DNA of 64,000 nucleotides from Oikopleura dioica (Eukaryota > Animalia > Chordata), in assembly GCA_907165135.1 (NCBI GenBank), contig OU015568.1:372001-436000 (forward strand), read 5' to 3'. Below, one piece after another: positions 1 to 64,000 of this stretch. Under the pieces are notes generated by a model, which was given only the letters and a program-made list of their open reading frames with translations, was not told the origin of the DNA and did not search any database. Numbering within the stretch: the stretch's first letter is position 1; every line of letters begins with the position of its first letter. A program made the translations under genes and the position numbers.

Positions 1-77
1 CCTGAAATCTTGAGAAAAAACAGATGCTCACAACAAAAAATTTTTCACCAATATATTGTGGATTATTCTGAGACAAA

Positions 78-703
78 ATGAAGTTGCTTTCGCTCTTTTT
101 ATTCAACCTAGGGGTTGATGCGGTTTCGATCGAAAAGGGAGACGCTGCGGTCGAGAAAGTTATTAGCGATGAACTCGTCAAATGTGGTCGGAACAGCATG
201 TCTATGCCACGATGTGTTCTGAATCTTCACGATGCCTTGCTTGTCGAAACTGGAAGAAAGTACAGTTGCGTTTGCTCCGACGATTCCGCTCGTACTGCTG
301 GACACTCGACGATTCCGACCAACACGTAAGGGATAAAATAATTTTTTGAATCATTTTCAATCAAGTGGATACGGTCATGGATACAATCTTGTTGCCTCCT
401 GTGGCATCGAAGGCAATTCCAACGTCTATAAAGACCTCTTCGAGGCTTATGTAAGTGGCTCAATTGTTTGAGAAAATAAATTCTTTCCAGTGCGACATCT
501 GCTCAAGCGCTTGCACATATCAATCGAACCCACCAATGTGCGCTGTTGAATGTATGGGAAATGTCTCACAAAGTCTCGGCTTTTGTGAAACGAAGCAAAT
601 AACCATGCTTGTTGGGCAGGGCGATATGGGTATCTACTCCTATGGTGGCGATATGTTCGGCTCGAGATATGCTGGAATGACATGCGCTGCTTTCTGTGTC
701 TGA
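78..703 (+). CDS. Small secreted cysteine-rich protein, 3 exons
   Basis: Signal peptide MKLLSLFLFNLGVDA. Two 40-nt GT-AG introns (326-365, 451-490) join ORF 78-329 to the Cys-rich ORF ending at 703 in frame. Confidence 0.75.
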
Positions 704-953
704 AATTATTACATGGTCTTCGATCGAGATCGATCAATAAAATTGAGACAGTGTTTCTTAAAAAAAATTTTCTGTAAAAAATAAGGGAAAAAAGATGCGT
801 CAGAGGGAAAAAAATTCCGGGCATGCTGCCATAAAGCGTAAATAATCAGCTCAATGCTTGTTTTTTCGCCACTCGGGGGCATAATTGTGGCGTCATCGGT
901 TTCTCGCTTTTTATCAGCTTCCTTCAAAAACAAAGCTGGAAAAGAAATAAGTG

Positions 954-3607
954 ATGCCCGTCTTGTCAAATTCTAGGGCTAGTTCGTATAGAAAGGCTTT
1001 TGGGCCGACGAGGGGGCAGTTTGGGAGTACGCAGAGTATCAACAAGATTCCCAATGAAGGTGCAGAGAAGACGGACTTTTATACTTCCGATGATATTCAA
1101 GGTAAAATCTTAAAGCGCTAGAATTTGTCTCATTAGCTATTTTAGCCATGTACGCCGCAGCGCAGAATAAATTTGGATCCCCAAACGAGCGACTTGGATC
1201 ACTGAACTCTCGATTCGCGAGCTACATTGAAAAAGTCCGATTCTTGGAAGAGCAGAATAGAATTCTAGAGCTGAAAATCAAAGCTGCTCAGAAACGGAAG
1301 TCTGAAATTGAAAATCACCATGATACGGCGAGGGAGATCGATGCCTTGAGAATCGCAATTGATCAAGAAACGATGGAGAAGGTCAAGATGCAGGTTGAGA
1401 GGGATAATTTGAAGGGAGATGCTGTTGAACTTAGGAATCGGGATAAAAATGATCTAGATTGAAAACCATAATGCAGCCAGATTTGAGATATATATATACT
1501 TTTCTGGAGACAACCTCTCTGAGGATTATATAATATAATAATCAACTTCTATTTAATATTAAATTCTGACTACGAACCTTAACTTAAATTTTAGCAATGA
1601 ATGCTTAGATCAAACTTATCTTTAAAAGTCATAAAATTGAGGACGAACATACTTTACGAAATGATCTTACAGATGAGCTTCAAAAGATGAGAAAAGATGT
1701 TGATGACGCAACGATGGTTCGGGTTGATCTTGGTAAGAATATCTTATTCAAAATACTATTTAAACACCACAAATATATTTCCAGGCTAGATAATCAGTAT
1801 TTTAATGCTTCAATACAGTATCGAATACTCAAAATTAACATGAAAAGTCCCATCAATTAAGACTGGAGACTAGCCTTTGAGATAACTTAATTCTTCTAAA
1901 TATGATCATCAATTTAGAACGCAAAATCGAAACTGTTCAAGAAGAACTTGACTACACCCGCCGAGTCCGAGCTGAAGAGATAGAGGATCTCAAGGTAATT
2001 TTATCTATCGGCATTATGTTTAAAAGATTCTTAGAATCAAATCTCTGAGCAAGGAATTTCCGTGGAAGTTGACGGTGTCACACCAGATATGACGCTTATT
2101 CTTGCCGAGATTCGAAAAGAATACGACGTCATTGCTGCGAAAAACAGAGATGAAGCAGAAGAATGGTACAAGAGAAAATGCTCGGATTTGGAGGAAAAAT
2201 CAAGATCGAATCAGGAAGAACTCGAGAAGGTCAACGCCGAAATCGCGGAGTACAGGAATGGTCGAAAAACCGGACTTCGGTATAAAATCAGGGTGCGCGT
2301 CAGTTAAGGCGTTTTTGCCATTTGCGTCTTTTAAGGCATTGCGTCTTTTAAGGCACTTGCGTCAGTTAAGGCGCTGAAAAATGACTAGTGGAATTCTGAT
2401 ATCAAGTAGGGTCTGCTAAATTACCTCGATTGTAACTATCCTTGAAATTCTCCTTATTTCAATCTCAAATTTAACAGCGTATTCAAAATATTTAAATTTC
2501 AGATAATTTCAAATACATTGAAAACGATCTGAGAAAATTAACTAAAATTTTAGTGTCGAACCTTTATTTTTACAAATAATAAATTTATTCTATCAAGAAA
2601 AACTTCAAATTCAATCATAAACCAGCGGTTCAGCTTATAACTGAATATAAAAAGATTTTCTTGAGAAAATATTAACTTTGGCACTTACCCTAGGAATTGG
2701 TAAAGTAATATTTTATCAAGAAATCTAGCAGACCCTAGTTGATATCAGAATTCCACTAGTCATTTTTCAGCGCCTTAACTGACGCAAGTGCCTTAAAAGA
2801 CGCAATGCCTTAAAAGACGCAAATGGCAAAAACGCCTTAACTGACGCGCACCCATAAAATCATAGCGTCCTTTTAAACCATTGAAAAGAAAGCAAGTCAC
2901 GCGGCTGGAAATGGAGCTTGAGAGTCTCAGAGGAACAAACGAATACCTCGAGCGAAATCTTCAGGTTTATTGACTGATAACGCATTTTTCTTATTTTCCC
3001 AAGGACATGGAAAAACGCTCAGAAGTCGAGGTCCAATCTTATCAAGCGCGAGTTTCAAAGCTTCAAGCTGAGCTGGATCGTGCTGTTAGTGACATGAAGG
3101 TATGACCCCGTGTTGTTCGTGATTCTAGAGATTTTTAGCGACATTTGACGGAGTACAAGAACCTTATGAGCGTGAAACTTTCGCTGGAGAAGGAAATCGA
3201 TACATACAGAAGCCTTTTGGAGGGCGAAGAAGGGCGGATTTCAACAAATGGTTCTTCAGGTACCAATTTCCCTTCGAAAAGATGCTCTATTGAATCTAGA
3301 TTCTGACCGAGACGATTCAAGCGAAGATGAGCGCCCACCGGTCCAAATCATCAAAACCCCCTCCAAGCCAATTTCCGCCCCAGCGATTCCTCCCCGAATC
3401 CCCGATCGACCAAAACCAACTCATACAGCGACAAAAGTCGTTGCCATCAAAGCTCCAGCGATTCCAAAGCGAGTGGAGCCCTCGATTATCATCAAGAAAA
3501 CTGCGCCACCAAGTGACTCAAGCTCTTCTGACGACTCTTCTGACTCTTCTTCTGACGATTCTGATGACTCATCGGAAGATTCTTCTGATGATTCTGTTTC
3601 TGAGTGA
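954..3607 (+). CDS. Cytoplasmic intermediate filament protein (type III/IV-like) with Pro- and Ser/Asp-rich tail
   Basis: Head motif SSYRKAFG, coil 1[20 protein letters not shown], rod end [19 protein letters not shown]. Multi-exon; two introns need GA donors (1435-1628, 2256-2888). Confidence 0.93.
2291..2853. mobile_element. Non-autonomous MITE, Mutator-like (about 130-bp TIRs, 9-bp TSD)
   Basis: GGGTGCGCGTCAGTTAAGGCG... at 2291 is mirrored at 2853. Exact direct repeat ATAAAATCA at 2282-2290 and 2854-2862. Lies in an intron of the filament gene. Confidence 0.88.
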
Positions 3608-3947
3608 ATCGATGTTTTATGATCTTCATCTCTTTGCAGAATCATTAATAATTCTGGACACTAATAAATAATAAAAAAAAAACCGCGAGAATGTAGACAT
3701 CACAATTCTTGGCCGTTTGTCAATAATCATTATCCAATCAGCATTATAACCACTCTCCCGAGTCTCATCACCTCTCGAGTCTCACGCCCAGTCCCTTTTT
3801 TTCCTTCATGCTCAATTCTCCAAAAAGCAGCCCGAGGCGTCTCTAGCGTCAAGAATAAAACGCGCTCAATTGAACGAAAGCGCATTTTATCCGGGCCTCT
3901 TTCTTTGCCTTTCTTTTATATCCAGAACAAATTTTCAAAAAGACTAG

Positions 3948-6900
3948 AAATGGATGACTTGAAGATGGAGAGAGAAAACAGTGCGAATTTCTTTGATATC
4001 GTCAAATTGACGAAAGAAAGAGCAAATGAGAAGAAGAATGAAGAATTTACGCATAAAATCGACAGAAAAGTAAGCATTTTTGTGTCTTTTTATTGCCGGA
4101 AATAAAACCGCAAATCTCTGGGTGGTCACTCGAATCGCCGAAATTTGGGAAAAAAAAAGTCGATTTTTGCGAAAATTTTCGCTGAAATCAGATTTTTTGG
4201 GACTTCAAAATGTTCGAAAATGTTCATTTCTATTTATCTCTAATTTTTACCGTATTTGTATTATTTTTAAAGCTTCTGAATCGCTGAAATTGTCGTTTGA
4301 AAAGGTCAAGTTAACCCCCCTCTTCTCCCACCCGAACGGAGTAAATCTCTCGATTCATTATAAATTCAGGAGACTGTCAGACTGGGAAAGCATACGAAAT
4401 TCAACGAAGCTACGAAAGCATTCATTTTCAAACGAAGCCAGGGAGATGAAATTGGTTTAGGCCGGGGCTCAAATTCATCATGAATTTTTAATGGGACCTT
4501 ACCGGACTTGATCCCTCCTTTTTTAGAGTTTTTTTTTATGATCCGTGACAAACGTCGTCTGCCACCATCTGCTTCTTCTGGTACCGGATGAACAAAGAAT
4601 TTGCCCTTGTTAGATGGGTGTTTTCTTTGTTAGTTAATTACCGGCAATTTGCCAGAAAAGATGATTTTGAGGACATAATTGCTTCTTTTCTTTGCTAATT
4701 TAACAATTGTCTATCAGAAAAAATAATGAATAGAGCCCAAAAAAGCGCTTCAATTAGCGATCATTCACCTGACAGAAATGTACCAAAAGAAGAAATCAAA
4801 GGACGAACTGCTTCTATTCCAAGATTTCCAGAAAACTCGAAAAGTCTATTTTCCGGCTGCTGGTTCTGAAAAACTCCAACGCACACTCTTTCTGATTTCA
4901 AGTTCAAAGCTCAAAGGTAGGCGACTTTTTCCGATATTTTTCTTAACAAGTTTTAGTCCGAAAGGATTCCAGTACTTTAGAAAAGCTCTTGGGATATCGG
5001 ATGAGGAGTACATTTCGAAAATTGCAAAGGGGAAGCTGAAAGTAATGGGCAATCCGGCAAAATCAGGTATAAAATGGACTTTATGAGAGGGAGGTCCTTA
5101 TTTTTGATTTAATTTCTAAACCTTAGACTCTTAAATTCAGGTAAAGACTCTGAAGTTTAGAGTCTAAGCTTGATACTGAATAAGTCCAAAAAGGGGTTCA
5201 ATTTATCGTGAATTCTCATGATGAGTCATAATGAGTCATCTGAGCCCTTTTAGAGAGTAATCCCTTTATATTGTTCTTTGGTGAGGTGTTTTAACAAGCT
5301 ACGATGGCCGAGTGGTTAAGGCGTTGGACTTGAAATCCAATGGGGTCTCCCCGCGTAGGTTCAAATCCTGCTCGTAGCGCCATTTTTTCAAATTTTGGAA
5401 ACCCCTCATTCCCCCTTTAGGCGCTCTCATGTGGACGACATCGGACAATTCGTACGTTTTCAAGACGGTTTCAAAGGCACAGTCGAAGTTTTTGAAGCAG
5501 ATGCTGCTTGGTTACTACATGACGTTGCACCAACATCCGAATACGTTTTTGACGAAGTTTTATGGGCTTTATACTCTTCGAATGAGGTAGGATTTACGCC
5601 CAGGAAACACCATAAAAATGAAACAAATATTACGAAGTCGTTTTTAGTCGTTGCTTCTATCAGTGAACATCTTACCAAGCCACAAGAATGCTTCTTTCGA
5701 AACCCGTATTGGGCAAATTAACCATAAGCTAGAATCATAAGACTTAAGGGGGAGGTCGTCGAGAAAATTTTTTTCGCCTTTTCAAAATTTTGATTATATT
5801 TTTGGATTCCTCGATAAAAAAGGAGTATTTTTGGTCTCTAGCATTTTCTCAATTTGTTAACTTTTTAATGTAAAATTTTCGATAGTAAGTCTCGAACTTG
5901 AAATTTCTTGAAAATTATTAGTTGGTGATTTCGTCCAAAAAAGGCATTGTTTAAAAATGATTTCTGACAAATTATTTAAAAAAAAAATCCTAGTCTTTAT
6001 TTACTAATTTTTGTAAAAATTTCCATGAAAAAATGGCTAAAAATGTCGATTTTGACGAAAATCGAATATTTTTAATCAATGAGAAAAAAATTTTTATGAA
6101 AATTACCCTTAATTTTTTGATCGCCGGTTAATTTTTAAGGGTCTAAACTATTTATAAATTATAATTGATGAAGAAAAAAAAACTCGGTTTTCGAGATTTT
6201 TTGGTCACGAGACACCCCCACTTCAACCCTAATTTTTGAAAAATTTTTCAAAAATTTTTTTTTTCTGCTTTTCGCCGGTTAATTTTTCAAACCCTTTTCT
6301 TTTAATCTGAAAAGTCAGAATTTTTCTATCCAATCGGGTTTCTCCGCATTTTTGGTCACGGAAATCCCGATTCTCGTCGACCTCCCCCTTAATCATCCCT
6401 AGAAAACGATCGATCAGAATCGTCGTGATGCGCAACTTCTTTCCTCATGGAATCGAGCTCACCCACAAATTCGACTTGAAAGGCTCTACCATCTCCCGAG
6501 AAGCAGGAGAAAAAGAAAAGAAAAAAGCTCAACCAACATATCGAGATCTCGATTTTGATGAAATCTTTGGATCGCTGCATCTGGAGCCAGAATATTACAA
6601 CGAAATCGAGAAGAGTATCAAGTTTGATTCGACCGTTCTCGATGCTTATAATATTTTCGACTATTCGTTGTTACTCGGAGTTGTCAAGCCAAAAAATGAA
6701 AGAATAATTCAAGGTAGAAGATAAGCCGTCGACACCCTTAAAAATCTCTATCAATTCAGATTTGCAAAGAAAAATGTCTCGAGAAAACTTCCTCGACATG
6801 GTTTTCGAGGGCGGAATTCCAGCTCGAGACAAAACCGGCGCCCGGTGCTACCTGTACATTGGAATTGTAGATATGCTTCAAGAATACGACCTCCCGCACA

Positions 6901-7184
6901 AACTTCAATACATTTGGAAAGCAGTAAAACACAGACCTCAAAATCTTCATAAAGTTTCTGTCCAGCCGCCTGGCAAATACAAACGTAAGAGAATCTTTAA
7001 AAAGGTGGATAAAAAATCGGTTTTAGATCGATTTGATGCCTACATGCTCAACAGCGTTTTCCAACCAAAGACCTCAGAAGAAGATAAAAAAGAAGAAGAA
7101 ACAGAAATGAAATCGCCAGTGAAAAACTGGCAACGCGCACTAAGCCTTGCTATGAAAATCGACTCGCAAAAAGAAGAGCTTTAG
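3948..7184 (+). CDS. PIP5K1: Type I phosphatidylinositol-4-phosphate 5-kinase-like; 5' exons uncertain; apparent -1 frameshift at about 4870
   Basis: Motifs ALQLAI..LLFQDF, FP..GS..TP.H..SDFKFK, FQYFRKALGI, VFKTV..LGYYMTL.Q.PNTFLTKFYGLY, IVVMRN, KFDLKGST, DYSLLLGV, YIGIVDMLQEY. Confidence 0.88.
5298..5379 (+). tRNA. tRNA-Ser(UGA), inside a PIP5K intron
   Basis: Acceptor stem GCTACGA/TCGTAGC, D arm TGGCCGAGTGGTTAAGGC, anticodon arm TTGGA-CTTGAAA-TCCAA, long variable arm, T loop GGTTCAAATCC, then a T6 terminator. Confidence 0.96.
5748..6388. mobile_element. TTAA-flanked non-autonomous element with GG..CC termini (Kolobok-like)
   Basis: TTAA|GGGGGAGGTCGTCGAGAA ... TTCTCGTCGACCTCCCCC|TTAA, in a PIP5K intron. 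Confidence 0.8.
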
Positions 7185-7359
7185 AAAAAATATGTGAATA
7201 AAATGTTTTCTTCGAACTGTAAATTCTCGTATCAATAAATTTCGCATTTCTACCGCTTCATTGGTTGTTCGATTTTCAAATTTACTTATGCAAACAATTA
7301 CAGTCACAATATTCAAACACCAAAAGAAAAAAGCATCCAAAAGCAGCGAAAAAGAGCAA

Positions 7360-9213
7360 ATGCCGAATTCGCTGAATGAGAGATTCGTGAATTTGGAAAA
7401 CTCAGAGTTTGGAGACGTCCGGGGAGTCACTAGAGCGACTGATAAAGAAACAGGAGATATAGTCATGATCAAATGGATACAGATACGGTCACAGGCGCAG
7501 CTAGAAGAAGCAGAAGAGGAGGCGAGAAACTTGAGCGCTATCAGTAAGCTTGTGCTTTTATTTTGAAAATTAATTGATAACAAGAGCACCCGTTTATCGT
7601 TGAGTTTATCGAATTCCTCCCCGAAATGAGGCTAGATTGGTGGCGATTCGGACTTTTATCCTTTATTGCGATGGAATATTGCGAAGGTGGAAGTCTGGTA
7701 GACTGGATCCAGCGGAAGAAACGAGCTGGGCGAACAAGCAAGCCAGAAGAAGTGGCTCTGATTGGTGCTCAAATCGTCAGCGCGCTGAGCTACTGCCACA
7801 AGAGGAAGATTCTTCACCTCGATTTAAAACCGGCAAATGTTTTTGTCAAGGCAGATCAGATCACCGTAAGTTTTTTCTTTTCATTTTTCAGATAAATAAT
7901 TTGTTCAGGTCAAACTCGGTGATTTCGGCTCTGCGTCAGAGGTTCGTTCTGTCACTAGGACGAGCAATACGACAAATGCTCACGATGTCAGAAATACGGA
8001 ACTGTACGCACCACCAGGAAAGGCTTAGAATAACTCAGGAAAAGATGAATTTTTATGGGCCATTGTAAAACCTTTGAAAAGAACATTTCAAGGACGAGGG
8101 AATCGCAAAATCTCCAAGACTCGATGTTTGGGGTTTTGGAATGATCTTGCAGGTATTTCTTCTTGAAAAATTCAAAAATCTGATAAACTCACTTCTAGGA
8201 GTTGATCACCTTCGAACATGCTTTTACGCCGAATAATTATCAAGGGCATAACATCGCTCATCAAATGAGTAGGAAACTTTAAATTTCCATAAGGCCAGTC
8301 GAAAATTCTAGAGCTCAATATCCGCGATGGATTACGCCGATCAATCCCGGGTTATTCTCTACCTGGGAATTTCAACGAGTTTGAAGATCTTCTCGAAAAA
8401 TGCTTGAATCCTGTGAAATCTGAACGACCGGCTAATGCTTTGGAGCTTCAAAGCGAAGAGCTTTTCTCTGAGCTTATTCAAAGATTGGAGGAAGGAATTA
8501 GACCGACAGACATTTTTGTCCCACCAGAAGAGACGATCCGAATTTTGAGACTTGAAAATGCTAAGATGAAGGAAGAAATCAAAAGAAAAAATGCTGAGCT
8601 TGAGCAAAAAGATCGAGAGCTTCAATTAAAAGACCAAAAAGTAAAAGAATTCGAGGGAAAAAATCGTGCGTTAACAGCGAAGATCAGATTGAAAGAAGAA
8701 AGTTCACTGAATCTGTCAGAAAAGGAGGATATCAAGTTGAAGATAAAAGAAAACCACCGCAAATTTGTTGAAGGGACCGAAATTATGTTGAAAAAATTCG
8801 AAGAGGAGAGAAACAAAAAAATAGCGGAACAGGGTAAATTGCCTATTGAATCAAGGGAACAAACTGACTCTGCATCTTTTGAACTAAATCAGCTCGTACA
8901 AGAGCTTGGTCCCCTTGGCGGCGCTGGAAATTTTTTCGAAAATGATCGGCAAAAAGCATCTGGTGGTCCTAGAAACTGGATGAAGGAAGATGATATAAAA
9001 AAAGTTTTGAGACTGCTATCGTTAGGACAGAAGAAAGTTAATATCAAACTTATGAAGCAACAGTCAATTCGTTTGAATTGTCACGAGTGGCGTTTTGACT
9101 TCAGAAAAATAAATCAAGAATATAGTGTCAACATAGCTTCGAATGAAAAACGTCATAAAATAGACTTTGTCATTGACCAGATTCATCATTTTACGGGCAA
9201 AGTTCTGTCATAA
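7360..9213 (+). CDS. Ser/Thr protein kinase (NEK-like) with C-terminal coiled coil; an upstream in-frame ATG exists at 7288
   Basis: MIKWI, AMEYCEGGSL, HLDLKPANVF, VKLGDFG, YAPPE (restored by GA-AG intron 8018-8081), DVWGFG, LLEKCLNP...RP; Glu/Lys-rich coil in ORF 8404-9213. Confidence 0.85.
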
Positions 9214-9423
9214 ACAACTCAGACTTCTTACGGTTGGGTCGTAGTTCCGGTAGTTGATGCAACCTTTATTCGTATCAACATCACTGTACATGATCAACAC
9301 GACACTGACAAATAAACTCTTACGATTCTCTCATTGTCGGCGGAAACATTTAACGACCTAATCAGCGCTGCAGAAACAAAGCATTAATAACATGATCTTT
9401 TGTTAATCCAAAAAACACAGAAA

Positions 9424-12400
9424 ATGGTAGAGCTTTCTTTGATTCAAGAGAAAAGTAGAAGGATACAGTTATTGAAGCGAATTTCCATCGGCATCTTTTC
9501 TCTTTTAATTCTCACTGCCTACTCGGTAAAGGAAAGAGTTATGCATTGGGTAAAATTTTTAAGCTTACTTTTCTACACGATGTCCGGGACATATCGGGTC
9601 ACGTGAGAAATTTGGTAAAAAGAGCGTACAAAAATGAGCCGGCAAAAGAAGTGGTCAAAACTCCAGCTGGTTTTCTACCGAATTTTACTGCCGAATACAT
9701 GATCCGGTACTTTTACTTTGCGGATATGAAAGATTGGCAATATGAAGATGTCACTCTTGCCAGCCAGGTAATGGAGATACATGCCTACAAATTGAGAAAT
9801 TCTAGTGCTCTGCGAATCATCTTCATCACGTGATCAACCTGCTTGAACGCTGGTCTGGACCAATGAGGTAAAAAAGAGGGAGTTTGTTTTGCTTATTTTT
9901 ATTGCAGGATTTTTTTAATAGTACCCAGTAAAGTCCCGATCGTAATCAGAGAAATCGTATTTCCCGGAGATGAGGTTTTTCAAGAAGCTGTTGACTTGTC
10001 GGCCGACTCCGAAGCACTGTCGGCAAGTTGAAGCTTTCTCGATTCCGTTTCCTAGAAAAATCGTAATTTTCAAAAATGAGTTGTCTCTTACGGTCAACTG
10101 CGCCAAAAGGAAGGCATTGGTGATCGTTCTGCTTTTGGTTCCCAAGGCAAGCAGATTGTTGGTTGCAAGTTGAGGTGAGTTGAATTTTTCCGTTGTTTCT
10201 TCGCTCGGTGAGTTCGCAGAGATTCCAGTTCGGGGTCGCGCCGGCATCATTGTTAGGGTAAACTTACAAAAAATCAACTTTTTACTGGATGGTCGTAGGA
10301 GGCTTAAAATTTGTAACACATGTGTCCAAGACACATGAATGACATTTTCGAAAAAAAAATTTCCCAATGATCACGTGGTAAATTTCTAGCGCCATCTAAA
10401 ATCACCGAAAATGCCATTTTCCGAACGCACCGAGCTATGAGAACGGGAATACTCTCAATCGATGCGCCTTGAAATTCTGATCATCTTAGAAGAGGAAAAT
10501 TTAGTGCTAGGGTTTCTGATCGATCAGGAATCGCCCGGAGGACCTTCATTGAACACTGGTGGAAGACAAACTCTTGCTGGAAGAAGAATAATTTTAAATC
10601 ATTTTCGAGCATAATAATAAAATTGTAAAAAAATGATTTAATGGGTTTTCCTTGATCACATGACTCCTTGGAGGACTCACCCTGCTGGAAGACCAAGCGT
10701 GGAAAACATGAATATTCTTATATAAAATATTATGAAAAGACCATAAATAAAGATAAAATTTGGTCTGTAAATAAAATTAAAGAAACGGGTGAGGGTGGGG
10801 TTGGGGACAAGATGAAGATTGATCACCTTCACTTGAAACCAAATTATTAAAACAAAGGTGCGAGCCTTATGTCAAGCCCCTTAATTTTAATCAGCCAGGG
10901 ACGGGGCTGAGACGGCCCGAAGGGCCGTCAAGCCCCTTAATTTTAATCAGCCAGGGACGGGGCTGAGACGGCCCGAAGGGCCGTCAAGCCCCTTAATTTT
11001 AATCAGCCAGGGACGGGGCTGAGACGGCCCGAAGGGCCGTCAAGCCCCTTAATTTTAATCAGCCAGGGACGGGGCTGAGACGGCCCGAAGGGCCGTCAAG
11101 CCCTTAATTTTAATCAGCCAGGGACGGGGCTGAGACGGCCCGAAGGGCCGTCAAGCCCCTTAATTTTAATCAGCCAGGGACGGGGCTGAGACGGCCCGAA
11201 GGGCCGTCAAGCCCCTTAATTTTAATCAGCCAGGGACGGGGCTGAGACGGCCCGAAGGGCCGTCAAGCCCCTTAATTTTAATCAGCCAGGGACGGGGCTG
11301 AGACGGCCCGAAGGGCCGTCAAGCCCCTTAATTTTAATCAGCCAGGGACGGGGCTGAGACGGCCCGAAGGGCCGTCAAGCCCCTTAATTTTAATCAGCCA
11401 GGGACGGGGCTGAGACGGCCCGAAGGGCCGTCAAGCCCCTTAATTTTAATCAGCCAGGGACGGGGCTGAGACGGCCCGAAGGGCCGTCAAGCCCCTTAAT
11501 TTTAATCAGCCAGGGACGGGGCTGAGACGGCCCGAAGGGCCGTCAAGCCCCTTAATTTTAATCAGCCAGGGACGGGGCTGAGACGGCCCGAAGGGCCGTC
11601 AAGCCCCTTAATTTTAATCAGCCAGGGACGGGGCTGAGACGGCCCGAAGGGCCGTCAAGCCCTTAATTTTAATCAGCCAGGGACGGGGCTGAGACGGCCC
11701 GAAGGGCCGTCAAGCCCCTTAATTTTAATCAGCCAGGGACGGGGCTGAGACGGCCCGAAGGGCCGTCAAGCCCCTTAATTTTAATCAGCCAGGGACGGGG
11801 CTGAGACGGCCCGAAGGGCCGTCAAGCCCCTTAATTTTAATCAGCCAGGGACGGGGCTGAGACGGCCCGAAGGGCCGTCAAGCCCCTTAATTTTAATCAG
11901 CCAGGGACGGGGCTGAGACGGCCCGAAGGGCCGTCAAGCCCCTTAATTTTAATCAGCCAGGGACGGGGCTGAGACGGCCCGAAGGGCCGTCAAGCCCTTA
12001 ATTTTAATCAGCCAGGGACGGGGCTGAGACGGCCCGAAGGGCCGTCAAGCCCCTTAATTTTAATCAGCCAGGGACGGGGCTGAGACGGCCCGAAGGGCCG
12101 TCAAGCCCCTTAATTTTAATCAGCCAGGGACGGGGCTGAGACGGCCCGAAGGGCCGTCAAGCCCTTAATTTTAATCAGCCAGGGACGGGGCTGAGACGGC
12201 CCGAAGGGCCGTCAAGCCCCTTAATTTTAATCAGCCAGGGACGGGGCTGAGACGGCCCGAAGGGCCGTCAAGCCCTTAATTTTAATCAGCCAGGGACGGG
12301 GCTGAGACGGCCCGAAGGGCCGTCAAGCCCCTTAATTTTAATCAGCCAGGGACGGGGCTGAGACGGCCCGAAGGGCCGTCAAGCCCCTTAATTTTAATCA

Positions 12401-15400
12401 GCCAGGGACGGGGCTGAGACGGCCCGAAGGGCCGTCAAGCCCTTAATTTTAATCAGCCAGGGACGGGGCTGAGACGGCCCGAAGGGCCGTCAAGCCCCTT
12501 AATTTTAATCAGCCAGGGACGGGGCTGAGACGGCCCGAAGGGCCGTCAAGCCCTTAATTTTAATCAGCCAGGGACGGGGCTGAGACGGCCCGAAGGGCCG
12601 TTAAGCCCTTAATTTTAATCAGCCAGGGACGGGGCTGAGACGGCCCGAAGGGCCGTCAAGCCCCTTAATTTTAATCAGCCAGGGACGGGGCTGAGACGGC
12701 CCGAAGGGCCGTCAAGCCCCTTAATTTTAATCAGCCAGGGACGGGGCTGAGACGGCCCGAAGGGCCGTCAAGCCCCTTAATTTTAATCAGCCAGGGACGG
12801 GGCTGAGACGGCCCGAAGGGCCGTCAAGCCCCTTAATTTTAATCAGCCAGGGACGGGGCTGAGACGGCCCGAAGGGCCGTCAAGCCCTTAATTTTAATCA
12901 GCCAGGGACGGGGCTGAGACGGCCCGAAGGGCCGTCAAGCCCTTAATTTTAATCAGCCAGGGACGGGGCTGAGACGGCCCGAAGGGCCGTCAAGCCCCTT
13001 AATTTTAATCAGCCAGGGACGGGGCTGAGACGGCCCGAAGGGCCGTCAAGCCCCTTAATTTTAATCAGCCAGGGACGGGGCTGAGAGGTCTTCCAGCAGC
13101 TTTTGTCCTCCATGGGTCCTCCGAGGACTCATGTGATCATAAACATCTTATTTTTTTTATTTTTATGTATTTTTTGCTTGGTGCTGGAGATTCTTGGAAA
13201 CAGGAATCTTCTTCCAGCAATAGTTTGTTTTCCAGCAGAGTCCAAAAAAGGTCCTCCGGGTCATTCCTGATCAATCAAAAGGCGCAGCACTAAATTTTTT
13301 TTCTCAAAATGATCAGAACTCGCAGGCGCGTCGATTGAGCCTATTCTCTTGCTTGTAGCTCGGTGCGTTCAAAAGTTAGACCTTTGACGGGCTTAAAAAG
13401 GTTGAAAACCTTGAAATTTTTTTTCGAAAAAAATTTTTTGTATAGTTAGGGGGTCCACCGTGGGAAAATCGATTTTTTAAACATCCTTTTATAAGGATGA
13501 ATGATACATCGATGGAAAGCTTATGATCCACTGATCATTTTGACATATGACTTGAGGTCATCAGAGGTCACGTGAGGTCAGAAGGGGTCAAAATATGATT
13601 TTTCTCAACTTTCACGTAAAAAGAGTTTTGTTGCATGAATTTGATAGCTGATGATCACTGACCATAATTACGATCATAACAAGCTCCGAGGATCCATCCT
13701 GAACCATCAGAGCGAAAAAATGAGAAAATGAAAAAAATTTGAATTTTACTATCAAAATTTATTTGCTAGCAAAAAATTCCTTCCGAAGCTAATAATAACC
13801 ATAAAACGTTTACAATAAGAAAAAATAAGAATTTAACGAGTAAGGGAGCGGGTGGGGTTGGGGACAAAACTAAAAAATCATCAACCAAAGTCAAAAATCA
13901 AAGAACAACGGCCTTTGTCAAGCCCATTTTAAATAAAAAACCAGGGACGGGGCTGAGACGGCCCGAAGGGCCGTCAAGCCCATTTTAAATAAAAAGCCAG
14001 GGACGGGGCTGAGACGGCCCGAAGGGCCGTCAAGCCCATTTTAAATAAAAAGCCAGGGACGGGGCTGAGACGGCCCGAAGGGCCGTCAAGCCCATTTTAA
14101 ATAAAAAGCCAGGGACGGGGCTGAGACGGCCCGAAGGGCCGTCAAGCCCATTTTAAATAAAAAGCCAGGGACGGGGCTGAGACGGCCCGAAGGGCCGTCA
14201 AGCCCATTTTAAATAAAAAGCCAGGGACGGGGCTGAGACGGCCCGAAGGGCCGTCAAGCCCATTTTAAATAAAAAGCCAGGGACGGGGCTGAGACGGCCC
14301 GAAGGGCCGTCAAGCCCATTTTAAATAAAAGCCAGGGACGGGGCTGAGACGGCCCGAAGGGCCGTCAAGCCCATTTTAAATAAAAAGCCAGGGACGGGGC
14401 TGAGACGGCCCGAAGGGCCGTCAAGCCCATTTTAAATAAAAAGCCAGGGACGGGGCTGAGACGGCCCGAAGGGCCGTCAAGCCCATTTTAAATAAAAAGC
14501 CAGGGACGGGGCTGAGACGGCCCGAAGGGCCGTCAAGCCCATTTTAAATAAAAAGCCAGGGACGGGGCTGAGACGGCCCGAAGGGCCGTCAAGCCCATTT
14601 TAAATAAAAAGCCAGGGACGGGGCTGAGACGGCCCGAAGGGCCGTCAAGCCCATTTTAAATAAAAAGCCAGGGACGGGGCTGAGACGGCCCGAAGGGCCG
14701 TCAAGCCCATTTTAAATAAAAGCCAGGGACGGGGCTGAGACGGCCCGAAGGGCCGTCAAGCCCATTTTAAATAAAAAGCCAGGGACGGGGCTGAGACGGC
14801 CCGAAGGGCCGTCAAGCCCATTTTAAATAAAAAGCCAGGGACGGGGCTGAGACGGCCCGAAGGGCCGTCAAGCCCATTTTAAATAAAAGCCAGGGACGGG
14901 GCTGAGACGGCCCGAAGGGCCGTCAAGCCCATTTTAAATAAAAAGCCAGGGACGGGGCTGAGACGGCCCGAAGGGCCGTCAAGCCCATTTTAAATAAAAA
15001 GCCAGGGACGGGGCTGAGACGGCCCGAAGGGCCGTCAAGCCCATTTTAAATAAAAAGCCAGGGACGGGGCTGAGACGGCCCGAAGGGCCGTCAAGCCCAT
15101 TTTAAATAAAAAGCCAGGGACGGGGCTGAGACGGCCCGACCATTTTTGATGAGAAATTTTTGCTCTACCAGCAAGGTTCTTCCATCAGAAGAGTCCTCCG
15201 GAGGACGACGATGAGTCATTGATATCACATGACTTATTTTTTTTTTTCAAAAGATTATTATTCTAGACCGGAATAACGCGAAAAAATGAATAAAAAAAGT
15301 GTCATCGTCGGGAATCGAACACCTCAGATTTGACAGGGTGGCGATTTGAGAGAAAGAATCGGCTCTAGAATTTTTTGCACACGAGTGCACAACACGATTC

Positions 15401-18392
15401 ACCTATCAGATTATAGCATTTTACCTGTAGATTACAATGATATTGGTTTCCAATTGGAGTCTTTTGGAACATTTTTTTAAAACGCAAAAAAGTGCAAGCT
15501 CGAGCCTAAAATTGAATTTTAAGGGATGAAATAGGGATTTTCGGGGGTTGTCATAATGAAAAAGAATGATCCTCAGCATCAAAGGAAGCCATTCCATCAA
15601 TTATTTTTCACATTTAAGAAGGTTTAAATTCACGGAATTTTCCCACGGTGGACCCCCTATGTATAGTACTTTACCATGATATAGAATCATGCCAGGTGTT
15701 AACTCAATAGCATTATTAGGAAAAAAGTTGATTATTTTGTAAGTTTGCCCTGATTCATTGTTGCACTGGACGAACTTGCCCTTTCTCTTGCATTCCTTGA
15801 GGGCGCTGTTGTAGTCGTATCCGTCCTGGACCTAGAGAAATGATTTAATAATTTGAATCTGAGTTCCTTCTAAAATACAATCGGTAAATTCATATTGAAA
15901 AGCCGCAAAGCGCCTTTGCCAAAATAGATTCTAAGGAAAGATCGAAGTTTCGATTTTCTATTAAGTTTGCATTTTACAACTCTAAGGGTTAGGGCCTAAC
16001 CCTAACCTGAGGAGTCTCTTGGTTTCAACTAAAACTTACGTCACAGATAAGGCAGGATCCAGGATCATCTCGAATAAGCGAATTCTTCCCTCGATTTTCC
16101 TCAGTAGCGTTTCCAAGAGCAACACCGAACTCGTCGTAGTAGTAGGAGAATGAGTCATCGACGGTGTTCAAGGAGTCGACTTCCTGGGCGAGAGCGGCTC
16201 CGGCGAAGAAAAAGTAAAAAGCTTCATTTTTCAAAATCGATGACAAGATTTTTGGGGAAAATCTGTAGTTGTTCCTTCTCGCTAGTATTTAGCGAGTGAT
16301 GATTTTTGCGAACTTGGCGCTCGGTTTTATAGTCCAGGGTTCATCGGGCCGGTTTGTGATAACGCTCATATCGCAATGCCGGTTTCAAGGGTCGTGATTG
16401 ACGTAGCGGATTAGAAAGTTTTTTTCGTATTAATGATGCATGTTTTGGCGAATAGTGGAGATAGGTGGAGATAGAATAAGTGAAGAAAGGAGACTCTGAG
16501 CGACCCTGGCCCTGAGAGTCGCTCAATGTGGAGCGCCAAAACTTGGAGTTCGTCTTCTCGATTCTGTGATTGGCTGAATCCCTGCATTTCCGCAGAAATT
16601 TTCGAGATTCTTCTGAAGCGCCCAGCACGCGCGAAGGAAAATTTTTAGACTTCCCCGCGAGTGATATGCGCGGAAAACGGGGATGGGGACCCGGGGGCTT
16701 TCTCCACATAGAACTCAACTCTATGGTAACATTTACCTCGACCTAGCCCCTAACCCTGGTCCTAGATAATCGACTTCAGAATGGCCAAATTTTGAAGCAG
16801 CTTTCTCCTCAAATAAATATTTATATGTTACAGTTTATAACTTATAAACTATCATCAACCGCCATAGTTTGCGTGGATTACAAGAGCCTTACTGTCTATC
16901 CTTACAGGACTATTCAAGTGCTCCTGCTTTCATTCAGCGGCTTTGAGATTAATAAACATTCAGCAAGCTTGAGCTTCAAGGAGGGAAACTCTGGCTAATT
17001 AAATCACATATTTTTTGACAAGAGAATTCTAACGCTCATATTCTAGCATCGCTGTCTTTGCTCCCGACAAAGATTCAGCCTTCGTTACCGACGCGATCAG
17101 TTCAATGCGCAAATGCTGGCCCCAGATTCGCGATAAAGTCACGTTTCATCTCGTCTACCCAGGGGTCTAAATTCGCAGTGCGAATTCGCTTTATTGCGAA
17201 GCGATGCGAAGCGAAGCGAATTCGTAAAGTTAAGTATAGTTACTGATATTTTGTAATTTTCTGCCCCAAAATAGGTTTTTGAAATCATCTTCGCTTTTGA
17301 GTGGCTGATAGCTATAGATTCTTGCCAGAGAATGCGTTTCAATTCAAGCGAAAAAATCTTCGCTTTTTTTCGCAATTTTTAATGATATTTCGCTTCGCTC
17401 TCGCTTCGAACATGGGCGAAAAATTCGCTTCGCTTTCGCTTCGCAGAAAATTTGAAAAAAAGGTTCGCTTTCGCTTCGCTTTCGCACTAGGATTTCGGCT
17501 GATATTTTGACCCCTGGTCTACCCGATCGGCCATACATCGGACGTTTCTTCCTCCGCCGGTGGTTTAGAATTCAATGACTGCAACGAGCTAGTCGATATC
17601 ATCTCCAAATTCGGTGGCGACGACGGAGGCAACTACAAAGGCGACATTCCCTATCCTCACAATGTCTTGAGAAACGTTGCGATAAAAGCTTCCGCGACGA
17701 AGTTTACATTTCTCATCGACATTGATGTCCTGCCTAATGAGTTTATCAGGGAGAGATTTAACAAAATGGCGGTTAGTAAAGGATATTACGAGGAGGATTT
17801 TAATGAAAACGTGGTTTTTGTTGTGCCATGTTTTGAGATGCAAAAAGGAAAGTTCCCACTACAAATGCCCAATTTTTAAACGGGGAAGTAGAGAGAACTC
17901 AAAAAAGGCTACGCTCGATCAAAGAACAAAAAACACCTTCTCGAAGATTTCGGAAAAGGCCTCATCCGACCATTCCACAACGAGTCCTGCTGGTGGTGCC
18001 ATTCGCCCGAGGAGCACCCCCACTGGTTGGATATCCCTCTCCGAAAAAGCGACCAGTCGAAAATCGTCTTCAACGCGACATGGAACAAGAATTGGGAGCC
18101 ATTTTACATTGGCTCAAAAGATGTGCCACTTTTTGATGAGAGATTCAAACAATATGGCTTTGATCGACAGCAGCAGATTTGCGAGCTATTCACTGCGGGG
18201 TATACTTTTTCCGTGCTTGACGATGCCTTTTTGGTTCACGATGTGAGTCCCTTGTCGAATGATAAAGAGTACTGTCAATTCTAGGGCTGGAAATTTCCTC
18301 ACGCTGCCGCTCGATTGGAAGAGACCTACAGAAATTGGGTTTTGTTCAATTTTCACTACCAGGAATGGCTTCACTACTTTTCAAGTAGATAA
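9424..18392 (+). CDS. B4GAT1: GT49 family beta-1,4-glucuronyltransferase-like (B4GAT1/LARGE C-terminal type); 7.2-kb intron 9868-17046; one exon interrupted by a MITE
   Basis: Type II TM anchor; DVTLASQCS..LLERWSGPMSIAVF, FHLVYP, YPHNVLRNVA, LIDIDVLP, VFVVPCFE, IRPFH..C..CH, WEPFY, PLFDERFKQYGFDR.QQICEL..AGY.F.VL..AFLVH. Confidence 0.88.
10871..13086. repeat. Tandem array 1: 56-bp unit, about 40 copies
   Basis: Unit GTCAAGCCCCTTAATTTTAATCAGCCAGGGACGGGGCTGAGACGGCCCGAAGGGCC; variation is almost only C3 vs C4. Confidence 0.98.
13447..15659. mobile_element. hAT-like non-autonomous element B carrying satellite array 2
   Basis: TIR TAGGGGGTCCACCGTGGGAAAAT / ATTTTCCCACGGTGGACCCCCTA; exact 8-bp TSD TGTATAGT at 13439-13446 and 15660-15667. 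Confidence 0.92.
13917..15139. repeat. Tandem array 2: 56-bp unit, about 22 copies
   Basis: Unit GTCAAGCCCATTTTAAATAAAAAGCCAGGGACGGGGCTGAGACGGCCCGAAGGGCC; same GC part as array 1, different AT core. Confidence 0.98.
17160..17516. mobile_element. hAT-like MITE inserted in a B4GAT1-like coding exon
   Basis: Termini CAGGGGTC / GACCCCTG; GTCTACC(C) duplicated on both sides; interior rich in TTCGCT repeats. Removal restores HLVYPIGHTSDV. Confidence 0.87.
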
Positions 18393-19140
18393 AGTAAGGT
18401 TAGCTTAGGGTTAAGATTCGAGCAGTGTTTGAAAAAAGCCTTAGAATCGAATGGTCGGACGAGCGCGGGCGCGAAGGGTCCGATTGTTTGGAAGGGCGGA
18501 TGAGAGCGGGCACGTAGAGGCCAGATTTTGGGATGGGCGGATGTGCGCGGGCACCCTCCCGCGCTCGCCCGCTCACCCTCCCGGGGCGCTAAATTCTACT
18601 CAAAGAAAACCAACCGGAAGACGCGTAGAATCAGCCAAAACCGACCAAAACAGAGTTGGAAATTAGTAGGGTAGTACGTGTAGAAATGGAGTAAATTTCT
18701 TCATCGGGTGGTAGTAATGGTAGTATGTTGTAGGATTCTCCCTTTTCGTATTATCTATACCGTATGTTGCATACGGTATGACCGTTGAAATAAATTGCAC
18801 CACCATAAACTTTATGGCATAAAGCACGTCTATGCGAAATTGCCTTTTCAATTGAACTTCAAATTCTGCCGAAGCCGATCCGCGGCTTTTCATCAGAGAT
18901 CTTCTTCATCAGGTTTTATACAAAGATTGCAGAGCTACTACCAAAATGAAATGAAACTAATATTCTCTAGAAAATTATTTTTCAAGCTGTTTTTCTAGCA
19001 GATCTCAATAAAGAATAAGAGAGAGTAGGTATTATAGCCGCTATAATTTATAGCCTACATTGTAGGCCCTACAAAATTATCTTTTGTCAATTATTTGAAA
19101 TGTTATTTGATCTTCTATGCTGCGCTTTGATTTATAAAAT

Positions 19141-20806
19141 TTATGTACAGTAAAATTCATCGACAGGTAAAACGATCGGACGATGAAATTCGCTCCAGTG
19201 ATTGTTGACGACTTCTGCCGAGGCAATTTGTTCTCCATCCCATTCCAGTTTTTCCACAGCATAACTTAGTTTAATAATTTTTGTTGATTCATAAAAATAA
19301 CATACGGTTCATTTCTGCCGCTAACAAGATAAATCGTATTTCCGATTCGCGCTGCGGAGGAATACAAATGCTAAAGTTAAATTTTAGGATGGCTGAATTT
19401 GATAAAATTCTTACATATTCGTTGAGCTGGCCAACAACAGTCCATTCTAAGTCGCGTAGTAAATAAACATCTTTTAAGCTGTGAGATTCCTCATTTTCTT
19501 CGTATTTCCCTCCGAGGACAAGAAAGCCGTCGTAAACTCCAATGCAGGAATGCATGAAAATTGCTCTTCAAATCATAATTTAAAGATATTTAAACCAATT
19601 TACTTTGGAAAATCTGGTAATTCTGACCAAGAATCGCCATTGAATTCCTCCACTTTCTTGTAGGCGTCAGAAACCCAGGAGCCGACTGCGACTGCGTGAT
19701 CGTGGTAGAGCGCCAAACAAGAATTTCTATGATAATATTTCGTCGCCGGTTTTATTGAAACAGCGCTGCCGTTGAATTCTTCGCAGTTTCTCCATTCTTT
19801 TTCGTCAAAGCAAATCAATGCTAAAGATATATTATTTTAAATTATATTGCTCTTAGTCTACCTGATTGTTGATCTGCTGCCGTTACAACAGCAGCATTCC
19901 AGTAATAGTGATTGTTGAGTTTTACATCTAACTCCTCAATTTCACAGTCGTTAATCATCGCGATCTAATTTTCATGGAATGAAGACTTCATAAACTAACA
20001 CTTACATGAAAATCATTTTCATTTACTCCACCAAAGATGTAGACTTTTCCGCGAATCAAAGCAGAGTACGAAAGGTAAAGGTAGTGAGAAGTGTAAGAAG
20101 GCATTTTGATTGTCAGAGGACTCTTGCTTCCATCTGATTTGAGAACATAGCTCAGAAACACTGTTTGAGAGTCCAATCCAGAAAGAACCATCAATGAGCG
20201 ACCGCTTTTGAGTTCTTCGATCTCTTTTTGAAGCCGGAGAGTATCTATGTTCTTTATTAAATTGCACTGGGTGAAAGGCGGCCAGGTTCTGCAGCAGAAC
20301 CTGATTCCGTAAGTTCAAATTCTGGTTCTGCAGTCAGGATTTTTTTTTACTCCACGTCTTTTGTCTTGAAGTTTCTTCAAGATAATTACAAGTCAGAACG
20401 TGGAGGCTCCAGCCACATTTATGCTAGCCTTGTTGAACGTACTGATTCTGAGGTAAAATTCAAATAATATGAATTAAAAACTCTGACTTTAGAACCCGGT
20501 TCTAACACAATTACCGGAAGCTTTAGTAATGGTAGAATCGTCCTGCGAATCGGAATGAGCATTCATTTTCGAAAGAATCAAAGGCGTGATGATTCCGTGG
20601 ATTGTCAGAAGAGCGACCGCAATCTTCAAAATCAGCGAAAGACCTTTTAGTTTATTCAGGCACGATTTTTTATCCTTTTTCTCTTTTTTCTCCTTCTTTT
20701 CTGCTGGGCTGTTCACTTGATTACTGACGTTGACTACGACGTTCAACGGAACAGTTGAAGGGTCTTCTGAACTCTCTTGCTTTTTAAAACTTAATTTTCC
20801 CTTCAT
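19141..20806 (-). CDS. Membrane-anchored kelch-like beta-propeller protein, multi-exon; exon 1/2 junction uncertain
   Basis: Lys-rich N-terminus plus TM segment (LILKIAVALLTIHGIITPLIL), short coil, then SALIRGKVYIFGG, LICF..C..FNG, LALYHDHAVAVGS, W..LPDFP, FLVLGG..VYLL..WTVVGQL; ends RPIVLPVDEFYCT*. Confidence 0.78.
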
Positions 20807-21231
20807 TTCAAGAGTTTTTACGATTTATCTTTTGCTGCTGACCGTTTTGCATGAGTCGGCATTGAAGAGGTAAATATATGATTGCAGAGTAAATATCATT
20901 TCCAGAATATGAGTAATTTCTCGAACTTTTCGTAAAAGACTTTTCAGACCCTGACTCAGATTTTATTCAAAGATTGCTGAACCGGATGTAAGGCGGCAGC
21001 GGTACAAAATTTGTACCGGTGGTTTTTAATGAAAAGAAGGTCTTTGATCATGATGGTAGTAAACTGTTAACTTTTTTTTAGTAATTGTACGTAGTAGCAG
21101 TTTTTTGGAGCCGCGGTAGTAATCTTGAAGCGGTGTTTCTGATGGTAGTAATGGCAGTATGTAGTAGCAACATGTTACTACATTTCCAACTCTGGACCAA
21201 AAAGCCCACCACCCACCGACCAACAAAGAAA

Positions 21232-21392
21232 ACGGACTTAATCTACACAGAAAAGGGACTTATTTTACATAGAATAATGACTTATTTTACATAGTCTATG
21301 TAACATAGAAAATAAACGATTTCCTATTTTTCTGTGTAAAATGAGTCCCAATTTTGTGTAAGTCCTTGTTCTGTGTAAAATGAGTCCGTTTT
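21232..21392. repeat. Small foldback element
   Basis: ACGGACTTAATCTACACAGAA and GGACTTATTTTACATAG on the left are inverted relative to CTGTGTAAAATGAGTCC (twice) on the right. Confidence 0.6.
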
Positions 21393-22041
21393 ACTTGATA
21401 ATACCCTGTCCAATCACATGCACTCATGGGCGAGGGGCGAGCATGGCAGGGGAGGGCGGGCGAGCGGGGGAGCACGAGCGGTACGTGCGCGTGCGAGCAG
21501 TATGAGGCTTGATTTTTTGATGGGCGGATGAGTGCGGGCAAAATTTGTCAAAATTTTAGCTGGTCGGATGGACGAGCGCGCCCGCCCGCGCCCCGCTCGC
21601 CCGCTCGCAGCCCGCGCACTTTTTTTTTCAAACACTGGGTTCGAGAAAGAAGCCTTGAAAAAAGCAAACCTTGATGAAAATATACGATGATCCAAAAAGC
21701 TGCAACCCAGTCGAAACCTGGTTTCCTCGCTGGCCAAAGCAAAAAGAAGGGGTTAGAAATCGAAAGATTCCTTTCAAGAAAAATTTTTTCAAAGACGAAG
21801 GCTACATTCCTCCATCAAAACGATTTGGAAATAAAAAACCGCTTTTCTGATTACTATTAAAATGATCTTACGTGAATTTTCAATTTCTATTCTTTTACTT
21901 ATAAACTCATTTATATTTTGTTCTATTATCCTGCCAAAATTTATTTGTAACACTCTATGTAATAAACTCTTGTACAATATTCGATGACGCGAAAAGTGCA
22001 TTTATGAAAAAATATAATAAGAACCCGATAAAAACCCGAGA

Positions 22042-22400
22042 CAGAGTTCCAAATTCAGCCTTTCACCTTCACCCACGGGTGTGGTGAAAAAAAAATCACC
22101 CAAACCTCACCTTTAGGTGAATTAAGGTGAAAGCCGATATTCAAAAAAATAAGTGAGGTGAGGGGGGTGAGGTGAAAATTTTTCACCAAATTTCACGTAA
22201 AGGTGAATTGGGGTGAAAGCCGATTTTCGAAAATTTTAGGTAAGGTGATGGGAACTGAAAAATTTTCACCGTATTTCACCTCAAAGTGAAATTTGGTGAA
22301 AGCCGGCTTTTGAAAATTTTAGGTGAGGTGAGTTAAAAATTTTTCACCTTCACCCACCTTCACCTAGGTGAAACTTGTGTGAGGTGAATTTGGACTTCTG
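22042..22400. mobile_element. hAT-like MITE with GGTGAA/TTCACC subterminal repeats
   Basis: Termini CAGAGTTCCAAATTCA / TGAATTTGGACTTCTG; flanks ACCCGAGA vs AGCCGACA (6/8). Confidence 0.7.
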
Positions 22401-23321
22401 AGCCGACACCCGTACTCTAAACGTTTTCGGAAGAAAACGCCATCCATAATTGTCCATAATTTATGGATAAAGATGAACATTAGAGTTGACCCGAATTGTC
22501 CAAAATCGTAATCGAATTCGCCGGTCGGTGAAAACGTGCTCCAAAATGTTTTTATTCAATTAACGCTACATTTGACGTCGCGGGCAAATTTAGCAAAGTC
22601 TAATTTCCATTTTTCGAGTTTCCAAACCGCAAAAAGGTAAAACATTTGTTTGTAAATCTGGCGAATTAAAAAATGATGATCTTTGCGCCGATGTTAACAA
22701 AAAATAACCCGTCACGTGACTTTTTATTGTTTTTTTAACACCCTGACCCAGGTTTTCACGACAATGAACAAAAATTGAGAGCCTTTTTGCGACGCAAATT
22801 TTTGGACTAAACCAATTAAGGGAAGTGAATTTTTTGGATAACCAATAAGATTGCTGAATTTGGCCTACCGGCCAATCAAAACCCTGATCCATAAAATCAT
22901 TTCCATTAATCGGTTGAGCCCGAATTTTTGACAAATTTCGAGTCACTCGCCTAGAAAGGAACTTGAAATTTAAAATTAAGGATAAAAAAATTCGCCATTA
23001 TTAAAATTTGCGGACCTCAATCATAATCGAAATAAGTGAATATGCGCGCAGAAATGTAAAAAGCTACGAAAATTTTCAAAATTACCGAGAAAGACAAAGC
23101 TTTGATTCATTTTTTCGATTTTTTTTTTTGCTGATTTTAATTTTCTCTTCTGAAAAATAGACAAATTTGAAAAAGTAGACAGACTTAGAAAATAGACTGA
23201 AAATGAATCAAAACATGTTCTATATCTTGGAGCAATTTTAATCGTTAATATTGTTAATCCATCTCCTTTATAAACGGAATTTTCCAACATCGATCCATCA
23301 TTTACCTCGATATTGAAGAAA

Positions 23322-24516
23322 ATGAAACTCGCAGGCTTTCTTTTTGCCTCAACTTCAGCCGGCTACTTTCAGCAGTACAATGGGCTGACCGCTGAAGAAA
23401 GGGAAGAGCGACGAGTTCTCTGCGACGCCAAGACTGAAGAGACTATCGAGCAGTTCCCGATCGAGAACGGCTCTTGGAACTGTCCAAATCTAGGACTCTT
23501 GAGGTCGAAGATTCGTTGCTATCCGACTTGCGAGGCGGGATTCGTTCCCGACTGGACCGCCAAGCCGAGGAAGAATGCCCCGCGATTCATGACCCGATGC
23601 GGCGAGCCAGCAACTATTGCCAAAAAGTTTGTTGACTAAATTTCATTTCCTTTAACTAACCCGTCGTAGAAACCTCAACGCCAGCGTCAGATTGTCCTGT
23701 TCCCCGAAGGAGGCTCATCCATGCGCCGCTGCAGCTGCCTCCGTCCAGCTTGAAGATGGTCAGCTCGAGCTCGCGAGAGTCATCAACAACAGAAGAGCCG
23801 GCTACGACATCATCTGCGAAGACGGAACAAACAAGGGAAGAGTGCACTGCAACAACGGGCACTTCAAATCGTGGACTGTCGACGCGTGGGAAACCGCTTG
23901 TCAGGGCCATACGACTTCCACAACTACCACTACCACTACTACCACTACCACTAGTACGACGACAACTACGACCCCAGCTCCGATCTCGACCACGACCAGT
24001 GTCGACGATGGCTGTGAGAACCCTTGTCGCAACCCTTTCTTGACATGCTTCCCGATCGTTAGCAGCTGCCCGCTCACTCCAAGCTACAACAATTACCTGC
24101 AGAGACAGGCGGCATCCGTCAGCTTCCGCTTTGAAGTCGACATTCTCTGCGACTCCTATAGTTCAGCCTACTACTACACAGGCCACAGCTTGTACATCGA
24201 TCACGAAAATCAGAAAAAATTTGCTCTCACTCGTAACGCGTACACTACGGGAAAAATAACTGTAGAAGTGGCAATTCCTGATGTTCATGAATTCGATGTG
24301 CAGTGCGAAGAAGGGTCTTGGGTAAGGATTGAGTTTCATCAAGAAGATACTAACGACGGAAATGTCTCCTACTTTCTCTATGCAAACCATCAACACCAAG
24401 CCTCGGGATCTTTCCCGAAAACCGATGATCTTGCAACTGGCGACTTTTGGTTCTGGGCTACCAAAGGCTCAGTCGTCAACAAGCCAATTCGAAATCTCTC
24501 CTACACGTTGATGTAA
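23322..24516 (+). CDS. Secreted Cys-rich protein with sushi-like modules and a poly-Thr linker, 2 exons
   Basis: Signal peptide MKLAGFLFASTSA; W.C..C...C..GF spacing; a short GT-AG intron after ...TIAK joins ORFs 23313-23639 and 23692-24516. Confidence 0.8.
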
Positions 24517-25048
24517 TTGAAAAATAAGCATTCTTCTGTTCTGTTTGTCTCCCAATCATGATTCTAGCAAACTTATGTCTCTTTCAAATTTCCCGGTGTC
24601 TTCTGTACCGTGTTTTACCAATTTGATCAAATAAAAAAGTATTTATCGAAATCAAAGCCTTATTTACACATTCAAAAACGGCTAATGAGAGCTTCAAGAG
24701 ATACGCAATTTCGCAGGAGATAAAAATAAATAGGTATTCGGATGGTTAATTTTAATAATTATTTTTATTGAAAAAAATAGTTATACAAAGAAAGTCTTTT
24801 AGGAGCAGTGCAATTTTTGAAATTCTCCTTGTTGATTTTAACGTTTCAAATTCGATCGCGGTCGAAGAGCATTTTCACTGAAGTTCTGAGTAATGCTGAC
24901 CTTAGCCGAGAAATGGCGTATTCTTATGCTTTTGTGACACTCATATCCAAGAACCAAGCTTTCAGAAACGCTGATTTCAAAATAAAACGTTCCTCATACC
25001 GGTTTTTCTTTTTGAAATAACACGGTGACTCCCTTATTCAACAAAAGT

Positions 25049-26390
25049 TTCACCAAGAAAGACTTTCTTGTTTCGTCAACGAGAATTTCAGCAGGAACGA
25101 TTTTGACAGCCGAGAAGAGAATGATCGAATACTGCATTTGATGATTGAAATGATTTTGCGAAAGTAAAACTTCCGATAATAACATTTCGGAAGCGCGCCT
25201 ATGACATGAGGAAATCGACTTTGCGAAGTGACAGGTGTAAAGGAAACTGCGCCAGGAAATCGATTTTGATGTTCCAAGAATTTCTGTTTGAGAGACACCT
25301 TGGACCTTGACCGTTTTAATTCAGAGCTGGATTGAAGAAGAATGTTTCTTTCTAGAAACTGTATTTTTAGTAAATAGGCTCAAGTTCATGTGACAGTTAT
25401 AATCGAAAAATGCTGTAAATGGGCATTTGGAAGAAAATCAAATATTGCTGCTTTGGGAATGGTTTCAGCTGAGATTGAAATTAAGAATTTCTCCTTTTAG
25501 CGGGTGAAATCATGGAAGAGTCCATCGAAAAACACCGTCGGCAGTGAACCACTCAATGAGCAATTTCGACTCGATGAGATGTTAGACGAATTGGTTGATC
25601 CAGGAAAAGGGTTCTCACGAACGATTTTTCGGGTAGTGGCTTTTTTCGGTCAAAAATGCGACGAAAATCCAAGTTTTTGAAAAAAAAATTTCTGAAATCT
25701 GATTGGCCCCGTAGGTGGAACGCGGTCATCTGATTGCTCTAAAATTTTAACTTAATTTTGGCCATCTTAGTGTTTCTTAGTGCGATTTTTTTTGATTAAT
25801 CTTGCGCCCTAAAAAGTCGATGATTTTCTTCTCGAAGAAGATCCGACAATCCATGAAGATACCTTGGAAGATGCTGTTTTCGACCGACAAATGGCGGTAA
25901 GAGAAGTCACCAAGGAACTGGAAAAAGCGGAGGAATTCATTAAACGAGCATCAGGTGATAAAGAGTTACAAAAATAAATCTATAAACTGTGTAGTTCTAT
26001 CGCTCTCCGCAAGTAAATCTCGATCTCACACAAAATCGTCTCTTGGCGGGAGCGCCTTTTCCATCCACAGTTCCAGTACATGTCATAGGTAAGGGCTTAG
26101 AAAATAAGTTTCTAGGTCTTATTTGAAGTCAAAACAGTGAGTCGCGAACGAAAGGTCTTCTGATCAACAATGTTCTTGCTGATATTGTAAAGACGAGAAA
26201 GAAGGACGAAAAGATGCGGAGATCAACGATGACCAGAATGAGCAGGTTATCGGACAATTTGTTGGTCGGAGAAACAGTTAATTTTTCAGGCATTCAATGA
26301 GCATTAAAAGCCCAACTCCTGAACCCGCGATAACTCTGCCCGAAGTGCTTGGCGAGCAGACCCGCTCAAATATGAAATCTGCATAGCCAT
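25049..26390 (+). CDS. Hypothetical multi-exon protein; 5' end not resolved
   Basis: Chain of short exons that splice in frame (FHQERLSC..., RVKSWKSP..., VDDFLLEEDP..., ...RSNMKSA*), including GA-AG intron 25604-25816. No family recognised. Confidence 0.5.
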
Positions 26391-27285
26391 TATTTACAGT
26401 CATCTTCTGACAGGCGCACCTGTTCCCTTTTTCTCCTTCCGACCAAAAGAAAAAGTTCATTTTGGTTACTAATTATGCTTATCTAATAAATTTCTCAGTT
26501 TCTCTTCTTTTTGAATTTTCGACCAGAGCTTTCAATTTAACCGCTAATAATGATGATTTTGACCAAAATTATTGCTATTAACATAATTTGAAAACTCATT
26601 TTTTCAGCAAAATATTTCAAAAATTCAAGAAAAATTAATATAGTGAAAGCCATATTATCATCTTTTCTTAAAAAACTGATAAGTAAATCGAGCTCTCTTG
26701 AGAAGGAATGAGGAAGAAAGTAACGAGGAGAAACATTTTTGTTTGTAGCAAGAATTTCCTCCAGGGGATTTTTTCACGCTAATCCGGAAATGTCTCATCC
26801 GCTGCGTTGAGTACACAGCTTCCACTTACACCAGTGCTGGGATTATATAACATTCTCAGAAACTTAAACTGGAAACTAAAGCTGATCGATTTGCCCTAAT
26901 CCGCGTCCTTCACTGACAGCAAAAGTCTTCTTGAAACACAAAAAAATCACTCTTTTTTTTTCAATTTCTCAATGGAGAAAAATACGGAAAATTTTCAACT
27001 TCCGGAAAGTTTTGACGTCAACATATCGAGCTGATATGCTAGATTTGTTGTCAGGTCAATTTTATATCGAGCCAAGATGTCATTTTTTCTTTGATAATTT
27101 TTGACATCAAACTTGTACAAATTTGGCTTTTTGGTGGAAAAAAATTTTGAGAGCTTCCGATTGTTGCTTTTTCCCGCAAATTTGCCCTTTTCGTAAACGA
27201 CCAGGAAAATAATATCAAATTTAAAAGGAAAATATCTCTAGAATACTTCCAAGGTTTTGATTTTTTTAAAAATGTCCTGATTTAA

Positions 27286-27431
27286 GCTTAGCTAAGCTAA
27301 GCCGGCAAATTTTCTCGTCAGCTTCTCTCTTAGAGGTTTCCAAGAAGGTCTAGCTTAGCTAAGTTGAGGAGAAAATTTGCCGGCTAAGCTAAGCCAAGCT
27401 AAATTCCTTCCCCAGCTTAGCTATCTTAGCT
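27286..27431. mobile_element. Short TTAA-flanked palindromic element (AGCTAAGCT repeats)
   Basis: TTAA at 27282 and 27432; internal inverted pair AGCCGGCAAATTTTCTC / GAGAAAATTTGCCGGCT. Confidence 0.55.
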
Positions 27432-27858
27432 TTAAGAATATCTACGACTAAAATAATAAGATCGATTGAAAAGGGGTTTAGTTATTCAAGATTCAATCGT
27501 TTCTAGTGATTCTTTTCTGACTAAAAAATCTTCAAATCTTTTCCCTGGTTCAGCGACTAAAATCCATTCCCCGTCAAAATAGCTAATCCCCCGTAAAAAT
27601 GTACGTTATTCCGATTTTCCAAATAAAAAGAATCTCCGCCCTTTGAGATTCTTTTCTATATTTTTTCAGTTTTTAAAATCGGTGGCGCTCGCACACACTT
27701 GAGCGCGCTCAGAAGATTCAACATTTTTTTTCTCAGATTTTTGTTTGAAAATTATTCTTCAGGAAAAAGACGGCTTTTTTTAGGATTTTTAGGAAATCAA
27801 GGAAGAGAAAAAAGAAGGGCTGAATTTTGAAGAGACTTTTGTTTGAATTGGAGATGAG

Positions 27859-30800
27859 ATGAAGTTTAACGCGGTGATTTTCGCGGCCGCGCTGGCGGCA
27901 GAAATGTAAGTGCCTATTGTTTAAGGAAGGGAAGGGCCTTTGTGGCCGCAAACTTGTCTTCCGGTTAGAGCCCTTGTAACGTGTCTTCATTGGCATTCTT
28001 TACTTCTATTTTGCTTCTTGACTTTTTTAAAAAACGTATCAATTTCAAGACAGCGTTCTTTCGATCTTGCTTTACTTGCCATAAGGGGGCAACCACCTCT
28101 TAACCCCTGCCCGCATATCGACCTACGCGTAGGTAAATTGACTTTTAAACGCGATTATCTCGCTATTGGTAAATATTTTCTATAAAGCTGACCCCCACAT
28201 ATCGGGCTACTTTTTAATGGAGAATCAGGATCTTAGCTCAAAATAACATTTATTCAAAGATTTAAGATTTTAGCAATTGAGCGAAATTTTGATCTCGGGT
28301 CAACATGACAAAACCCAACTTTGATTCAACTGTTCTCGGCAAGATCTATTTGATCAAATTTATGCTTAGTAGATAATAAAAGTTCGTAATTGTAAATTTT
28401 TACTGTATTGATGACTGCATAAAAATATTTAAATTCATTTTGGACGAGATTTGGAGCGCTGACGACTTATTCTTTTATCAAAAATGAGTACTTTTGAAAA
28501 GATGACATTTGTTGATATTTGACATCTGACATTTGACATTTGATCATGTCCAGGAGAAAGCTCAGCCTTTTATCTTTCCATCCATGTCTTTTGGAAAATT
28601 TTATCCCGACTGAAAGACCCCAAAAAGGCCCGACCTACGCGTAGGTCGATATGCGGGCAGGGGTGACAAATTTTTCATGCGGGCAGGGGTTAAGGGTATC
28701 GATAAGTTATCGACGAGAACACATTTTTCAAACAAGGATTTCGCTTAGATACCCTTAAGAAATCCCGAAGATTTTTGGACGAATTTGTAGAATTTATTCT
28801 CAAAAATCGTCATTATCGACCTAGAGACCCTTAAATATCAAAAATCACGTGGAAAAAGATGGAAATAAAGGGATCGATAATTTAAAAAATCTGAATTTTT
28901 CCTTTGCGAAATTCTTTCTCTCTTACCCAGCAAAGAAAATTCAATAAAAAAAACCAAAATAATGATCATAAATAATGCTGAATAAAAAAAATGAATTTAT
29001 GTCAATCAAAAAGGCCAGCTAATTAGGTGGTCCAAAAATCAAATATCAATAAAACGACTCCAAGTGACAGAGTTACGAGCTTTTCAAATCCGCTCCCAGC
29101 TGATTTTGTGATTCTTCAATTGAACCTACTTTTGAAGTTCGTTTTCTGAAAAGTTCATTTTTTTGGTGAGAACGGAGATTTTTTAACAAGCGAAAGTATT
29201 TATTTGTCCTTCAGAAAATCGGAAGTAATCGTTGATTTACCGCTCAGCCAGAGCTGAATAGATGGCTCAGAGACCATAACTACTCAAAATCAATTGAGAA
29301 GTTTTTTATTGCTCAATTATTTACGCAGAAGGGTCAGAATTGAAAATTATGCAGTAGTTTGTTCTCATGACTTTTTCTCCCAGTCATTCGGAAAACGATA
29401 AAAAAAGCCATTTTTTCCATAAGAAAAGAAAAATTTCCATTTTAAGGAATTATATTTTAAAATAACTGCTAAATAATGGATAACCACTGTAAGTAGTTTC
29501 GGAGTGATACCCTTATTCTTTCAAAGCAGAAGTCAGTAAGGGGGTAAGCATCGTTAATTGAAAATTTCAAATTTAAGAAAGTGACGCCCTTATTTTACTT
29601 TTTTAGTTCAAATAATATTCAGGGTGTCAACTTCGATTTCGCATATCGATATTTTTTATCTAATTTCAACCAAAGAATTCCTGTTTTACCTCAAAACTAA
29701 CCCTAACCCTAACCACAATCACATCAAAATCAATTTTAATTATTATTTTATCTTCAACTTTTTCGTTGAAAATAATTTAATGAAAATTATACGGTAAGAT
29801 GGCGGTCTTCAATTACACCCCATTTTCGCATCTGGTGCTAAATAAACATCAATTTAAATATTTAACATATGTAAGCACTTGAACTCCCTTCTTTTTTTAT
29901 TTTATTAGCTCCTCGGATTCTACCCGCCATTAAGATGATTGTTTATATAATTTTCTTTCAACTCATCCACCGCAAATTGTCAACACAACTTTTTGATTCT
30001 TTCAGAGCTTCGGCCGCACTTTACGATTCATCATTCGACTCCGGGAGCCTCTTTGCGCCAGGTAAGCAACAACTGATAAGCAAATTAGAATCATAATATG
30101 TCATCATCAAAATGGATTTTCTCAGAGCTGGGTTGGGGCCTGACTCTGATTTATTAAGGAAGCATCGTCATCTTTTCTTCCGAGTTCTTTTATGACGTGA
30201 TAGAGTCTTATTACTCTAAGGGGGTAGATCTGGGCTCGGCAACCTGAGTCAGGGTAAGGGCTAGGGTTAGGGTAATAATATGGAAGTGATTTAATAAATC
30301 TGAATTTTGATTGGCCAGTAGGCTTAATACAGCAATCTTATTGGTAATTCAAAAATGCACTATCTTTTTTTGGTTTAGTCCCTTCAGCTTGAAAATTTAG
30401 GCTTTCAAATACTCTTTTTATCGAAAACTACAGTAAAAATCCCCATTCGATCAATTACTATCAATTTGTCCCCTTTTCAAAAATACAAATTCTTCAATTC
30501 AAAACTAGTAATGGAGCCATTACCACAGAGGCAAATCGGTAAGAGCTACTACTCAAATCCAAATTACCGTTGTCTGGCGGCGCATCCTCAATTGATTAAA
30601 TAAATTGAAATCGAGTCGTTTCACTTTTGAACTTGAACGTTTATATTAACAGAGGACGCGAGGCGGCCTTCGAGGCTGAAAAATGAACCCATTTTCAATT
30701 AATCCTCAGATCTAAATATCTCTTTACAAAGATTCTCAAATTTTCAAGGAAAAAAGTAATTTTCAATCACTAACCCGCGATTTCAGAAAATACGTAACCG

Positions 30801-32255
30801 ACTTTGATAATGATAAAAAGCCGCGAAATCAAACTTGAGACCAATTTTATCTTATCCAAATTTTGGAGACCAGAGAGAAAATTGATGATTTTACAAAAAA
30901 ACTGTTTTTTAAGGAGGGGGTCGACGAGAATCGGGATCTCCGTGACCAAAAATTCGGGAAAACCCGATAAGATAGGCTAAATCTGATTTTACTGGTGGAT
31001 AGATAAGGGTCGTAAAAATCAGGCGGCGAAAACTAGAAAAAATTTTGGCCAGAAAAAATCGGTCAAAAATGCCGTCAAAGTAGGGCCATTTTCTCGAAAA
31101 TTTTGTTAATTTTGACCCCTAAATCTAAATTTTTATCAAATGATTTGAGGCTCAGCAGATTTGGGAGAATCTGTAGATTCATCAAATATAAGATTCATAT
31201 CCTGACTATGTGTATAAGCGAAATTACGATCACCCCTGAAAAAATTCTCGTCGACCCCCCCCCTTAAGCGATCCCATTTTTTAAATATATGCTTTTAGCA
31301 GTCTGTAATACTCTGTATTTAAACGCAGGAGAAGAGCCGCTGAGCAAAATCTACAGCGGGCTTTATTACAAAAAGTACGCTAGTGAATGGGAATGGTTCA
31401 ACTTTTGAAAGCAGTACCGGAAACAGCCTTTAAAAAAACACGTGCTTTTCATAAAGGCCATGTCTTTTGACATGTCAGGCCTTACGCCTCTGAATAGAAG
31501 AAAAAGGCGTTAAGGATTTTTAAACGATTTTTATCAAGAAAAAGAACCAAAGACAAAGATCCGCGATGCATTCAACAAAAAAGGCCAAGAAGTACCTGTT
31601 GTGTTGAGAAAAGCACGATTCAAAATTGGACGCTCAAGGGTTAAACATGGGAAAGGTTACAAAACCAAATTATTGGTGATATTGAATTCATGGGTTAAGA
31701 TTTCTTTGAGAATTTTTTTCTCTGCTTTTTTTGACGGGCCAAACCAAGAAAAGGAACTGATTTTTATAGAAAGGTTTTTGATTGGCCGGTAGCCCAAATA
31801 CAGCAAGCTTATTGGTCTTCCGAAAATGCACTTTCTTTTCTTGGTTTGTGCCATTTAGTCGCGTGAGCTTCTTATCAAAGTAATAAAGAGTATTAAGTTC
31901 ATTTTTCTTATGATTGTTCGGACCTTATCATAAGGGTGTCACTTTTAAAACTCAAAAATAAGATCAGCGTTTTTTTATTTGGGGTTTTTAACCTATCTGA
32001 AAGTTGGGTCCTTGGATATGAACTAAACAGAAGCATACGAATCCGGTATTTCTCAGGTAAGCTCATCAAAATCATTCTTCTGAGGACAGTACTGTAGCTT
32101 TCTTTCAGAAGGATCCATGAACTGCCCAGCCGATCTGCGCCAATGGATGCGAGTGCACGATCTGCGCGCTTATAAAAGCAGAAGTCTCCGGAAAAAAGTC
32201 ATCAACCTCGGCTCTTTCCGACCTACTCCAGTGAAAATGCTCTTCGACCGCGATT
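27859..32255 (+). CDS. Hypothetical secreted protein, small exons separated by TE-rich introns; 3' end uncertain
   Basis: Signal peptide MKFNAVIFAAALAAE then GT at 27906. Candidate exons near 30006, 31329, 31537, 32009 and 32107 give ...LSKIYSGLYYKKY..EW..WVLGYELNRSIRIRYFSEGSMNCPADLRQW. Confidence 0.5.
28104..28689. mobile_element. piggyBac-like MITE
   Basis: TTAA|CCCCTGCCCGCAT ... ATGCGGGCAGGGG|TTAA, with an additional internal inverted copy of the left end near 28630-28665. Confidence 0.88.
30913..31263. mobile_element. Kolobok-like MITE, same family as 5748-6388, opposite orientation
   Basis: TTAA|GGAGGGGGTCGACGAGAATCGGGATCTCCGTGACCAAAAA ... TTCTCGTCGACCCCCCCCC|TTAA. Confidence 0.8.
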
Positions 32256-32550
32256 GAATTTGAAACTTTGAAATCAACAAGGAGAATTTCGAACATTGCA
32301 CTGCACTTCACACTTGCTTTCTTTTTGTTTGCACTTTTTTTTCCTCGCTAGAATATTGAATATTTAAATAAACCATCCGAATGCCTAGTAATTTCATCTC
32401 TTGCCAAGTGCCTCAGAGGTGAAGATCTTGTAAAATGATGAGATGCACTTCCCGAGCTTCACAAAAAAGGGATGACTCAAGGATTAACGACCTGAGGCTT
32501 ATCCCCAAGAAACCTCGAAAGATCATCAATGAAAAATTTCCCCTGAAAAT

Positions 32551-35403
32551 ATGCTTTTGCAAATTTTATTATTTCTCTTCCAAACGGTTGATGGAAAACC
32601 AAAAGAGAAAAAAGAAATTGACGCTCATGGATCGAAATTCTTTGATATTTTAACCGCTCCGTGTCCATGGACGAATTATGAAGACAATCCGCCGCATGGA
32701 AAGTGTCCGAGTCCCTGCAATTGTTATATTGAGAGAAATTTGAAACATGAAGTTTTTCTGAAGGAAAATTGATTAAAAAGTAATAGAAACTTTGAGGACG
32801 TGACCCGAATTGACAGTAATTAAAGAAAATTAGACAAAAATTTTTGACCAATCAAAAGTCGGTATTAAGCCGATCGGCCAATCAGATTTCAGAAAAAAAT
32901 TGTCCTTAAATTTTTTTCTTTTTGTTGTTTATTGTTAAAGCTTTCGGTTGTTGATAACCATCTTCAGTAACTAATTTTGTTTTAGTACAGAATAATCAGA
33001 GAAATACACACCTTTTTTGAGTGGAAAGGGAAGAGAATTTTCACACTGATTAGTTTTTGACAGAAAGACAACAACAATAGAATTCATCTAGAGAGAAAAT
33101 GCATAATTTGAACAACAAAATTTCTTGAGCGGGCTTTTGTTTTGTTGTTCAAATTATGCATTTTCTCTCTAGATGAATTCTATTGTTGTTGTCTTTCTGT
33201 CAAAAACTAATCAGTGTGAAAATTCTCTTCCCTTTCCACTCAAAAAAGGTGTGTATTTCTCTGATTATTCTGTACTAAAACAAAATTAGTTACTGAAGAT
33301 GGTTATCAACAACCGAAAGCTTTAACAATAAACAACAAAAAGAATTATAATACGATGTCAACTACAGTTAATATCCTTAAATTTTTGTCACATTTTTGTC
33401 TATAATTCCAACAATCCAATTTTTACCAATCCCAAAGACAATGAACTGCTCTGGAAGCGACCTAAACGAGCTGCCAAAAATGACCCCGAACAACGTCAAC
33501 AAAATCATCCTCTCGAACAACAAAATCTCCGGCGTCGTCAATCGCATGTTCAACAGTCTCTCAGAACTCGTCGTTCTCGATCTTTCCCACAACGTTATAA
33601 CTTCTATCGACGCTCATGGACTCTATCAGCTTACCCAATTGAAGGAATTGGACTTGACGAGATGTGGTTTATCCGAAGCGCAGTTGGAGACGCATGTTTT
33701 CGCCTGGGCTGGGTCTATTCAAAGCTTGGTACTGGATGAAAACAGATTCGAGCGAGTTCCGACGAGTTTGCTCAACACTCTCAATCAATTAAAAATGTTT
33801 CTCTGTCGCGAAACCCAATGGATCGGCTTCAAACCTCTTCCTTCGCCCATTTCGCCGAGCTCGAAGCAATTTACTTGAACGAAATGCCGAACTTGAAAGT
33901 CGTCGAAAAATTCGCTTTTGTCAATCTTCCAAAGCTCAAAACTCTAGAGATTCGTGACAATCCGCGACTCATTCATTTGGGAGGAAAGATTTTTGGACAT
34001 AATGTTATGAACATACAGGAGCTTTTCTTTCAGAACAATCAGATTGAAATTATTCCAGAAGAATTGAGCAAGAACTTGCCCTATTTGGTAGGCTTCAAAA
34101 TAAACCCGAACGATTTTTACCAGTAAATTTTGAAGCCTAATTCGGGAAAAACTCGATATCCAAGGAAACCCACTTTCTTGTGATTGCCACCTCGCCTGGG
34201 TCCGTCGCGTTCCAAATCTCATTGGAGATCCTAAATGTCAATATCCAAAAACAATCGTCGGTCAGTCCCTTTCAAACATTACCGAGAAAGAACTCGCTGC
34301 TACTTGCCCAAGCGCTTGGTGGGACAAATGCCCTGGCGACTGCATTTGCTACAGATGGCAAGATGATAACTTCCTCCCGCTGAAACTTGTCGACTGCAAG
34401 GGAAAGAAAATTGTTGATTTCGTTCCATATGGAATCCCTGAAGAAGTCACTGGATTGGATTTGTCAATGAATGGAATTCAGCATTTCAAGGACAACGCGT
34501 TCGTTCATCTTAAAAGCCTGCGATACCTCAATCTCAATGGTACAAAGCTTCTTGAATCTCTTCCCTTAATATTTTTTAGACAATGATCTTCAAGAAATTC
34601 CGGTTTCGACGGTCGACAACTTGGCGAAATTGAAAGTCCTCTTGATGAACCGAAACTCGATAAAGAGAATTGAAACCGACTCGTTCAGAAATCTTGCGCT
34701 TCAAAAAATAGAGCTCTGCCACAATGATATTTCAACGATTGAGCGGGCCTCGTTCATTTCGTTGAATCAGCTTCAGATCATCAAACTCTGCAACAACAAG
34801 ATCGATTTCTTCCCTACAAATTCCATCCAGGTTCAAAAGCATTCTTTCTTCAGCAAACAGTTATTCAGGCAACACCGGTTCTTGGCTCACTAGATTTATC
34901 AAACAACAAGTTGACCAACATCACCTCTGACTTGTTCGATCGAGCAAATATGATCACTTCATTGAACCTTGCTGGGAATCAAATCGACTGCTGCGAGATG
35001 CTCTGGGCTTTTTCCCGAATGGAGAACAAACGGTAGGACAAAATTTCCTAATTCCTTAGGTAAACCTGTACCGTAGTCAAACTGAATGCGGAGCACCGTT
35101 CACAAACGTCGGAAAGAATGTGGATCAAATCACAGAAGACACAGCTTGTGTTCCAACCACAACTACCACGACAACAACTACAACCACGACGACGACGACA
35201 ACTACGACAACAACCAAGAAGAAAAAGACTACTACTACTTCAGAAGCTCCAGATCTGGTAAGAATACATCCAAAACTCCCTCTCTTACCAAACTTCAGAC
35301 GACAGTTTATGAAAATTTCAACACGACAGCTGATCCTGACAGCGGATACAAACTGAAAGTTTCCGCCATGCTTGTTTCTTTTGCGTTGCTAATGAATTTG
35401 TAA
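32551..35403 (+). CDS. Extracellular leucine-rich repeat protein, two LRR blocks, Thr-rich stalk, probable GPI signal; apparent frameshift at about 33800
   Basis: Signal peptide, LRRNT CPSPCNC, LxxLxLxxN repeats, LRRCT GNPLSCDCHLAW, second LRRNT CPGDCIC, poly-Thr, hydrophobic C-terminus VSAMLVSFALLMNL*. Confidence 0.88.
32916..33344. repeat. Near-perfect palindrome: 205-bp arms, 19-bp spacer, intronic
   Basis: 32916-33120 reads as the reverse complement of 33140-33344; no mismatch seen by eye. Confidence 0.93.
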
Positions 35404-38400
35404 ATAAAAAACTTGATTCTGAAAGAAAAACACGCGAAGATTGTAGGTATTTGGAATTTTATTAGAAGGAAATATATCTTTGACCGAAAAATATAAAAAT
35501 ATCTATACATACTTGTTGTAGTGGTAGTTGCCGAAGTCGTTGTATCCTCAGTGGTGAACTCAGGAGTCGTAACATCGATGCATCCTTCCTCCATCACAAG
35601 CATCATATCAGCATGAACACCACCAAGGAAGTCTGTTCCCCACTTGTACTGAACACATCCTGCAGGTTCGCCTGATGGACCAGCGCATTGATCTTTTTCA
35701 ATTCCATTTGCGTCGAGCTCAGCAAAGCAGAACCACTTGTTTTTGCCGACATTGAATCGAGCGAACGGGAAGTCCTTTTCTTCATCTAAAGAGCGCTCGA
35801 AGCAGAATTGGTCGAGTCGATGTTGCAGGCACCAGTAATCATCAAAGTCATCGCCCTAAAATAAGCATAAGAAAACGCAAAAATTTGAATATCACCGTTG
35901 TTGTAGTTTCAGTTTCATACGTAGTAGTTGTCATTGGTTCTTCGAAAATGATGCTCTCGATCCATGGAAGAGCCTTGGCAACATCAGCGTAAACTCCTGG
36001 TGAGTCTGGCTGAGCACATCCGTAGCCCCATGAAACAACACCAATTTGAACTGGCTGGCCGTCCTTGACGCAGATAAGTGGTCCGCCTGAGTCGCCCTGG
36101 CAAGAGTCTTTGCCGCCCTCGAGGAAGCCAGCGCAGATTTCCCATTCAGGAACGAAGTCAGGTCCGTAGATAGAAGGCATGGAGCAGATTTCGTCAGCAA
36201 TAAGAGGCACCTTCAGAGTCTGAAGAACGTTAGGGCTGTCACCACCTTGCTCGAGAGCACCCCAGCCGGCGACATAGCAGTCTTCCATCTCTGGCATCTC
36301 TCCGCCGAGTTTCATACCGTCCATCATTTCGGGGAGACAGACAACGTTGGAATCCATGCCATCGAGAGCTAAAGGCTCCATGAAGTGGACAAGGCAGATG
36401 TCTCCGGCAGTGGTTTCGTCTTCACCGTATCGTGGGTGGTTAACAGAATGATGGGCTGTTCGAACTTGTCCCTCATCACCCAAACCATGAATGCCAACAA
36501 CGATGTCAGAACCTTCCATGCCGTCTTCACAGCAATGAGCAGCAGTCAAAATCCAGTTCTCGTTCAAAATCGAGCCACCGCAGAAGTGACCGTCCCATTG
36601 AAGAGAGACAATAAAGTTCCATGAATGAGGAACAGCCTCGACTCCACCGACAATTTTCTCGAAATCAGGATCGTAGAATTGATTACCGGCACAGTTAGTT
36701 CCTTCTGGAAGCTGATCAAGGTCGTCAGTTGGGAAGTCCGTTGATGGAACATCGGTTGAGTAGTCGGTTGGTGGGTAATCAGTTGGTGGCGAGAAAGTCG
36801 TGCTGTAATCATCACAACCTTCAGCTTTGATTTCCAAGAGATCGGCGTTAACGCCCCCGACGAAATCGCCACCCCAAAGAGCTTGGATGCACATTTCTAA
36901 AGTTCCATCAGGGCCGGCACACTGCTCATTTTCCTTGTCATTCGGATCAAGTTCAGCGTAGCAGAACCATTTGGCCTTACTGGGGTTGAATCGAGCCCAT
37001 GGGAAAGCCATGTCGTATTCGTAGCAGAAGTCGTCCATCTTGTCCTGAAGACACCAGAAATCATCGCCCTCTTCTGTTGTGTAGTCAGTGCTATCAGTAG
37101 TTTCTGTAACAGAAGTAGTGGTGGTTTCTTCGCCAAAGATAACACTCTCGATCCATGGAAGGGCCTTCGAAACGCTAGCGTACACACCAGGTGAATCCGG
37201 TTGAGCACATCCATTGCCCCAAGAAACGACACCAATCTGAACAGGCTCTCCGTCCTTGACACAGACAAGAGGTCCGCCAGAGTCACCTTGGCAGGAATCT
37301 TTGCCGCCTTCCAGGTATCCAGCACAGATTTCCCATTCTGGAACAATATCACCGCCGTAGACAGAAGGCATTGAACAAACTTCAGGGGCAATGAGAGGAA
37401 CACTCAAAGTTTGAAGAACATCTGGGCCGTCGCCACCTTCTTCGAGAGCGCCCCAGCCGGCAACGTAGCAGTCATCCATCGGCATTTCGCCTCCAAGCTT
37501 CATGCCATCCATCATTTCTGGAAGGCAAACGGCATTAACGTTCATGCCATCAAGGTCAAGTGGCTCCATAAAGTGGACGAGGCAGATATCACCAGCCATG
37601 GTGTTGTCCTCTCCGTATCTTGGATGATTAACATAATGATGCGATGATCTAACCTGTCCTTGATCATCGAGTCCATGAATTCCAACAACGATGTCCGTAC
37701 CTTCCATGCCATCTTCACAGCAGTGAGCGGCAGTCAAAACCCAGTTCTCGTTGAGAATGGATCCTCCGCAGAAATGATCACCATATTGGAGTGAAACAAT
37801 GAAATTCCAGGAATGTGGGATAGCTTCGACACCCCCGACGATTTTCTGCAATTCGGGATCGTAAAATTTATTTCCTCCACAATTGGTTCCTTCTGGAAGC
37901 TGGTGGAGGTCGTCGATGGGGGCGTCTGTAGGTGGCATATCAGTTGAAGAATCTGTTGGAGGATAATCGGTTGGTGGTGAAAATGTGGTTGAGACAAAAT
38001 CATCACAGCCTTCTGCTTTGATTTCTAAGAGATCGGCATTTACGCCACCGACAAAATCACTTCCCCAGAGCGCTTGAATGCACATTTCAAAAGTACCGTC
38101 AGGTCCTACGCACTGCTCTTTTTCCATATCGTTAGGATCGAGTTCAGCGTAGCAGAACCATTTGCCCTTGCTTGGGTTGAATCGAGCCCATGGGAATGCC
38201 ATGTCGTATTCGTAGCAGAAGTCGTCCATTTTGTCTTGGAGACACCAGAAATCATCGCCATCTTCAGTTGTTGACTCGGTACTGTCGGTTGTTTCAGTGT
38301 ATGGAACAGTTGTGGTAGTTTCATCGCCAAAAATAACACTCTCGATCCACGGAAGAGCCTTGGCAACATCAGCGTAAACGCCTGGCGAGTCTGGCTGAGC

Positions 38401-41400
38401 GCATCCGGCGCCCCAGGAGACAACACCAATTTGAATGGGTTCGCCATCTTTAACGCAGACGAGAGGTCCACCAGAATCGCCCTGACAGGAGTCTTTGCCA
38501 CCTTCGAGGAAACCAGCGCAGATCTCCCATTCAGGGACAAATGATTGTCCGTAGATTGATGGCATTGCGCAGATATCATCGGAGATAAGAGGCACCTTCA
38601 GAGTCTGAAGAACATCTGGACTGTCACCGCCTTGCTCGAGAGCACCCCATCCAGCAACATAACAATCATCCATCTCTGGCATCTCTCCGCCGAGCTTCAT
38701 ACCGTCCATCATCTCTGGAAGGCACACAGCATTTACATTCATTCCATCAAGATCAAGTGGCTCCATGAAATGAACGAGACAAATATCACCTGCTGTTGTC
38801 TCATCTTGTCCGTATCGTGGGTGGTTAACAGAATGATGGGCTGTTCGAACTTGTCCTTCATCACCCAAACCATGAATGCCAACAACTACGTCAGCTCCTT
38901 CCATGCCATCTTCACAGCAATGAGCTGCTGTGAGAACCCAATTTTCATTAAGAATTGAACCGCCGCAGAAGTGACCGCCCCATTGAAGAGAAACGATAAA
39001 GTTCCAAGAATGGGGGATTGCTTCAGATCCTCCGACAATTTTTGCAGTTCGGGATCGTAGAATTGATTTCCAGCGCAATTGGTTCCTTCGGGAAGCTGGT
39101 CCAAATCGTCACCTGGAAAGTCAGTGGGTGGAACATCTGTTGAGTAATCAGTTGGAGGATAATCGGTTTGTGGAGAATAAGTGGTTGAAACAAAATCGTC
39201 ACAGCCTTCGGCCTTGATTTCTAAAAGATCGACGTTTACGCCACCGACATAATCGCTTCCCCAAAGAGCTTGGATGCACATTTCAAAAGTTCCATCAGGT
39301 CCAACACAATGATCATTTTCCTTGTCACTAGGATCAAGTTCAGCGTAACAGAACCATTTGCCCTTGCCTGGGTTGAATCGAGCCCATGGGAAGGCCATGT
39401 CGTATTCGTAGCAAAAGTCGTCCATTTTGTTTTGGAGACACCAGAAATCATCGCCGTCTTCAGTTGTGTAGTCTGTACTGTCGGTACTGTCCGGAGTAGT
39501 CTCAGTTGGACCCCAGGTGCTATCAGTAGTATCAGTATTTGGAGCAGTTGTGGTACCATCACCGAAGATGACACTCTCGATCCAAGGGAGAGCCTTAGAA
39601 ACGCTTGCGTAAACACCTGGTTTGTCTGGCTGAGCACAACCGGAACCCCATGAAACGACACCAATCTGCACTGGCTCACCGTCCTTGACACAAACAAGAG
39701 GTCCTCCAGAATCGCCCTGGCAAGAATCCTGGCCACCTTCGAGATAACCGGCGCAGATTTCCCACTCAGGAACGAGTCCAGCGCCATAAACTGATGGCAT
39801 AGTACAGATTTCAGGGGAAATCAGTGGTACGCTCAAAGTCTGAAGGACATCAGGACCGAAACCGCCCTGTTCAAGAGCTCCCCAGCCAGCGACGAAGCAA
39901 TTTTCCATTGGAATTTCTTCTCCGAGTTTCATTTCATCCATCATTTCGGGGAGACAGACAGCATTCACATTCATGCCATCGAGATCAAGTGGCTCGACAA
40001 AGTGTACAAGACAGATATCACCAGCCATAGTGTTATCTTCGCCGTATCGTGGATGATTAACAGCGTGATCGACAGTTCGCACTTGTCCCTCATCTCCAAG
40101 TCCATGAATTCCAACAACGACGTCTGAACCCGCCATACCACCTTCGCAGCAGTGAGCAGCGCTCAGAACCCAGTTCTCGTTAAGAATTGATCCTCCGCAA
40201 AAGTGATCGCCGTATTGGAGAGACACAATGAAATTCCATGAGTGCGGAATGGCTTCGACACCTCCAACGATTTTCTGGAATTCGGGATCATAGAATTGGT
40301 TCCCACCGCAATTGGTGCCATCGGGAAGCTGATGGAAATCATCTACAGGATCCTCAGTCGGTGGAACATCAGTGGTATATTCGGTAGTGTCCGTAATTGG
40401 AGCAGTTGTGGTTTCATCGCCGAATATAACATTCTCGATCCACGGAAGAGCTTTGGCAACATCAGCGTAAACGCCGGGCGAGTCTGGTTGAGCGCATCCG
40501 GCACCCCAGGAGACAACACCGATTTGAACGGGTTCGCCATCTTTAACACAGACGAGTGGTCCACCAGAGTCGCCCTGGCAAGAATCCTTGCCGCCCTCGA
40601 GGAAACCAGCGCAGATCTCCCACTCGGGAACAAATGATTGACCGTAGATTGATGGCATTTGACAAATATTGTCGGAGATGAGGGGCACCATGAGAGTCTG
40701 AAGAACATCTGGACTGTCACCGCCTTGTTCGAGAGCACCCCAACCAGCAACATAACAATCATCCATCTCTGGCATCTCTCCGCCGAGCTTCATACCGTCC
40801 ATCATCTCTGGAAGGCACACAGCATTTACATTCATTCCATCAAGATCAAGTGGCTCCATGAAATGAACGAGACAAATATCACCTGCTGTTGTCTCATCTT
40901 GTCCGTATCTAGGGTGGTTAACAGAATGATGAGCAGTTCGAACTTGTCCCTGGTCATCCAAGCCGTGAATTCCAACGACAATGTCAGTACCTTCCATGCC
41001 GTCTTCACAGCAATGAGCCGCGGTGAGAACCCAGTTTTCGTTCAAGATTGAGCCGCCGCAGAAATGACCGTCCCATTGAAGAGAAACAATGAAGTTCCAA
41101 GAGTGAGGTACTGCTTCAACTCCTCCGACAATCTTTTGCAGTTCAGGATCGTAGAATTGATTGCCGGCACAGTTTGTTCCTTCAGGAAGCTGGTCCAAAT
41201 CGTCAGTGGGTGGAACTTCTGTCGAGTAATCCGTTGGAGGATAATCGGTTGGTGGCGAAAATGTTGTCGAAACAAAATCGTCGCAGCCTTCGACTTTGAT
41301 TGCCAGAAGGTCCACGTTTACGCCGCCGACGTACTCGCCGCCCCAGAGAGCTTGGATACACATTTCAAGAGTGCCATCTGGTCCAGCGCACTGTTCGTTC

Positions 41401-42897
41401 TCCATGTCGTTAGGATCAAGCTCTGCATAGCAGAACCACTTGCCTTTGCTTGGGTTGAAACGAGCCCATGGGAAAGCCATGTCGTACTCGTAGCAGAAGT
41501 CGTCCATTTTATCCTGCAGGCACCAGAAGTCATCATAATCATCTGTAGTGTCCTGAGTACTTGTAGTTGTCTCAGCACTTGTAGTTGTCTCAGCACTTGT
41601 AGTTGTCTCAGCAGTTGTAGTTTCTTCACCAAAGATGACGCTTTCGATCCAAGGTAGCGCTTTTGAAACATTGGCGTAAACACCTGGCTGATCCGGTCGA
41701 GCACATCCGTTGCCCCATGACACGACACCGATTTGAACTGGTTCGCCATCTTTGACGCAAACAAGTGGCCCGCCAGAGTCACCTTGGCACGAGTCTTTTC
41801 CTCCCTCGAGATGGCCAGCGCAGATTTCCCACTCTGGATTTATTTGTCCGCCGTAGATAGAAGGCAACGTACAGACATCTGGACTGATAAGGGGCACGTT
41901 GACGGTCTGAAGAACATCAGGAGCACCGCCACCTTCTTCAAGAGCACCCCATCCGGCTACGTAGCAGTCGTCCATGGGCATTTCTCCTCCGAGTTTCATG
42001 CCTTCCATAATGTCTGGAAGACAAACCACATTGGAGTTCATACCGTCGAGAGCAAGTGGCTCGCTGAAATTGAGAAGACAAATGTCACCAGAAAAGCCAT
42101 CTTCGCCATAATATGGGTGGTTGACGGAGTACTCGACAGTCCTGAACTGTCCATCGTCATCGTTTACTCCGTGGATTCCAACAACGACGTCGGTACCTTC
42201 CATGCCATCAGATCCGCAGCAATGAGCAGCGGTGAGAACCCAATTTTCGTTGAGAATCGAACCTCCGCAGAAATGACCGCCCCATTGGAGAGAGACGATG
42301 AAGTTCCAAGAATGAGGAATGGCTTCTTCGCCGCCGACGATTCGGTTGTCATCGAGCTGATCGTAAAACTGATTGCCACTGTAGCAGTTGGTACCTTCCG
42401 GAAGCTGGTTTTCTGACATAGGTTCGTCAGTGCTTGGCTCAACGTATGATGTTGTCGTGTCGGCCGTTGTAGTTATTACTGTGGTAGTAACTGTTCCCTC
42501 TGTAGTACTGGTCTGATCGTATTCGTCATACTCGTCGACTTGGCATCCCATCGTCAGCGCATCCAAGACGTAAGCGTGGACCCCGCCGAGAAAAGGACTA
42601 TCATCAGCGTGTCGGACGCAATCGATTCGGTTCCCGAAGTTATCTGTGCACTCTCGATGCATGCTGCCGTCTGGTGCGAGGCTTCCGTAGCAACGCCATT
42701 TTCCCTTGGCCCGATTATATCGAAGGTATGGGAAGCCAGTCTGCTCAAGGCAGTGCTCATCGAGCTGGTGTTGGAGGCAGTTGGGGTCCTCTTGGGCAAG
42801 AACATCCGCCAGCCCTTAATAAATTCGATTGTTAAAAACTTATCTCATATTTTTAATAAGAAATTTTACCTCCGACGAAAATGACGAGACCCTTCAT
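35390..42897 (-). CDS. Secreted polyprotease: six trypsin-like S1 domains plus six Cys-rich modules; frameshift at about 39040; 3' end uncertain
   Basis: Signal MKGLVIFVGGLADVLAQ (exon 42897-42870). Six IVGG...TAAHC/SAAHC...GDICL...DSCQGDSGGP domains in ORFs 38886-42662 and 35848-39078, each preceded by QLP(E/D)GTNC..(K/R)|IVGG. Confidence 0.93.
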
Positions 42898-43409
42898 CCC
42901 GTTCAATCTCTCTCGGATGAAGAAAAAGAAATCTCATCTTTTCTTTTATCATTTCAAAATTCATTGACATTCGTGATTGCCATTTGATTATTTAGAAATT
43001 GATCTTCAAGAATGTTCTCTTGCAGATTTGCCGGAAACAAACACGCATGAACTCAAGAAAAATAAATATTGATAAGCGAAAATATGAATTTCGGCCTTTC
43101 AATAGAAGTTTTTGTGTTCGTTTGGTCATTGAATTATATTTAACAAATAGTTGGAAGAGAAGGCAGGAGAGTTAAAATGAAACAGAAATTTGATATGCTG
43201 AATGTAGAAATAGTAAAATAATTATCATAATTATAAATCGATGAACTTAGTCAAATCAACAGAAGAAATACACAACAGCGCGTCATGACTCATGACGGTA
43301 ATGTTACATGTAAAATCATTTATGTTACTTTATATAATTGGGCAATATACAAATTGTAATTACAAACTGTTGAATAGTTGAATTCCATATTCGCAAAACA
43401 GAAGGGTAA

Positions 43410-46400
43410 GTATGCAGCTATAAGGTTAAGTTTTATGAAAAAAGCTTTGACAGGATGACTTCATCAGATGATTTTATTGCTTCTCCAAAGATAATTTTGC
43501 AAAACCTTCAAAAGAAAATAAATCATTTTCTTTCTCGATTCGATGAACTAACCTTTCAATAACTCTTCATTAATATTATTGTCTGTGAGGCCTGTTTTCA
43601 CCCTGAAGGTGACCTCCATTTTCGTCTCAGGATTACTAACCACCGCCTCCAAAAGGTCTTCAATATTCGATGCTACGATTAGGATATCGTCTACTTCGAT
43701 GATTCTATTCTGCATCATTTCTTGCGCCACAAGTGCAGGTGTATCTTTTGAAGGGATAATTCACAAGCTTTATCGAACAGTAATATATTCATCGAACCCC
43801 TTTCCTGTGCCAATAACAAACGGAAAAGAGATATCTTGAAGATGGCCACTCTGATTTTGTCGAATTCTCAAGCTCAACTTGACTTCCGTTCCCTTCATTG
43901 CCTCCATTTTAAGCTTCAACTCGTCAACTTCGCGCTTAGCTTCCGCACTTCTTGGACTGTTGTGATTTTCAGTTTTTTCTTGAGGGTCTGCCTCGTCGTC
44001 GGAAAACTCCCAGCCTCCATCGGGCAGCTTTCTCAGTCGTCCAGAGCTGCCAGGAACTCGACGGGGCGTGATGCCTTTGGCGGGAATCGGCGTGTAGGAA
44101 AGAACGGAACGCATCACCTGCTTGTACTTGTCGTCTTCTTTTGCTTTTTGAAGAATTTGTCTGAATATATTTTAAAGTATTTATTCGGCAGTATGCAAGA
44201 AACTGTGACGTTTTTTGAGCATGAAACAAAACCAAAACATTAAAAAGATTCATTTTAAATATTCCATCATTTTATATATTATATATAAATTTTAAAATTT
44301 GCTAATCTCATCCCGTTTTATAAATATAAAATTTTTTTCAATTGAAAAAATCAGGTCGGGCGAGAATTGGGGCGGAACGGTAGATAAATCCAGCCGATAA
44401 AAACTGCCTTACCTTTCAGGAGCTCTTTTGCAGTAGGTCTCAGTTTCGGATCCTTTTGAAGACATCTTTCGATCATTTTGCGGAATTCTCGCGAATATTT
44501 CTTGTATTTCGTCTTGTCGAGAGTAGGTTCGGGATTATTGACGGTCAGCATGATGACTTTCATCGGCGGGAACTTAATTTCAGGTGAAATTAATGGTTCG
44601 AGTCGTCTCTTACCTTGGCATACGGAGCAAAACCAGTGGCAAGTTCGAAGGCAACAATTCCAAAAGACCAAATATCAGCCTATAAATCAAATATTTCCCT
44701 TCAAATGATCAAGAATTCAAACCTTCATGTCGTAGCCTTTTTCTTGTTCCATTACCTCCGGCGCCATCCAGCAAGGAGTTCCGACGAAAGTGCCCTTTTT
44801 CGCGTCGCCAAACGGATCACCAGATATACTCATTATCGCCGACACACCAAAATCGGCAAGAGCGATGGCACCATCTCCTCCAATAAGGATGTTGCCAGCT
44901 TTCAAGTCGCGGTGAATTTGCCCGTTTGAGTGGAGGTAATCAAGTCCCGATAGAGTTGCTAGAACTGGTGTTGAAGCAAAGAAGTTCTGTGTAAGACTGT
45001 ACCTTTGAGAGCAGTGGCAAGTTCGACCTCTTCAAAGAGACCATCTTCGAATTCAGGGCGGTTTATTCTTTGCTAAAAGAAAAGATAAAAAAATCGAACC
45101 AGGGTTCAAAACTTGATTGCAATCTCGTTGATCCATTTTTATCAACCGAAACTATCATTATTTGTATCTTATCAAGATTCAAACCAGAGTTTGAAATGCT
45201 CGCAAATGCTCGCGAGCGAAAAGAGCGAGAGCAAAATTTATCATTGCTCTGAGAGCAGGGGAGCGGGAGCATGAAAATGAGTTGGCTCGAGAGCCAAAAG
45301 AGCACGAGCCCAAATTTGAACCCGCTCGCGAGCGCAGAGAGCACGAGCGCATATGTCAGAAATGCTTGGGAGCTAGACGAGCGGGAGCGGCTGCTCTCGT
45401 GCTCGCCATGGAATTGACTCACGAGCGGCTCGCGAGCAAAATTGAAAGAATATTTTTTCGCATAATTATTCACTTTCATAAATAAATTTCTTTGAGGATC
45501 TATTTTTGTTGTTTTCGGTTTTATGTAAGCTTCATTAGGTCCGTAATATCGGCAGCAGAATGCGAAAAGCCGAGAGTAAACAGATAAAACATGCCCACCG
45601 CGAGGTGCTAACTCCTGTGACAGGGACTCATATGGAATTAGTCACGGGGCCGCCGAATCATTTAAGGGTAAAACATCAAATCGGAGCGGCGCGTCACACT
45701 GGATCAGCGCCCCGCCGTGACCTATTTTTCAAAGGGCCGTAACTTATGAACGGATAAACTTTTTTCAAAACTTTCTTTTGGCTTAAATTGATTGAAGCAT
45801 TCTCTCTTTGCATACTGAAAATGAGCAAAATCGTCCACTAAAAAGTAGGAGAAACTGACATGAGTTGGTTAAAATCGCCCGCCTATCTCTCACGCTGCGC
45901 TCCTGCGAAAGTAGCGGCGCGGTTCAGCGCTCATTTCAAAGGATCATATAAAATTCTAGAGACCTTCAAAATTTGATCTGAGAAAACCAAATTATAGGTC
46001 TAACGGAGCTCTACTGACTGGTTTTTGTTTCAAAAAAATCGGATAAAAATTGTGAGAGGAGATAGATTTTTTCCAACTCATGTCAGTTTCCCCTACTTTT
46101 TAGTGGACGATTTCGCTCATTTTCAGTATGCTAAGAGAGAAGGCTTCAATCAATTTAAGCCAAAAGAAAGTTTTGAAAAAAGTTTATCCGTTCATAAGTT
46201 ACGGCCTTTTGAAAAGTAGGTCACAGCGGGCCGCTGATCCAGCGTGGCGCGCCGGGCTGATTTGATGTTTTACCCTTAAGGCCCTTGAAAGCTGCTCGCG
46301 AGTCAGTTTTTTCAGCTCGAGAGCCGATCGAGCGAGAGCACAATTCGACCAGTGCTCGAGAGCCAAGAGAGCGAGAGCGCAAAATGAAATGCGCTCGCGA

Positions 46401-47164
46401 GCGCAAAGAGCACGAGCTCTGAAATAAATGTGCTCGGGAGCACAAAGAGCATCATGCTCGTGCTCGCTCGCTCTCAAGTGAGCCGCTCGCGAGTCACGAA
46501 AATTTCAAACTCTGATTCAAACGCTGCATAAAAATGTAAGGTTGAAGTTCAGAAGAATAAAGTAATAAAATGATTCGATTCCTACATGTTCAAATGCATC
46601 CTTTAAAGTTTCTTAAATGAAGACTTAAATCTTGCAACAGTCTCTTTCATAATGTGCCCAAGTATTGAAAAATGAAAAGTGTTACAAGTTATTACTAATA
46701 TCATAACATGAATAAACTTACTTTTATGACATCAAACATTGATCCACCAGAATGCAGGGCCATTATGATCCAAAGCTCATGTTTGACGACAAAACTCGTA
46801 TGAAACTCCACTGAAAATCCTTATAAACCCCCCCTCTTTACTCAAAAAACTGACCGATATGTTCGTGTCTACACTTCATCATCAACCCAACTTCCGTCGA
46901 AATCGACTTGAGTGAGCTGGAAAACTCTTCGAATTGAATCCGTTTCACCGCCACCCTCCTTTGTTTCCCAGTTTTCGGGCAAGTAAAGCAGGCGACTTGA
47001 ACATGAGCAGTGGCTCCCTGACCGAGGACCTCGAGCATTTCATAGTCGCCCTTGTTCGTGGTGAACTCGATTTCTTCTTGCCCCGATTCCATTTTCAATA
47101 GCTTCAGGTGTTTTTCATATTCTAAAAGCTCCAAAATCAGTTCTTTGATCATCATCATCGTCAT
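43410..47164 (-). CDS. OXSR1: STE20-family kinase OSR1/SPAK; last exon uncertain
   Basis: [52 protein letters not shown], signature [10 protein letters not shown]....[12 protein letters not shown] domain [11 protein letters not shown]. Confidence 0.92.
45185..46514. mobile_element. hAT-like element in a kinase intron, GCTCGCGAGC subterminal repeats
   Basis: TIR CAGAGTTTGAAAT / ATTTCAAACTCTG; exact 8-bp TSD ATTCAAAC at 45177-45184 and 46515-46522. Confidence 0.92.
45666..46275. mobile_element. Kolobok-like MITE nested in the hAT element
   Basis: TTAA|GGGTAAAACATCAAATC ... GATTTGATGTTTTACCC|TTAA with about 220-bp imperfect inverted arms. Confidence 0.88.
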
Positions 47165-47278
47165 CTTCTTTCTCTATTTTTGAAAAGGAGAAAGAGAGAG
47201 AGAAAAACAATGTGAAGTGGGGTGTCACGAGTTTCAGTGTGAATTTCTTGAACAGTAAAATATTCTAAAGTATCATTC

Positions 47279-50200
47279 TTATCCTTCCATCTTGTCGCTT
47301 TCAACGCTGAATCCTTCTATAATAGGATCGACTAGTTTCATCCGGACGCGCTCGTGCTGCGGCCCACTTTGCTCCGTCGTCACGAGCACTTTCACCTTGT
47401 CGAACACCTTGAACTTTGTACCTAAAAAAAATTACACAACTTAATGACAGAAAAGGGGAGACCTTTGACGAGCAATTCGCAGTTCTCCTCATCCAATTCT
47501 GCTTCTTTTTCCAAATCGTTCAAAAAGATCGTTCCTTCCATGCCAAACTGAGGGATGAGCACGCCGATGGCGTTTTGTTTGACTTGCATGACGTACGCTT
47601 CTTCGGTTCTAGCGCCTTGTTTTCGGAAATAAAGCTAGAAAAAAGACATGAAAAAACGAAAATCACATGCTATCTGGCCAAGAAACCCTTCAAGCAAAGT
47701 TGTTGCTTATTTACCTGGGTATGAAGAGCAATGGATGCTCTCTGAGCTTGCTGAGCCATTCTGTTTCTAAAATTGATATTCTTGCAGACATTATTGATGT
47801 GATTCTTGTCGAGAATATCAGGCGTCGTAGTATCAGCGCCGATTGACGCTGCAAGAGCTCTGTGAACCATGATATCAGCATATCTTCGAATCGGCGACGT
47901 GAAATGCGTGTAAATTGGCGCAGCCAGTCCGTAGTGCCAGCAATCACTTTCGAAACCCGTGCAGAAATAAACAGCTTGCATCATCGAGCGAGTTGACATG
48001 ACTCGAAGGACAGTATTGACCATTGGATCGGCGGGATCGACAGCTTCGTTGAGTGAATCCGCCAGTTCACGGGAAGAATTGACATTGAGATGGAATCCTT
48101 TGGCCCTGGCAGCGCGGACTAGAGGGTCGAAATTGGACACGGGTGGTTTTGGATGGCGACGGAGAACGGCTGATTGTGGGAATTCTGTTCGAATATGCTC
48201 CGCTACCTGAAAATATGATCGAAAAAGACCAATAAAAGCCAAAAATATCAATAATACTTCAAACTACCGAAAATTGATGACTAAAACAGTCGCTTACCGA
48301 GCAGTTGGCTAACAGCATAAATTCTTCGACCATAGAATTAGTCTCTTTCAACTCCTTCGTGTACAAATCAATCGGATCTGCCGTCTCTGAGTCCAAATGA
48401 AAGCGAACTTCCACACTTGCCAAGGTGAGCGCTCCATCTTCCAACCTTTGCGCTTTCAGTTTCTTCGCCAGGTAGTTCAATCCTCTCAGACTCTCGGTCA
48501 AGGAGTCGGTCTTTGATTTGTCGTCGATGCGGATTTGGGCTTCTTCGTAGGTAAAGGCAGATTTCGATTTGATGACGGACTTATGGAATTTCACGCTGAG
48601 GATTTTCGCGTTGTCATCGAGCTCCCAAATGACGGAAAACGCCAATCGCTCTAGAATTAAAGGGTTAAAATATGTACCTTACGAGAAAAGCTTTCGTTAT
48701 CCCGGAAAAAGTACCTTCTCCGCCTCTAAGCGAGCATAAATTCGACGAAAGAAGAATCGGTACCATGTCAATTCTATTATCAGCGAGATAAACCGACGTC
48801 CCCCGCTGCGCAGCTTCTTCATCAAGTGCAGTTCCTTTATTTTTGCTCTCAATTTGTCTATTTTTCCTCAAAAACGAAACAAAACCGCTTGAAACGCACT
48901 TTCGGGAGCAACTCTCCTGGTTTAATAAAATGACTGACATCAGCAATGTGAACTCCGACTTCATAATTTCCATTTGGCAGCTTTTTACAATGTAGCGCAT
49001 CGTCAATATCTGTGCAGCCGGGCGGATCGACGGAGGCAATGTCATATTCCCGTAAATCAACTCGCTTCGCCAGCTCTTCTTCCGTGATCGTCCAGTTCTT
49101 GTCTGGCAGACAGCTCAATACTTTCGGTGAAAATGGATCGTGCTTTACGTCGTGCTCGAGTAAAAGGACTTCGTTCTCTGTTTTCTTGTCGCCGACGTTT
49201 CCGAGGACTTTGAACTGGGCTCAGAAATAATGCAGTAAATAATGAAATAAAAAGCCACGCAGCGACTGTTTTAGAAGCGAAGCTGCAAAGATTGCGGAGC
49301 CCAGACTTTGACAAGATGTCCATTCGGATATCTCGATTTTCGGCTCCAACCATCAATAGCAACAACGAGTCGCTGTCCAATAAGTCTCTCCACTTGTCGC
49401 GTTTCGATGCGAATCTTCGGGATCTGCCGCTGCGCAGCGAGAAAGAGTACTCTCGTTGAACCCGGATTGGGAGCTTCGATCACGCCGCAGTAGTTTCTCC
49501 ATGCGCGTTTGATGATACCAACGATTTCTCCCGTCGGAATCGGCTTTAAACCGGCTTTGGGAGCGCTTGCTTCGGCTTCGTCAGCTCCAGGCTGAAGCTC
49601 AGTATCTAAACAACGAGAACTCGGAGCCGACCATTCACTTTCTGGCTTGATTCTGACCGCGACAATATCTTCATTCATCGCTCGATTGAGATCATTTCTT
49701 CCTTGAATCAGAATGTCGCGATCCCCGTCCCTCAGTAGTCCCTCAAGATAGTTGTCTCGCGAGATTTCAAGCTTGCCTTGGACAAGTTTCTTCGATTTGA
49801 CGCCAATTTGGACCTGGGTCATCGACCAATGCGGCTGGTAGTTAATATTTCGGTCGATTTCGATCCCATCTTCGTTTCCTCCAGCGACTTTGTCGAATAC
49901 TTCAGGCGCTACTTCTCCGACATACTCTCTTTTACAGGGCTTTGATTCTTTTATAGTGAGCTCTATTCTACGGAGACCGATTTTTAGACGTCTCAAGGTA
50001 TCTGCAGCTATTTCCAGAGGGATAAAGATGCCTAAAGATGTCTGAAGATGTTTACAGATGTCAACAGATGTCTACAGATGTCTACAGATGTATCTAGATG
50101 GCACTTGAAGTCTATAGGTGTTTACAGATGTTCAAAAATTCTATTATCGATAAATGACTTGTGATAAAGAAATCGCCCTTTCCTGAAAGAAACCGCTTCC

Positions 50201-50867
50201 AAATCAGCTTTCCTGGCAATCTCCGCATTTGCCCGATCATTCGTAATGAGTAAACACCTTGTTCCAAATCCACTTCCTTTATTGTTATAAAACGCAACTG
50301 CTCTTCTTATCAGTCGATCGTTGTAGTCATTGCTGCTTTCTCCTTTGACCCGCTTCGAAAACGTCTCTGCGCAGAATTCGTTCACGAAAACGAAGGCTTT
50401 TCTTCCTGAGCCGATCAAACTTCGGAGTTTCTTGTAATTCGGACCAGATCGTCGTTTTACTTCGTTGAGGACGGTTTGCAAAATGATGATGTTCTGGAAT
50501 CGCTCGTTTTCCAACGCATCGAGGTTGTGAAGAAAGACGTTTGTATCTGGCAGAATCCAGTGGGGCTAGAAAAGATCATTAGGCTCAAATCTGGGCTGGG
50601 GAACCTGTGTGGAAACCTGAGTCAAGGTCTTACAGAAATTTCAAAGCTGTTTCTGGACACTGATTCAGTTTTCAACACAGGTTCCCCAATCCTAGATAAA
50701 AACCGCTCTCTTACCCGACTGCAGAAAGAATTAGGCCGATTTTCGGGGCTAGAATCAAGTGCTGCTCCAATTCCATGCTCAATATCATCTCGCAAGTAAT
50801 GCTCTTTCATCAACCGGAGGATTTTACCACCGCGGGTCTTCACAATTACGACCTTGTTTTCCTTCAT
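47279..50867 (-). CDS. DIS3: Exosome catalytic subunit DIS3/RRP44
   Basis: [12 protein letters not shown]-like [71 protein letters not shown]. Confidence 0.97.
50030..50130. repeat. Degenerate 10-bp minisatellite (AGATGTCTAC) in a DIS3 intron
   Basis: About 10 imperfect copies read directly. Confidence 0.8.
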
Positions 50868-50961
50868 TTTCTAAAAAGTAATTCTTAATTCTGCTCAATA
50901 AGATTTGTCACGAAACGCGAGGAGCAAATATAGAGAACTTGAAAATTTCCAAATAGCGATT

Positions 50962-51984
50962 TTATTCAGAATTCGATTTTGATTTATAAGAATTCGTTTC
51001 GTATAAATTTGCTTGTCCAAGGGGTGCTTTCATCGTGAGGAAATCGTCAACTGGAAGGGAAAAATCTGGGCCTTTGATTTCGACCATATCTTTGTGGATA
51101 TGCGGAGCAGGGATCAGCGAAGGGCAGAGTTCTTTGAGTTCTTCTAGGGCGGCTTCGGCGAGTTTAACGCGACAGTAGTATTTTTCATCTGAAAGATTTT
51201 TTGCAGGAGGATCTTATTTGCTTCCGTGGCAGAAAATAAAATTGGCAAATCTGCAGTTACTTTTCCATAAAATCATTTATTAAATTTTTTTGAAATCGTA
51301 AAGAAAAAAAACCAGTTTATGTTTTTCTCTAGTATTTCATCAAAACAAACCATTTTTTTCATTTTTAATATGTTTTATATAAATTTTTAAATGCGATCAT
51401 TAATGAAGGGAAAAATAAATAATTAGGATCGTTTTTAATTACCAGCTTCTTTGAAGACACTCTTCATTTGCTGCGAATATTCATCCCCAGCAATTTCCGC
51501 TTCAATCAGAACTTCGTCCTCAAATGGCTCGAATTTTCTTTGATTCGATTCCAATTTCCACTCGAATTTTCGGTACTCATCCTTCACTGAAAAACCGATA
51601 AGAAAACCCTGAAAGGGAAGACTTTTTAGTTTACCGATAATTCGATCTTTCCCCATTTTTTGAGCTCGTTCGAGTTTGATTTCTTCTCTCTTCAGAATTT
51701 GCTGGCGAAGTTCCGGATCCTTCGTGTTTCTGTATCTATTCAGCACTTCCGCCGCTAGAATTTTCGTTAAGAAAATTGATGAGAAGCGAAATTTTGTGAG
51801 AAAATACCTCTTGCATCCAAAGATTCTTTCCTAATTGCCGAAATTGCCAAGCTTGCTCTTCGCCAAAGCATTTTCTTATCAAATTCGATAAATTCGAAAC
51901 CTGCTTTCTTCTCTTTTTTTCGCTTTTCAGATTCTCGAAAAAACGGGCGGCGCTGATTGGCAGGCGCTCCGCGCGGCTCTTCAT
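50962..51984 (-). CDS. Hypothetical protein upstream of DIS3; start uncertain
   Basis: Spliced exons ...QAWQFRQLGKNLWMQE|VLNRYRNTKDPELRQQ...|KDEYRKFEWKLES...|DEKYYCRVKLAE...SKSNSE*. Confidence 0.55.
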
Positions 51985-52450
51985 TTTTCAAGAATTATCC
52001 TGGAAGAACGCTTCTTCTTTCAGAGCGTTTTTCAGAGAAACGGCAAAAGAGAAAACTCCCAAATTTTCACGTATTAAGTAAAATTGTCTGAATTTTTCAA
52101 AACTGACATTTATTTTTGATTTTGAGAAAGAGAAACAATCAAAAATCGCACTTTTCTAATTTATCTGTCAATTTCCAATCCTTTTTTCATTACTACTGTA
52201 TCTTTTCTGTCGTTCAACAGTTTCTTTATTCATTTTTTATCATTACCCTTCATCATCTAGACTCGAAAACCTGTGTTTAAGCCCTGAGTCAGGGTCTCGA
52301 TTCGAGACTCTCGAAAGAGCAACTTAAAACTTTTCGCGGCTTCGATTTTACTAGAAACCGCTACGCGGTTTTTTCTTGAAGCTTTTCAAGACCCTGACTC
52401 AGGATTTCTACACAGGTTTCCGAATAGTTAATCTTTCAGATCAAGAAAAA

Positions 52451-53310
52451 ATGACCGAGAAACTAAGCGAACTTGCGTCCGAATTTGGCTCCCCGAAAAT
52501 CAACAAGGAGCGCTTCCCTTGCTACGGCAGCTGGCACGAGTTCAGTCTCAAATTCAACCTCCTCCGAAACGACTTCCAAATGAAGCTCGACGAGTACTCG
52601 AAACTGGTCGAGAAGCATGAAGAAACCAAGAGGTTTTATTATAAGTGTCTTGAGGGACTTCAGGAGAGGGTCTTTATTCTTATCAAAATTGTGGAATATC
52701 GGAATGGTTCTACTAGAAAAGGGGAAAACCGAGCTTTGCGCGGATCTGGGCTCGGCAACCTTCGTAGAAAACCTGAGTCAAGGTCTCAAAGAGCTAAGAT
52801 GAAAACCTGCGTAGCGGCTTTTTTAACAACGAAACCTACGCCGCATTTCCTTTAAGCTCTTTCAGACCCTGACTCAGGTTTTCTTCACAGGTTTTTGAGC
52901 CAAGATCCGCGCAAAGCTTGGCTCTCCTCATTGTTTTGCCCGAAGATGCAGGCGGCTTTTCGAAACCCTATTTTTATCTGAAGCCGACCCTAAAACAGCC
53001 AGTATTCAAAGCGTACGTTTTCGCCGACCCTTCGAACGAAACTCATCGAGAATCCACCCTGGATAGAGCTTGGAGCCACCTGAAGCCGAACCGCGAGAAA
53101 CCGAACAAGAATGAAGAAAGCGAAGAATCCGAAAGTGAAGTAAGCGAGAATGGAGAACCAAGCCCACAACAACGACTTGAGGAAATTCGACAAGAACGGA
53201 TGAAGAAAGAATCGAGAAAGAAAATCATCGAGCGATTGAAGGAGGACTACCCAGACAGATACAAGGACTTCAAATTCAAGGAGAAAAAGGACACCAAGAA
53301 AAAATATTGA
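52451..53310 (+). CDS. Hypothetical charged protein, probably 2 exons
   Basis: MTEKLSELASEFG...KCLEGLQ joined by a probable GA-AG intron to PVFKAYVFAD...KKKY*; an acceptor-like AG precedes the ATG. Confidence 0.5.
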
Positions 53311-53761
53311 AACATTTTGAAATCAACGAAGAATCGTTAATTCTCTGTCTTTTCATTTTCACCGCTCAAGCTCACTATTTTTTGCACTAGACTCCGAAGG
53401 CTGCGAAGCAAACCTGACTCATGGTCCAGAAAGAGCTTTGGCGAATAACCACCTTGCGGCTTTTTATACAAAGCTGAGCTCGGGAAGTAAAAGGTTTAAA
53501 AAAGATCTCAATTGGAAAGCCGCCTTCTCTTTGAAAAAAGAAGCCGCGCGGCTTTTGATTTGAGATCTTTGAAAACCCTGACACAGGTTACCGAGCCCAG
53601 TCTCATTTCTAGTTTAGCGTCCTGAGTCAGAGCCTGAGTCAAGTTTTGTACACAGATTCTTTAGTCCACTTGTTACAAATAATTGAAAACAAAAACATGT
53701 TTGTACCTATTGATAGAACAAGTCATCTTTTAGACCACTTGAGAGCCAAAAAGCTGAAAAT

Positions 53762-54697
53762 ATGACTGAAAACGAGCATGATCGTCCCGCAGGCCCGCTG
53801 GAGCAAGTGCTTCTTGAAAATATTGAAGCCGGGTTTCAAAAGCGCGCGCAAGGCAAAAATGAAAGGGGACATAGATAGCCCATATCAATGCCGATTTTTA
53901 AACGCTGAAACCCGTGAATCAGTACTCGACGATATCAAGAAACAGCTCCACGATGAGCGCAGAAAGATGTTCGTCAAGCAGCAAGATTTGCAGCGGAGGA
54001 AGAACGAGCTGGTTACGCTCGTGAGAACGAAATACCCCGACAGCAAAGAATACTCGGAGAAAGCCGATGGAAGTGCCATTTTCAGCTCCGTTCCGATTCC
54101 AGGATCTTCCGGAGCTGAAGTTGAGAAAGCAGAAGAGAATGAGAAGGTACGAGAATTAAAGATGACCGAGATTGGTCCCGCTGATGAGCCTGATGGATGG
54201 GTTCTTGTTGAATCATTCGATAAGATTTCGCTTGATCCTCACAAGGACTACCTTCAGGAACTTCCAGATGAGAAACCAGACGATCGACTTCAAACATCGA
54301 GAAATGATGGCGAAACTCGGGACAGTGGTGATGAAGGTAAGAAAATATTTGACTAGAGGTCTGATTTGAAGTTGATTATTCAGCTTACGATCCCGAGAAC
54401 GCTACTTTTAGCGGAGGCTACGCCGACTGCTACGATGGCGATTCTGATTTCTCCGGTGGTGGGCACCTTCATCAGGACCTCGCCGATTTGGACATCGACA
54501 ACGACTTTGAGGGTGACACTACCGACGATGAAACTGACACGGACCCAGAGGAAGATCATGAGCCTGGCCTCCTTGATGATGATGAGGATTATGACCATCA
54601 GGACTTCGGCAACCTCGATGGTTTCACCGAGGAGGACATGAACTACGACAAGCACGATGAGTACGAGACTGGCCTCTACGCTTGGGATCGAATTTAG
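53762..54697 (+). CDS. Hypothetical coiled-coil protein with a very acidic C-terminus
   Basis: MTENEHDRP...; exons from ORFs 53778-54356 and 54488-54697; Asp/Glu-rich tail ending YAWDRI*. Confidence 0.55.
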
Positions 54698-55099
54698 AAA
54701 ATCTGAAACTGATTCTTGCTTTTTCCACTGCTTTTTGAACAAATTCGCTCTGAAACTATCACGATTTTATTGATAATAAAAGACCTAAAGGAAAAATAAA
54801 ACCTTTGCCCACTTTTTTCTTCATTTATTGAGGAAAAAATTGGCTAAAACCGCGGGCTCTGGAACCTTTGTAAGGACCTGTGTCAGCGGCTTTGCCGAGT
54901 CACATTATGATTCGGAAAAGCATTTCGGAAAAGAAGTTTCATAACGTTTTTCAATATTATGAGCAGGATAAGATGCGCGTCGGAAAAACGTGATGTTTAT
55001 TCCGCGCTGACAATTTGTTTGAAAAACTTGCATCGCTTTCCAAGCTTTATCGTCGGTTATAAAACCAGCTTTTCATCCCGAAAAATTCAAAATTTCCAA

Positions 55100-55913
55100 A
55101 TGAAATCTCTCGCCTTTATCTTTGGCTCTTTTTCATCCGCGGCAGTTTGGGACACGAAATTCAACGCTGCCTGGAACTTAAATTTCTGGTGGCAAGAGGA
55201 GGGAGACTACAAGAGCACGCTTGAAGATGGAAAGTGGGTGGAAGAGCTATTCTGCAAGACGAAGCCGATTTATGAATTCCGATGCACGGGAGAGGCTCTA
55301 TGTCACAAAGTTTTATACGCTAAAAATGCTCATTGCACGAGGGTTCAGACGAATGAGGATGGAATGAAAGTTAGAGAGCATTATGGCTGCTACAACTCGA
55401 ATTGGACGAATGATACAACTGGTGGAATCCTTGAGGTAAATTCCAGAATTGTCTGTCAAAAGAACCGTGTGCTCAAATAATTTTCTATCCGAATAATGAT
55501 TGACATAATTTAACGCACTTCAGAAAATGGCACCAGCCAATACTATAATATAGTGACAAATGTAGAAAATATAGTGAACATTTAATCAGGAAATAGCTCA
55601 ATTGATATTTGATTATCCTCAGTTTTTTCAACAACTTATGGTCTTTTAGTCTCTCTACGATGAATTCCTCCAAGATCAGCCCTTCTTGCCCGTCGATAGC
55701 GTTCCCGAAACCCACCGGCTTTTCCTCCCAGAAAAAGGTGTCTGCCCCCAAACAGGCTCCGAAATTTGCGGCTCACTAGATGCCATTCCTTTCTTTCATC
55801 CTTCCTGCTACCGGAACGACCAACTCAATCCCGGGTTCTACCTGCTTTCAGTTCAGAGCTTTTTCAGTCCGGAACAACAAATTGCTTCGAAAGAACTACG
55901 ACCGAGGGGATGA
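55100..55913 (+). CDS. Secreted Cys-containing hypothetical protein, 2 exons
   Basis: Signal peptide MKSLAFIFGSFSSA; GT donor after GGILE; second exon in ORF 55686-55913. Confidence 0.65.
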
Positions 55914-56777
55914 ATTGAAAGTCTAGTGCCTGCCTTTTTTGAAGAATAAAGGGAACCGTTGTTGATTTTTTTGTTCGATTTTGTTATTTTATTTTTGTAA
56001 ATAAGCGGTTTTCTTATTAGCTGACCCGAATTGATTAAGATTCAGTTAGAGAGTTGTACAGTTACATGTTGTGTCAGACGTCGAATGAATTTCAAATTGA
56101 TACTGTAAGAAGATAATAATAAAAAACAATGTTGAAGGGAGACAGGTGTGCTCAAGTAAGGGGTGCCCTACTGGGCCATAAAGTTTGAAAGAAGATTCTT
56201 TATGGCCTAGCCGTATAAGAAAAAAAAAGGAAAAGAAGATTTCAATTTCAATTTTTGAAGGTGCTATCTGGTGAAGAGTGGAGAGCTGCTCAAACGCGAT
56301 TTTTTTGTTGTTGATCTGATTAGGTGATTTGGAATGCTAAATATGGTCGTTAGAAGAGATGATGATAGCAAGGATAAAGGGATCAGAAACCTATGAAAGA
56401 ACCTGAGACAGGGTCGCGGTTTTTGTCGAAACTCTCTGAGAACCCTGACTCAGGTTTCTTCTCAGACTACCATCCCGCCCATCCTCTTTGAGTTCATCAT
56501 CTGCCTCGGGAAACTGTGCAGAAACCTGAGTCAGGGTCGCGGCTTTATACGGTATTATAGCTCTTTCAGAACTCTGACTTAGGTTTTTATACAGTTTGCC
56601 GGGAAGATAATGAAGGCAAGGAGGATGGGCTTGGTAACCAGAGTAGAAGCCTGGGTCAGGGTCTGGAGACGGTTTCGACATAAAACCGCTACCCTGACTC
56701 AGCCTGAGTCACTCAGGTTTCTACAGAGATTGCCGAGCTGGACATCAAGGAGGACTTACCAGATGCAATTGTCTTGC

Positions 56778-57365
56778 TTAGTAGTTGTTAGCTTTTAAGT
56801 AGTCGGCGATTTTCCCGACGGCGAGTGATAAGGATCCACCATTGGATCCATCGACTCCTCTGGCGATGGTGAGGCACTGGTTCGACTTTTCAACTGAGAA
56901 CGGGTTTTTTCCTTCGGCCTTTGACTTTGCTTGGAGCGAGTCTTCGGAACATTTGACAAGGACGAATTTTTCTCCGTTGAATGTGAAGCCATTTGCGAAA
57001 CTAGAAGAAAATGATAATTGCTTACGTACGCTTGAGAAAAAAGTCGATGCTCGATTAATAAATATTTATCGCCGCGTCAAAACTAATTCATTTCTCATTG
57101 ATGATTTTACTGACGCGCTGGAAGTTCAAAAGAACGGTCACGTGCCTCTTTTTTTAGCTCAAGGTCGAAAAACAAGAAAGATGACTTACCCACTGCTGGG
57201 GTCGGTGAACAAGTTGTACAAGTCGATAATCTCCTGGTAGTTGGCGGCGGCGTGGTCGAAGCCTTCCTGTGCCCAAGTTGATCCATTGAAGCCGAAAAGG
57301 CCAGCGGCGGCGACGTTACCGGCGTAGTTTGCTTTGAGACTGTCGACGTATCCGGACCACGACAT
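56778..57365 (-). CDS. PFN: Profilin, 132 aa, 2 exons (57365-57190, 57000-56778)
   Basis: MSWSGYVD..AAAGLFGFNGSTWA...GFTFNGEKF...IADYLKANNY*. GT-AG intron 57189-57001 keeps the frame. Not present in the supplied ORF track. Confidence 0.93.
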
Positions 57366-59010
57366 TTTTATATAACTTACACTCTGAAAAGATAAGAGGT
57401 TTGTGAAAGTAGTTGGACAAAAACATCATGTTGAAATTTTTAACAGAAATATACTGCTCAAAGAACTGATAGAATAGGGTCGTCGTTTTACTTGACAAGT
57501 ACCTCCTTTAGGACATTTGAATTTATTTCAAAAGGGTCCTCTTTTTATCGGATTTTCCGAATTAATGTTGCTTAAAAAGTATTTGATTAAAAATCCGTTT
57601 AAATAAGGGCATTCCTAAGGAGTGTTTAATCCGTTAAAATGGGATCTTCCCTAGATATTTGCCCGTTAAAAGGGCTCCTTTTCACAAAGAAATTATTGCT
57701 ATCTTTGAGAGACTATCAATAATTTTTAGTAATTTTTTTCTCTCTAATGGTGAAAAAACAAAACGCCCTTTTAAACCCGATAATAATCGTCATAAAACGC
57801 CGGGTCGTAGGTGCTGTTTCTCTCGATTTTCTCTTTTCTCGTTTCTGCGGTTTTTCTGACTGAAAGACGGGACAGCTTATTCACTCGAGGGGGCCATATT
57901 TTGTGTTATTTTCTCTGCGAAATGCGAAAGAAACTCGAGTGACTCAGATCTTGATCCTGGCCAAAGAGAGCGACGGGCTCTGACAAAAATGAACAACGCG
58001 CCCGGACGGGGCAACTGCCTCACGTTTTCCTCTTTGATCCCAAACGCGCAACTCAACTCAACCGCGACGACGTGACGCCCTTAGAGCCCCCGCTAGCCAA
58101 GTCTGAATCAGACTGGGGCGAGTTTTTCTGCTGAAATTTCATTCTTTCTGGAAAAAATTTGGCTCCAACTTGATTGTTAAAGATTTTGAACTTGAGTCTC
58201 TTTTGTTTTTATTCTTGACAAAAAATTATAATAAAAAATAAATATTTGTCAATATAAAAAGCAAGTTTTCTTTCTCTTTTTAAACTTCTCAAATAAAAAA
58301 AGCTCAACTTCAAGTAGCTGTGAAACTAAAAGTGACGCGCCTGACTGCTTTGAAAACGCACTGAATACATCTGCAAGACATACAGTCACTCCCTTAGACG
58401 CTACTTTCTTAATCATCACCCGCTCTACCAGCTCAATCATGGAAGGATCAATATTTTGTAATCACTCATTTTTAAATTCTGCCTTTACAAAATTAACACT
58501 TGTTACTACTCTTTCAAAATACGGAAAAAATGATTCAGCAGAGGCATAAAAACAAGCGTCCTCCGCCGGATCGTCAAATATTAGCTCGTTTAAAATACGG
58601 CAAAGAAAAAAAGACTCGCCACGCGCTCTGAATCTCGTAAAAATCATCTTTCAATGCTCGCCATGGGATTTTCAAATGATCAAATCAATAAAAAAAGCTC
58701 TCCCTCGAGGACAAGAAAGCAATCCTTTCTTGAAGGTTTTCGAAAAATAGTCTCTTTTCGATGATTTTCTGACATTTTCTGTCTTTGATTGCGATTTATA
58801 TTTGCTTTTGGAGACGTATCTTCTTCTCAGCTGTAAATATTTGACTGTTGGGCATATCGGAGACATTTGTCTTTTGATAATCATAAATAATAATAATCGT
58901 CTTTTCACATTGAAATGGAAAATGATGCTAGTGAATCTGATTTCCAAAGACCAGCTTTTTAAGTCAAACTTTGAATCAAAAGTTTATCTTTTCGGATCTG
59001 GAAAATTCGA

Positions 59011-59937
59011 AAGCAATCTAAAGCCAAGTAAGTGCGCATTTTCGATCTCCGAATGTTTTGATACGATGCGATAACTTAGCGGCCGCTTTGATTGTGACTA
59101 TCAGTGGAACTCACTGGACAGCAACCTCGACATTTCGTTTATTGAAAGCTTGTAGAAATCATGCTGTTGCTTTTGCTCCTTGAGCTCTGCCAAGCGAATC
59201 CGCCGGGAACAAAGAGAGACAATGAGGGTCCTGCTGATGTGTGCATATCGACTGTTTGTCATCCTCATTCCTCCTGTTACGTTTATTGGTTCGTAATCCA
59301 TAACCACGATGAGTTTTATAGAGATTTCTGTATTTGTGACTTGGGATGGAAACTCCAAGTGACTGCGCAGGGAGTGTTTTCCTGCGTCAATATTGATGAA
59401 TGCGCTGAAGGTACCCATGACTGCCACTGTGGAAGCACATGCGTGGACGAAGAAGGGACATACTCGTGTCAATGCGAACCGGGTTATGTTTACGCTAATG
59501 TAGAAACAGAAAGAGAAGAGGTAAGACCCGAGAATATAGCGCTCGTTTACGATTTAGATTTTGAATATTTTTGAGTAGTTTCTACAAAATTAATTTTTTA
59601 TTTAATCGCACAGCCTTGGAGAACACGACCAAGCGCAACTCTTTTGAACAAATTTTAACTGCGAGATTGCTTAGTAAAAATGATTTTTGAGAGAGTTAAA
59701 GACAAATAATTAACTAGGATTTCGGAAATTTGGTCACTGAATGATGAGATCATGTTAGTTTCAGCGATGACCAAAGAGTCAATTTTTGAATCAAGCAGTT
59801 CAATCTTTAGACTTTTCGGATTTCTTTAACTGAAAAACTCGTAAGCTATCTAAAGCCATGTAAGTGCGCATTGTCGATCTCCGAATGTTTTGATACGATG
59901 CGATAACTTACCGGCCGCTTTGGTTGTGACTATCAGT
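59011..59937. repeat. About 95-bp direct repeat pair (59011-59105, 59843-59937)
   Basis: Shared core CGATCTCCGAATGTTTTGATACGATGCGATAACTTA is identical in both copies. Confidence 0.9.
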
Positions 59938-62900
59938 TAGAAACATCTTGGTCAAGCCGTTGTTGTCTCCTGGGGACCACGTACAAAGACTCGAAAAAAT
60001 CCCAATTTCGGTATTTTTTATGCGGAGATTAGAAATCAAAGCCTATCTTGAGACCTGGCCCCAGATAACGAAAAATTTTCAATCTTGGTACCTGTGCTCC
60101 AGGTGACAACTTACGACCAGTTGAACCGGTCAATCAAAAACAAATCAAGAAAATGTTGTTTCTAGTTTGCCCCCCTAGCTCCACAGTCGTTGTTTTAGTA
60201 AGCGATTATTTAAGAGCCGTTCCGAAAAATTGGTTGGAAAACCCGCTCCTCCCTTGGATACGATGTCGAATACCAAACGTCAGTCCGCTCACGAAAGTCC
60301 CTTTTCAAAGCAAGACGAGATCTTCGCCTCCAGAGGAGAATTTGACCGGCATCCCAAAAAATGGTGGCGGTCAGAGGAGGGATATATCATTATCCCATAT
60401 GCCTTTCATGACAGCGTTTCTCTTGAATTCCATTCCAAAATTCGTGATGAGATTCGCCTTATTTCTGTTGCTGTGCCCTGCCTCAAATTTAAAGAACAAT
60501 TTGCTCCTAATTTTAATTATGACTATGGCATTCACATCGTTGGTGAGAATTCGGTCAATCCCGAAGGAAAAGAGGAATGCTGGTCCTACGAAGGTTTCTG
60601 TGATTATATCGACGAATTATGCTTTAGTGGAATGTTGGATCTTCAGCCAGGCTATCAAGCAATGCGATTGACAAACAATTGTATCTTGACTGGAGGTGTT
60701 CAACGTGTGTTCGCTGTGGCTCTTGGAATGTCATCTGAGCATTATAGACCTGATTTCTTCAAATATTTCGAGCAAGACCCGATTCAAGGTCCTTTTCCGG
60801 AGCTGCTTTGGCCCGCAAACAGCGATGAGTGGGGTTGGATCGACACAAATCATCATCTCGAGCCATCATCCGTTCTTATGCCTGACGGGTTTATCCTTAA
60901 AAACGGGAAGAGCTACTCTCCGCATCCTCACCTTACTACGACCGATGCCCAGCAGATCTATGGTCACTACTGCATCGGCGAGAATGCTATCGAAGCATTT
61001 CCGCCAACAACCAAGTGTCAGGAGCCTGACGCTTTGGGAGTTATTCGGCCAATATTCAAACACCAACTCTGCGATGGCTTCAAGGACTGTTACAACGGAG
61101 AAGACGAATATAATTATTGGAATTGGGACAATAAATTCAATTTTGTTAATTGCGATCGGACAAATCTCGGCTGCTGTCAAACTATAAGATTAACCGATTT
61201 AGCCGAAAGTTTTACGTGTCTGGTTTACGGTGGCGATACGTTTAATGGAAAAGACGTCTACACTTGCCACGATATAGATTTGTTCATAAGATGGACGCCA
61301 GATGAAGGCTGGTATGTATGCGATCTCGATGAAGCATATGATTTTAATAACTGTCTCAATTTGATAGCCTGGTCCGGGCCGACCGACGATCTCTGTTTCG
61401 ATGACTTGTGGGCAATTAAACATCCGAGCCCTGGAATCTTCACCGACTACACATTCGCGTTCGGGGCGGAATACACCGTTCAATGCATGAATAATAATTT
61501 TTTTTATGGCTGCTCTGATCTCGATTGTCCGAACAACGAACGATGTGTGCGTGAGAGTTATGAGTTTAGTGTATATAATTGTGAGTGCAGAGATTCCGAG
61601 GAAAGGGATCAAACACAAAATTATCTATTTAATATCTAATATCAAATAGAAATATATTCATTTGCGGTCGATTCCTTTTCATAGCAACAATGCATCGATA
61701 TTGATGAATGTACTCTCGAAACAGATGAATGTGACGTGAATTCTGTGTGCTCCAATACAATAGGTAGTTACACATGTGAGTGTAATCTTGGATGGATCAC
61801 GATTGACGGCTTGAATTGCGAGGATATTAACGAGTGCACCTCACTTGATCTTCCGCATAATTGTCATGCTGATGCGATCTGTACGAACACCCCGGGAAGT
61901 TTTTCGTGCTCTTGTAAAGAAGGCTATGAAGGTGATGGCGTTACTGATTGTGCAAATATCAATGAGTGTGTGGTCGACGCTCCTTGCAGCAAACAGGCGG
62001 ACTGTACTGACAATCCCGGATCATACGACTGTGAATGCTGGGATGGATTCAACGACGTCAACGGAGATGGATTGATTTGCAATGACACCGACGAGTGTGC
62101 CATCAATGACTTTGATTGTCCAACACATGCTTCATGCAGCAACACGTTTGGAGCCTACGAATGTTTTTGTAATATTGGATACGAATTCAACATAGCAGGA
62201 GATGACTGTATCAACATCGACGAATGCGCTCGATCTTTGGATGACTGTCACATAGACGCAACCTGTTCCGACAACGCTGGAAGTTATTCTTGTGAATGTT
62301 GGCTTTGTCGACAATCCAGATAATGCCAATGCGGCAAGGGGAACTGACTGTGTAGATTTTGATGAGTGTAGCATGGCCAGAACGAATGCATTTAATTGTA
62401 GTGAGAACGCTGCTTGTGTCAACACTTTTGGCAGCTACACTTGCGAGTGTAATCTTGGTTTCGAAATGTCTGCAGACAATTACAACTGTTTAAATATCAA
62501 TGAGTGCGAACTTGGTGTTTCCATCCATCAATGTGATGTCAACGCTATCTGTACAGACTTGATTCCCCTATGGAGCTGCACTTGCAATATTGGATTCAGA
62601 GGAAATGGAACTGTCGGCCAGTGCGTCAACATTGATGAGTGTTCCGAAAACTCCCATAGTTGCTCAAGTAATGCGAGCTGCGAAGACTCGATCGGATCGT
62701 TTTCTTGCCAATGTAATACTGGCTACACTGATGATGTCAGCTCGCCGGAAGCTGGATGGGTTTGCGTTGATGTCGATGAATGCGCTGCTCCGGAAAACAC
62801 AATTTGCGATTATGACAATTGGGCCTTCTGCTTTAATACTGATGGATCTTACGAATGCCATTGTCCCGGAGGAAATCCTAGCGGAATGTTCGGAGGCGGT

Positions 62901-64000
62901 GTTCCAGAAGATCCTTGCTATTGTGGTGTAAACGAAGAGTATTCATTGTGCTCAGAGAGCTGTCACCCTCTTTGCCAAGATGACGTGCCGCTTTGCGAAA
63001 ACGCCTGTGTTCCTGGTTGCAATTGTCTCGAAGGTTTTGTCCGAAGTTCAGAATCAGCCAATGCCGAATGTGTCAGATCAGAAACTTGTCACGATTTCAA
63101 TGTTGCCGAATGTAAAGAAAACGAAATTCCAACGAAATGCTACAACGATGGTTTTGAGACTTGCGAATCTGTCAGACTTGGTGAATTACGAATGCAGAAT
63201 AGCGAATGGTGTTCTGGAGGTTGTGTCTGCGAAGAAAACTTTGTCCGATTGAATGCAGATTTACAGAGTCCTTGTGTTCCGCGACAGGATTGCTTTGACG
63301 TGTACACAACTTGGGAGAAAGCGGATCTTGTCTATATTTTTGAAAAAACAGCACCGAGCTTTGACTTTGAAAATCCCTATACTTGGCGAGATCTGATGTT
63401 CAGGTTAAGAAATGATGAGCATTTTTCTCACATCGGGGTCATCGAAATACGCCAAAAGGAAATCTCCTATTTCGATGAAAAGCATAATTTTATTGTGAAA
63501 GAAATATACATCGCGCAGCTTCATATTGTGGCTCCAACAATAAGATCTTTGATGTTCAGCTTCTTTTCTGCCGCTGAAGAGGCCGGAATAAGCGGCTACG
63601 ACTTTGCAATGGACTGGGATCGGGACTTCGAAGAAATCATTGAAGAAAATGATTTTGAGTTGCCATGCTACAATCGGGAATGTCTGATTGAAACTCTCGC
63701 TTGTCATCCAGAATTCGAAGAGGTTGGTTGTCCAGATGACGTTGGACCCACGTGCAACGATACATACACTGAGATTTTAGACGAGCAAATAAACACATGG
63801 AATGAATTTTCCGGAGGAGCAAGAATTTCTCAGGACTGTGCAGATAAAGACCTCCAGTGCGTCTGTAAAGACGGTTTTTATAGGGAAAACGATGACCCAT
63901 TTTCACGATGCGTCCCGCTTTCCAGTTGCATGGGCGGCTGTCCTCGCCACGCCCGATTCATTGACAAGATGGATTACTGTGTTCCGACATGTGATGATCC
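59161..64000 (+). CDS. Large secreted mosaic protein, partial: cbEGF, inactive astacin-like, LDLa, multiple cbEGF, TIL-like domains
   Basis: Signal MLLLLLLELCQA; (D/N)I(D/N)EC EGF repeats; astacin-type W....IPY.F, C.SY.G, EH.RPD; LDLa CDGFKDCYNGEDE; TIL CGVNEEYSLC..C..C..C.PGC.C..GFVR. Frame break at about 62300; open to the window end. Confidence 0.85.

Follow-up and report, generated by a model that had tools for sequence, protein, structure and literature searches.

The closest known counterparts of the element reported here are the animal Pack-TIRs: Tan et al. (2021, Nat Commun, PMC8277862) identified 370 of them in 100 genomes, 208 being hAT elements, and the gene fragments that they carry have a median length of 224 bp; the main text of that study makes no mention of Oikopleura. 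The proposed origin of single-copy animal Pack-TIRs, which are mostly hAT, is gap filling that is independent of transposition and involves template switching (PMC8277862), and a gap-repair model has been applied to the filler DNA of internally deleted P elements (cited in PMC8277862). The cargo of animal gene-capturing DNA transposons is nearly always a short fragment. Internally deleted elements of the Ac/Ds type also acquire filler DNA by gap repair.

The window (the whole 64-kb stretch of O. dioica DNA that was analysed, C1:372001-436000 in a genome of 64.3 Mb and 19 contigs, all of which was searched) contains a rare whole-gene example of this known kind of gene-capturing element. It shares with the animal Pack-TIRs the presence of TIRs and a TSD, the lack of a transposase, an interior derived from a host gene, single-copy status, hAT type and the same proposed origin, but where those elements hold gene fragments, the cargo here is a complete, constrained 7-exon gene with upstream sequence, lying in a nested inner element, with its pieces rearranged and with no surviving parent of matching age (PMC8277862). 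Like Ssk-FB4 of Drosophila melanogaster, it is a TIR element placed around a whole (in Ssk-FB4, nearly whole) gene and its 5' upstream region, with evidence of function; Ssk-FB4, however, is multicopy with distinct TSDs, which proves its transposition, and is young and of foldback/TcMariner type, whereas the window element is single-copy, old and of hAT type (PMC8277862). The hAT ends, the 8-bp TSD and the host-derived interior are also found in the Pack-hAT and other Pack-TYPE elements of maize and rice (Gisby and Catoni, 2022, PMC8903248), which are plant elements that usually contain exon fragments (PMC8903248). In P and Ac/Ds fillers, too, the termini are kept, the interior is foreign and interiors vary between copies at one spot, but their usual length is tens to hundreds of bp and, unlike the window element, they contain no working gene. 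Turmoil-1 of C. elegans is likewise an animal DNA transposon with host coding sequence, although in that case fragments lie within long terminal repeats and the interior lacks a complete spliced gene (PMC2572040).

The outer element, designated A, is delimited by the following features.

18415-18422: left TSD of A, GATTCGAG, identical to 21638-21645 at 7 of 8 positions
18423-18650, forward strand: 5' arm of A, with the 15-bp TIR at 18423-18437 and GC-rich subterminal repeats
21195-21637, forward strand: 3' arm of A, with the TIR at 21623-21637
21638-21645: right TSD of A, GGTTCGAG

The inverted 15-bp termini, the matching GC-rich subterminal blocks and the 7/8 TSD described by the first-pass annotation were all recovered: the TIR, CAGTGTTTGAAAAAA, is exact at 18423-18437 on the forward strand and at 21623-21637 on the reverse strand, repeat blocks with a GC fraction of 0.6 are present in both arms, and agreement of the two octamers at 7 or more positions has a chance probability of ~4e-4. 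The element follows the stop codon of a GT49/B4GAT1-like gene; this left flank has no second haplotype or copy in the assembly, and an exact-match search for the protein P0025 in public assemblies gave no result. Elsewhere in the genome, family A is represented by five full copies of 640, 998, 1207, 1233 and 4510 bp and by partial copies, and all five full copies are flanked by perfect 8-bp TSDs, each different (CTTTAAAC, TTCTTCAG, ATCTCTCG, GATGAAAA and GTCGAACC). The segments common to the A copies correspond to positions 1 to ~228-254 and ~2706-3215 of the window element; its 5' arm is 91-94% identical to those of five other copies, its 3' arm 87-95% identical to those of six, and its arms lie at K of 0.03-0.06 from the family consensus and 0.04-0.10 from other copies. 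Because five further full copies have different, perfect 8-bp TSDs, the ends and TSD of the window element are real and of hAT type rather than products of chance.

As the first-pass annotation had stated, a single TIR/TSD pair surrounds the gene, but between A and the gene lies a further level with a TIR/TSD pair of its own, which that annotation had overlooked. This is another miniature element of hAT type, B (18651-21194), which is nested inside A and is present as two arms.

18651-18741, forward strand: 5' arm of B, with TIR CAGAGTTGGAAAT-TAGTAGGGTAGTA; aligns with B positions 1-100 of the free copies L056-L060
21058-21194, forward strand: 3' arm of B; aligns with B positions ~324-510, with an exact 19-nt TIR at 21176-21194

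The TIR of B can be written CAGAGTTGGAAAT(G)TAGTAGGGTAGTA, and its TSD, GACCAAAA, is perfect, forming the last 8 bp of the A 5' arm (18643-18650) and the first 8 bp of the A 3' arm (21195-21202). Free B copies, 394-510 bp long, have perfect 8-bp TSDs of their own (AGTGTTAC, TCCGCGCC and GTTTAGAC). The other A copies, with the exception of L049, retain B end remnants beside GACCAAAA on whichever side remains, and the B-in-A nest is therefore ancestral to the short A copies sampled. The TIRs of hAT elements are short and begin with YARNG, for example CAGAG or CAGTG (Ac, hobo, Hermes, Tol2), and both A (CAGTGTTTGAAAAAA) and B (CAGAGTTGGAAAT) start in this way. The 8-bp TSD of hAT elements is likewise found for A (perfect in five copies, 7/8 in the window) and for B (perfect in the window nest and in three free copies). 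A terminal motif common to A and B, CAGWGTTKGAAA, occurs at 196 genome sites, compared with 13 for the reversed control, with many sites paired at a spacing of 300-900 bp. The kelch gene is the only coding sequence of any size within the window element and transposase is absent, as in Pack-TIRs; the element is a genuine non-autonomous element of hAT type.

The same outline could have arisen from two independent truncated A elements, or from an assembly error, around a resident gene. A TSD that matches at 7 rather than 8 of 8 positions and an assembly based on Nanopore reads (PMC8008620) would be in keeping with this, but the two arms rebuild a full family element, both sides of the B nest carry matching GACCAAAA, a 7/8 match is expected by chance at only ~4e-4, and the same gene model is present in the public annotation. 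We consider this explanation highly improbable.

Inside B lies the gene itself, whose complete, intron-containing form had been proposed from the first and agrees with the annotated model PAR.g8500 (P0025).

19141-20806, reverse strand: PAR.g8500, a kelch-repeat type II membrane protein gene of 396 aa with 7 exons
20806-20515, 20244-20006, 19964-19862, 19820-19604, 19565-19415, 19370-19306 and 19264-19141, reverse strand: exons of PAR.g8500
20282-20503: miniature element of ~220 bp in intron 1, missing from the chr2 paralog

The model runs in an open frame from an ATG at 20806 to a stop at 19141, all of its introns are GT-AG, and it is identical to the public record P0025, which has an N-terminal membrane anchor and matches the Pfam families Kelch_4 (31.6 bits; cut-off 21.6) and Kelch_6 (26.8 bits; cut-off 25.3). 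The family assignment comes from full-length P0025; exon-by-exon Pfam scans gave sub-threshold kelch matches only. Intron 1 measures 270 bp here versus ~56 bp in L050, the sequence of the chr2 locus, and its inserted element has inverted end matches and 70-73% matches at C3:638074, C5:16009993, C3:512034 and other sites. A HMMER search with exon 2 against 1.84 billion representatives and a P0004 word search returned, beyond the assembly, nothing except proteins of Okinawan O. dioica and a small number of short metagenomic fragments; judged by these homologs, the kelch family is lineage-restricted.

Between the two arms of B, the gene is part of a longer stretch of sequence foreign to B, referred to below as the payload.

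18742-21057: payload of 2316 bp, replacing B positions ~101-323 (~220 bp); B homology breaks at both borders
18957-19024, forward strand: X_left, 81% identical to L050 4581-4647 and resembling the promoter/5'UTR of gene N
20807-20975, reverse strand: copied upstream region of the kelch gene, with ~75% identity to the corresponding part of chr2.g5538
21019-21053, forward strand: X_right, 91% identical to L050 4685-4719, part of gene N exon 1 (codons VVFNEKKVFD), which abuts the 3' arm of B

The interval 19137-20975, which runs from the stop codon past the ATG and ~170 bp into the upstream region, aligns with chr2.g5538 (L050 5022-6697) at 80-83% identity. Homology to L050 begins exactly at the kelch stop codon. 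It includes the introns, so that the window gene was duplicated at the DNA level rather than by retrocopying; as in other Pack-TIRs, the interior derives from a host gene with homologs elsewhere, at chr2.g5538 (80-83%) and at 10 further paralogs. Outside the chr2-like stretches the payload is unique in the genome, as is its left 395 bp. Gene N is a small two-exon gene for a secreted protein at the chr2 locus, where it is convergent to chr2.g5538. The two short matches to it are both significant genome-wide and against shuffles (local alignment scores of 70 for X_left and 55 for X_right, against a shuffle maximum of 26 in each case), and X_right is also matched in tblastn. At the chr2 locus the counterparts of X_left and X_right are 37 bp apart; in the window they are on opposite sides of the kelch gene. 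As the gene and the split N fragments all match one chr2 locus, the payload represents a chr2 g5538-like locus, patched together in a rearranged order. Tandem-array and circular-intermediate models for the split fragments were set aside, the order X_left, gene, X_right requiring two extra deletions. A free B element carrying the gene was also considered as the source of a conversion and rejected: no trace of a conversion tract is seen, since B arms in the window and B remnants in other A copies are no further apart than the A arms are.

The borders of the payload bear on a further explanation, namely that B received an insertion of yet another mobile element, the third in the nest, such as a Helitron or some other transposon with a gene as cargo. 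Nesting is common in the region, and one A copy, L052, has a 512-bp miniature element nested at the same spot. However, a search for inverted and direct repeats found no TIR or TSD at the payload borders; ~220 bp of B are gone, so that B is not merely interrupted; and both the gene-bearing unit and the left 395 bp of the payload occur only once in the genome. A Helitron in particular would be expected to lack a TSD, to occur in multiple copies and to have a 5' TC end and a 3' CTRR-hairpin end, neither of which is found at 18742 and 21057, and again the unit is single-copy. We regard an insertion of this type as very unlikely.

The position at which the payload replaced B is variable in the family as a whole, the interiors of all sampled A copies differing at B's position. 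The 640-bp copy has 12 bp of B left, L054 has a foreign interior of ~265 bp, L053 has pieces of B together with ~350 bp of foreign sequence, and in L052 the nested 512-bp miniature element is palindromic and of high copy number. The largest copy, L049 (4510 bp, on a Y-specific contig), has a 4-kb interior in which no B was seen and which is otherwise unique in the genome, its matches being one of 245 bp and A-type 22-bp repeats. A fragment related to L049 lies at C4:5,670,896-5,671,223. L049 was set aside as a candidate autonomous element: 8 of its ORFs gave no hAT domain or Pfam match, and no homolog was detected for a 163-aa ORF. The hAT dimerisation domain PF05699 has 9 matches in the genome, none of them beside A, B or shared-motif ends among the sites listed, which comprise about half of the 196 shared-motif sites.

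Only one copy of the gene-bearing element is present in the 64.3 Mb. Mobilisation of the gene together with the element would be shown by several copies with different TSDs; this single copy is all that was found. The first-pass annotation had suggested that capture by hAT ends could account for the dispersal of the gene family, and had proposed looking for paralogs flanked by the same TIRs with different TSDs. Neither A nor B arms were found within ~1.5 kb of any of the other 11 paralog loci; two other dispersed paralogs have no flanking inverted repeats; and there is no other kelch-family sequence in the 64-kb window. The family is mostly tandem, with at least 7 copies at chr1 13.89-13.99 Mb and 2 at chr2 5.83 Mb. 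With one gene-bearing copy and paralogs that do not have these ends, this route of capture fails to explain how the family dispersed.

The gene itself has been retained. In comparison with chr2.g5538, PAR.g8500 has a dS of 0.40, a dN of 0.16 and a dN/dS of 0.41 (codon counts made per exon and then summed), and a three-point estimate for the window branch gives a dS of 0.23, a dN of 0.11 and a dN/dS of ~0.47. An intact gene with a dN/dS of ~0.4-0.5 has been kept by selection. Introns have diverged by 0.24-0.28 between the window gene and two chr2 paralogs and by 0.16 between those two, and a tree of 12 paralogs places the window gene beside the chr2 pair and a copy at PAR 4.06 Mb, on a branch of its own of length 0.17 (in the DNA alignments, paralog C5b is represented by genomic BLAST segments placed end to end). 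Since the nearest extant paralog is ~80% identical, no extant gene is a recent donor. Because L053 keeps a B interior that is absent from the window copy, the capture should post-date the split of these two copies. This would make the capture younger than the divergence of the gene from any extant paralog, pointing either to a lost donor, a sister of the chr2 locus, or to unequal rates.

The window element is a single-copy Pack-TIR/Pack-hAT composite, and we infer that it was probably made by break repair with template switching in a hairpin-prone nested element. The starting point was an ancestral non-autonomous hAT element A that already contained B. In the lineage of the window copy, a break or stalled synthesis inside hairpin-prone B may then have been repaired by copying of a foreign template, that is, by gap filling with template switching. 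A free B copy is predicted to form a very stable single-strand hairpin (z -8.1), and such a fold fits B as a fragile spot. On this reading, it was the proposed repair that exchanged ~220 bp of B interior for 2.3 kb taken, in pieces, from a chr2 g5538-like locus; the material copied comprises the whole kelch gene with its introns, ~170 bp of promoter and two fragments of gene N, and the copied gene has remained functional. Whether the gene was added to an element already resident here had been raised only as an alternative at the outset; it is at least as likely as capture by the hAT ends, and corresponds to the usual origin of single-copy animal Pack-TIRs (PMC8277862). We lean slightly towards copying at the present site, after insertion of the element, and think it less probable, though possible, that copying preceded a last transposition.

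Two observations on the donor run against gap filling. No donor of matching age was found, the gene (dS 0.40) and its introns (K 0.24-0.28) being far more diverged than the A arms (0.03-0.06), and the donor-like locus is on chr2 while the window is on PAR. The fillers produced by gap filling usually derive from nearby sequence.

In a rival reading, capture of the gene took place elsewhere, and the entire element of 3.2 kb then transposed here with it from another chromosome. In favour of this, one 7/8 TSD encloses the complete unit, with perfect 15-bp TIRs at both ends and neither arm truncated; the sequences most closely related to the payload lie on chr2 and not nearby; and the gene is older than the divergence of the arms. 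The terminal motif CAGWGTTKGAAAWW exceeds its control ~15-fold (196 versus 13 sites), so that elements with such ends have been mobile. Against this, there is only one gene-bearing copy, no paralog is flanked by these ends, and no autonomous partner was found, with none of the 9 hAT dimerisation-domain matches beside a TIR site in the partial list. Dating was tried as a means of separating on-site copying from transposition after capture and does not discriminate, because both readings need a capture after the L053 split. We hold a transposition of this sort to be a tentative alternative. The more specific proposition that a constrained whole gene was carried between chromosomes as nested hAT cargo, with subsequent loss of the donor, seems to us rather unlikely; if true, it would be a case of transposon-mediated single-gene translocation in the animal whose gene order is known as the most scrambled.

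Gap filling with template switching remains our preferred reading. Hairpin-prone B looks like a hot spot of interior exchange, which opens to testing a connection of DNA secondary structure with the capture of sequence. The whole spliced gene and its promoter are intact, with a dN/dS of ~0.4-0.5 over a branch dS of ~0.2, making this a rare transposon-framed duplicate that is still working. The gene order of O. dioica differs greatly between cryptic lineages. If the unit were at differing sites in different populations, it would represent a concrete mechanism for the relocation of single genes in O. dioica.

Besides the outer hAT-type element (family A; window 18423-21637) and the hAT miniature element nested inside it (family B; 18651-21194), the window contains a further non-autonomous hAT-type element of 1330 bp at 45185-46514. 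It has the terminal inverted repeat CAGAGTTTGAAAT and a perfect 8-bp duplication, ATTCAAAC. Its terminal motif is common to families A and B, and it was not matched in searches with the A and B arms.

Two miniature elements of ~220 bp each were also observed in or near genes of the window. One of these, at 17300-17520 in the region of the neighbouring glycosyltransferase-like gene, is a high-copy element with at least 25 copies (86-95% identity) on all large contigs. The other, at 20282-20503, is diverged and is located in intron 1 of the minus-strand kelch gene PAR.g8500; copies elsewhere are 70-73% identical and have inverted end matches. This intron is 270 bp long in the window gene versus ~56 bp in the chr2 paralog, chr2.g5538, an enlargement accounted for by the miniature element.

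At the paralog's own locus (L050) lies a small two-exon gene, N, which encodes a secreted protein of ~75 aa (L050 4649-4913; C5:5830648-5830912 of the searched assembly, G000). Gene N is convergent to chr2.g5538, its end being ~100 bp from the kelch stop codon, and fragments of N are contained in the window payload, the 2316-bp segment within B that carries PAR.g8500.

A 4510-bp member of family A, flanked by the perfect duplication GTCGAACC, is found on the Y-specific contig (L049 1878-6387; G000:C3:1543877-1548386). Save for one 245-bp match and A-type 22-bp repeats, the 4-kb interior of this copy has no match elsewhere in the genome; it contains several ORFs of 90-163 aa for which we found neither a Pfam match nor a homolog. 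A fragment related to this element, with a 3' end, is present at C4:5670896-5671223. In another family A copy (L052), a palindromic miniature element of 512 bp (L052 2816-3327; G000:C4:2983315-2983826), with ~150-bp arms and dozens of copies genome-wide, is nested at the exact former place of B. On chr2, a segment like the A 3' subterminal region recurs in five copies, 74-93% identical, over ~47 kb (G000:C5:876386-923200; L016-L020 and L047); this recurrence and the ~6-kb spacing of the last three copies suggest a tandemly duplicated block holding an A-related fragment.

In the O. dioica genome, 44% of predicted repeats are unclassified (PMC8008620). Across the whole of G000 (64.3 Mb, 19 contigs), the terminal motif CAGWGTTKGAAAWW occurs at 196 sites, compared with 13 when the motif is reversed as a control, and the sites frequently form plus/minus pairs spaced 300-900 bp apart. 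This excess, together with the pairing, points to related hAT miniature elements forming a large group in this assembly.
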